Positions 1-54,065 of a DNA stretch of 54,065 nt are shown piece after piece. The stretch spans positions 186,001 through 240,065 of the forward strand of contig NW_015165302.1 in assembly GCF_001447785.1 (NCBI RefSeq), read 5' to 3'. Numbering within the stretch: position 1 is the first letter of the stretch; every line of letters begins with the position of its first letter. Made by a program: the position numbers and the translations under genes. The notes beneath the pieces were generated by a model. It was not told where the DNA came from. It made no database searches and saw only the letters and a program-made list of their open reading frames with translations. This DNA is from Gekko japonicus (Eukaryota).

Positions 1-2326
1 ATCCATTCCCCCCCCCCCCCCTGGGGGGGAAAAGCAACTACAAGCTTCGGTTCCCTTCAATCGATTCTTTCCTCCCTAGATTGGACTTCTGGGGAGACTG
101 CCCATGTGGAAGGTCTGGAATGGGAACGACCCCCTCACACCCACCCAACACTACAAATCCATCCAGTTCAACCAGCCATTTGATTCTAGGAATGCGCCAG
201 CCTCCTTTGACCCAAGCGCCCTGGATCCACCAGATCTTATCTCTAAAAGAGTGCTATTCCCCCCCCTCGGCTCCCCCCTCCCATTGACCAAATGAAAACG
301 GTTTATGGCGGCTCCTCTTCTCCCCCCCCCCCCTCCTGTTTTTAACTCCCGACGCAGGAGCGCCATTGAGTGCCGCAATGCAGTAGAGCTGTAAATACCT
401 TTAACAGCTGCCTGCCAAGCAAGGAGTGAAATACGGTCTTTGTTCGGATTCTCCCACCCTCCCCAGTTTCAGGACCTCATAAAGCAAGCCGAGAGAAGTA
501 CATTTCACGGAGATGGGGGTGGGGGGGTGGGGGAGGAAAAGCCTACGATTAAGCTATAAACAGGCTTGGGGTTTTAAGTGCTCGGGTTGAGATGAAAATT
601 GCATATCCTTAGAAAGTGAATCCACTGTCTGTTATCATACACGACACATAGGATCTGCGGGTCTCTTCCAGCAGTGAAATCAACCTCTGTTTTTTGCGTG
701 CAAACCGCTCGTGCGATTATGAACCGGTTTACTGGAGTATGGATGAGGAGGGAGGCCGAGTTTCCATGCTGACTTTAGGGATCCTCTTTTTCCTTTGAGA
801 ACCAGATCAGGTAGCCAGCGACCCTAAACGCAAGCCCCCCTTTCCCAACGCAATTGACTTCAACGGAAGTTGAAAGCGAGCTGCCATTACATTTCTTTAT
901 TTATCGTTGTTGTTCCAAATAAACATTCCTAGAACGATTCGGCTGCAATTGTGCTTAGGATGGCCGTCTTAAGATATGGTGTCAGAGGTCTACTGGACCT
1001 TCTCCCGACCAGAATTTAATTCTGGACGTCAGTTTCTTTTCAGCCTGTCCCCAGCTCTCTTAAGCCGAAATCACCAGGGGTACGTTCTGTTTCAGCCCTC
1101 CTGAAATGTTTAATGAACTCCCAAAGTTTGTTCGTTTTGCTGGTTTTTACTTCATTGAGTTACAGACGGGGCAACTGGATAAATCCCAGGCTAAAAACCG
1201 GCGTGGAAACCCGAGGCACAAATGCACCGCCGATCATTGGTAGTTATGTTTGCAACAGAGCTCTAACCAGGGGTCAGGGGAGCGGAGGAGATGCGATACA
1301 GCAGAGGAAAGGGGGCGGGCGGGTTTGTTTAGGCACCTGCGAATGTTTTGAGGCGAAATAGTTTGTGGTTTTCGACTAGGACCTGCAGCTATTCAAGTCT
1401 AGTCCTAGGATCACCTTGAGGAGTATCCCTCGGCTCATAACTATTCTCCATGATGGCGGCTAATAATTCCGAAGCACCGCATCCTTAAGAGGTGATTGAA
1501 CACTTGGTAAAACCCGCCTCCAAAAGACTTTCAGCAACTCTTCAAGGAGAACAAAAACGGACACCTCTTGCTTTTTTAAGCATTTATTGTGAATAACACC
1601 AACATCTCGAAAACCGACTCTCTCCATTAAGTTACCTGAGTGTCATTTCACAAACCTGGCTGCCTACGGGCGAAAGATACCACTTTTCGATATGACTTCT
1701 ATCACCATTATGGAAATCTGTTTGCAGGAACCTCTGAAGAGAACCTACACCCGCCCATCCCTAGAGGCACTGAGAGCCATTTTTCTTCAACAACATTTTT
1801 CTTTCTTTTACAGCACGGTACTTTGTTCAGCCTGTACTTCCCTGAATGGAACTGAAACCCATCGCCGCCTTAAAGACCAACAACATCAATTCTGAATGAA
1901 CCAAAATTCTAGGCGGTCCCACTTTAAAATACAAGAAGCCAGTCCTGCGGAACATCCCAAGCAAGCTCGATGTAAAAAAATCGCCATGCACTTTTACAAG
2001 AGGAATAAATTCCATTCAGAAGTATTGACTTACTGCCAAGTAAACAGAGCCAAGACGGAACTGATAGCGAGTACATGTCTTCCCCTGCCCCCCCACACAC
2101 ACCAGGCTGTTACTGTTAGAATAAAAACAATCCATTCATTTCCCCACCATCACCACTTCCCACCACTGGAGATCAGATAGACAGCCAGAGCAGTTAGAGA
2201 GTATCTCATCCATTATATTTATTCCAAATATTCTGAGAAATAACGACATTTGTCACCAAGTTCCCTTCCCTCCCCCCCGTGCTGAAAGGGTACACAACGC
2301 ATTTATTCCAGAGGCGCTGGTGATAC

Positions 2327-2531
2327 CAATGCTCCCTCTAAGCTGTGGAGTCTTGTGAGCAAAAATTCTACTTTGTGAGCTACTGGCATTGAAGTTGTGA
2401 GCCAGAGAGTTGCCTCCTGCATAAATTAGTTTGCTCTGGAGCCCTCTTTCCTGAGCTCAGACAAAAAGGTGTGAGCTGGAGGCTAAAAAACTGAGCTAGC
2501 TCACACTAACTCAGCTTAGAGGGAACCACTG
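2327..2531 (+). mobile_element. Non-autonomous hAT-like MITE, copy 1 (~205 bp)
   Basis: Imperfect TIRs caatgctccctctaagctg ... cagcttagagggaaccactg; repeated internal TGTGAGC motifs; similar to the copies at 7516 and 8065; partial TSD (gatac on both sides). Confidence 0.85.
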
Positions 2532-3547
2532 GATACCATCCGCGCCAAGCGGTTGGCAGCCATATTGGTGGTGTTTCTGGTGGCACACGGGCATGTGTTG
2601 GTCTCTCTTCCCCATGGCTAGCGTCAATATCACAACAAGGAATTCTATCCCGAATAGTTTGCCACCTGCTCCGAGGCCTTGCACCGGCCCGGAAGGGGCA
2701 ACAAACAAACCACCCCGGGCGTCTGCCATATCCGAGAAAGCTGCGTCCACGAATCCTCCCCAAACATTCCAGCTCTGCATTCGCAGTGTTTCGATTCCTC
2801 TCCCCGCCTTCTCCTTTTCTCAATGCGAAATTTCGGCCCTCTGCCTCGCCGCTAACACGCGTGGCTGTGCAGACGGTCCTGGCGCGCGGTGTGAACGGGG
2901 AGGGGGAGGGCAGGAATGGATAGTTCGAGGATTCTTCCTGCGTGTCCGCAAAGGGAAAGGAGTTTTGGCAGCGACCCGCAGGGCGCCGAGGAAGCCAGGC
3001 TTGGCGCAGGATTCCGCTTTGTCTGCTTAGGACCCTGATGGGATGGGGGGGGGGACCGGTGGCACCTGTTGGCAACTGCGGGCATGCGGGTGAAATCCTG
3101 GCACTGGGGGTAAAAATTCAAGACTGGAGAGGGAGACGCCCGGCCACGGGTGAGAACGAATGGGAGATCTCGCTTTTGGGAGATGTATCAGGGGTTGGTT
3201 TTTGTTGGGTTGTTGTTGTTGTTTTGAAGGGGGTCAAGACTCTTGGGTGGCTTCTAAACCTCCTCCCCCCCCCCCCAGCCGCCGCCCGTGTTTCTGTAAC
3301 GCTGGAAGCCACTCTCCTTTGTAACAGCAGGGCTGGAGCGGCGAACGCCCCCTCCGCAGCCAGACAGGTGGCCAAGCAAGCATTTCACTGCCTCCCCCCC
3401 CCCTTCTAGTCTTCCTCACTTTCTTTTATGACTTCTGGAGTCATTGTCCCGCGCCTTAAGGGGGGGGGGGAAGGAGAAAGAGAGGAAGCCCTGGAGCGAT
3501 GCAGGCAGGCGAGTCCGAAAGAAACCTGAAAGAAAGACCAGCCTTAC

Positions 3548-4060
3548 CCGTCCATTGCCGGGGCGCGAGGGCGCGGAGCCGAGACGCGTCTTGGTAATCC
3601 ATGGCGAAAAGCAATCCGAGTCCTCCTTCTCCAGACCGGAGAAGCCAGAGGCGGCAGGACAGGCAGGCAGGCAGGCAGGTAGGGGCTGGGAAGAAAAAGG
3701 CAGCCGGCTACCAGGGGGAGGGGGGGAAACAAATCCAGCTGCCTCGCTGGCCGGCGAGTGTGTTTGTTTTGAAGCGCCCTGGGCTGGACCGGATCGGCAC
3801 CCCAACACCCCAGCCCGGGCTCATACACCTCATCGGAGACAAAGGTTAGCAAAAGAGGGGCTGGGAGGCTCTGGGAAAGGCAGAAGGCAGGGGGAAATTC
3901 GCCAGGGGAATCGGGGGAGGGGGGGCGGTGGAATAAAGGCCATGAGAACCTACCGCGCTCGCACATGACCAAGCGCAGCCAATGACGTGCCCGAATAGGT
4001 CATAAAAGGTCTATTACCGAGTTGTAAATTGTCTTCAAACAAAAAGGAATTTACTGCAAT
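3548..4060 (-). promoter_or_regulatory. Orphan Hox-type promoter with a putative non-coding first exon (candidate distal promoter for long Hoxd4/Hoxd3 transcripts and/or an antisense lncRNA)
   Basis: CACATGAC-n7-AGCCAATGA at 3962-3985 matches the Hoxd10 promoter module in the same orientation; GTCATAAAA Hox/Cdx site at 3999-4007; CpG-rich; donor CGG|GTAAGG at 3548/3547; no homeobox nearby. Confidence 0.5.
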
Positions 4061-6920
4061 TCCTGGCGGATCTCGTGCTCTCGCCCCTTTCGGTTTCCTC
4101 TGAACTAAAGACACCAGATCTGTTGAGGCTGATCCGGCTACGCAGTCAAAAACTCCAGGGAAAGGGTTTGTGTGTGTGTGTCATTAGCAGGGGCCAGACT
4201 TCAGGAGAGAGATTCCTGTACGGTTTTTACATCCCCCCGCTAAACATAACCCTAAGATCGATTCCCTTATCCCCCCCCCAAAAAAATAAAAACCCCCACA
4301 AAGCTTCCGAAGTGTAGACCGCTGTTTGGCGCAGTGCGACGGGGCGAGGAACGGTCTCCCCTCCTTCATGTCCTGGAATTGCCTTTAGCTAAAGTGAGGC
4401 TCTCTGCTTGGCCTCTTTGCCCGGTTTTTGCAGATTTAGGGGAGGAGGAAGCGATTAGGCTTGGGGGGGGGGGGCGGGGGAATAAACCAGGCGCTGGGGC
4501 GCTGGGGCCGAACCTCAAATCGCGGTGGATTTGTATCCAACACCCCCCCCTTTCCCCCTTTCCCAGTGTTAACAAATGAATCCTGATGCCCGCAGCCCTG
4601 AAGGGGTTTCTCCTAACTCTTCTGTTCTTCTGTTTCTCAGTGTCTCCCGGGCTTGCCTTTGGAGGGTCCCAAAAGAATTCGCCCCCCTCTCGATTTCTGG
4701 AGCGTCTTGGGTGTTGCAGGACGAGGGAGCTGTTCCAGCCCACTGAGCAACAGGGCCCTGCCACCACCCCCTGAAGCACTGACCCTGCTTGGCTGCAGAT
4801 CCATTGCTGGGGGGGGGGGAGGGGAACTGCTCCGGTCTCCTCACTCCTGCTAAACTTTCAACGTGTCTCTTTCGAGGAAGAACCGACGTCTCCGTAGAGA
4901 GACCCGCAGCCACGGTCGCATTCCCGTGTTTTGTGTTTCCTCCCCAACCTGCGAGATTGGAACGCCCGGCTCTGTTAACTGAGGAGCAAGTCCCGTTGGA
5001 GAGCAAAACCTTGGGACGCTGGTCGACATTTTGCTGGTCTGAGGCCGGCAGACGAAGTATTCTAAATGGAGAGTGGCATTATTTGGAAGGGCGATGGGGA
5101 TTTTCATTACCTCTCCCCCATCCCCATAGTGACACAGTTTGGGCCTCTGTCTGTACAGCCACCAATTCCAGAGGCCCCAAATCCCGTTGTCAATCAAAGG
5201 TCTCCTTTACAACCGAGCGATTTCTCCCAAGAATATTTCTAGTTCATATTATGGGATTCTCCTTTCTACTTAGGAACAAGGCTTCTGGCGATTTTAGAGG
5301 CTTCCACCTAAGGGGGACACGGGTCGGTTTCAATTGTCTGAAAAGGCCGCGTTGGAGGCATTCTAGAAAGGAGACCAGACCAGTTTCCAAAATTGAGGCT
5401 TTTAAGGGAATCGAGGCGTTCTCCGGCGGTGGCGCATTCGATTCATTGCGGTTTACTTAGATGCTACGATCTGTAGATGAATGTGTTGATTTCTCTCATT
5501 GTAAAGTACATGGATAAATGGTTTCCAGAGAATATATTTTTAAAAGTGGTCCACTTTTACTACACCTCCCCCCCCCCAATAAAAATCCGTGTTCACAGGA
5601 CTGGATATTAGATAATTCCCGATCATGTCTTTGTTCCGGTTACAATAGCTAGTCTGTTTGGAGCGCTTCAAAATGGCCTCGACCTGCGGGGCAGAAAGAC
5701 CCTCGGTGGCCTTAAGTCACCCCTGTTCTTCCAAATTTCGATATAACGATCGAAATATTTTGAATATATATATCTGGTTTTATAAATCTTTTAAAAATCT
5801 TGATATTACCAAATGACAACGACAGCTGAGCCTTCTGCATTGGTTGGTGGAGGATCCCTGGTCTTAGATCCTCCACGAATTGACCGCGGGGCGGTTTTTT
5901 GCCGCATTTATGCAAATTCCTGCGCCAAATTGTTTGCGTCTCCAGTTCTGCCGCAGTTCCGCTGCGCCTTGGTGTCCCCCGCCCTGGCGCTCCTAGCGGC
6001 ACTGCGATCCAAGGAAGGCGCTTCAGTTTGGTTTTTTTTTTGGGGGGGGGATGCAGCGGAATTATGAAAGAGCCTCGGAAATTAGACTGCTGCTGGTTCC
6101 CCCCAAAAAAAGGATTGTGTCTTTCAGCCCTAACAGAATGAGTGCATCACAGAAGAGACGACCTAGCTTTTCATTGAAAATGTAGGCCCCAGATTTTTAG
6201 TTCTTTCTCACAGGCATAACAATAATAATAAAATGTTAACCTGGTCTATTTCTAGATAAGGGCTAAGTTCTGTTTCTACTCCTGCAGTAAGGGGTTCTTG
6301 TCCTTCTCTTTCCATCTTCCCCTGCATGGTATCCTTACCCATACAGGAAGGGGAGCAAGAGGGAGGGGGACTGCTGGGCGCTGGGGGGGTGGGGGAGTAA
6401 ATATGGCAGAAACAGCATTGCCCCAACACTACTGGGGGGGGGGGTTGACAGTAGTCCCAGCCGTAGTCCCAGTCGGTCCTCCTTGCTAGGCCCTTTTAAT
6501 TGACCCCCCCCCCACTGAAATCAATAAAAAGGGCTCAGGTTTTGGCCCCCTTACGGAGAGTTTTACTAATACACTGGTAGGGGGGGCTGTGCCTACACAG
6601 GAGCGCTCTTCCTTGTTTTGAGAAGTCACTTCCTGGTCGTGTATGAAAAAAAAAAAAGAGTGTGCCAAAAGGCTCCTTCGCTCTTCCTCCTGGACCCTCC
6701 CCAGGCCTCCCTGGGCAGGAGCCAGCGAAAGTCTCCTTTGCCTGCGGTGTAATAGGAGGACCTCAGAGTGGTGGCTCTTTCAAAAAGAAGGCCGCCTTCT
6801 CGGTTGGTGCATGAAAACAGCAGCCGTTTTAAGGTCAAGATGGGCAGCCGTGTTAGTCTGTCCGTAGCGGTAGAAAAGAGGAAGGGTCCAGTAGCACCTT
6901 AAAGAGTAATAAAAATATTT

Positions 6921-7013
6921 CCAGGTAAGCGTATTTGAAAAAGTGTGCTTGGCACAGGAAAGCTCATACCTTGAATAAACCTTCGTTGGTCTTGAAGGTG
7001 CCACTGGACTCTC
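6921..7013 (+). mobile_element. Second PLE fragment nested in the left arm
   Basis: Flanked by the 9-bp direct repeat aaaatattt (6912-6920, 7014-7022); removing it restores the arm; carries a degenerate hammerhead motif; a related sequence occurs at 50941-51028. Confidence 0.7.
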
Positions 7014-7076
7014 AAAATATTTTGATAGGGTATCGGCGTTCCTGAGTCACTGCTCACTTCTTCAGATACAGATGAT

Positions 7077-7116
7077 GAATCTGAAGAAGTGAGCGGTGAC
7101 TCACGAAAGCTCATAT
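7077..7116 (+). ncRNA. Minimal type-I hammerhead ribozyme motif (PLE-associated)
   Basis: CTGAAGA (7081-7087), extra A, stem II GTGAG/CTCAC (7089-7104), GAAA (7105-7108), palindromic AGCT stem III, predicted cleavage after C7112; stem I weak (gaat/atat). Confidence 0.7.
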
Positions 7117-7515
7117 ACCCCACCAAGAATGTCTGGTTAGTCTTTTAAGGAGCTACTGGGCTGTTACTCTTTTCTACTGCTATCCGTTTTAAGGTCCGTC
7201 TCAGCCACACTCAAGTAGCCTCTTGAGCTAGAAGTTTATTGAATTATAAGACCGGTTTGAGAAGCCATCTTCTCAGTGTTGCCGGGAATGAAAAGAACCC
7301 TGGAGAAGGTAAAATGAAAGAGAGAGTTACCGGGTGGAGTGGGAGGGACAATTGTGTGGGGAAACTCGTCTGCTCAGTCCCCCTCACTGTAGGGCTCAGA
7401 GCCACTGAATCATCCTTCAGGATCCAGTCCCGAGAATACTTGCCTGGGAGAAAGCCCCGTTGAATAAAATGGGGTTTAACCAGGCCTAGGACTGCAAGCG
7501 AATTGCACTCAAGAC

Positions 7516-7721
7516 CAGTGTTCCCTCTAAGATGAGTTAGTGTGAGCAAGCTCACAGTTCTTTAGCCTCCGGCTCACACATTTTTGTCTTAGCTCAGGAA
7601 GGATGGCTCCAGAGCAAAGTAACTGATGCAGTAGCCAAATCGCTCGCTCACAACTTTAATGCCAGTAGGTCACAAAGTAGAATTTTTGCTCACAGGACTC
7701 TACAGCTTAGAGGGAACACTG
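7516..7721 (-). mobile_element. hAT-like MITE, copy 2
   Basis: TIRs cagtgttccctctaag / cttagagggaacactg; perfect 8-bp TSD ctcaagac (7508-7515, 7722-7729), the TSD length typical of the hAT superfamily. Confidence 0.92.
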
Positions 7722-7894
7722 CTCAAGACTGCCTGTAAAGCCATGGAAGAGAATCCGCTCATGTCTCTGTCTTTTGTAAGGAAAAAGATGCCTTCCCTTA
7801 TTTGCACAAGGTGGTCACAATCCAGCAGAGAATTAGACACCCTTGGTTAAAGTCCCTTGAAGTACATTTACCTCTCCCTTTCCTACAATGCTGT

Positions 7895-7991
7895 CCTTCA
7901 CCCATTAATTTCTTGCAATATTTGCAGAAGCAATAAAAAAACCCTTCACCCATTAATTTCTTGCAATATTTGAAGAAGCAATTAAAAAAAC
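7895..7991. repeat. 48-bp tandem duplication
   Basis: ccttcacccattaatttcttgcaatatttg(c/a)agaagcaat.. starts at 7895 and again at 7943. Confidence 0.9.
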
Positions 7992-8064
7992 AGCTCCGTT
8001 TCTGCTTTAAGCCTTTATTCATGATTCCAGGATTTGGAGCTGTAGTTAACCTATAAACTCCCAG

Positions 8065-8272
8065 CAGTTCTGTCCCTCTAAGCTGTGGAGTCTTGTGAGC
8101 AACAATTCTACTTTGTGAACTACTGGTGTTAAAGCTGTGAGCGAGCGATTTGGCTACTGCATAAACTAGTCTGCTCTGGAGCCATCATTCTTGAGCAAAG
8201 ACAGAAATCTGTGAGCCGGAGGCTAAAAAACTGTGAGCTAGCTCACACTCACTCGGCTTAGAGGGATCACTG
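8065..8272 (+). mobile_element. hAT-like MITE, copy 3
   Basis: Same internal sequence as copy 1; degenerate TIRs (cagttctgtccctctaagctg / cggcttagagggatcactg); no clear TSD. Confidence 0.85.
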
Positions 8273-8287
8273 GACTGGCAAAAACGC

Positions 8288-8395
8288 TCAGTCCTCCTCT
8301 CTGTATTATGGGGATAATGACATGGCCCACCTTGTAGGGATTTCTAGTGACGTATGTGAAGCATCTGACCACTCCGGAAATAAGTGCTGTGTTAC
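8288..8395 (+). mobile_element. Possible CORE-SINE (MIR-like) 3' fragment
   Basis: ctctgtattatgggataatgac...ccaccttgtaggg...tatgtgaagc...aagtgct resembles the MIR/CORE-SINE core and tail; degenerate. Confidence 0.4.
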
Positions 8396-9772
8396 TGTTA
8401 CTGCCAGGACGATTAAAATTGCTACCAGAGCTACTAAGAACTATATTTGTCGTTTGATTGTTATACACAGAGCTGTATTCATCTGAACAGCTACTTCTCC
8501 TTGTCCAGGCAAGCTCAGTTGCACCAGTCCATATACTGGAGATAACAATGGAGAGTACTGCTGCTGAACTGAACCGGTTTTTTTAAAATTAACAATAATA
8601 ATATTATCAGGTAGTGATATTCCAGTGCACTGCTGTTTGCTCTAACAGTCAGTATTAATTATCGTGACCGTTCGCTGTTAACTCAGCATTAGTATTAATT
8701 ATTATATCGAAGGGTTTTATAACGTGGCGTCAGCATTTCTGGGAAATCCTGGACGTTTAACGTGCGGTTTTGCATGAGAAATGCTTCCTAGGCAGACTTC
8801 CATTTTGTCTCTAATCCAAACCGCCTCTGCACACACGCTTCAAGTTATGGCTCATCTTCGCATACGGGATGGATGACGGATTGTGCCGCGGCCCTCCCCC
8901 GGCAAGGCCTTTGCCTAGCAGAGAGCAGCCCGACTCGAAGCGTGGCTTAGCAGAGGGCCCGAGAAACACACCGAGGAAACCGAGCCGACGCGACTCGTCT
9001 CCGGGCTCTAGTGCCGAGACAGACGACGACTGGTTCCAAGCGGCCTATCTCGGCTAACGGCGGGCAGATAATCTTGCAAAACGAGCCGAGAAGCCCCCCC
9101 CGTGGCTTCCTTGCGAGCCGGAAAAGTAAACCTCACTAGGTTCCCTGGAGCCTACTCACGAGTAGGCGAGCGCTTTTCTGAAAGCTTTCGGCAGAGCAGG
9201 CAGGCTCTTCCCATGTTTACTGTAAAATAAGGCCCGTGGAGCACAGTGGCGCTTACTCCCTTGTAAGCGCGTACAGGACAGCCGCCTGAATCACCACCGG
9301 CGGCATTCTCTGGATCTGAGCCCGCAATCCATTCAGCTAGGGCCACAGTGTTACGGCTTAGACACCCGGGCGCTGCCCACCGATCCCCAAGGCTTAACCC
9401 GTCTTCTCTAACAGGCTGACCTGGAGGAAACACCTATGGGGTACACTTGAAAAGACATCTGCAGGCTTTCCGACAACCGGACGGCCATTGCAGAGAACCC
9501 GGGGAGGGTCTGTTCTTGTTCCCAAGGCCTGGGGACCCCCAGTCTCCCATTGGGGCCAGTGGTCCTGATCCCCCTCCCCCGGCTGAACAATGAGGAAAGG
9601 CATTCAGCGCAACTGCAACCAACGCCGAGTGCCTGTTCCGGGGTCGTAGCGCTCAGATTCTCTGCTCTGAACGCCCAACGCAGATCTCGGCTGAACCCTC
9701 CCGTGTCTAAAAGACAGCGAAAGCAGAGAGAGAAGAGATCACAACTGTGTTTGCACAGGGATAACACCTCGT

Positions 9773-9778
9773 TTTATT
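9773..9778 (-). terminator. Candidate Hoxd8 polyadenylation signal (AATAAA)
   Basis: tttatt on the plus strand, ~530 nt past the Hoxd8 stop. Confidence 0.55.
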
Positions 9779-9814
9779 TCGATCAGCGGCTGATAATTAA
9801 AAGGTCTCATTATA

Positions 9815-9826
9815 AGGCAGTTTCCT
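9815..9826 (-). promoter_or_regulatory. Candidate miR-196 target site in the Hoxd8 3'UTR
   Basis: Transcript AGGAAACTGCCT pairs with miR-196b nt 2-13 with one G:U wobble, like the Hoxb8 site. Confidence 0.55.
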
Positions 9827-10306
9827 TTCCCCCCCTCAAAAAAATCACTTAAATCTCTTCATTAATTTACTTTACAAAGAAATAATCAGTAGGGAGAGGA
9901 TTCCACCCCCCAAAAAAAGATAAATACAGGTGCAAAACTCGGCTGATTGGATTCCTAAAATAGATCTGACAATTTGTCCTTAGAGCAGAAGAGAAAAGTC
10001 CCCCCCATAAGAAAACCACGTACAAAATTGCTGGGTTGTTTTTTTCCCCCCTTTTTCTTTTTAAAGTATCAAATTCCAGGCGAAGAAAAAGACTTGCAAC
10101 CCGTCAGCAGGGACTCCAGAGAGGTGGAAAGAAGAACAAATCAAACCCACTCTCACCTATAGCGCGCAGAAATGTCATTAAGGTAGCTTGAAAGACAAGG
10201 TCGGACCCTTGCGTCAAAGGTGCCTGAGAAGCGGGGAGGGTGGCCAGGAGACGCCCCCCCCCCGTGTGTGCCATGGTCCTTCGCTAAGGCTCAGAGGAGG
10301 AGCGCC

Positions 10307-10605
10307 TTAATCCGCCGGGCCATCCTCTCGGCCTTCGAGATCCTCCTGAGCTTCTTTCTTGGCCTCCCCGCCTTCCTTCTCCTCTGGCCGGGCCGCCGGG
10401 AATTTGTCCTTGTTGTTCTCTTTTTTCCACTTCATCCTCCGGTTCTGAAACCAGATTTTGACCTGCCGCTCGGTGAGTCCCAGAGCGTGAGAGACCTCGA
10501 TCCTTCTCTTCCTGGTCAGATAAGGGTTAAAAAGGAACTCCTTCTCCAGCTCGAGAGTCTGGAAGCGGCTGTATGTTTGTCTTCCTCTCCGCCTACCAGG
10601 AGCTG
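10307..10605 (-). CDS. HOXD8: Hoxd8 exon 2 (homeodomain)
   Basis: [70 protein letters not shown]...; tandem CAGCAG acceptor; TAA at 10307-10309. Confidence 0.97.
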
Positions 10606-21785: not shown

Positions 21786-24404
21786 GGATGGCACACGCGG
21801 TATAAAAAAAAGGAGAAGAAAGAAGTCGGTCTCTCTCCCCCTCCCCCTCCCCCTCGCCTGTAGGATTGACATGAAGCCCGGACCCGGGGGTGGAAAGTTT
21901 GGGTTCAGACGGGGCAGGAAGTCTCCCTTCCAGGCCCTTAAGGAAGGAAGGAAGGAAGGAAGGAAGGAAGTCCAGATTGCACTACTTAAATTGGGTCTCC
22001 GGGGTTTGCGCAAGGGAGCCTGGACAGACAAGTAGCTAGTGGGAATCTTTTTTCTCTCCAGCCCCCCCTTTAGTTCCTGGGTACAAATCTCGCCCGCGCC
22101 CTCCGTCACGCACAGACGCACCCCCCCCCCCCATAACCATTCAAGGATTCGACACTCGGTCTGTTGGAACCACCTTTATTCTGGACGTGCCAGGAGGGGG
22201 ATATTTGTTCGGGGAGAGGCGCGGAGGATCCGGAGGAGACTGCCAGGCAATTCGCCCAGGTTGGACATCGGCGTGGGCTCCTCGTCCTCCCCCAGCGTCT
22301 CTTATTGACTCTCGAGGAGCCGGGCTTGGGGAGTGGGTGTGTTTGTATGGGGAGGGAATGAAATCGCACCGGCAGCTCGGCTGGGAAGAAAACAAAAGAC
22401 ACCTCACCCCCCCAGCAAAGAGAGCAGACCTGATTTTCTCTCTTAAAAAAGAAAGACCTGCAATCCCTAACGATTTCGTGACTGCCGGACGCTCCTCTCC
22501 GAAATTTCCTGGAAAGCTTCTCTCCCTGGCTCGGTTTAGAAACACACGGCGAGCTTTACACAGAGGAGCCTCACGCCCACCCCTTTGCATCTTTCATGTC
22601 TGTGTCCTTATCCATGTACCGATGCAAGATCTAGCCGCCTTCACATACCTGAGTACATTTGCACACACTCCCTCGTCTTCATTACAGAGATCCGGAGCTG
22701 GGGTGTGTGCGTGTGTGCGTGCGTGTGTGTGTGCTTTTCCCTTGGATTTCTGAAGCACCCCCTTCCAGAAGGCATCGTTCAGAACCGCAGCCCTAGGGCC
22801 ACCTCCCCCCCCCTCCCCAGAGAAACATCATTAAAAAAAAATACAACCAAAATCGACTCAGTGATGAACATTGGACACATGGGCGAAGAAGTCCGTTTTA
22901 TGTAGAAGCGACAACGTCCACTTCGCAATCTGTACGAAAAAAACAAGGCGTGGATCCATTTCCCCCCCCCACACACACACACCCGCACAGCTCAACCCAT
23001 GCGCAAAGACAGACAGGATTACATAGGCACATCAAACATATTGTACAGGCTTCTAAGACTGGTGTGTAGGTGCACGCACACAAAGACTCATAGACAGGAA
23101 TTAGAGGTACACACAACTCGGCTGTCTACGGAAGGGCCTCCTGGAAAGCACGCGTTTACAACTCACAATCTCTCCAAGAATATTGGGGGGTGGGGGTATC
23201 CTCGAATGTGATGTCACCGGTTCCTTTATGGACTGCCTGGGTGTCATTAAGAAAAGCCAATATTTCCCAGCGAGTTTCCTGGGCCATTTCCTGGTCTCCA
23301 AGCCGAGCGGCGGCGTTTGCTCTTGGGTAGGGGCCGGCTTCCCCGGCGCAGGAGGCGGGGAGGCGTTCTACGCTTCCCAGCCCCTGGTTTGAAGGTTGAA
23401 GGGATTTCCCAGCATTTGGACTTCAGTTTGGGAAGTCACGTTCATTTGCAAATTCCTTTTAAACGCCGTTTCTGCTCCGGATTTTCACCCCCTCTCGCTT
23501 TCCCCCCCCCTCTACCCCACCCACCTCTCGCCTCCGAAAGTAGCGGTTGGCCATCCGGTCTTTTTCTCCCCCCCACTCCCCCCAATCTCTCCCCGGAATA
23601 CAAGGGTTAGGGACTGGTGAACGTCATGTCCTTGATGTGTGCTAACCTCGAACAAACAAAACAGAAATCAACAGCAGAACGGCAGGGGCGAAAGAGGCGG
23701 CTGGAGAAACCCGAAAAAGGTGAAGGAGACCTCGACGTAGCTTAACGATCCTCCAGGGCGACTCGGGGTCTCTTCTGGGTTACAAAGCGGGGAAGGCCTG
23801 GGTCAGATCTACTTTGATTTTTCACAAGGCTTTCAGAAGCCACTCCCGGGCTGTTTCCCTTCCTTTCCAAAACTATGAGAACGTGTTCAAAGAAGCCAAA
23901 AGCGCAAATGCGACCAAAATTCCTGTCCGCAGGGTGGGTTTTTCTCAATGATGGATATGGGTTTGTTTGTTTTCTTGGTTGGTTGGTTGCTTTGAGTCTA
24001 CATATCATTTGGATAAGCAGTCTCAGAATTACCTGCTTGGGGCCTGAAGCCGGCTTTATGTCTTTTTATTTGACTCGACTCGCTTACCCTTTACGAGTGG
24101 CTAGGACGAGGGCGTCCGGGTCAGGTCGTAATATGGCTTTTACAAGCATTTTTGGAACTTCTCAGGCCCTTTAATGCGCAACTCTCGGCTCTTTTCTCCC
24201 GACCTTACAGTTCACAAGGATTCAAGATAGTCGGTGCGCACCATATCGGCCTCTTTTGCCTTCCAAAATGCAGGACTTCGCTGACCGGCACGAAAGACCC
24301 TCGGACAGAAAAAAAGGGACCGGAGGCCTTCAAGCTGTACGACCTTGGTCGTGGGGTGGATTAGTTTTCTCGAAAGACCAAAGGAACCTCATGACTTTAC
24401 AGAG

Positions 24405-24410
24405 TTTATT
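24405..24410 (-). terminator. Candidate Hoxd10 polyadenylation signal
   Basis: AATAAA on the minus strand ~750 nt past the stop. Confidence 0.5.
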
Positions 24411-24863
24411 GCATTATACATGCGAATAGGACATGCACAACGAAGAAGACATATTGCTTGTTATACGACTAAGATTTCCACGTATGCACCACAAGGGGAA
24501 AGGGGGGGGGGAATAGAACGTATACACTCGAGGAAGAATGGAAGATTCCATCGCTCGAAGGACACATGGGACGCACACGGAAGGAGAAGAGAGTTAACAT
24601 CATAAAATGTGCTTTCTTTCTTTCTTTCTTTATTCCTGTCCCTCCCCCACGAGGATCCCCCCTTTTTTCTTAAAAAAAATAATAATTCCAAAATATTTTA
24701 TATCGTCAAAATGTCATGGCCCGTGTCCTAGCGCCCCCCCCACATAAATACCACGTGGTTAGTTTTATTTTTTTTAAAAAAAACAACATGAAAAAGTCAC
24801 ATTTTCTGGATGTTCGACAAGTCCAATAAGTTAAGACCAAAATGACCGTGTTCAATCAGCGTT

Positions 24864-24870
24864 TACCCTG
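24864..24870 (-). promoter_or_regulatory. miR-10 seed site (7mer-A1, CAGGGTA) in the Hoxd10 3'UTR
   Basis: Plus strand taccctg equals miR-10 nt 1-7; HOXD10 is an established miR-10b target in mammals. Confidence 0.6.
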
Positions 24871-25163
24871 CATTACTATGAGAAAATAATAATAATAATA
24901 AATTACACGTGCTAGACTTCCTTTTTTAATTATATATATACATATATACTCGTCGTAGGAACATACATAGACACTTGTAAGCACTAGAAAGAATGACAAA
25001 AAATCACATTCTATCAGAAAGTTAAAAAAAAATGGAATTGTACCAAGGGATGTAGTTTTTTGTTTGTTTGTTTTCTCTCCCCCCCAAGTCTTCCCTACAT
25101 GGATAACAACTGGTGGTAACTGGGCTTGTGTCTCGACTCGTGGTCAGCCCCCAGGTGAACGGT

Positions 25164-25441
25164 TTAAGAGAAGGTCAGATTAGCGGTCAGTTCTCGGATT
25201 CGGTTCTCCCTGCTCATCTTCTTGAGTTTCATTCTGCGGTTCTGAAACCATATCTTGACCTGCCTATCAGTGAGGTTAACGCTCTTACTGATCTCTAGGC
25301 GGCGCTCTCGAGTGAGATACATATTGAACAAGAACTCTTTCTCTAATTCCAGTGTTTGATGCTTAGTGTAGGGGCATCTCTTCTTTCTCCCACTCTTTGC
25401 TGTTAACCAATTGCTGGTTGGAGTATCAGACTTGATTTCCT
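25164..25441 (-). CDS. HOXD10: Hoxd10 exon 2 (homeodomain)
   Basis: [92 protein letters not shown]; acceptor ttttgctag. Confidence 0.98.
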
Positions 25442-27064
25442 CTAGCAAAATCGAAGGAGAAGAAAGGAAGGAAGGAAGAAAAAAACAAAATAGAAAGAAA
25501 GGGAAATAAAAATAACCTCAGTCTGTTATAGTGTACCCTTGGCCATGAACCCATGTCCATTGTGTCTGGCAGATATGGTGTCTTGTGGGTATTAAACATT
25601 GCTTAAAGGAGGTGTGCACAACTGGAGTAATGCGGGGTTTGCCCCCCAAAAAACGAATATTCCTCCCAGATTCGAATTAAACAATGCCAGCACCATTCCG
25701 TGCCATCCTCGGGATTGTTTCTACAGCATTTGTGTGCGTCATCTGACACATTCTACAGACGACAACATACACATCTAGGCTAGTTCTCAATGGATGGAAC
25801 AATATTCTCCTTGCCATATGCCAGTGCTCACGTTATAGCGAGTCCGACCCACGCCATAGATGCCCCCTTACTTAGAAAATGGCTCTGTGGAGAAAACCAG
25901 CATTTTGACAGAGACTCTCACCCTCGCAATCAAACACACAGCCAGAAAATCAGGTGGCCTTTTGCCCCCAGGTAACGCCAGGATATTTAAAAAAGAAAAT
26001 AAAAAAAGAAAAACGAAAACACCACCAAATAGGAACCATATTCTATTTCCCCACCCCGTTTTCCCGTGAGAATATTGTATTCTCCTCACATTACGGGCAA
26101 ATTTTTGTCCTAAGGCTTATTTTAGTGTTTGTCTGCAAGGCTGCAATTGTTTCGCATCCGCTTCGTGTGTACAGAACAATCTAAGGCTCATAGCAGGCTT
26201 TGCAAAGGTGAAATGTCCTCAGGCCATTCACCCCCAACCCACCCCGTTTTCGCTATTCTGCCATGTTACATTACCCCACTACAAAGGACTCCTTGGACAC
26301 CCCCTCCCTTCCTTTAAGGACAATGAAATCAACATGCTGCCCCTTCGTTTAAAACCAAAATTTAAAAAACCAAAACAAAATCAACCTCCCAATCATAGTG
26401 GACACTTGGAGACAAAAGCTAGGCTATCTCAGATATATTATTGACCGTCTTGGGCGGCAGGGGCTGGCAAAGAAAGGGCCATTTCTGAAGGTCCATCTCC
26501 TTCAAAGTTTGTACAGCTCTGCGGCATCCCATCCGACCACCCCCCACTTTTTTTTTAAAGCACCTTGATCTGGACTATTTATGTTTAGCAATCAGATGAT
26601 GAGAAGATCCAGCGGAAAGACCTGGTCCCAGCGTGACCCTGGAGGGACTCGGCTGCCGTGCGACCACCACAGCCTTGGGGAAGGTGCTGTTCAGGCACTG
26701 AGGGAGGCGGTCTGTTCCAAAGCCAAGAGAAACCTCTAGGGCAGGATCCGAGCACGGGGGTCCCCCTCGAAGAGTCGGGGGGCGAGGGCTTGGCCTCACT
26801 GCTGGGGCAAGAGATCCCACCCCTCCGCCCCCTTTGCTGAGAAGCCAAGGGGAATCCAGCATCCGCAGCAGCCAGGCAGAGGAAAGAGGGGTGGGGGTGG
26901 AGAGAGGAGAAGACCCCCCTCTTTCCTCCCTGAACAACCATGGCTGCGCTGAAGCACGACCTGAGGCGGTCTGAGGAGACCGGCGCGCCCCAGTCCTCCT
27001 CCTTCCCCCCCCCAGGGTCTCCCACCCCCCCAAGTTCGTGCCTGGCTGCGTGAGGCATACCGAC

Positions 27065-27872
27065 CTTTGCTTTCCTTCTCCTGGGCTTCCGGGCTGGAGA
27101 CCGAGGCTTCGGCCAGGCAGCTCCTGTCGTCCTGGAGCGCGGACTTGGGCTCGGGGCTCTCGACTTGGGCCACTTTGGAGGAGTTGTCCGGGTGGTGGCT
27201 GTTGCCGCCGCCGCCTCCTCCTCCGCCGCCGCCTCCGCCTCCTCCTCCTCCGCCGCCGGCCGGGTTCTCATTCATCTTCTTCTCCAGGGGAAGTTGGGAG
27301 GCGAGCTGCGGCTTGGAGGCGCCGCGCGGGTTTAACTGTAACATGACAGTGGAGCTCGTTTCGGGGCTGTTATTGTACTCTTGGGCTTTCCCGGCGGCGT
27401 AGGTCTGGCTGAGCCTGAAGTAGCCGGGGACGGGGACCTCGGGGTTCTCGATGGGGCAGGAGTCCGAGACCAGCCTCTGGTAGGAAGGGACCTCGGAGGA
27501 GGAGACCAGCTTGGAGCGCTTATCGGAGTACATGCAGCAGTTCGTCTCCTCCTTAATGTTGGTGGCGAAGGAGCAGGTGGGGACCTGCTGCGTAACAGGT
27601 TGCTCTAGCCGGCAGGACCTGTTCGGGTCTGTCCAATTGTCTACTTGAGGTATATACGGATGTACATTCATACCCATGTTTTGATGGTTCACCTCCCTTT
27701 TGGCCAGAGACGGTAGCAGTCCACAGGTTTGCATCCCGTAAGTCCCAAGGTCTGTGCTGGGAGGCATGTACATGCTGGCGCTGTTGGAATAGAAACTGTC
27801 ACTCCTGCAGGCACTGATCAGCGAGTCGACTAAAAAAGTATTGGCGGCAGGAGAGCTGTTGGGAAAGGACAT
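27065..27872 (-). CDS. HOXD10: Hoxd10 exon 1
   Basis: [29 protein letters not shown]...[13 protein letters not shown]...QEKESK; donor AAAG|GTCGGT; 808+278 nt = 361 aa. Confidence 0.98.
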
Positions 27873-27922
27873 TTTGGGGAGGAATTTGAGGAAGAGAGAT
27901 GGTCTCCTTTGTAGGCTGACAT
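27830..27922 (-). other. Out-of-frame uORF overlapping the Hoxd10 start (30 aa, [20 protein letters not shown]...)
   Basis: ATG 50 nt upstream of the main ATG with G at -3; stop at 27830-27832 inside the CDS. Confidence 0.5.
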
Positions 27923-27964
27923 CTCTACGAAAACATTCCCTGTGTAATTGTGGATGCCTCCGCA

Positions 27965-28040
27965 CGACCACATGACGGCTGAGCCAATGAGATTTGAAAA
28001 TGGCCTTGAGCTGCTACCTCCCCGCCGGTCACGTGCTCCC
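27965..28040 (-). promoter_or_regulatory. Hoxd10 proximal promoter
   Basis: CACATGAC-n5-AGCCAATGA, AAAATGGC (YY1-like) and GGTCACGTG E-box. Confidence 0.65.
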
Positions 28041-28894
28041 CGGGACACTCCGGGCTGCGGCGCAAAGGTGGACAACAGCGACACCTAGAACGTCCCGGCG
28101 AAAGTGCGCCCGCCCGCCCCGACCTGGGCAGCNNNNNNNNNNNNNNNNNNNNNNNNNNNNNNNNNNNNNNNNNNNNNNNNNNNNNNNNNNNNNNNNNNNN
28201 NNNNNNNNNNNNNNNNNNNNNNNNNNNNNNNNNNNNNNNNNNNNNNNNNNNNNNNNNNNNNNNNNNNNCTCAACTCGCCCGACTTAAAACAAAACACACT
28301 ACGTCGATCTCCCCCCCCCTATCCTCCCTCTCCTTCTCCTTTTTGATTTTAATTTCATCTAGTTGTCCGGATTCAGCCTGATCCTGACAGCCACTGCTCT
28401 TTTGCGCCAAGAGAAGGATGAGGCAGGTACTTCAACAAAGTCCTGGCGGGGCGAAAGGGAGGGGAAGGGGAGAGGGACCCAGGGCTGCTGCAGGGAAGCC
28501 GTTCAGCAAGCAGGCAACCGGACTGCGTAAAATAGGGGGCATTTCCCTCAATCTTCCTGCCTCTCTCTCTCTCTCTTTCTTTCTGTCTCTCTCCCCCCCC
28601 CCAACAGGATTGTCCAGGATCCTGTTAGGTTCTATAAACTGTCAGCGATTGGAACTATCCCTAAAGCTCAGCCCGGAAAAAATACACCTTTCTCTCTTCC
28701 CTCCCCCAACCACTTGCTCTTCTTAATCCAACCCTTGTCTCAAGAATCAGATTCCAGAGACAGTGCCGGCAACCACCACCCCAAAAAAAAGTTGTTGTGG
28801 GCGGTGGACTAGGTTTGAAGTGTAGGTGATTCCCCCGAAGTATCCTATTTGGGGGGACAATACAAAGGGAGAGTTGGGAGTGGGTGGGAATAAT

Positions 28895-29210
28895 GTTTTC
28901 CTTTTATGGATTTTGTAAAAGCCTCGCTTCCTGACAAGTGCAAGGTATCAAAGGTTGTGGGATTTATTAATACAGATTAAGAAGAATCAGGGCGATCAAT
29001 AAAACCCTCATCTGCATTCTTCGGCGACTTGGTAATTTTCTCGCTTCTGAAGCTTTTTCAAGAGTTATACCCTCTATTGCCACACACGCGGGGGAAGATA
29101 TTTTATGAACAAATCAATCGAGACTTTGTAAAGGATAAGATTAATAGTTAAGCTTTAGCATAATGGCGTTCGCGTTATGAATTATTGAAAATTATACTAT
29201 TGATTTCGGG
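28895..29210. promoter_or_regulatory. Putative enhancer upstream of Hoxd10
   Basis: Dense TTTTATGG, TTTATTA, CAATAAAA, TTTTATGA and AATCAATC (PBX/HOX-like) motifs in non-repetitive sequence. Confidence 0.4.
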
Positions 29211-32200
29211 CGGGGCTGGGCGCCCCCCCCTCACCAAGAAAGGTCAATTTTTGTTTTAATACAAATCGTCAAATATTACAAGCTAGACTTTTGCCGTAAG
29301 TTCAGTTTCACAGACAGACCAGATTCGAATGAAAGAGAGAAAGAGAAAGGGAGAGAGAGAAAGCCCTCTGCATTCTTTCTCATACATCCATGAACAAAAA
29401 TCCCTTTGCCCGTGAACATGGAAAGATCAGAAGGCGACATTGGTCTGATGTGACGCCTTTCAACTTCCAAAGCTGGTGCAAGATGCGGCCTTGGCTTCGC
29501 TAGAAACGGATCAAGATCTGGCGTTGACTATTCAAAAGAAGGAAAAGACCCCAATCCAACCCTCTCCAATGTGCTGAAATCGACGGTCTCAGCACCAATG
29601 GTGGAAACATTTCAGATACGCTTCCTGATTTCGGATGTTCTCGGTTGCCTCTCTCTTCGGCTATCGTCCTGACTTGCATTCAAACGCAGCAACGCTCGTG
29701 AAACAGCTGGCTGGTTATTTATTTGTTTTAATTAATAGTTCTGGTCTCTCCCCACGCCTTGTGGAATTTATTTATTTTTTTAAAACCCCAAAGGTTCTCC
29801 CCGTTTTCGAGGAAGGGAATGGAGGCGCGCGCGTCACGCCTGCCCTGGTGCCTCTCAAAGATGGAGCTCCTCGCTTCCTCTTTATTTATTTGGGGCCTGG
29901 AGATCTCCCACATTCGCCAAAACCTTCCTGGCCGCCTTCAAGACAAAGTCAGGAACAGACACACACGCGCACACAGACAGACAGACAGACACACACACAC
30001 AAAGCCAAGAAACAAACAGCAAATCCTCGAAAGGGAGTCTGGCATCTGCCCCCTCTGGCCGGGAGATCTGCGTGCCAGAGGATCATTTCCTCACTCTAGA
30101 TTTCTACGGGGTCACCCCCCCCCTCCAACACCACCCATCCACCCCCAAACCCGGCCATGTCTTTGTTCACTTTCTCCGTAGCCCCCTTTTTATTTTATTT
30201 TATTTCCTGAGCACAATCGCCCTGCTGAAAACTCTCGCGGTGGCCATGAGACAGCCCCCCCCTCTTCCAAACCTTATCGCAGCTGTTCAAATACAACATC
30301 ATGGCCACGTTAAGGAGCCCGCGCCTTTGGCGGCCTCTCTCGCCAGCTTCTGCCTTGCCCAAGGGGTCTGAGCTTACCTTCCCCATAGTCCCTTGCTTCC
30401 ACCCCCACCAGCCCCACACTCTAGCTTCTTCGCCCCCCCCCCCACAATCCCTTCGAATGGAAGGCTAGATCGGTGTCCTTATCCTGGACGCAGATTTGGG
30501 ATTAAGGTACACCCCTGGAAGGCGGTGGTGTGAGGGTGGAGAGAGAGAGGAATTTTGCCTCTCCCCCCCCCCTCTATTTAAGATCATTATCAGAGCCATT
30601 GCTAAGATTTTGTCTGAGCTGTGGAACAAAACAGAAGCAGAGGTCAGGATGCCTCTTCTTCTTTGGGGGCTGGCTCCCCCCCTCCCCATTGTGCCTCCCT
30701 GCAATTTCCTCCCCACCCCTCAGCCACCCCTCCCTCCCTCCAAACAAGACGCCAGACAGCCCACTGAGTTTAAAGGAACCCCATCGTATTCGTTCCTAGT
30801 CCTCCCTGGGTTAATGGCGAGATCTAATCAGGGATTTTATTCCGATCAAATGGCCTTCCATAAGCCTTGTTTACACTTTCAAGAAGTGTCCCAGATATAG
30901 CCCAGTGGAGACATCCCTGCTGTTTTGTTTGTTTTTTTAAAAGGAAAAAAAATATATGTTTTCTTTTGGCTGTAACATCGCCCAGTTGTGAAGTTAAAAC
31001 AATGGCCCAGACCCCTCTCCTCTTGACATCCCTCGAGTGGGCATTGTTTAATGAACTGAATCTGAGGCTCAAGCCCGGGTTTGCTGGTGTAGATTGGAGC
31101 GCCAAGATATCAATAGCGCAATTCATGCTGGCCAGTCCTTGGCTAAATGGGATGTGGGTCCCACAAATACTCTCCAACTCCAAATCGTTACCAATCAACT
31201 CCTTTTGAGCACTGACTTGGAATTCAGCCGGGCATTTGCAAAGGAAAAGGGATTGGGGCGGGGGTGGGTTGAAGAGAAAAGCCGAAATTTCAAAATTGGT
31301 TGGACGTGTCTAAAGGTTGAATAAACACCTCTTGGAGGGAAATGAGTTACTTAGACCTTGCCTGTTTAACACCACTCCAGTTTTCAATCATTTTAAAGAT
31401 GGGATTGTAGTAATTAACATTAATAAATAAATCAATATTGTGCCATAAACGAGATATACAATCTACATTAACGTAAAGGGTTTTCCCCCTCTTTACTGTC
31501 CCATATTTTTTCTCTCTCTAACGGGGGGTGAGCCCCCCAAAAAAGATCCATTTATAACTCGATTACTATTTGCAGTAAAATATATGTTGACACCTCCCTT
31601 TTCCGCCTTAATAAATAATTGAAAATGAAACATGGGAGGCCAAGTCCTTCCTTTAAAGTTTTATTTTAATCCTTCTTTCTTCCACATTTTACTTCCATTG
31701 GTGTGTGTGTATATATATATACACACACACACACACAATTTTTTTTCTGCCACCCCACCCCACTATTCCTATACCGAATTTTTCTTTTTGTCCAGATTTT
31801 AAGGCGTTGTGGGAGAGGGAGGAATATATATTTAAAGGCTAGGGGAATAATGGGCAGTTGTCGATTCAGACCGGGGGAGGGGTGTGTGGGGGGAAAATAT
31901 CAAAATTGGCCCAGCCAATATTGCTCAGAAGAGCGGCTGGGTTTGAAAAAAGAAGGATAATCCTGGACGCCTCCCTCCCTCCCTCCATTCAAACTTTTGC
32001 TCTTGGCGATATTTACTAATAGGTCCACCCTGTTTCATGACATCCCACCGCGGAGCTTGGGAACTGGAAGGTGCTCCTTTCAGCCCAGGAAACCAATGTC
32101 ACGGCTATACTATCTGGTGACTTCCCTCCACCTAGCACGCCGGCGAATGAATCCGTTTCTGTCCTGCGCCTCTCAGACCTCATATGGAATAGTGACAAAG

Positions 32201-34695
32201 CCCATAATAATTTGGATTTATAAAAAAATCTCTTTACAAAGCAAAATTAGCACAACCTCGGCATGCGCAACAGCATGCGGAACGCCGTTCTGTGATCATC
32301 CATTTTGCTTGAGAACATGGATAGAATAATTCAACAGTTTCCCTCCCCCTTCTCTCCCCCCAATGCAGATATTTTTATATGGGGCGTGTATCCATAAAAG
32401 TGTGTCATAAACAAAATTCTCCGCAGAGGATTCGCTTCCTTTGCCTATTGTTTCTCCCAAGTTCTTTGTGTTTGGCAGTGCCCAGTTCCGTTTCTGACCC
32501 GTTGAGGCTGTCCCACCCCCACCCCCCCGAGGGCCCGGCCCAGTCGAAAGTCTCAGGGTGGGTGGGGGTCTTTTACACCCTCCGGTCATTAGAAAAGGCT
32601 GGATCAGTCGGGTCTGACCGGTATTGAACGGCTCCTGCCAGCATAGATCTGAAAATATCCATCCAGCGGCCCCGTCTCAGGCTCATATCAAGACAGCAAA
32701 AAGACTACAGCGATTTCAGCCTCTTCTGCCGGTGGGTGACAGTGGCCAAAAGGCCCCAGTGGAGATATCCCTTCTATTTTTTGTACATATATATATATAT
32801 ATGTGTGTTTATACACACACACACACACACACACATTCACACACACACATATATATATCTTTGGCTGTTACATCGCCCATCTTTTTACGCTTACTAGCCA
32901 AAAGAAATTTGAGAATTGTTTCGAGAAAGAGACTGAAATAACTATTATCTCTGATCTCTCTCCCAAAACACCAAGTGAGCGAATGTCCAGCGCGCACCCT
33001 CAAAAAGAGAGAGAGAGAAAGCCAACATTTTGAATGAGCGGAGTACATATGCATTGATGTATACACAGAGTATGTATATGCCTGTCTTACGTACGCATAT
33101 CCATCCATACCTACGTACAGGCTTACATACGAAGCTCTTTGTATCTGTAAGATGTCGGTTCTGAACACGCAGAGGACAATTCCAACCTCCCCCCCCTTTA
33201 TTATTTTTTTAATCGGTTCTGTAACCATACGTGCGCGGGATAAACGAAATGTTTCTCAGAAAACACCTTTTTCCGCCTGGTGTTGATCTGAGATTCTTTT
33301 ACACCCGGAAGCATCCCGTTCAAATCCTGACGCCACAAGCCTACACGGAGAGCGGAGCGGTCCAACAACGCCCCTTCGAGCGTTCCAAATGTACAATATT
33401 CAACCACAACCTCACATGGCCAGAACAACGCCTTTGTATAAATGGCATAAAGAGGCGGAGAAGTTTAAAAAAGAAAAGGGGGGGGAATCACACAGACGCA
33501 CGCACAAATCGGCATAATTTTATCATGGTGCGATGCGATACCTCAGGAAGTCCGTGCATTTAAAAGAAACACCAAGATAACTTCCTCCCCGATGCATCAT
33601 TTGGTCTCAAAATAGATTCAAAGCACACCGTACCGTTTATGCTGCATTTGAACTAGCAAAATATTGCGTTGCTTATCCTTCAGGATCTGGGATCTTGTCT
33701 GGAGTTCCCCCTCCTATTTATTGCAGACGGGTAGTCTATTCTAGGTAACTGGAGTAACAATGAACTTCTAAAAAGAACCCACACCAACCTCTGGAAAACA
33801 AAGTCTGGGACACTCATTTCCTAGGAATGACTTTGAATGTGTCTGGTAGATTGGACCACACGTTTGCCTAATTATCAGTGGTTATTTCTACGACGGGCGG
33901 AGCGGTGAAACTCTACCTCTGATCTTCTTTAAAAACTTATTCTTCAAAACGAGTCCGTGGGAAGGACCGAAGGTGGCCAATTCAATTGAGAATGTCAGAG
34001 ATGAAATTCCTCAAAAGACCTTCTGTTCTTAGAAATGATAATAATAATAATTCGGGTGTTCTTTTAACCGGGAATCTAGTTTCTCCGTTGAGGCTCAAGG
34101 TAACGAGAAAATTCTCATTTTTAAAAAAAGAAAAGAAAAGAAAACAGTGTTCTTATCTCTGGTTAACAAAGCTGTCCTCAGAGAAATTGCTGCTCCTTAC
34201 CATAACACCCCAAATCAGCTACCGATTATGTAACAACAGCAAAAAAAACAACCCCTCTCTACATTTTGTAAAATTGTGTTATCTGCTTGCGTTCTCCTGA
34301 AACTGAAGACCTGATAGAATATTCTAAATAGGAGCTAGGGAGATTTGTATTCGTTGGCTGTTACTCTAACACTTTCAAAAGAAACAATTAGAATTCCATT
34401 CGACTGAGGAAATTTAAGAGATAAACTAACTCCTCTTTAAAAATCATACGTTTTTCTGGGTTTTTTTTTTAATCTTATGTTCCGTATGGTAAAAGATTAA
34501 AAATAAAATACGTCTAGATCATGTCACGACTGTGAGTTACTTGTTTAATAAATCTTGTTTATGCTTTATTTTCTCATTTCCCAAGCCCTGAAATCTTATA
34601 GTTGCTTATATATTAGGTATTTTATTGGTAGCAGTATTATTAGGGAGGAAATACACATGGAGCAGCAAGACAATTATGCATTCTGGAATATTAGC

Positions 34696-34721
34696 GCGCC
34701 CTCTTGTGGAATTTAGCTGCA
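34696..34721 (-). promoter_or_regulatory. CTCF motif between Hoxd11 and Hoxd10
   Basis: Minus strand TGCAG-n7-CCACAAGAGGGCGC: strong core plus upstream module, isolated in AT-rich DNA. Confidence 0.7.
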
Positions 34722-35989
34722 CAGCACATGGAGGTTTTTCAATCTGTCTGTTCTATTCTTCTCCTTTTATCTTGAAAAAAAGATTTTATTCTTTTAAAAA
34801 TAATAGGAACAAGAAGAAAAAATAGAAATAAATAACAATTACAATGAGTAAATATGCCTTTGTGGTATTCTATTTTATCCTAAAAAGTAGGAATATGTCT
34901 GATTACTTTCATGTTTAGAGGAGAAATGTTGTTCTGGCGGATTGGATCAATTACAAGTACCGCAGATATTTGACAAATAGAACAGATATCTGCTTTTTCG
35001 CGTGATAGCTGAAAGTCTTCGATAGCCTCAAGATCTTATTTCTCAAGCAGAGGAAATTTTACAGTGTCTACAAAAAGAAAAGAAAAAAGAAATCTATATT
35101 CTCTGTCCATCCTATGGAAAGCAAATCACATTTTTTGGTCCGAACTACATTCCGTGGTAGAATTTCTATTATTAGAATAGGGTTGCATCCTTTTAAAATA
35201 CAAATATATGCATTGTTACTACTCATCTGATGTCCCTATTCAGATCACCCGAGAGAATTAATAGGAAACGGATAGTTTTTCGGGGGGGGGGGATGGGGGG
35301 TTGTGCTTTTTCATGAACAAAAGGATGAGTCCTAAAAAGAAAAGAAATTAGTTTATAAAGGGGGGCGAATGAAGAAGGGGTGTTTTGGGGGTCTTTTTAG
35401 CAATAAATTAGCGATTCCTGCCGAGGGAAATGACCGGCAGAGATCGTTCTAGGAATGGCTCTATAACGGCAAGGACCCCTCGGCCGGAAAGGGTGATGGG
35501 TGCGCTGATGTGGATCGCTCTGCAGTCAGAAGCGTGTTTGTGTGTGTGCGGGCGTGTGTGGTGAGTGTGCGGGCGGGCGGTGTATGCATGTGTGTGAGAG
35601 AGAGAAAGAGAGAGACGCACACAGACCCACACACGGAGGGAGGGGAGGGGAAAGCGGGGAGTGAGAAACCGGGGGGGGGGGGAGGAGAAGGAACCTTTCG
35701 CGCTCCTAATTATTCAGAAAGGTTAAAGGTGACGACCTTGACATTTTGGAAGTTCAAAGGCAGAGGCTTATGCTTTTCTGGCTTCAGATTTTTCCAAATT
35801 TTTAATTTTGCGCCCTGCTTGTCTAGAGTTGGTTTATTCGGCATATTCTCTCTTTAGCACTCCGGTGTGGGGTTTAAACGGGCGCAAACGGAACGAGACT
35901 CTCTCCCGTTTTGTTTAAAAAACCCAGATCTCCTTCCCCACTTCTTTATTGCTCGTGGCGGAAATCATTCCCTCCCTCCCTCTCTCTTT

Positions 35990-36175
35990 TGGCCTACCAT
36001 AAGGTGTATAATATAAGCCAATTAAGCTGTTTAGACCCTGGGCTTTTATGGTGTTGTCTAGACAGTTCAAGGTTTTGTAAACAGCCAGCCAGGTCAGGCA
36101 ACAGAAAGCGGAGCGAAGGGCCCCCAATCGAATTCTTCGCACCGATTTCTTTTTATTTAAGTTGGCAACTGAGTT
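35990..36175. promoter_or_regulatory. Putative enhancer 3' of Hoxd11 (position compatible with mouse regions VIII/IX)
   Basis: CCATAA, CAATTAA, TTTTATGG, TGTAAACA (Fox) and AGTTCA/AGGTCA half-sites; region identity inferred from position only. Confidence 0.35.
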
Positions 36176-37338
36176 TGGCGCTCCCTTCACGTGGAGACTT
36201 CCATTTTTGCTCCGCTGGGTTGTAGGCCTGGCCTGGCCAGAAATGGCATTTAAAACATGCCCTAATTTAGCTATCTCCCCCCGTCTGAATAGGTCGCCTT
36301 CCGTAATGCAAAGACTTGCTGAAAATGGGCAACGTTTTTAATCCTTTCCTGTAGGTGGAAACATCGGGAAAGAATGGGTAGGGGTTTTTTTTTAATGAAC
36401 CCTTTAATAGGGATGGATCTAGATCAAATGAAGGCATTTTCGAATACTCCCGGGTTGCCCTGGGAGAGCTTTTGCGCACGTGCTTCAATCCGACCGGATC
36501 CGATCCTTCCCTTCCCAAGGTGGGATGCGAAAAGGTCTCACAAGGGAAGGCAAGCAGGCAGCCATGTTGGGGCTTCTCCTACCCTGGGGGGCTCGGCAGC
36601 GGAGGGTCATTCGAGCTAGCGAGGATTCGGGGTGGAGGCCCCAACTGCCGGCTTCTAGGAAAGCCTTGGGGTCGGAGCAGAACTCTGCTGTGGGTCACTT
36701 CCCATTGACACCCTCAGGGACAAAGTTATATGATTCTTCCAAAGGTGGCTCTGCTAAGAATGCAAACGGCAAATACAAGTCCAACTTTTCTAGCAACCGT
36801 TTATTCACATCGACAAGACAGCGTCCCATGCTTTTCATATGGCAACAGCAACAGAGATATATCTATACAGGGTCATAGATATATCTAGATATATATACCG
36901 CAGATACATTACCACCTTTTTCAACAAACCTGTCAGAACGGGTATTCCTTAAAAAAAAAATGGCACCAACAGGTTTAACCCAATTTTTTTTAAACTACCA
37001 TATACATTTGAGTTGCGCTGGACTTAAACCCGCCGAAAGGGAGAAGGGGAAGAACATCAAGAGTGATTTAAAACGAAAATGAAGAAAATTGACTTTGGAT
37101 TTACCCTCTTTCCCCTCAGGAGAAATCAGCTCCGCCAAGTCCTGGACCTCTCCCGCAGACGAGGAGTGCTTGGAAGAACCAACGTTGCTGAACATGGAAA
37201 AAATGGCACCGGTTGTGTCCGCAGGGCGGCTGGCCTGGAAACCTCCTGATTTTTCCAAATTCATCTGGCCGATCGAGCCGAGAGAGGAGATGTTTTCTGC
37301 CTTTCCCCATCCCACCCCCACCCCCAAAGTTTGTCCTC

Positions 37339-37574
37339 TCAAAACAAGGGGTTCCCAGTGAAATACTGCAGACGGTCTCTGTTCAGTTTCTTTTCTTTCA
37401 TCCTTCGATTTTGGAACCAGATTTTCACTTGTCGATCCGTCAGGCTCAACATCCTGGACAACTGAAGTCTTTTCTCTTTGTTAATGTACACGTTAAAGAA
37501 AAACTCCCGCTCGAGTTCCCGGATTTGATACTTGGTGTAAGGGCATCGCTTTTTCCGGGATCGCTGGGGGATGG
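37339..37574 (-). CDS. HOXD11: Hoxd11 exon 2 (homeodomain)
   Basis: [78 protein letters not shown]; acceptor ctctccag. Confidence 0.97.
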
Positions 37575-38119
37575 CTGGAGAGTTGGGGGGGGGGGAGAAA
37601 GAAGGGGGAAAGAAGAAGAAAAGAGAATCTGACCCGACCTGTTCCAGGTTTGAAAAAAGTTCTTCCAAAAGAGGCTCTAAATCCAACATCTTCCTTCGGG
37701 CAACTTCACCAGCTAGAGAGCTGGCTCTTCCCCCCCCCCCTCCTCCCAAGAGGTAACACCCAGGGAGCTCCGGCATCACTTTGGATAACTTTGACCAAAA
37801 GGAGTTGGAGTAAAAGAAAACCGCCATATTTCCCTTTAAATAGATTTGCTGTTTACAGCAATAACAGGAAAAGAGGGGTTTTTTAAAAAAAATGTTGGAA
37901 CGAGGTTTCTTCCAAACCCCATTTTGCACCAGGAACAGTCCTGGTTTCTCCCCAACCCTCGCAGACTGGAGCTTCGTTTCAGAAGGGAAAGGGGGTTTCT
38001 TTCTTCATTCTTTAAGAGGACCACACCCCGAAGCGACCCAGGCTCCCAATCAACCACTCCGTCACAATTAATTCCCCCCTCCAAAGGATACCTTTTTTAA
38101 AGCCCACCTCAATGGCTTT

Positions 38120-38212
38120 CCTATCGTAAACCGGCTTTACGGGGCAAAGGGAAACCGGATCGGATATATAAAAGCGCTTTGGATGCTTATAAAACCGCGC
38201 ATAAAAACGCAA
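38120..38212. promoter_or_regulatory. Hoxd11 intronic posterior-Hox/Cdx site cluster
   Basis: TCGTAAA, TTTACGG, ATATAAAA, TTATAAAA and CATAAAAA within 90 bp. Confidence 0.5.
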
Positions 38213-38458
38213 AAGAAACAACAACTCCGGGGCTAACAACGCGGTGGCCTGATGCCCCGTGGAGGTCTCCCTCCATTCCCCCACCACCGCCACCCCTCTC
38301 CGTCCGGAGCTCCCCCCCGTCCATTCCCCCCCTNNNNNNNNNNNNNNNNNNNNNNNNNNNNNNNNNNNNNNNNNNNNNNNNNNNNNNNNNNNNNNNNNNN
38401 CCCCCTTATCCCGCCCCCCCCAGCCCCGAACGGCAGCCCCAGCGGCCTGTTGACCTAC

Positions 38459-38887
38459 CTGAGCCGCTGCTCTTCTCCGCCACGGCCTCCCCGGCGGGGG
38501 ACTCGGCGGCGCTTCCCGGCCCGGCGGCCTTCTTCTCCTGGCTGGGGAGGGGGGGCGAGGCTTTGCCACAAGTGCCGCCGCCGCCGCTGGGGGGCTTGAG
38601 GTCGCCCTTGGCGTCGCCCTCCGGACCCGCCTGCTCCGGCCCGGGGGCGGCGGCGTGGGCCGTCTCGTAGAACTGGTCGAAGCCCTGAGGGAGGATGCCG
38701 TTCCTGCCCACCGCGCTGTAGAAGGAGGAGGCTGCGGCGGCGGCAGCGGCGGCGGCGGCAGCGGCGGCAGCTCCGGGATGGGCGCCGCACACGGGCTCGC
38801 CCTTGAAGAGCACGTCGGTCCGGCGGGCGGGCGGCGGCAGGAATTCCCGGCCGTGGATCACTTCCTCGTAGTAGGGCGTGTAGGGGC
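38459..38887 (-). CDS. HOXD11: Hoxd11 exon 1, 3' part (start in gap 38888-39875)
   Basis: [25 protein letters not shown]...[20 protein letters not shown]...EKSSGS; donor TCAG|GTAGGT. Confidence 0.95.
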
Positions 38888-41800
38888 NNNNNNNNNNNNN
38901 NNNNNNNNNNNNNNNNNNNNNNNNNNNNNNNNNNNNNNNNNNNNNNNNNNNNNNNNNNNNNNNNNNNNNNNNNNNNNNNNNNNNNNNNNNNNNNNNNNNN
39001 NNNNNNNNNNNNNNNNNNNNNNNNNNNNNNNNNNNNNNNNNNNNNNNNNNNNNNNNNNNNNNNNNNNNNNNNNNNNNNNNNNNNNNNNNNNNNNNNNNNN
39101 NNNNNNNNNNNNNNNNNNNNNNNNNNNNNNNNNNNNNNNNNNNNNNNNNNNNNNNNNNNNNNNNNNNNNNNNNNNNNNNNNNNNNNNNNNNNNNNNNNNN
39201 NNNNNNNNNNNNNNNNNNNNNNNNNNNNNNNNNNNNNNNNNNNNNNNNNNNNNNNNNNNNNNNNNNNNNNNNNNNNNNNNNNNNNNNNNNNNNNNNNNNN
39301 NNNNNNNNNNNNNNNNNNNNNNNNNNNNNNNNNNNNNNNNNNNNNNNNNNNNNNNNNNNNNNNNNNNNNNNNNNNNNNNNNNNNNNNNNNNNNNNNNNNN
39401 NNNNNNNNNNNNNNNNNNNNNNNNNNNNNNNNNNNNNNNNNNNNNNNNNNNNNNNNNNNNNNNNNNNNNNNNNNNNNNNNNNNNNNNNNNNNNNNNNNNN
39501 NNNNNNNNNNNNNNNNNNNNNNNNNNNNNNNNNNNNNNNNNNNNNNNNNNNNNNNNNNNNNNNNNNNNNNNNNNNNNNNNNNNNNNNNNNNNNNNNNNNN
39601 NNNNNNNNNNNNNNNNNNNNNNNNNNNNNNNNNNNNNNNNNNNNNNNNNNNNNNNNNNNNNNNNNNNNNNNNNNNNNNNNNNNNNNNNNNNNNNNNNNNN
39701 NNNNNNNNNNNNNNNNNNNNNNNNNNNNNNNNNNNNNNNNNNNNNNNNNNNNNNNNNNNNNNNNNNNNNNNNNNNNNNNNNNNNNNNNNNNNNNNNNNNN
39801 NNNNNNNNNNNNNNNNNNNNNNNNNNNNNNNNNNNNNNNNNNNNNNNNNNNNNNNNNNNNNNNNNNNNNNNNNNNACCCCGAGGGTCTGGGGAGGCTTCT
39901 AGGTCTCTTTCTGTGCCCTAACTGGGCAGTGTCTCCACCGCCTGGCTCCCACAGGTCTGGTTCCAGCAATCGTTCATATGATCTCCCCCCCTCAGTACTC
40001 TCATTTCCCCAGATAGCAACAGTGGACATTTTTCAGACGGATCCTACCCAGAGCCCATCCCGCTTTTCACCCAATAAAGAGCTGCCCCAGTTCCAGGCTG
40101 CATCAGACACCCTGAGGTGGGGCTCTCGAAACCGAGCAGAGTAGCGATCGCCTTGTGGAAGACGCCCGGTCCCGTCCTTGAGCGGCGCGCCGGCCCGCCC
40201 ACACTCCGCCGGGTCTCTCCCCCAGCTAGCGGATCACCAATGTCATTTGAAGGAGAAGGATAAATATAGATATAGATATATCTAAAGGAAAGTATATATA
40301 TACTTTCAAATCCTCAAAGAACAAAACAGAGACACACAATCTGTCCTAAGATCTTGGCTGTGTGTTTCCCAGTGGCCTCTAAAAACATTTCCCCTTCCAA
40401 AAATATGCACATTCCAGGCGCAGGAAAACAGATTTGGCGGGGGGGGGGGGAGTCGATAATACCATAATAAAACTGCTCTGTAATACACATATGCCTCGAA
40501 CGCCATACGGCGGGAAAACCCAGAAAAGAAGGAAACAAAGACCCTTCGGGAAAGACGGAGCATGCCCACGTCTCCGAGAGGGTCCATCCGGCCACGGTAC
40601 AATGTCAAGTTTACCCATCCGCCGCTCCTTCCACCCGCTACCGAAAACGCCTTTCAGTGCGAAACATGTTTCCTCAGGACGACGAGCTGGAAATCCCAGT
40701 TTCACCCCAGCCAGAGAACCAATCTTAAAGTAAGACGAACGTGAGCAGATTCTCATAATTGTCTCTGACGGTATGTTTAAAGACCGAGGCCATACACAGA
40801 TGACTTTCGGGGGGAAATGAAAACAAGAACCGCGAGGAAAGCCACGGCGCCGCGTACTTACAACTTCCCACACAACAACAAATTCATCCCCTGGCCCGCA
40901 ACACTGCCAGAGGAGAAAGATCCCACGACCCACTTGTTGTCCAGGCGCTTCCAAAAATTGCATTGGATTCATTGGCTACAGCGGGGAACAGGACTGGCTC
41001 GTCTGCGTGGACTTATGCCGGCTGCTTAAATATAATGAACATGTTTTATATAGTTTTAATAATACACGCTCTGCAGGGAGCCAGCGACAGAAATGACTGT
41101 GGTTATATTAAATTGTATCATACTATATTACATGATGTGTCATATAAGCATAGCTCTTTGCTACCACAGAAAAACCCAGGAGTGACTCCAGAAGAAGAGC
41201 AGATAACTGGGCCATTGACTGCAAAGACATTCAGAACGCGGAAAAAAGCCTCTTGACTGCCATCCGCAATGACAACCCCATTATAGACAATCCCGCAGCG
41301 CTCGAGGCAGGAAGCCGAGATCGCGGCTCTGCTCCTGGCCAAACATCCTCGCCTCTTGGCCCGGACAACGCCTAAATCTGAGTCTCTTTCCTGGCTTGGG
41401 AGGGGAAGAAACAAACAGCTCCTCCTGCGCCCAAAAGCCACCCTTCAAATGTCCCGCATTGGTCTGCGCTCGCCTCCTCTGCGCCGGGCGCCATGAACAC
41501 CACCCACAAGAGCCTCCGGCGGAGAAGCGCTATGCCAAGCCCCACCAGGGGCAAACGGTTTCGACGCAACAACAACAACAGCAACGAAAATACGAGATCG
41601 CCTCCTCTGCTTGTGAACGTTCAGGTTGGGGTTCTGCTGCAACGAATGGATCCTCCTCCCTCCTTCCCTCCCTCCCCAAAGTCGACTGCGCAGCTAAAAT
41701 GGCTCCTGAGCCTCCTTCTCGCCGTGGGGGAAAAGGCAAAAGACCTTCATTGGGAGGGTGCCTTCAAGAATCCTCCAGAGCGAGCGGAGCAGGGCTCCTG

Positions 41801-42138
41801 CAGGACAGCAGACAAGCAAGCCCACCACCGTCCTCTTCCTTCCTGTCTCGCCTCCCACCCGTCTCGAGTCGCCACCCCACAGGAAACCATCCGCCAGGTC
41901 CTCGCCAGCACCACCATAGCTGCTTCTCCTCTGCGTCATGGATGCTTCTCCTCTACTGCAGATGCGGACCGGAGTCGGTCAGTGGCCACCGCTTCAAGTT
42001 CAAGGACATCACGACCACTGGCAAGAGACCACTCACGTTCTGGAGAGGCTGGTCCGAGACCCCCCACCTGGGGTTTCCTTGGCCAAGGACAAACCTGGGC
42101 TCGTCCGATTTCTAGAGCTTTCCCTCGCCTGAAAATCC

Positions 42139-42224
42139 GAGCAATCCTAAACCGAGTTACGCCCTTCTAAAACCCATAGGCTTCAATGGACTCAGAAGGG
42201 TGGTAGCCTCGCTTAGGATGGCCC
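42139..42224. repeat. Short imperfect palindromic element (MITE-like)
   Basis: gcaatcctaaaccgagttacgcccttct...ccat and atgg...agaagggtggtagcctcgcttaggatggc are inverted arms around a short ttca-containing centre. Confidence 0.65.
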
Positions 42225-45200
42225 TGGCAGGTTTTTCAACGCGATCAGCAGATCCCCTGACTCGACGCATTAGGCAACATCACACCAAACCCAAGCTGTA
42301 CAAAGCGCACCAATGCCATGACTTTACCGTTCGTCGTCTTGCCAGCACCGCGCTCCTCGCCTCCGGGCACCAGCGGGGGTTCTAGTCCAAGTGGCATTTC
42401 CAAAACAAAACAAAAAACCTTTGATGGAAAATTAGGACGATCCGCAAGAGACTCGGGAGGAGGTGGAAGGCAGGCAGGCAGGCAGAAAACAATTATCCCA
42501 GGTCCTGGCTGGAGAAGGTGCGGTATTTTGTGCCACCCAAGATAAGACACTAACTTGACCTTAACTTTGTTATGGCGCCTCCAGTATCTGGAGAACGTGA
42601 GCAGACGCTGTCTGGCAGCTCTCGTAAAAACTGACTGGAGAAGAGATTCTGAGTCATTTCGTTTATGGCCACGACGGTGCGGCAAAGAGGCTTTCTTTCC
42701 CCCCCCCTCCCTGCCAAACTTTAATTATTTATGCTCTTTTAGGGGGGGGGGACACAAAAGCGCCCGGAGCCATTTAAAACAATCGGAGGGGACGGTCCCT
42801 TTTTGCCTTATCAAACTCCCAGGCATGGCTGAAGCGCCTCCGCTTAGCCTATCAGAGAGGAGGACGGGCCCCCCACGCCAGCAAGATGCGGATTTGGGGC
42901 TGACTGGGGAAGATCGATGGCCGCCACGGAAGTGTCACTCGTGAAGCGCTACAGGCATGGCGGTCCGTGTGACTGTGTTTGTGTGTGTGTCTGTCGGTGA
43001 GTGTGTGTGTGGGGGAGAAAGAACGCCTTCTTATCTATACACACANNNNNNNNNNNNNNNNNNNNNNNNNNNNNNNNNNNNNNNNNNNNNNNNNNNNNNN
43101 NNNNNNNNNNNNNNNNNNNNNNNNNNNNNNNNNNNNNNNNNNNNNNNNNNNNNNNNNNNNNNNNNNNNNNNNNNNNNNNNNNNNNNNNNNNNNNNNNNNN
43201 NNNNNNNNNNNNNNCCTCCATGACCACCCTACCCTGTAGCAACGTTCGATCCCCATTTCTTTTCTCTGCCTGTTGGGAGGGGGGGGGGCGATGATACAGT
43301 TTCTCCTCGCCTTGAAGGAACAGGCACCAAAGCCAAGGCTGCGATCCCAACCGCTGTGACTCAGGAACAAATCCCAGAACGATGAATGGGGATCCTTTCC
43401 TAAAAGAGCCCATCTGAAGCCCGAAAGCGGGTGCGAATCCATTCAAAATCCCTTAAAAATAACGCGTGGAAGGCGGCAGGATGTCGATTCCACCCGCAGA
43501 TACGCCTTCGCGGTAGCCTTTTGGATCGGTCTCGCCCAAGCACCTTTGTCCGCAGTCACACAGCGGCGTTCCAGCCTCCCCCCAAAGTTACCCCCTATTA
43601 TTAGCTGCAACCACACATGATGCCGATACACCTATCGCAGCAACCCCCCCCCCCAAGAGCTGACCACCCCAGCAGTGCTCCTTCCCGAAGCAGCTCTTTG
43701 TCCCCTGCCCTTCCCTCTGCCCGAGCCTACTCAGAAGTAAGTCCCACCGCGTCCAGCCATGCTTGCTCCCAGGTAACTGTGCATGGGACCGAGCCCTGCA
43801 TAGAGTCCCTTTCTCTGTGCGGACCCTGTTGTTTGTTTGCATCGGAATTAACCGGTTTTTGAACAGGGATGCATTGTGCAGCCAGGACTCTGTGCTTGGG
43901 TGACGTAATCAAAAATCCGGGGACATCGGAGAAGATCCATATTATGCACCCTGCATGTCCTCGGGCCCTCTTTATCCTTACGTCTCCCCCCCCCACTCCC
44001 ACTCCCCCCCTCACCCCCACGGTATTGCTTTCCACACCTATGAAGGATTTCATCTCCACACCTATCCAGAACTGTCGGGCTAAACAAGCCTAACAGTAGG
44101 CAGTATCTTTTCTACGTTCAGCTGCGCTGTGATTCCGAAAACCCTGGTTGAATCCAGTCTTTGAAAGCAGTACCAGCCGCACCAGCAGCGAGATGAATCC
44201 CCCACCCATTAAAAAAGGGGGGGACGAGACCACCGTTTCCTTTTTGGGTTTGGGGTCGGGACGCAAGAAGCCTTATTTGGCGACTGAACCGCCGGCGGAT
44301 CCCGCCCGGGACGACCTAATGCGAAACCGAAGGGGCTGCTCTGCGGGATTAATTTTCGCAAATAAATCCAGACTCAACTTTAGTTGTCAGTATTTATTTA
44401 ATTCCACTGATATTTATTTTATTTTATTTAAATCGCTCCGTGTGATTCTCGCAGTTCTATCTGGGAAGAAGAAAACGAGAAAGAGCGGGAAGGAAACGGG
44501 CGTTTGGAGTCGGGTTCGGCCTTCGGCCTTGGGGAAAAGTGCCCTCGTTCCTGCCTCCTCCTCTCAGTAGTTTGAGGCCTCGTGAAATATTTATCCTAGA
44601 TCTATAGATGAAGATCCAGAGTTAGAGAAGAACAAAGGAGAAAAATTCACTCTCCAACAGCCCTGCGGAGGAACCATCGCCGGCTTTGGAAACGCGGATT
44701 GCTTTTTGCGCCGGTTTGTATTTCACTGGAATAACAACCTGCAATTATAAATTTATTGTACGAACTTGGTGGCGATGCCTTGAATGAATATGTGGAAATG
44801 CATTTTTTCTCTCCAGATGTGAAATAACAACACGGACGGCAACAGCGCTTAGGGGCGCTGCAATGAAAAAGATTCACATTTATATTTTAAAAAGATCGAA
44901 CCAAGACCAAAATCTGGGTTTCAAAATTGCATTTGAGAGACTACACTTTTTCTTTTTTTTTAAGCAATGCTATACGAAACCGGTAAAGTATATAACCCTC
45001 GCCTCCATTTTATTTTATTTTTCTTCTTCTTACACAGATTACGTAGACAATTCCCCGCCTTTTGAAGACTGGAGAGATCTCCGAAATAAATAATTCTTCT
45101 CTCGGTCATAAGACGAACTCCGGGGAAAATCGAATTACAGGAAAATACCCGACATTTCCATCTGGGCTGACGCTATTTTGTTTTTAAATTTACAGCATTT

Positions 45201-47026
45201 GATTTGCAAAACACCCACCCACGAAGTATGCCATGCGCCAAAATTACAGTACCCCAAAACTAAAAAACAAAAACAAGAACCAAACCCCCTCGAAAGTCAG
45301 CCCCCCGCTTCTGTGTACCGAAAATGGAAACACGTCCCCAATTACCCCCGCGTTTAAGGGATTATCCCCCCCCCCTTTGTGCTTAAAGCTAATGGGAGGC
45401 GGAGGGGGCGGGCCGGGAGAGACAAGCGGAGGCTCCGACGGCGCGGCGGCATCCCTTTGTGCCCCTCGGTCGGCCTTGTGGTTGGCCCGCCGCTTTTGGG
45501 CAAGGCCAAAGTCAAGCGAAATCCGAAGGCGAGCCTGGCAGGCGGCTCCGCCAAGGGCAACGGTGAAAGGCGAGGAGAAGCTGCGGCCAAACAAATGGCG
45601 GGAGGCGGGGAGGCCGAGGCGGGGGCGGGGGAGGGAGGAAGAGGAGCAGCCAGACGGCGGGGTGGCCTGCCTGGGCCTCCCTCCTTGGAGGAGAAAGGGG
45701 GCTCCCCTCGGCCTGGGACGGAGTGGCCTTCTGCTCTCCGGTCCTCCGTCCCTCCACCACCACCCCCAACGACTCAAGGGGCTGGCCGAGGGAGGGGGCG
45801 CGCCTGGGCGTTGTTTCCCGGCGCCCGCAAAAGGAAGGCAAACAAAAGAAACCCCTTCCAGGGCGGCGGGCACACCGGGCGGGGGGAGGCACCTTGGGGG
45901 GGGGGAATTAACTGCTGGGTAAACCCACCGAGGACGCGTGTGCAAGAACTTCTGGAGCCCCCAATCTCCCCCACAGAAATGATCCTTACCGAGCTGCCTT
46001 TCCTGTTAGTAGAGCTCTCTGTCTCTCTGTCTCTGTCTCTCTCTGTCTCTCTCTGACACACACACACACACACCAACCAGGAGGGCTCCAGGAGGGAGAT
46101 TTTTCGTAGCAACTGAAAATACTCGACGGGAGGTCGACTGCTCCTATCCAGGCGTCCAGAATGGGGAGGGGGGGGGTTGCCTGGCCGAGCAACTGAGGCC
46201 GGGTAGACCCCATCTCCTTTCCTACAAAGTGACGGGCCTTGGTGGGCCGCGAAGTCCGCCAGTGACCTTGCCCTTCCTGGANNNNNNNNNNNNNNNNNNN
46301 NNNNNNNNNNNNNNNNNNNNNNNNNNNNNNNNNNNNNNNNNNNNNNNNNNNNNNNNNNNNNNNNNNNNNNNNNNNNNNNNNNNNNNNNNNNNNNNNNNNN
46401 NNNNNNNNNNNNNNNNNNNNNNNNNNNNNNNNNNNNNNNNNNNNNNNNNNNNNNNNNNNNNNNNNNNNNNNNNNNNNNNNNNNNNNNNNNNNNNNNNNNN
46501 NNNNNNNNNNNNNNNNNNNNNNNNNNNNNNNNNNNNNNNNNNNNNNNNNNNNNNNNNNNNNNNNNNNNNNNNNNNNNNNNNNNNNNNNNNNNNNNNNNNN
46601 NNNNNNNNNNNNNNNNNNNNNNNNNNNNNNNNNNNNNNNNNNNNNNNNNCCGGGGGGGGGGAGCTACCTGTTTTTTTTTTTAAAAAAGCGGGGGGGGGGG
46701 GAGAGACTGACACTCCCTTTCCTTCCTTCCTTCCTTCCCTCTCTGGGGTGGGGGACTTCGGCTAAAAGAGACGCCTGTCGCCCCTTTCCAAAGCCCCCCA
46801 GGGTGCGGCTGGGAAATCTGAGCGTCCGGAGGGGCTCCCTGGGGGGGAAGATGGCCGCTAGAGATCCCCCCCTCTGCCTTTTCTCCGGGCGTCCTTTTAT
46901 CTCCCTTCCCCTCCACCCGCCGAGAGCCCGGCGGGAGCCACGCCAGAGGCAAGGTCATGATTAAGCCGGAGGCCGAGGCGGAGAGAGGGCCCCCCCCCCG
47001 CCCATCCCTGGCCCTGGGCGGCGTCT

Positions 47027-47268
47027 CTAGTAGAGGGCGAGGGCTTGCTCTCGCATCGCCGCCCGCTTCTTCTTCATCCGCCGGTTCTGGAACCAGATCT
47101 TCACTTGCTGGTCGCTCAGGTGGAGCCGGTGGGAGAGCTCCTTCCGCTTCTGCCGGTTGATGAACTCGTGGCGGAGGAACTCGCTCTCCAGCGCGGCGAT
47201 CTGCTGCTTGCTGTAGGGCCGGCGCTTTTTCCTCGACGGCCTCCCTTGGGTGGGGCACCAGGGCAGAC
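47027..47268 (-). CDS. HOXD12: Hoxd12 exon 2 (homeodomain)
   Basis: [80 protein letters not shown]; acceptor tgttgcag. Confidence 0.95.
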
Positions 47269-47978
47269 CTGCAACAGACACGGCGAGAGGGTTGGGGTGG
47301 ANNNNNNNNNNNNNNNNNNNNNNNNNNNNNNNNNNNNNNNNNNNNNNNNNNNNNNNNNNNNNNNNNNNNNNNNNNNNNNNNNNNNNNNNNNNNNNNNNNN
47401 NNNNNNNNNNNNNNNNNNNNNNNNNNNNNNNNNNNNNNNNNNNNNNNNNNNNNNNNNNNNNNNNNNNNNNNNNNNNNNNNNNNNNNNNNNNNNNNNNNNN
47501 NNNNNNNNNNNNNNNNNNNNNNNNNNNNNNNNNNNNNNNNNNNNNNNNNNNNNNNNNNNNNNNNNNNNNNNNNNNNNNNNNNNNNNNNNNNNNNNNNNNN
47601 NNNNNNNNNNNNNNNNNNNNNNNNNNNNNNNNNNNNNNNNNNNNNNNNNNNNNNNNNNNNNNNNNNNNNNNNNNNNNNNNNNNNNNNNNNNNNNNNNNNN
47701 NNNNNNNNNNNNNNNNNNNNNNNNNNNNNNNNNNNNNNNNNNNNNNNNNNNNNNNNNNNNNNNNNNNNNNNNNNNNNNNNNNNNNNNNNNNNNNNNNNNN
47801 NNNNNNNNNNNNNNNNNNNNNNNNNNNNNNNNNNNNNNNNNNNNNNNNNNNNNNNNNNNNNNNNNNNNNNNNNNNNNNNNNNNNNNNNNNNNNNNNNNNN
47901 NNNNNNNNNNNNNNNNNNNNNNNNNNNNNNNNNNNNNNNNNNNNNNNNNNNNNNNNNNNNNNNNNNNNNNNNNNNNNN

Positions 47979-48177
47979 CGGCGGCGAAAGGGTGGCTGGC
48001 CGGTGGCGTCCAGGCGATGGAGCTCCGGGGGTAGGAGAGGGCGGGCAAGGAGGCGGCCAGCTGGTGACTCCCGGTGGCCCGCAGGCCGGGGAAGTAGAAG
48101 GAGTCGGCGGAGGAGGAGGAGGGCAGGTTCAGGAGGGAGCCCACGTAGCCCGGCCGGCAGAGGCTGCGGTCGCACAT
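47979..48177 (-). CDS. HOXD12: Hoxd12 exon 1, 5' part (remainder in gap 47302-47978)
   Basis: [33 protein letters not shown]...LPALSYPR. Confidence 0.93.
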
Positions 48178-48629
48178 GGCCCGCAAAGGGCGCTCCGGCC
48201 GGCCTCGGCGGCGGCGGCAGCGGCAGAGGCAGCGGTCTTGAACAGCAGCCGGGAATCAGCTGCGAAAGCCCGGCCTGGTCCGACGAGGAGATCCTTCCGA
48301 AGCCACCATCTCCGGGCACCCGCCGCTTCCAGCCGCTGGGCCCGCTCTGCCAGACGGAGTCCGGGAGAACTTCTGGAAATGTTCAGAGAGACCCAACCCG
48401 CCCGGTTCAAGCCTTCAGCCTGCACCACGGCGCCGCTTCCTGCTCCCTCCCTGTCAGCGTCGATTAAGATTGGCTCGACGTTTTCTGCCTCCATCATGGC
48501 TCCCCGCATTGTCCTGAATTGTTCCGAGAGTTGGTGAAGTCCCGCTGTCGGTGCGCGGGACACCCTGCCCGCCTCTCACGGCCTGGGCGCGCTCCCGCCC
48601 TCTCGCTGACAAAAAAACTCCAAACTCTT

Positions 48630-48735
48630 CTGTACTGCACTGTGCTTTGCTCAACTGTGCTATATATACTAACTACGCTGTACTGTACTACACTACGCTA
48701 CGCTACACTGCACTATACTATACAGCTCCATACAG
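48630..48735. repeat. Degenerate pentanucleotide microsatellite (ACTRY)n
   Basis: actgc actgt ... actac gctgt actgt actac actac gctac gctac actgc actat actat. Confidence 0.8.
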
Positions 48736-50361
48736 ATAGCTATATATTTCTTAGAAACTGTAGTGTAGTAAGTATTATATTACAATATATTGTCTAAAGG
48801 TGTAGTAGATTCTGTTTTGACTCTCTTTCTCCCCCCCCCCCCAAACGCCCTGATCAACATTTGTGTCTGTTCAAGCCCGAGCCCGTTCTATAAACCAAGG
48901 GCGTATTAAGGGGCAATCGAACAAGGCACATTTCGGCTATGTTGATTGTCCTCAGGTTGCGTAGCAAGGGAAAGTCAATAGCGGCTCCGTTTGGACTTAG
49001 AGACTGAAGTTCTCCACATTCCCTACTATCTGGTTACCAGTGCTTGAATATCTCACATCTCAAGGTGAAATCCCAAAACTGGTTGTTGATTTGGGTCTTA
49101 ATATACTTTAAAGAGATAAGTTTAAAAAAAAAAACTGATGTATTATACAGGTTCTGCCTTATATTTATTATGGTCCACTTTGAATGAATCTAACTCTGTT
49201 TCAGCATAGTATTGCTATTGTTTGGTATTATACTGTTTGTAACCATTCAGCTTCATATGTATTGTGTGTATGGTTCAACTTAGTTAAAATCGAAATACTA
49301 GTTAGCATGCCTATAGTTAAAGTTAGTCTGAAAAACTAATAAAAATGTTCATCCCTGAAATTCTGCAGGCCTCAAAGGTGTCAGAGCAAACAGAAATGTA
49401 AAGCGTGTACCGGAAAAAATAAAATAAAAAAGAAGTTGCGGTGGTTCTGATATGTATTTGCGCCGTTGATAGATAAGGTCGTTATTAGGGCAGTTAGAAG
49501 TGTCGCCGCTTGCAAGGTGGTCTCTGTGATCCTCAGAAAGGCCCCGAAGTGCCGGCCAGCGGCTCTCCAGCCGTCTCGTGGAAATAAACCGACTCCCAGG
49601 TCCGAAGCAGCGGGGCAGAGGGTGCGTTTTACCCTCGCAGCTCCTAACCGATCGTGTTGTGCTTTGTTAGAGACAGATTCCAACCATTGTAAAACTGTGA
49701 CTTTTCATCTCTTTCCAATAATAATTTTAAAAAGCTTTAAATCTGAAGTGTAAGCAATTTCCCCCCTCCTGTCTCTGACTCGTCCTCTGTAAGACGATCT
49801 ACAGGATATTGCCCTCGTCTCCCTTTCATTGAACGACTCGCCGTCTACTCGAGAACCTTCCTCTTCGCACTCCCCGTGACATTCCCTCGCCGGCTCATCC
49901 ACACGAGCGCCGCATTCCCGGCTCTGTCCGAAATCGGATTCCCTCCGGTTGAGGCCAAGACCGAGGCTCGTCTCTTTGCAAGGCCTGCTGCCGACCCCGC
50001 TGGCTGAAAGCCCCGTGGCTGCCCACGCCGGCGGACGGTGGCGCGGGGCCCGCGGGCCAGGGTTGCCCCGCGGCAGAGAGTGCGAGGCACCAAGGCCAGT
50101 CACGACTGCCCCGCGGACAGACCTCCTGAGCCAGACGCTTCTCCGGGCAGACACCAGGCTAGAGAGGAACGAAGGGGTGGGGACTGCTGGCGGGCATCGG
50201 CTTTCCGAGGGGGCCAGAAAGTCATCAGGCGCAATGGAAAGAAAGGGAACTGGGGCCTTTCGCTCCCACCCCCCACCCCCAAATAATCCCCTTTCCACCC
50301 ACTTTCAGTGCACTTTTCAACTAGATTGTGCCAGTTCACACAGTCAGATCCAGTGGGAGAG

Positions 50362-50822
50362 TGTTGGGTGATAGTGAGATATTGAAAAAAAATGGTATTT
50401 AGCAGAGATAATATAGCCCAGCAGAGCCTGAGTAAAATAATTCAGACTGAGAGTCCATGTGTGATTAAAATATAAAGGTTTTTTTTTTACTAAATTCTAG
50501 CATGGGAAGGGTAACTGGGATGAAAATAACAAAAGAGCTTAGTCGCTACATCCTTACACTACAAAGACAAAAGTAGAAGAGAGAGATTATGGCTGCTCTT
50601 CTTCTCCAGAACACCAAACAAAGACGGGAAGAGAAGCCATAAAATGCTAATACACCTTGACACTTTAGTCCCAATCGAATTCCTGGATCAGGGAGAAAAT
50701 TCCCAGGCATCCTACAGCTAAAGAACATTGGTTACATGAGAAACATGTGACTTCCTTTGAGTAACATAAACAAACATTTAACCCCAGATATACTGAGTGT
50801 TTTCAACTTGTAATACCCAACA
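50362..50822 (-). mobile_element. Solo LTR of a copia-type retrotransposon
   Basis: TG...CA ends with the terminal inverted repeat TGTTGGGT/ACCCAACA; 5-bp TSD gagag (50357-50361, 50823-50827); similar to the LTR at 51289-51635. Confidence 0.88.
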
Positions 50823-50940
50823 GAGAGTGCCCTGAGAGTGGGTGGAAAGTGGATTATTTAGGGTGTGCGAGGGCAGCCTGAATCTCTCCTGGCACACTTA
50901 CCTTGATTGAATGACCCGTCCTCCGGGTGTTAGGCCCGAA

Positions 50941-51028
50941 AGAAGTGTGTGCCGCTCACAAAAGCTTATCCCCCAGAATTAAATTTTGTTGGTCTTAAAG
51001 GTGCCAGCTGGACTCGAACTTTGTTCTG
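50941..51028 (+). mobile_element. Penelope-like fragment with a decayed hammerhead
   Basis: gaagtgtg...cacaaaagcttat...ttgttggtcttaaaggtgcca.ctggactc matches the nested fragment at 6931-7013; a further scrap lies at ~51200-51282. Confidence 0.6.
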
Positions 51029-51649
51029 ATCCGAAAGAAGTTCATCCGTGTTCAGTGGGCCTCATTCCAGGGGAAACCAGCACAAGACCGCAGCTTTGCT
51101 ACTTCCGCGCACTCTCTCCGATCAGTCGCAGGCACCGGTCCGGGAGCCCTTCAGGGACCAGAGTTCCAGGGTGGAAGTGTCGGAAGTCACGGCTCCCTTG
51201 ACAGCCGAGGAGTTTTGACTCTGGAGAGTTTAAACCCCTCCCCCCCCAAATCTTGCTGGTCTCTAAGCTGCTGCTGGACTCGTCTTTTTGAGTAAGTCAG
51301 CAGAGTATTAAGAGACTGAGTCCATGGTGTGTTTTAAAATATACAAGTTTACTATAAACCTAACATGGGAAAAAGGTACACAGGATATAAAAATAACAAA
51401 GAGCTACATCCTTGCAGCTAAAAGGTAAAACGGGAAGAGACGAAGAACAAAGAACGGGAGGAGAAGCCAATATGCTAAATACTTTACACCTTGGTTTCCA
51501 ATCAGACTAGCAAATTAGCTCCAAAGTTCCTGGGCATCCTATTGTCTAAACAGATTGGTTACAAACAAACATGTGACTTAACAAACATTATTAACCCTGT
51601 AAATACTGAAGTGTTTTGACTTGTAACACCCAACACCCCTTCTCAAGTT

Positions 51650-52790
51650 ACAACGCTGAAGTCATGCAAGTTCAGTCTTTCACTGAGAGTCTCAAACTTC
51701 TTCTCGAGTGGCTTGTTGAATATGTCTGCGATCATCTCCTCAGTAGGGCAGTATTGGAGTTCAATCAGTCCTTGGTCTTGCAGGTCTTTCACATAGTTAC
51801 ATTTGAGAGCGATGGTCTTACTCTTGGATTTGGTGCTCTCACCTTTGCAGATAGCGATGCAAGCTTGATTGTCTTTGGTTAATCTATTCCAAAGTCTTTC
51901 AGTAGATGAATAATCCAGTAACTGGTTTGGAATGTTTCATTCCCACAGATTCAATAAAGTCCATGATCTTTTGCTTTTGGCTCAAAAGAAAATTTCCATC
52001 CTCAGTTCTTTCAATTTGTATTCCAAGGTAGTACTTTATGGTTCCTAATTGCTTCACTTCAACTTCTTTGTTGAGTTCATCCACTATTTCTTGTACATCT
52101 CCTTGGTCTTGACAACAAATAACCAAGTCGTCAATGTAAAGATGTATTGATATTGTCCATTTTTAAGTCTTGAGAACAAGCAAGGTTCTGCTGTTCCTTG
52201 TTGAAAGTTCTGTTTTTGTAACAGCTTAGTCAGTTTGTCATTCCATGCTTTAGAAAACTTCCATACTCAGTTCTTTCAATTTGTATTCCAAGGTAGTACT
52301 TTATGGGTCCTAATTGTTTCACTTCAACTTCTTTGTTCAGTTCATCTGCTATTTCTTGTACATCTCCTTGGTCTTGGCAACAAAAAACTAAGTCGTCAAC
52401 GTAAATAAGTATGTATTGATATTGTCAATTTTTAAGTCTTGAGAACAATCATGGTTCTGCTGTTCCTTGTTGAAAGTTCTGTTTTTGTAACAGCTTAGTC
52501 AGTCATTCCATGCTTTTGCTGCTTGTTTTAATCCATAAACGCTTTTGTTGAGTTTGCACAGTAGGCCTTCTTGTCCTTCGGTTGAAAGTCCTTCTGGTTG
52601 TTCCATGTAGATCTCTTCAGTCAGGTCTCCATTGAGAAAAGCAGTTTTGACATCCAAATGTTCAATATGCATGCCCCTTGAGGCTGCTATGCTTAGAAGT
52701 GTCCTGAAGGGTGTGTAGCTTACAACAGGTGCAAAAGTATCAGAAAAGTCAATTCCAAATGTTTGTGAGAAGCTCTCTGATGCAGGTGGT
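51650..52790 (-). pseudogene. Copia reverse transcriptase and RNase H remnants
   Basis: HLDVKTAFLNGDL.EEIYMEQPEG, LNKSVYGLKQA, YVDD (52392-52403) and YIDD (52127-52138), YLGIQI; RNase H C-terminus YCPTEEMIADIFNKPL. Confidence 0.92.
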
Positions 52791-52884
52791 TGATTGACTT
52801 CCTTCCAGGTAGGTTCCTTCACTGGAATTGCACAAATTCCATATCTTGGTGGTGGTACTCCTTTGTTACTTCTTGCTGATTGTC

Positions 52885-54063
52885 TCACAGTGGTTGGTTC
52901 CCCTTCTTTTGGCGCAGCCTCTCCTGGTTCCCCTTCTGAGCTGGAACTCTCTTGTGGAGATGGACCTGCCTGTTCACAGGTGGTCTCTGCAGATTACCAA
53001 GCGAACAAGTTGTTGAAGGGGACTTCTGTAGATTCCTGAGTTGCACTGTGGACTCAGCTGGCTTAGAAGTTTGTAGGATGTTGCTTTCATCAACATGTAC
53101 CACATTGCATTCCTTAACTGTGCAAGTTTTAAGGTCTAGGATTCTGTAGCCTCTTCCTCCAAGAGCGTATCCCACGAGGATACCAAGCTCTGCTCTTGCG
53201 TCAAGTTTGCCCCTTCTCTCTTTTGGTACGTGGGCATAGAATTTAGATCCAAAGGCTTTTATGTGTTTAAGTCCAGGCACCCTATTATGCCCTAATTCAA
53301 AAGGACTTTTATTTGTAGTTTTTGATGGAACTCTATTATGAAGTTAAATGACTGTATTGACTGCTTCAGCCCAAATATTTTCTGAAAGTCCAGATTGCGT
53401 TAACATAGAATGTGCCATTTCTTGAATGGTTCTGTTTAAACATTCTGCATTTCCATTTTGTTGTGGTGAATAGGGAATTGTAGTCTTATGTACAATTCCT
53501 TCTTGTTGCACAAATCTTTGGACCTCCCCGCCACAGTACTCTGTGCCATTATCTGTAAACAGTACCTCTGGCACTTTTCCAAACTTGTTTTTAACAGCTG
53601 CAACATAGCATTTAAACTTTTCAAGCACTTGATCTTTGCTTTTAAGTAGGTATGTGTAGACATATCTGGATTTTGCTTCCATAAAACTGACAAAATACTT
53701 GCTGCCTCCAGCAGACTCCTTTATTGGACCAACAAGATCTGGGTACACAATCTCTAGAAACTTTGTATTTTGTTCTGGAGATTTGCCCTTGTAGCTAGGA
53801 GCTGTGCCTTTTGCTTTAAAGCAGGTTTCACAACCATTTTTCATAGCATCACAATCAACAGCATTGATATTACAGTCCTTCAACAGCTTTTGTATACTTT
53901 GCACACTCCTATGAGCAAACTTTACATGCCATGCATAGAAGCAGTCCTTGTGATCACATGCAGATGATTTTGTATGGTACACTGGCCCATTAGTGTCCAT
54001 TTCATCATCACTAGCAACAGCAATGTCTCTTAGATAATGACAATTTTCATGTTCTTCAATCAT
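52885..54063 (-). pseudogene. Copia integrase (zinc-binding pre-IN, DDE core, SH3-like tail)
   Basis: WHVKFAH...CETC; DLVGP, TDNGTEY, QQNGNAE; then FGSKFYAHVPKERRGKLDARAELGILVGY after a premature stop. Confidence 0.93.
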
Positions 54064-54065
54064 TA

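What the first reader, a model, noticed from the sequence alone, without database searches (positions are those of the whole stretch)
3540..4060. Ghost Hox promoter: Hoxd10-like promoter module and splice donor with no gene
CACATGAC-n7-AGCCAATGA (3962-3985) mirrors CACATGAC-n5-AGCCAATGA at the Hoxd10 promoter (27969-27990) in the same orientation. About 400 nt of GC-rich sequence follows, then a strong donor CGG|GTAAGG. It sits where Hoxd5-7 are missing from tetrapod HoxD. Hypothesis: the promoter of a lost Hox gene was kept to drive long spliced Hoxd4/Hoxd3/mir-10b transcripts and perhaps a divergent antisense RNA. This would parallel the shared non-coding first exon of HOXC6/5/4.
Basis: partly seen in the sequence, partly recalled or inferred. 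Interest (0 to 1): 0.7.

Follow-up and report, generated by a model that had tools for sequence, protein, structure and literature searches.

The report
Four-cluster Hox promoter, not a ghost
The gene-less promoter-like stretch between Hoxd8 and Hoxd4 has a matching copy at the same place in all four Hox clusters of this genome, including the two that keep Hox5, 6 and 7, so it is unlikely to be the leftover of a lost HoxD gene; it likely starts long spliced RNAs running towards Hoxd4, mir-10b and Hoxd3, an arrangement largely known from mammals.

Summary
The motif pair and the donor are real. The 'ghost of a lost Hoxd5-7 promoter' reading is not supported. A ~100-nt element (3962-4062) has paralogous copies between Hox7/8 and Hox6 in HoxA, B and C. 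A profile built from those three alone finds the HoxD copy at E 1.7e-13, next hit 0.78. HoxA and HoxB keep Hox5, 6 and 7. The element scores at shuffle level against 25 of 25 Hox proximal promoters tested, Hoxd10 included. The shared CCAAT/E-box pair is generic: it lies within 300 nt of 8 Hox start codons. No Hox5/6/7 coding remnant was found. The functional half of the hypothesis holds up. RNA-like contigs in 3 of 4 runs lie on 3546-3908; two stop at the donor, and one of these continues with 252 foreign letters. The partner exon and strand were not shown. The HoxA copy matches by position the mouse D2 distal promoter (PMC2868907), and a human HOXD3/HOXD4/miR-10b promoter with HOXD-AS2 is published. 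Verdict: an ancient shared distal Hox promoter with a non-coding first exon; known kind, modest interest.

The parts
3962..4062 (-). HoxD copy of the four-cluster conserved element (Hox8/7-Hox6 position); predicted core of a distal promoter
   Evidence: nhmmer with an A+B+C-only profile: 48.5 bits, E 1.7e-13, next hit 7.3 bits in 396,900 nt; 56 of 133 columns invariant in 4 of 4 copies
3962..3969 (-). E-box GTCATGTG (USF-type; label from the HOXB4 analogy, binding untested)
   Evidence: sequence; GTCATGTG kept in 4 of 4 copies; USF binds the HOXB4 promoter E box (PMC2193192 passages)
3977..3985 (-). Inverted CCAAT box (NF-Y-type; binding untested)
   Evidence: ATTGG kept in 4 of 4 copies, 10 nt before TCATGTG
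4000..4007 (-). TTTTATGA, Cdx/posterior-Hox-type site (label recalled)
   Evidence: TTTAYGA kept in 4 of 4 copies
3932..3937 (-). AT-rich TTTATT at the position of the HoxA TATA-like box
   Evidence: TTTAT 25-26 nt past the E-box in 4 of 4 copies; mouse D2 start lies 29 nt after its TATA box (PMC2868907), which maps to about 3906 here (inference)
3548..3908 (-). Likely non-coding first exon (strand inferred from the donor); holds short upstream ORFs only
   Evidence: contigs of X1, X3, X9 lie within 3546-3908; longest ORF 41 codons
3542..3550 (-). Splice donor CGG|GTAAGG, likely used
   Evidence: X3 and X9 contigs stop matching at 3546; the X3 contig carries 252 further letters that lie nowhere on 2000-4015
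3548..3602 (-). 18-codon upstream ORF open at the donor (phase 1)
   Evidence: no evidence of translation
3842..3850 (+). Possible donor AAG|GTTAGC of an antisense (HOXD-AS2-like) RNA
   Evidence: one X9 contig stops at 3844 with 28 unmatched letters; below the tool's 31-letter bridging rule, so suggestive only
4544..4567 (+). Strong + strand acceptor; candidate second exon of an antisense RNA (a second one at 4641)
   Evidence: 20 of 20 and 18 of 20 pyrimidines; no RNA was laid here
10412..10597 (-). Hoxd8 homeobox, nearest upstream Hox gene (6.5 kb)
27969..27990 (+). Same CCAAT/E-box pair at the Hoxd10 promoter, 116 nt before the ATG; motif shared, flanks unrelated

Best explanation
The element is the HoxD copy of a non-coding sequence found at the same position in all four Hox clusters, and it likely acts as a shared distal promoter whose non-coding first exon (about 3908-3548) is likely spliced onward into the Hoxd4/mir-10b/Hoxd3 region. 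Shown here: four-way paralogy and position; conserved CCAAT, E-box, TTTAYGA and TATA-position blocks; RNA-like contigs on the exon that stop at the donor. Inferred: NF-Y and USF bind the CCAAT/E-box pair, Cdx/Hox inputs bind upstream, and transcription starts near 3906-3908. The transcript would carry mir-10b in an intron and reach Hoxd4 and Hoxd3 by alternative splicing; an overlapping antisense RNA may start inside the exon. The element predates the two vertebrate genome duplications (inferred from 4 of 4 copies). It would have been kept in HoxD after the loss of Hoxd5-7 because it never belonged to one gene alone.
For: Paralogs at C11188:1206185 (a7-a6), C8362:260604 (b7-b6) and C7826:452340 (c8-c6). 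Local alignment z 19.3, 16.6 and 7.5, with 0 of 60 shuffles reaching each score. Leave-D-out profile finds D at E 1.7e-13. Each of 4 copies has a G|GTRAG donor 402-689 nt downstream, against 126 of 544 background 700-nt windows. Contigs of 3 of 4 laid runs, from 3 studies, lie on 3546-3908; 2 end at the donor. The HoxA copy is 4,483 nt from the Hoxa6 ATG and 2.7 kb from the Hoxa7 homeobox. Mouse D2 lies 4,496 nt before D1 and 2.3 kb after Hoxa7, drives reporter expression and starts long RNAs reaching Hoxa5 and near Hoxa3 (PMC2868907). D4-3/mir-10b and C6-5-4 polycistrons are listed in PMC1831499 Table 1. HOXD-AS2 associates with the HOXD3/HOXD4/miR-10b promoter (review PMC10670380) and maps 2.1-4.4 kb beyond the HOXD8 end (PMC7667460).
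Against: The runs holding the exon are only guessed to be RNA. Contigs show neither strand nor start. The one raw-read RNA run (X22, about 3% read) had no reads on the exon. X1 had no contig reaching the donor. The 252 extra letters were not printed, so the partner exon is unknown; 25 AG|GT acceptor candidates fit. No other species' genome could be aligned. Equating the HoxA copy with mouse D2, and the HoxD copy with the human promoter, rests on position, not on sequence. No binding or promoter assay was run.
Confidence: 0.85

Rival explanations
1. Relic proximal promoter of a lost Hoxd5, d6 or d7 gene, kept to drive downstream transcripts.
For: It lies in the Hoxd8-Hoxd4 gap and carries the CCAAT/E-box pair that real Hox promoters carry, a7 and b7 among them.
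Against: Copies exist in HoxA and HoxB beside intact Hox5/6/7, and they lie 3' of Hox7. Scores against the a5, b5, c5, a6, b6, c6, a7 and b7 promoters are at shuffle level (best b6, 3 of 60). 0 of 16 exon queries hit the d8-d4 interval at E<0.05 (best 0.098).
Confidence: 0.05
2. The element is the ancestral upstream promoter of Hox6, or of a gene lost before the genome duplications. The HoxD copy would then be an orphan in a deep sense only.
For: Hox6 is the first gene downstream in A, B and C. 0 of 6 Hox5/Hox6 proximal regions carry the sense CCAAT/E-box pair, while Hox4, 7 and 10 promoters do.
Against: Mouse Hoxa6 has its own conserved promoter D1 besides D2, and D2 RNAs are described as non-coding and reach several genes (PMC2868907). 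The A+B+C profile finds no Hox promoter above noise.
Confidence: 0.15
3. The element is mainly a shared enhancer or chromatin element, and its transcription is a by-product.
For: NF-Y and USF also sit at enhancers and can bind closed chromatin (PMC3730095 passages). Coulombe et al. suggest that the act of transcription may matter more than the RNA. Contig depth on the exon is low (about 3-11).
Against: A TATA-position block and a downstream donor in 4 of 4 copies fit a directional promoter; D2 has mapped starts.
Confidence: 0.15

Closest known systems
H8/7-6 'four-cluster sequence' (Kim et al. 2000; Santini et al. 2003; name and papers recalled, not held). Matsunami 2010 found three CNSs shared by all four clusters, as cited in PMC3595034 (passages)
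   Same: Non-coding element between Hox8/7 and Hox6 (or the next gene) in all four clusters
   Different: The published sequence could not be compared; the passage seen does not say where the three CNSs lie
Mouse Hoxa D2 distal promoter (Coulombe 2010, PMC2868907; passages and section 5 part 1 read)
   Same: Position after Hox7, about 4.5 kb before Hox6, conserved core with TATA-like box, non-coding first exon, long spliced RNAs
   Different: It is the HoxA paralog; HoxD has no Hox6/5 downstream and a weaker TATA position (TTTATT)
HOXC6/C5/C4 polycistronic unit and HOXD4-D3/mir-10b unit (Mainguy 2007, PMC1831499; section 3 parts 1-2 of 3 read)
   Same: Common promoter, shared non-coding exon, alternative splicing, miRNA in an intron
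   Different: The text seen gives no start coordinates; the link to this element is by position and paralogy
Human HOXD3/HOXD4/miR-10b promoter with HOXD-AS2 (Deforzh 2022, not held; seen only in review passages PMC10670380, PMC12092875; coordinates PMC7667460)
   Same: A few kb 3' of HOXD8; sense long RNA plus antisense RNA
   Different: The antisense RNA is only hinted here (one contig, 28 letters), and it would overlap the sense exon head-to-head rather than diverge
NF-Y/USF CCAAT-E-box pair, e.g. HOXB4 HXRE-1/HXRE-2 (PMC2193192, PMC3730095; passages)
   Same: Inverted CCAAT followed by an E box at fixed spacing; also at b4, c4, d4, a7, b7, c10, d10, d9 in this genome
   Different: Binding untested here; PMC2193192 labels HXRE-1 as NF1, and NF-Y at that site is recalled

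Membership tests
Hox8/7-6 four-cluster element | Lies between Hox8/7 and the next 3' Hox gene | tested here: met
Hox8/7-6 four-cluster element | Homologous copy in HoxA, B, C and D | tested here: met
   D vs A/B/C 75/128, 79/128 and 71/129 identical
Hox8/7-6 four-cluster element | Identity with the published sequence; conserved from shark to human | not testable with these tools
   source papers not held; no other vertebrate genome available
Shared distal Hox promoter with non-coding first exon | Transcribed first exon without a long ORF | tested here: met
   contigs of 3 of 4 runs on 3546-3908 (RNA status is the tool's guess); ORFs of at most 41 codons
Shared distal Hox promoter with non-coding first exon | Donor is used | tested here: met
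   X3 and X9 stop at 3546; X3 continues with 252 foreign letters; contigs only
Shared distal Hox promoter with non-coding first exon | Splices into two or more downstream Hox genes | tested here: inconclusive
   partner exon letters not shown; 25 candidate acceptors, the strongest being the Hoxd3 coding-exon acceptor
Shared distal Hox promoter with non-coding first exon | Mapped start about 29 nt after a TATA-like box; promoter activity | tested here: inconclusive
   predicted start about 3906, farthest contig end 3908; contigs cannot show a start; no assay
Relic promoter of a lost Hoxd5/6/7 gene | Resembles the proximal promoter of a surviving paralog | tested here: not met
   8 of 8 Hox5/6/7 promoters at shuffle level
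Relic promoter of a lost Hoxd5/6/7 gene | Absent as a separate element from clusters that keep those genes | tested here: not met
   present in HoxA and HoxB
Relic promoter of a lost Hoxd5/6/7 gene | Coding remnant downstream | tested here: not met
   0 of 16 exon queries at E<0.05; an old remnant could have decayed past detection
HOXD-AS2-like antisense RNA | Spliced + strand RNA from this region towards Hoxd8 | tested here: inconclusive
   one contig ends at the + donor 3844 with 28 unmatched letters; no RNA laid beyond 4015
NF-Y/USF composite site | Factor binding | not testable with these tools
   motif and spacing only

The most novel reading that the evidence does not exclude
One promoter older than the vertebrate genome duplications gave rise to the long polycistronic RNAs of all four Hox clusters (Hoxa D2, a HoxB7-B6 start, the HOXC6/5/4 exon, the HOXD3/D4/miR-10b start). 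It was originally the main CCAAT/E-box promoter of Hox6, whose proximal region lacks that module. The HoxD copy is then a Hox6 promoter that outlived its gene because mir-10b and Hoxd3/d4 depend on it, which would be one reason why the middle of Hox clusters cannot be broken.
Probability: 0.15. Interest if true: 0.55.

Novelty: new member of a known kind. Interest (0 to 1): 0.24.

Why it matters
It ties four separately described long-transcript promoters to one inherited element and gives a testable reason why gene-less DNA between Hoxd8 and Hoxd4 was kept. It also adds RNA-contig support outside mammals. The element and its human and mouse transcripts are largely described already, so the gain is a synthesis and a new species, not a new kind of system.

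Tried and rejected
Rfam scan of the window: 0 hits. Hoxd10-specific homology: rejected. Hox5/6/7 coding remnants between Hoxd8 and Hoxd4: none. Deep homology of the A+B+C profile to any Hox promoter: none above E 0.78. Direct splicing into Hoxd4 exon 2 does not fit: that exon starts with TG, while the contigs match 2 nt (GT) past the donor. The acceptor at contig 183430 is excluded for the same reason (it would match 5 nt). No RNA holder on record was listed. Promoters not compared because the ATG was in N, unmapped or not fetched: d8, d11, d12, d13, d1, a1, a2, a13, b1-b3, b13, c1, c3, c12, c13. Literature: 'four-cluster sequence'+Hox gave 0 papers; HOXD-AS2+bidirectional promoter+HOXD3 gave 0; searches gave no paper naming this element. 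Passages of PMC5676926, PMC2080641, PMC2746220 and sections 24 and 27 of PMC8334257 added nothing specific. Kim 2000, Santini 2003, Chiu 2002 and Deforzh 2022 were not held, so absence from print is not shown. No supplements were read; Coulombe Fig. 3B and Fig. S1 may bear on the D2 match. Earlier scan notes near this place and by sequence: none.

Full report
Observation. The window holds Hoxd12, d11, d10, d9 and d8 on -. Neighbouring DNA of the same contig gave Hoxd4, mir-10b and Hoxd3, at 21.2, 19.8 and 46.9 kb from the E-box. The site is thus 6.5 kb past the Hoxd8 homeobox, in the gap where Hoxd5-7 are absent.

The element is a four-cluster paralog. A homeodomain search located HoxA, B and C in G000, and their central parts were fetched. 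BLAST and a motif scan found related sequence between a7 and a6, b7 and b6, and c8 and c6, in the same orientation. The four copies align over about 130 nt, with 56 of 133 columns invariant. A profile built from A, B and C only finds the D copy (3962-4062) at 48.5 bits, E 1.7e-13; the next hit in 396,900 nt has 7.3 bits. The A, B and C anchors were first found with D as query, so this is a check of rank, not a blind discovery. From memory this is the 'H8/7-6 four-cluster sequence'; the source papers were not held. PMC3595034 (passages) confirms only that three CNSs shared by all four clusters were reported.

The ghost reading fails three tests. First, HoxA and HoxB keep Hox5, 6 and 7 and still carry the element, 3' of Hox7. 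Second, the 150-nt core scores at shuffle level against 25 of 25 Hox upstream regions (best b6, 3 of 60 shuffles; d10, 21 of 60), against z 7.5-19.3 for the three paralogs. Third, 0 of 16 Hox5/6/7 exon queries hit the d8-d4 interval at E<0.05. The Hoxd10 likeness is a generic module. The sense-oriented ATTGG-n3-12-TCAYRTG pair occurs 14 times in the four clusters, against 0-3 in 8 simulations. Four are the element's copies, 8 lie within 300 nt of a mapped Hox ATG (a7, b7, b4, c4, d4, c10, d10, d9), 1 is probably Hoxa2's, and 1 is intergenic. None lies at a5, b5, c5, a6, b6 or c6. The pattern was drawn from the finding. USF binding to the HOXB4 promoter E box and the fixed NF-Y/E-box spacing are published (passages).

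RNA evidence. 24 runs were listed; none of the 20 holders is on record as RNA. Four were laid on 2000-4015. Contigs of X1, X3 and X9 (three studies, 30-132 million letters each, RNA by the tool's guess) lie on 3752-3908, 3546-3898 and 3546-3844. Other signal lies at the repeat 2325-2526, and in a few bins that I read as low-complexity matches (X1 3428-3495; X3 2068-2135 and 3156-3291). No run has depth at 3972-4015. X3 and X9 both stop at 3546, two bases past the exon end, as expected if the next exon begins with GT. The X3 contig has 252 more letters that match nothing in the laid stretch. Bin depths (1.24 and 1.41) equal 18 nt of those contigs, so no intron contig abuts the donor. Against: X1 has no contig at the donor, the raw-read run X22 (about 3% read) has no read on the exon, strand and start are not shown, and the extra letters were not printed. 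Of 25 candidate AG|GT acceptors, the strongest (20 of 20 pyrimidines) is the one 129 nt before the Hoxd3 ATG. One X9 contig ends at 3844, at a + strand AAG|GTTAG, with 28 unmatched letters. Strong + acceptors at 4567 and 4641 both begin with T, which fits, but an indel would look the same.

Mechanism. Shown: paralogy, conserved motif blocks, exon-limited contigs, a likely used donor. Inferred: a directional promoter. All four copies have TTTAT 25-26 nt past the E-box and a G|GTRAG donor 402-689 nt downstream (background 126 of 544 windows; window size chosen after seeing the data). In mouse, the D2 promoter starts 29 nt after a TATA box, 2.3 kb past Hoxa7 and 4,496 nt before the Hoxa6 start, inside a conserved 160-bp block. 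It is active in transgenes and gives long RNAs to Hoxa5 and near Hoxa3 (PMC2868907). The HoxA copy here is 4,483 nt from the Hoxa6 ATG, so it is likely D2 (position only). Carrying the 29-nt offset to HoxD predicts a start near 3906; the farthest contig ends at 3908. Human and mouse D4-3/mir-10b and human C6-5-4 polycistrons are tabulated in PMC1831499. HOXD-AS2 is tied to the HOXD3/HOXD4/miR-10b promoter (review passages) and spans 176134841-176137098, beyond HOXD8 at 176129705-176132695. That is the syntenic place, though no sequence comparison was possible.

Earlier scan notes (AI notes, unchecked) reach the same reading in an elephant shark, a lizard and a skate. They are leads, not support. 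My reading was recorded before I saw them.

Verdict. Real feature; first reading partly supported (function likely right, origin wrong). It is a member of a known kind in a new species; interest 0.24. The boldest surviving reading, an ancestral Hox6 promoter that outlived Hoxd6, has probability about 0.15.

Noticed in passing
L006:2587-2763 (G000:C5592:138587-138763, outside the window): The Hoxd3 homeobox reads as a Hox6-type homeodomain, 96.9% identical over 161 nt to this genome's Hoxb6 homeobox, joined to the Hoxd3 C-terminal tail; the usual start of Hoxd3 exon 2 seems to be missing. Likely an assembly chimera; gene conversion is not excluded.
   Followed up: partly
   Followed up: partly
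window 2325-2531, 7514-7724, 8073-8272: Copies of a ~200-nt high-copy SINE-like repeat inside the HoxD cluster, also present in HoxA, B and C.
   Followed up: partly
window 20958-20973; C11188:1219648; C7826:472108: Hox9 promoters (d9, a9, c9) carry the E-box/CCAAT pair in the opposite orientation to Hox4/7/10; d9 has CCAAT boxes on both sides of one E box.
   Followed up: no
G000:C5592:171472-171565 (L003): A DR5-like element upstream of Hoxd4 is shared with HoxA, B and C; likely the known Hox4 5' retinoic acid response element (label recalled).
   Followed up: no
G000:C5592:174262-174414 (L003): A 167-nt block, 71% alike to HoxC C7826:428049, between the element and mir-10b; unidentified.
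   Followed up: no
window 50749 and 51575 (- strand): Two similar CACATG...AACCAAT stretches beyond Hoxd12, AT-rich and CpG-poor; probably a repeat, not promoters.
   Followed up: no

What the first reader, a model, noticed from the sequence alone, without database searches (positions are those of the whole stretch)
6824..7196. Hammerhead ribozyme motifs in a palindromic Penelope-derived insert inside HoxD
Three minimal hammerhead units lie within 200 bp. Plus 7077-7116 has an intact core (CUGAAGA-A-GUGAG/CUCAC-GAAA-GC-UC) but a weak stem I. Plus 6931-6969 has an intact GUAU/AUAC stem I and GAAAGCUC but a mutated UUGAAAA box. Minus 7030-7069 has an intact CUGAAGA and stem I but a mutated GAAC/CG. 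PLEs are known to carry minimal hammerheads whose palindromic stem III (AGCU) works as a dimer. Nesting has put two plus-strand units in tandem with complementary defects, so a cis-dimer is conceivable. Plus is antisense to Hox, so such a module would cut a lncRNA running from the ~4-kb promoter toward Hoxd8. Activity is unproven.
Basis: partly seen in the sequence, partly recalled or inferred. Interest (0 to 1): 0.8.

Follow-up and report, generated by a model that had tools for sequence, protein, structure and literature searches.

The report
Decayed Penelope-type insert with hammerhead relics
A 347-bp leftover of a Penelope-like jumping gene lies 3 kb downstream of Hoxd8; its three small hammerhead-ribozyme motifs are real, but only one is intact, it would be locked into a long hairpin, and nothing shows it is transcribed, so it is an ordinary repeat copy.

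Summary
An exact 13-nt target-site duplication (6824-6836 / 7184-7196) bounds a 347-bp insert made of three homologous units, each a hammerhead followed by a spacer and a tail.

- **U2** (plus, core 7081-7112) matches the published Penelope-type minimal hammerhead in its core, helix II and helix III. It is the only match in 54 kb (0.13 expected by chance), but its stem I has only 2 base pairs.
- **U1** (plus, 6931-6969) carries the U3/A8 core covariant known from natural elements, and also an unreported G10.1·G11.1 mismatch.
- **Um** (minus, 7069-7030) is dead (C15.1, C16.1, G17).

The layout is the described signature of Penelope-like insertion: two inverted 5'-truncated arms, a 28-nt tail on one side only, and one duplication.

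The functional reading is not supported.

- In a plus-strand RNA the intact core pairs with the antisense arm (minimum free energy -90 kcal/mol).
- The proposed cis-dimer costs about 60 kcal/mol and does not pair the good core with a good stem I.
- Three RNA-seq runs give zero depth on the unique flanks and no read ends at C7112 or C6965. Tissues are unknown and there was no positive control.
- Rfam finds no hammerhead, but it does not model this minimal form.

The scan has already noted 46 Penelope/hammerhead sites in this same genome. This is a known kind of element and of low interest.

The parts
6824..6836 (.). Left copy of the 13-nt target-site duplication CCGTTTTAAGGTC
   Evidence: Exact 13/13 direct repeat at the borders of repeat homology (family D3). 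About 0.01 such repeats are expected by chance in 1.1 kb (my estimate).
7184..7196 (.). Right copy of the target-site duplication
   Evidence: family D3
6837..7183 (.). Whole 347-bp composite insert
7071..7183 (+). Unit U2: hammerhead 7077-7116 (core 7081-7112, predicted cut after C7112), a 31-nt spacer, and a short-form tail ending at 7183
   Evidence: Only descriptor match in the window. Alignments.
7030..7075 (-). Unit Um, 5' part: dead hammerhead (7069-7030) with G11.1, C15.1, C16.1 and G17
   Evidence: Sequence; alignment A1.
6837..6930 (-). Unit Um, 3' part: spacer plus long-form tail. It is contiguous with 7030-7075 once U1 is removed.
   Evidence: Alignment A1 shows a 103-column gap exactly where U1 lies. 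Reads from other family copies skip 129-139 nt between about 6905 and 7039-7045 (table 5).
6837..6864 (-). One-sided 28-nt 'tail' extension, present on the Um arm and absent from the U2 arm
   Evidence: alignment: U2 stops at ...GCTAT while Um continues for 27-28 nt. Compare the 30-40 bp one-sided tail of Penelope-like elements and the two reverse-transcription start sites.
6931..7029 (+). Unit U1, nested inside Um: hammerhead 6931-6969 (U3/A8, G10.1·G11.1), spacer, short-form tail. GTAT lies at both borders.
   Evidence: Other copies have C at 6957 (position 11.1) (table 3).
7031..7115 (.). Head-to-head palindrome of the Um and U2 hammerheads: 40-nt arms, 85% complementary, 5-nt gap
   Evidence: pair I1. 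It dominates the predicted minimum-free-energy structures of both strands.
50933..51030 (+). Fourth, decayed copy of the same family (G12A, altered first box)
   Evidence: blastn, sequence, nhmmer E=5e-25.
51210..51286 (+). Fragment that aligns to model positions 16-88 of the unit; only its tail part resembles the family clearly (weak match)
   Evidence: nhmmer E=9e-4, model positions 16-88; blastn matched only 51248-51281 to the tail region.

Best explanation
The insert is a non-coding relic of Penelope-type retrotransposition in a lizard-type genome. It lies in the Hoxd8-Hoxd4 spacer, about 3.2 kb downstream of the Hoxd8 homeobox.

One integration event, marked by one 13-bp target-site duplication, joined two heavily 5'-truncated element ends head to head:
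- Um on the minus strand, with the long-form end.
- U2 on the plus strand, with the end 28 nt shorter.

This is what is expected if both cleaved target strands primed reverse transcription, each at one of two internal start sites. That mechanism is inferred from published work on the green anole element PAc. The two arms came from different template RNAs, because their spacers are unrelated. A third unit of another subfamily, U1, lies inside Um.

The hammerhead motifs were inherited from the parent elements, where they sit 70-100 nt from the element's 3' end. At this locus they most likely do nothing:
- One is dead.
- One has a broken G10.1-C11.1 pair.
- The intact one has a 2-bp stem I, and in any transcript that also contains the opposite arm it is sequestered in a 40-bp hairpin.
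For: - **Borders and layout:** duplication and inverted arms; unit alignments and the nesting of U1.
- **Family copies elsewhere:** reads from other genomic copies lack U1 and carry variable spacers (tables 5 and 5c).
- **Match to the published motif:** the architecture fits the Penelope-type minimal hammerhead, including the bulged nucleotide, G10.1-C11.1, the palindromic 15.2-16.2 and the U3-A8 variant (PMC4209133).
- **Match to the published insertion signature:** an inverted 5'-truncated copy plus a one-sided tail is the described Penelope-like signature (PMC8557442). Cleavage and extension of both strands and two reverse-transcription starts that define the tail come from PMC11167929. The PAc hammerhead has the same design, CUGAGGA-U-helix II-GAAA-CG-UC.
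- **Folding:** minimum free energy is -161 kcal/mol for the plus insert RNA and -90.2 for 6900-7130. Enforcing the U2 hammerhead gives -57.9 and enforcing the cis-dimer gives -29.5. The helix II pair probability is 6e-17, and only 0.07 even for U2 alone.
- **Expression:** RNA depth is zero on the unique flanks in X21-X23, and no molecule ends lie at the cut sites.
- **Commonness:** 46 notes of the same kind exist in this genome, several with 13-bp duplications.
Against: - No element carrying reverse transcriptase and the same termini could be fetched. No Repbase or Dfam comparison was possible. The family shares no 7-8-mers with the one consensus available, PAc.
- The RNA runs were subsampled (3-12%), their tissues are unknown, and HoxD expression was not checked as a positive control.
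- Run X4, of unknown library type, holds low-depth contigs over 7131-7508.
- Thermodynamic folding ignores co-transcriptional kinetics and protein chaperones.
- The U3-A8 pairing in U1 and the fully intact U2 core could in principle reflect retained function.
Confidence: 0.85

Rival explanations
1. The units are not truncated autonomous Penelope-like elements. They are full-length copies of a short non-autonomous, retrozyme-like family (hammerhead + spacer + tail, about 100-140 nt) mobilised in trans by Penelope-like enzymes.
For: - The three units in the insert (U1, U2, Um) begin within a few nucleotides of the 5' strand of stem I. Where the 50.9-kb copy begins could not be judged, because the model does not extend upstream.
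- The spacer is hypervariable while the hammerhead and tail are conserved (table 5c).
- A preprint reports reptile non-LTR retrozymes averaging 176 bp that derive from Penelope pseudo-LTRs.
- The family is abundant in RNA-seq reads.
Against: - U2 and Um share one truncation point because they form a single head-to-head junction, so there are only two independent 5' ends.
- At least one expressed copy has different sequence directly upstream of CUGAAGA (table 7: 98 reads at 7081).
- There is no direct tandem array here and no evidence of circular RNA.
Confidence: 0.3
2. The tandem plus-strand pair U1 and U2, or U2 dimerising in trans, is an active ribozyme module. It cleaves a plus-strand, Hox-antisense lncRNA between Hoxd4 and Hoxd8.
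For: - The U2 core is fully intact.
- U1 carries the U3-A8 covariant found in natural elements, and compensated changes of the C3-G8 pair partly keep activity (shown for C3G/G8C).
- The AGCU palindromes of U1 and U2 can pair.
- Minimal hammerheads do cleave weakly as dimers in vitro.
Against: - The hammerhead fold is 32-60 kcal/mol less stable than the hairpin with the antisense arm, which is transcribed first on the plus strand.
- The dimer geometry does not complement the defects. The U1 core has the G10.1·G11.1 mismatch, and U2's stem I stays weak.
- No RNA is seen on the flanks and no molecule ends at the cut sites.
- Even intact minimal hammerheads of these elements are poorly active, and no RNA-seq ends were seen at the PAc cut site.
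Confidence: 0.03
3. The insert is a fold-back DNA transposon or MITE that happens to contain hammerhead-like sequences.
For: - The overall layout is palindromic (pairs I1-I3).
- A genuine hAT-like MITE lies 330 bp away.
Against: - The inverted repeats do not reach the termini symmetrically: one side has 28 nt more.
- A 13-bp duplication is unusual for cut-and-paste transposon families (from general knowledge).
- The arms have unrelated spacers.
- Single, non-inverted copies exist, for example at 50933-51030.
Confidence: 0.03

Closest known systems
Minimal hammerhead ribozymes of metazoan Penelope-like elements (Cervera & de la Pena 2014, PMC4209133)
   Same: - CUGANGA box.
- One unpaired nucleotide between A9 and G10.1.
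- G10.1-C11.1 closing a helix II that is longer than the canonical 4 bp (5 bp here; the paper describes 6-8).
- GAAA followed directly by a 2-nt palindromic 15.2/16.2 (AGCU) with no loop 3.
- Cleavage site UC and a 4-bp helix I.
- Motifs occurring in opposite strands 100-700 bp apart.
- The U3-A8 covariant.
- Reported in turtles and snakes.
   Different: Only one of the three local copies keeps helix II and the full core, and that copy has a 2-bp helix I. No activity data exist. Rfam does not model this form.
Poseidon_Ac (PAc) of Anolis carolinensis and its insertion mechanism (Frangieh et al. 2024, PMC11167929)
   Same: - The hammerhead has the same design and lies roughly 100 nt upstream of the genomic 3' end.
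- Two alternative 3' ends about 30 nt apart form the 'tail'.
- Both target strands can prime cDNA synthesis, which explains inverted arms inside one duplication.
   Different: There is no detectable sequence similarity to the PAc consensus. Here only about 110-140-nt ends were inserted, and the two arms derive from different templates.
Vertebrate non-LTR retrozymes (bioRxiv 10.64898/2026.07.22.740005)
   Same: Short non-coding units with type-I hammerheads, related to Penelope pseudo-LTRs, present in reptiles, mostly in intergenic DNA.
   Different: Retrozymes are defined by direct tandem arrays that can yield circular RNA. Here the two plus-strand units are separated by an inverted unit and belong to different subfamilies.

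Membership tests
Penelope-type minimal hammerhead (min-HHR) | C3-U4-G5-A6-N7-G8-A9 box, or the U3...A8 covariant | tested here: met
   U2 has CUGAAGA (7081-7087). Um has CUGAAGA. U1 has UUGAAAA, which is U3/A8.
Penelope-type minimal hammerhead (min-HHR) | Unpaired nucleotide between A9 and G10.1 | tested here: met
   It is an A in all three units and in the 50.9-kb copy.
Penelope-type minimal hammerhead (min-HHR) | G10.1-C11.1 pair closing a helix II of at least 4 bp | tested here: inconclusive
   Met in U2 (GUGAG/CUCAC, 5 bp). Not met in U1 or Um, which have G·G. Other family copies carry C at 6957 (table 3).
Penelope-type minimal hammerhead (min-HHR) | G12-A13-A14-A15.1, a palindromic 15.2/16.2 without loop 3, then U16.1-H17 | tested here: inconclusive
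   GAAAGCUC is present in U2 and U1. Um has GAACGCCG, with C15.1, C16.1 and G17, so it is dead.
Penelope-type minimal hammerhead (min-HHR) | Helix I of 4-5 bp | tested here: inconclusive
   U1 and Um have GUAU/AUAC (4 bp). U2 has only 2 consecutive pairs.
Penelope-type minimal hammerhead (min-HHR) | Mg2+-dependent self-cleavage, as a dimer | not testable with these tools
   Only thermodynamic prediction was possible, and it strongly disfavours the hammerhead fold.
Penelope-like element insertion | ORF with reverse transcriptase and GIY-YIG endonuclease | tested here: inconclusive
   The 347-bp insert has no coding capacity, and no ORF of 130 aa or more lies in or next to it (6-10 kb is empty; ORFs elsewhere were not scanned against Pfam). 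As a 5'-truncated remnant it would lack the ORF anyway. The parent element could not be fetched.
Penelope-like element insertion | Inverted 5'-truncated copy adjacent head to head, within one target-site duplication | tested here: met
   Um and U2 meet at about 7070-7076. The 13-nt duplication flanks the composite, matching the description read.
Penelope-like element insertion | Optional 30-40 bp tail at one end only | tested here: met
   28 nt (6837-6864) are present on the Um arm only. This is slightly shorter than the quoted range.
Penelope-like element insertion | Sequence homology to a curated Penelope-like consensus (Repbase/Dfam) | not testable with these tools
   Only PAc was available, and it shares no 7-8-mers with the units.
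Rfam hammerhead families (types I, II, III, HH9, HH10) | Covariance-model score | tested here: not met
   No hit at the gathering score or at E<=10 on 6600-7400. This is expected, because the minimal form has no helix III hairpin.
Non-LTR retrozyme | Direct tandem array of hammerhead units able to release unit-length or circular RNA | tested here: not met
   U1 and U2 are 146 nt apart in the same orientation, but they are separated by an inverted unit and are only 61% alike. No back-splice-type joints are specific to the locus.

The most novel reading that the evidence does not exclude
If the region is transcribed in embryonic HoxD-expressing tissue, either the intact U2 core (possibly paired through AGCU with U1) cleaves a Hox-antisense RNA, or the 40-bp and roughly 170-bp fold-backs act as a double-stranded RNA source for editing or small RNAs inside the HoxD cluster. 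That would be a domesticated transposon-derived RNA-processing site in a Hox cluster.
Probability: 0.03. Interest if true: 0.55.

Novelty: already known. Interest (0 to 1): 0.12.

Why it matters
It matters little as a ribozyme candidate. Penelope-type minimal hammerheads occur by the thousands in fish, amphibian and reptile genomes, and the scan has already noted dozens in this genome.

The locus does have modest value as a compact natural example of the Penelope-like insertion signature: two inverted arms from different templates, long and short 3' ends 28 nt apart, and one 13-bp duplication. That fits the recent in vitro model of priming on both strands with internal initiation. It also illustrates transposon invasion of a squamate HoxD cluster.

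Tried and rejected
- **Rfam:** cmscan of the whole window at the gathering score and of 6600-7400 at E<=10 gave no hammerhead. The only hits were spurious miRNA-like ones caused by the palindrome (mir-2209, 29.8 bits against a gathering score of 70).
- **Papers by sequence:** searching for 13-15-mers of the unit returned only unrelated primer matches.
- **PAc consensus:** searching the PAc supplement for family motifs found nothing shared.
- **Earlier findings by sequence:** blank.
- **Snap-back origin of the two arms:** rejected, because the spacers are unrelated while the hammerhead and tail are 85% alike.
- **Alternative hammerhead using GGUC as the cleavage site and the A/A' arms as helix I:** rejected by hand, because positions 15.2/16.2 do not pair.
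- **Target site resembling the element's own tail (11/12 nt):** a local-alignment shuffle test gave p about 0.09, not significant.
- **Parent element in the window:** no long ORF lies in or beside the insert; ORFs elsewhere in the window were listed but not scanned for reverse transcriptase or GIY-YIG.
- **Related species:** the orthologous site could not be examined.
Full report
**Observation**

- **U2 (plus 7077-7116)** reads GAAU|CUGAAGA|A|GUGAG-CGGUGA-CUCAC|GAA|AGCU|C|AUAU. All conserved hammerhead positions (C3-A9, G12-A14, A15.1, U16.1, C17) are present, with a G10.1-C11.1 pair and a predicted cut after C7112. Helix I has only two consecutive pairs.
- **U1 (plus 6931-6969)** reads GUAU|UUGAAAA|A|GUGUGC-UU-GGCACAG|GAA|AGCU|C|AUAC. 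Helix I has 4 bp and GAAAGCUC is intact.
- **Um (minus 7069-7030)** reads GUAU|CUGAAGA|A|GUGAG-CAGUGA-CUCAG|GAAC|GC|CG|AUAC. With C15.1, C16.1 and G17 it cannot be a hammerhead.

The stated interval 6824-7196 runs exactly from one copy of a perfect 13-nt direct repeat, CCGTTTTAAGGTC, to the other.

**Is it more than chance?**

I wrote an RNAmotif-style descriptor. It requires CUGANGA or UUGANAA, an optional bulge, a helix II of at least 4 bp, GAAA, a 0-6-nt palindrome, and UH.

- It matches only 7081-7112 in the whole 54-kb window on both strands.
- Across 300 dinucleotide-preserving shuffles the mean is 0.13 matches per window, and 0.01 with the same architecture.
- The three units are homologous to each other and to a fourth decayed copy at 50933-51030 (nhmmer E about 1e-25).

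The motifs are therefore family-derived, not chance. Rfam gives no hammerhead hit at the gathering score or at E<=10 in 6600-7400. Its hammerhead models require a helix III hairpin, so this blank says nothing about the minimal form. The miRNA-like hits only reflect the palindrome.

**Anatomy**

The alignments resolve the 347-bp insert (6837-7183) into units of the form hammerhead, about 30-nt spacer, then a tail containing ...TCTTWAAGGTGCYACTGGAC....

- **U2** occupies 7071-7183 on the plus strand.
- **Um** lies on the minus strand. Its hammerhead is at 7075-7030, and its spacer and tail are at 6930-6837.
- **U1** (6931-7029, plus) interrupts Um. GTAT is present at both borders of U1.

RNA-seq reads and contigs from other genomic copies independently support this. 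They run from about 6905 to 7039-7045, skipping 129-139 nt, with about 30 variable letters in between (tables 5 and 5c). Typical copies therefore lack U1 and have hypervariable spacers.

Um and U2 meet head to head at about 7070-7076. Um's 3' end abuts the left duplication and U2's 3' end abuts the right one. Um extends 27-28 nt further (6837-6864) than U2 does.

The two arms are 85% alike in the hammerhead and 85% alike in the tail. Their spacers are unrelated, so they were copied from different template RNAs, not by snap-back. U1 resembles the 50.9-kb copy most closely (69%), which suggests a different subfamily.

**Context**

Five homeoboxes lie on the minus strand:

| Position | Paralogue group |
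|---|---|
| 10618-10391 | 8 |
| 19518-19291 | 9 |
| 25415-25188 | 10 |
| 37584-37357 | 11 |
| 47260-47033 | 12 |

Assignment to HoxD rather than HoxC rests on my recollection of diagnostic residues (SRFQ in group 8, ARILN in group 9). I did not test it with a search.

**What it is**

The motif design is the one Cervera and de la Pena defined for metazoan Penelope-like elements (PMC4209133):

- an unpaired nucleotide after A9;
- a conserved G10.1-C11.1 pair;
- a helix II longer than the canonical 4 bp and a short helix I;
- a palindromic 15.2/16.2 in place of helix III;
- pairs of motifs on opposite strands 100-700 bp apart;
- presence in reptiles.

That paper also reports a natural U3-A8 covariant, which is exactly U1's 'mutated' box.

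The insertion layout is the described Penelope-like signature: strong 5' truncation, an inverted 5'-truncated copy adjacent at the 5' end, and a 30-40-bp tail at one end only (PMC8557442).

Frangieh et al. (PMC11167929) showed three things for the anole element PAc. The protein cleaves and extends both target strands. Reverse transcription starts at two adjacent internal sites. The tail is the sequence between those two sites. The PAc consensus has a hammerhead of the same design roughly 100 nt upstream of those start sites.

Here the two arms end 71 nt and about 98 nt after their cut sites, a difference of 27-28 nt. I therefore infer one integration event in which each target strand primed cDNA synthesis on a different family RNA. 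One used the outer start site and the other used the inner one, and the two short cDNAs were joined in the middle.

Direct homology to a reverse-transcriptase-bearing parent could not be tested. PAc shares no 7-8-mers with the units, and no eukaryotic repeat library is available here. A retrozyme-like non-autonomous family mobilised by Penelope-like enzymes remains a live alternative for the family's identity.

**Does it work as a ribozyme here?**

*Geometry.* In a double hammerhead each core (5' strand of helix I, CUGANGA, helix II, GAA, 15.x) acts on the other unit's 16.x-H17-helix I 3' strand.

- The intact U2 core keeps its own weak 5' strand, GAAU. On U1's AUAC this gives 2 bp, an A·A mismatch, then 1 bp.
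- The good GUAU strand belongs to the U1 core, which has the G10.1·G11.1 mismatch.

The defects therefore do not complement each other.

*Thermodynamics.*

| RNA or constraint | Predicted free energy (kcal/mol) |
|---|---|
| Plus-strand insert RNA, minimum free energy | -161 |
| 6900-7130, minimum free energy | -90.2 |
| 6900-7130 with the U2 monomer hammerhead enforced | -57.9 |
| 6900-7130 with the nested U1/U2 cis-dimer enforced | -29.5 |

- In the minimum-free-energy structures U2's CUGAAGA box pairs with UCUUCAG of the antisense arm, which is transcribed first on the plus strand.
- The ensemble probability of U2's helix II is 6e-17.
- Even U2 alone (7071-7183) forms helix II with probability 0.07, because GUGAGC pairs with GCUCAU.

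*Published activity.* Intact minimal hammerheads of these elements cleave poorly and only as artificial dimers. No RNA-seq ends were found at the PAc cut site.

**Expression**

Three RNA-seq raw-read runs of the same species were laid on 6000-8000 (X21-X23, 1.4-1.7 Gb read from each).

- Depth is zero over all unique flanks (6067-6803, 7206-7473, 7742-8000).
- The reads on the insert are partial, 95-99% alike, and continue into unlike sequence (share 0.84-0.86), so they come from other family copies.
- No excess of molecule ends lies at 7112/7113 or 6965/6966.
- Run X4, whose library type is unknown, holds contigs over 7131-7333 and 7358-7508 at depth about 3.

These results argue against transcription in those samples but are not decisive. 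The tissues are unknown, only 3-12% of each run was read, and I had no second call to check Hoxd8 as a positive control.

**Comparison and verdict**

This is a known kind of object. The scan itself holds 46 notes on Penelope-type hammerheads in this same genome, several with inverted arms, tails and 13-bp duplications. One follow-up note describes the genome as lizard-type. I did not check those notes themselves.

- The 'Penelope-derived palindromic insert' reading is supported by structure.
- The cis-dimer and lncRNA-cutting idea is not supported.

**Unexplained details**

- U1's insertion point coincides, within 0-4 nt, with Um's predicted cut site, and GTAT lies on both sides of U1.
- The target site resembles the element's own tail end in 11 of 12 nt, which is not significant (p about 0.09).

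Noticed in passing
window 7516-7721 (duplication 7508-7515 / 7722-7729): A roughly 206-bp MITE with 16-nt terminal inverted repeats (CAGTGTTCCCTCTAAG / CTTAGAGGGAACACTG) and an 8-bp target-site duplication, CTCAAGAC, which looks hAT-like. It belongs to a very abundant family: RNA-seq depth is 230-570 per orientation from other copies, and summed contig depth in X4 reaches about 486,000.
   Followed up: partly
window 6931-6934 and 7030-7033: The nested unit U1 is bordered by GTAT on both sides. Its insertion point in Um falls 0-4 nt after Um's predicted hammerhead cut site. This could be a 4-bp duplication from a later insertion, or a template switch at a ribozyme-cut RNA end. It is unresolved.
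   Followed up: partly
window 6820-6831 vs 6844-6855: The target site GCAGCCGTTTTA resembles the end of the element's own tail, GCAGCCGTGTTA (11/12). This recalls the reported dependence of the Penelope endonuclease on the tail sequence, but a shuffle test gives only p about 0.09.
   Followed up: yes
window 50933-51030 and 51210-51286: Two further decayed fragments of the same family lie beyond Hoxd12. One has a dead hammerhead (G12A, altered first box). The other is a weaker match (nhmmer E=9e-4) whose clear resemblance is to the tail.
   Followed up: partly
window 7081 (reads of run X23): 98 reads from one expressed copy elsewhere in the genome carry ...CCCAGTAGCAC directly upstream of CTGAAGA. 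That is a reverse-complemented tail motif fused to a hammerhead at a CT(G/T)AA(A)GA microhomology, and it suggests that inverted junctions of this family form at microhomologies (table 7).
   Followed up: no
window 7131-7508 (run X4): Low-depth (about 3) locus-specific contigs are present in a small run of unknown library type, while the left flank has none. This could be weak transcription, or an enrichment library such as ATAC or ChIP (table 8).
   Followed up: no

What the first reader, a model, noticed from the sequence alone, without database searches (positions are those of the whole stretch)
27830..27936. Hoxd10 leader: frameshifted homologue of the HOXA10 N-terminal extension, plus a 3-codon uORF
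The upstream ATG at 27922 encodes [17 protein letters not shown], resembling the 17-aa HOXA10 extension MSARKGYLLPSPNYPTT (recalled). It lies 50 rather than 51 nt before the main ATG, so it becomes a 30-aa out-of-frame overlapping uORF. Two nt upstream is a minimal uORF ATG TTT TCG TAG (27936-27925). A short uORF plus an overlapping uORF resembles ATF4-type control. Here the tight spacing would let ribosomes skip the inhibitory ATG and reinitiate at Hoxd10, so TSS choice could switch protein output.
Basis: partly seen in the sequence, partly recalled or inferred. Interest (0 to 1): 0.7.

Follow-up and report, generated by a model that had tools for sequence, protein, structure and literature searches.

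The report
Ancient Hox10 upstream start, three fates
In this lizard's Hoxd10 limb-and-tail patterning gene, a start codon 50 bases before the real one is the same old start that opens a longer protein in the sister gene Hoxa10, but here it is out of frame and likely acts as a mild brake on protein output, a kind of brake already listed for mouse Hoxd10.

Summary
In detail: ATGs at 27936 (3-codon uORF), 27922 (30-codon out-of-frame overlapping ORF) and 27872 (Hoxd10). The 27922 start is homologous to the first ATG of HoxA10's 17-residue extension and to a HoxC10 uORF start in the same genome. Its -50 position looks fixed across tetrapods (28 of 30 protein records that read through the leader); two teleost records place it at -52 and -53, also out of frame. 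A conserved, translated Hoxd10 uORF inside the CAGE-defined mouse leader is already published (Ivanov 2022, PMC8892498). The ATF4 analogy fails on geometry: 2 nt between uORF1 and the second ATG allows no stress switch, uORF1's ATG is missing in both teleost records, and the cap site may fall inside uORF1. The direction 'D10 lost the frame' is doubtful, because shark HoxA10 records lack the extension. Best reading: a cap-proximal, leaky, inhibitory uAUG embedded in a conserved promoter/leader element. No transcription start or ribosome data were obtained for this species. The link between the three paralogs was not found in five paper searches, nor earlier in this scan.

The parts
27994..28009 (-). 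16-nt promoter block shared by HoxD10 and HoxC10 (core also in teleost D10), absent from HoxA10
27984..27988 (-). Reverse CCAAT box (ATTGG) at -116; at -116 to -122 in all five Hox10 leaders compared
   Evidence: its promoter role is inferred from Hoxa9
27969..27974 (-). E-box-like hexamer at -102; holds an extra ATG (27973) in frame with 27922, probably upstream of the main cap site
   Evidence: promoter role inferred
27925..27936 (-). uORF1, 3 codons plus stop, ATG at -64 (G at -3, T at +4); may straddle the cap site
   Evidence: conservation in tetrapods inferred from frame-0 translations; ATG absent in teleost L004
27914..27924 (-). Paralogous Hox10 motif holding the upstream ATG (ATGTCAGCC); 9-11 of 11 bases identical to the four other leaders
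27830..27922 (-). Out-of-frame overlapping uORF, 30 codons, ATG at -50 (G at -3, T at +4), stop 43 nt inside the CDS; homologous to HoxA10's in-frame first ATG
27065..27872 (-). Hoxd10 coding exon 1, main ATG at 27872 (A at -3, T at +4)
25164..25441 (-). Hoxd10 coding exon 2 with the homeobox (acceptor position approximate)

Best explanation
The ATG 50 bases before Hoxd10 is an old Hox10 upstream start, shared with HoxA10 and HoxC10, that in Hoxd10 is out of frame and overlaps the coding sequence, so it likely diverts part of the scanning ribosomes and trims HOXD10 output by leaky scanning. Shown: the anatomy, the homology between paralogs, and conservation of position. Published for mouse: a conserved uORF in the CAGE-defined Hoxd10 leader with ribosome footprints. 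Inferred: the main cap site lies a few to about 15 nt before this ATG, so capture would be partial and set by cap distance and start-codon stringency (eIF1/eIF5). Ribosomes that take it would stop inside the CDS and could not make HOXD10. The 30-residue peptide is probably a by-product. uORF1 would matter only on longer transcripts, as a constant bypass and not as a stress switch.
For: The same motif and ATG sit at -50 (D10), -48 (C10) and -51 (A10) in the own genome and at -52 and -51 in teleost D10 and A10 loci. 28 of 30 D10 protein records that read through the leader in the main frame keep D-V-S exactly 17 codons before the Met, which places an ATG at -50 if the Asp codon is GAT; they include a caecilian and 15 named mammal records, and several unnamed records are redundant. 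A purine at -3 is kept in all five DNA leaders. Ivanov 2022 lists Hoxd10 and Hoxc10 among 13 Hox mRNAs with conserved uORFs within CAGE-defined leaders, each checked against aggregate ribosome profiling. Whichever uORF they scored, the -50 ATG is the most 3' upstream ATG and so lies in that leader (inference). The gecko stop is formed by TTA-GT in the CDS, and the teleost L004 keeps those bases.
Against: No cap-site or ribosome data for this species. Ivanov tested Hoxa1, Hoxa9 and Hoxa11 in reporters, not Hoxd10, and its SI tables could not be read. HOXD10 has no entry in the human Ribo-seq ORF catalogue held in PMC10032668's supplements. The element is constrained at nucleotide level: the first 7 codons of the A10 extension are identical between gecko and teleost, and 8 of 10 degenerate same-residue codons are identical against 35 of 79 in exon 1 (p=0.025), which fits a promoter element equally well. 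Frame and ORF length vary (30 codons in gecko, 22 in teleost L004). One Gekko kuhli gene model flagged unverified has the ATG in frame (P0055).
Confidence: 0.55

Rival explanations
1. The conserved stretch is a core-promoter or start-site DNA element shared by Hox10 paralogs. Its ATG is incidental, lies so close to the cap that most ribosomes pass it, and has little effect; HoxA10's extension would be a tolerated by-product too.
For: Identity at silent positions exceeds the coding background, and 6 of 8 changed codons in the A10 extension alter the residue. CCAAT box and E-box sit at fixed distance, identical (-116, -102) in gecko and teleost D10 despite internal indels. By analogy with Hoxa9 (CAAT box about 60 nt before the main start) the cap would fall near -56. 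The frame after the ATG differs among paralogs and lineages.
Against: Ivanov 2022 reports footprints on every scored uORF. The A10 extension is exactly 17 residues in 89 of 91 records that have one (only in-frame cases can be seen this way). The two readings are not exclusive.
Confidence: 0.3
2. One reading: uORF1 is in the mRNA, ribosomes translate it, skip the ATG 2 nt later and reinitiate at Hoxd10 52 nt downstream, so the choice of start site switches output; in the strong form this is ATF4-like stress control.
For: uORF1 appears kept in tetrapods: 27 of 28 records keep E-C-F 22 codons before the Met. Its absence from both teleost records fits Ivanov's label 'mammals to tetrapods', so it may be the uORF they scored. 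Three codons is a length that permits reinitiation (recalled).
Against: 2 nt of spacing gives a constant bypass, not a switch, and low ternary complex would lower reinitiation at a start 52 nt away, the opposite of ATF4 (mechanism recalled). Hoxa10 has the homologous ATG in gecko and teleost yet is not among Ivanov's 13 genes, which suggests caps downstream of it (inference). The A10 counterpart's stop is not conserved (2 vs 90 codons).
Confidence: 0.12
3. The 30-residue overlapping peptide, or an extended HOXD10 made by a ribosomal frame change, has its own function.
For: D10 vs A10 mismatches lean to third positions in the upstream frame (8 of 14, p=0.058). A Gekko kuhli model is in frame.
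Against: Teleost L004 shifts frame within the leader and gives a different 22-residue product. 1 of 120 D10 records and 0 of 115 C10 records show an in-frame MSA-type extension.
Confidence: 0.03

Closest known systems
Conserved inhibitory Hox uORFs sensing start-codon stringency (Ivanov et al. 2022, PMC8892498; Hoxd10 and Hoxc10 listed)
   Same: Same gene, short leader, AUG without G at +4, conserved across tetrapods.
   Different: The main text gives no anatomy or reporter test for Hoxd10 and never names Hoxa10. The homology to HoxA10's in-frame start is added here. An overlapping ORF allows no reinitiation, whereas the paper expects partial reinitiation after the 7-21 codon uORFs it tested.
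HoxA10 17-residue N-terminal extension of bony vertebrates
   Same: Homologous ATG and leader; 10 of 17 residues identical in the own genome.
   Different: In frame at -51 and harmless to output; in D10 at -50 and out of frame. Not annotated in sharks, rays or chimaera.
ATF4 two-uORF delayed reinitiation (recalled; reviews seen only as search listings)
   Same: A 3-codon uORF followed by an out-of-frame uORF overlapping the CDS.
   Different: Spacing is 2 nt instead of roughly 90 nt (recalled), so there is no window for ternary-complex-dependent choice; uORF1 may be cut by the cap site.
Hyperconserved Hox 'leaders' that are promoters with E-box and CAAT box (Akirtava et al. 2022, PMC9456764)
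   Same: Adjacent CCAAT box and E-box just upstream of a short leader.
   Different: The passages seen do not mention Hoxd10 or Hoxc10; here the question concerns the transcribed side.

Membership tests
Conserved inhibitory Hox uORF (Ivanov 2022) | AUG-initiated uORF upstream of a Hox main ORF | tested here: met
Conserved inhibitory Hox uORF (Ivanov 2022) | Suboptimal context (no purine at -3 and/or no G at +4) | tested here: met
   G at -3 and T at +4 for both uATGs; definition
Conserved inhibitory Hox uORF (Ivanov 2022) | Conserved across species | tested here: met
   DNA for gecko and one teleost; indirect for 28 of 30 records read in the main frame
Conserved inhibitory Hox uORF (Ivanov 2022) | Inside the capped leader | tested here: inconclusive
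   Published for mouse Hoxd10 without my seeing which uORF; no read data laid for this species
Conserved inhibitory Hox uORF (Ivanov 2022) | Translated, and lowers main-ORF output in an eIF1/eIF5-sensitive way | not testable with these tools
   Footprints stated for all scored uORFs; reporters reported only for Hoxa1, Hoxa9, Hoxa11; HOXD10 absent from one human Ribo-seq catalogue
ATF4-type delayed reinitiation | Short reinitiation-permissive uORF1 plus out-of-frame uORF2 overlapping the CDS | tested here: met
ATF4-type delayed reinitiation | Enough distance between uORF1 stop and uORF2 start for reinitiation at uORF2 in unstressed cells | tested here: not met
   2 nt; requirement recalled
ATF4-type delayed reinitiation | uORF1 present in the main transcript | tested here: inconclusive
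   Cap site unknown; indirect arguments point both ways
ATF4-type delayed reinitiation | Induction upon eIF2-alpha phosphorylation | not testable with these tools
   needs reporters or stress ribosome profiling
Homologue of the HoxA10 extension | Alignable leader at the same position, above chance | tested here: met
   0 of 5000 shuffles reach the score; five-leader alignment
Homologue of the HoxA10 extension | In-frame state ancestral and lost in D10 | tested here: inconclusive
   Against: 0 of 15 listed cartilaginous-fish A10 records extended. For: third-position bias p=0.058. No shark or lamprey DNA seen

The most novel reading that the evidence does not exclude
One upstream AUG older than the vertebrate Hox cluster duplications was kept in all three Hox10 paralogs and only its reading frame diverged: harmless and in frame in HoxA10, a short terminating uORF in HoxC10, a dead-end overlapping ORF in HoxD10. 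The frame of this single codon, together with cap distance, would set paralog-specific protein yield from similar promoters, and the HoxA10 extension would be a uORF captured into the protein in bony vertebrates.
Probability: 0.25. Interest if true: 0.6.

Novelty: already known. Interest (0 to 1): 0.3.

Why it matters
Hox10 proteins act together and by dose in lumbar, sacral and hindlimb patterning (recalled). If one shared upstream start taxes the paralogs differently, equal mRNA levels would not mean equal protein, and a one-base change in the leader could shift dose. It also offers a clean natural test of how an N-terminal extension and a uORF turn into each other, and of whether hyperconserved Hox leaders are kept for transcription or for translation. 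The existence of a conserved Hoxd10 uORF is already in print, so the gain is an evolutionary link and a sharper test, not a new system.

Tried and rejected
Cap-site mapping: a run search listed 24 runs, no holder on record as RNA; no reads or contigs were laid (searches gave no data), and the partial word shares of unlaid runs are not used as evidence. Assembly error as the cause of the 50-nt spacing: rejected by identical spacing in other tetrapods. Genome-wide pattern search for the motif plus a downstream ATG: 177 matches against 31 for the control, many in repeats; uninformative. Folding the leader gave only weak structures (-12 to -13 kcal/mol over about 100-110 nt, no shuffle control); not pursued. 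TISU-type short-leader initiation was considered from recall and dropped: +4 is T, not G. Metagenome scan for host Hox10 DNA gave 3 loci from 26 pattern matches, all teleost-like; no shark or lamprey DNA. Papers: PMC8892498, outline with abstract, sections 6 and 12, term passages and four spreadsheet supplements seen, SI PDF with Tables S1-S2 too large to read and likely decisive; PMC9456764, 12 of 20 term passages; PMC10032668, supplement hits only; PMC5600399, supplement hits only, no coordinates; Mudge 2022 not held; the paper reader closed, so PMC13275300's supplements were not seen. Searches for a paralog link in print: none reported it in the listings; most subscription journals are not covered. 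Earlier scan notes: nothing by place, none naming Hoxd10.

Full report
What the window is. The minus strand carries a posterior HoxD cluster (homeoboxes at 47230, 37554, 25385 and 19488). The gene in question is Hoxd10; the closest named protein is a gecko's (91% identity), so I call the organism a gecko by likeness.

The observation. A third ATG at 27973 lies in an E-box, in frame with 27922. Such ATG counts and an open overlap are common by chance in a leader of this composition, so the evidence had to come from comparison.

Paralogs in the same genome. A protein search of the own genome gave three matches: Hoxd10, HoxC10 (L002) and HoxA10 (L003). All three have ATGTCAGCC upstream of the main start, at -50, -48 and -51, and a reverse CCAAT box at -116 to -122. 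In A10 the ATG is in frame and adds 17 residues, 10 identical to the D10 upstream peptide. In C10 it is in frame but meets a stop after 10 codons. In D10 it is out of frame. Beyond the 9-mer the D10 and A10 leaders still align better than all 5000 shuffles; D10 vs C10 is weaker (56 of 5000) and A10 vs C10 not significant (1219 of 5000). The homology claim therefore stands on tool evidence and extends to a third paralog.

Other species. No vertebrate genome collection was available, so I used two indirect routes. First, some D10 protein records start at a far upstream Met and so translate the leader in the main frame. Of 30 such records (8 of the 120 listed, the rest from cluster members), 28 keep D-V-S 17 codons before the Met and 27 of these keep E-C-F at 22, as the gecko does. 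They include a caecilian and 15 named mammal records; several unnamed ones are redundant. This fixes the spacing but shows the ATGs only if the codons match the gecko's. The two exceptions are a teleost-like record with 18 codons (ATG at -53, same frame) and a Gekko kuhli model, flagged unverified, that reads the upstream ATG in frame. Second, a metagenome scan returned three teleost-like loci. D10 locus L004 keeps the ATG at -52, in the other frame, giving a 22-codon overlapping ORF, and lacks uORF1's ATG. A10 loci L005 and L006 keep the in-frame extension; L005 has the uORF1-type ATG at -67 followed by a stop after 2 codons, whereas in gecko A10 it opens 90 codons. So the second ATG is the stable feature, and the ORFs behind either ATG are not.

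Which state is older. The A10 extension is in 91 of 120 listed records, 89 of them exactly 17 residues, from teleosts, bichir, gar, coelacanth and lungfish to mammals. It is absent from all 15 listed members of a 25-member shark, ray and chimaera cluster (14 start at the second Met, 1 is partial), and no C10 record of 115 has it; a lungfish C10 record implies the ATG at -46, out of frame. One gain in bony-vertebrate HoxA10 is simpler than several losses, but this rests on annotations, and a third-position bias between D10 and A10 (8 of 14, p=0.058) points weakly the other way. 'Frameshifted relative to HoxA10' is right; 'lost the frame' is unproven.

Protein or nucleotide constraint. Between gecko and teleost A10 the first 7 extension codons are identical base for base; 8 of 10 degenerate same-residue codons are identical against 35 of 79 in exon 1 (p=0.025), and 6 of 8 changed codons alter the residue.

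What is published. Ivanov et al. 2022 (PMC8892498; abstract, sections 6 and 12 read) mapped caps in mouse somites and list Hoxd10 and Hoxc10 among 13 Hox mRNAs with conserved uORFs, kept from mammals to tetrapods, each checked against aggregate ribosome profiling. Hoxa10 is not named in the main text. The SI tables could not be read, so I do not know which D10 uORF was scored; either way the -50 ATG is inside that leader. Their reporters on Hoxa1, Hoxa9 and Hoxa11 show inhibition that follows eIF1 and eIF5 levels. HOXD10 is absent from the human Ribo-seq catalogue in PMC10032668's supplements, while a HOXC10 uORF there reads through the same motif.

Where the cap lies. Not measured here: no reads could be laid. 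In Hoxa9 the CAAT box is about 60 nt before the main start (PMC9456764, passage); applied to D10 this gives about -56, inside uORF1. Hoxa10's absence from Ivanov's list, although it has the uORF1-type ATG, also suggests caps just before the second ATG. Against this, the label 'tetrapods' matches uORF1's distribution, and the human HOXC10 uORF starts about 16 nt further upstream. The question is open.

Mechanism. Most likely (0.55) the -50 AUG, with a purine at -3 but near the cap, captures a share of ribosomes; these end 43 nt inside the CDS and cannot make HOXD10, while the rest scan on to the main AUG. Cap distance and stringency would tune the share. The main rival (0.30) is a conserved start-site DNA element with an AUG of little effect; both may hold in part.

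Verdict. A real, conserved feature whose core is already in print. The added point, one old upstream AUG read three ways in three paralogs, was not found, nor in earlier scan notes. Interest 0.3.

Noticed in passing
window 27973-27830 (-); L004: The ATG inside the E-box opens a 47-codon ORF ending at +43 in both gecko and teleost L004; CCAAT (-116) and E-box (-102) distances to the main ATG are identical although internal indels differ, so total promoter-to-start spacing seems constrained.
   Followed up: partly
P0055 (Gekko kuhli, KAL8183519.1): An unverified gene model reads the upstream ATG in frame with HoxD10 (17 residues); either a real reversion in a related gecko or homopolymer errors in that assembly.
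   Followed up: no
P0035, P0371-P0384, P0386: Many placental HOXD10 models are 70 residues longer, starting at a Met upstream of the CCAAT box; likely annotation artefacts given the short CAGE leaders.
   Followed up: partly
window 20831 (-): Hoxd9 has an out-of-frame ATG 13 nt before its start that opens a 12-codon overlapping ORF; Hoxd9 is not among Ivanov's 13 uORF genes.
   Followed up: no
L003, 67 nt before the second HoxA10 Met: Gecko HoxA10's uORF1-type ATG opens a 90-codon out-of-frame overlapping ORF, against 2 codons in teleost L005.
   Followed up: partly
window 53344-54063 (-): Retrotransposon integrase fragment (Pfam rve E=2e-12, gag_pre-integrs below its cut-off) just beyond Hoxd12; transposons in squamate Hox clusters are known (recalled).
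   Followed up: partly
window about 27205-27258 (-): A run of about 18 glycines in Hoxd10 exon 1, longer than in a close unnamed relative (P0002) and absent from birds; HoxA10 (L003) has a longer one.
   Followed up: no
PMC10032668 supplement, ORF c12norep81: A human HOXC10 Ribo-seq uORF called young and de novo reads through the ancient Hox10 motif in another frame.
   Followed up: no
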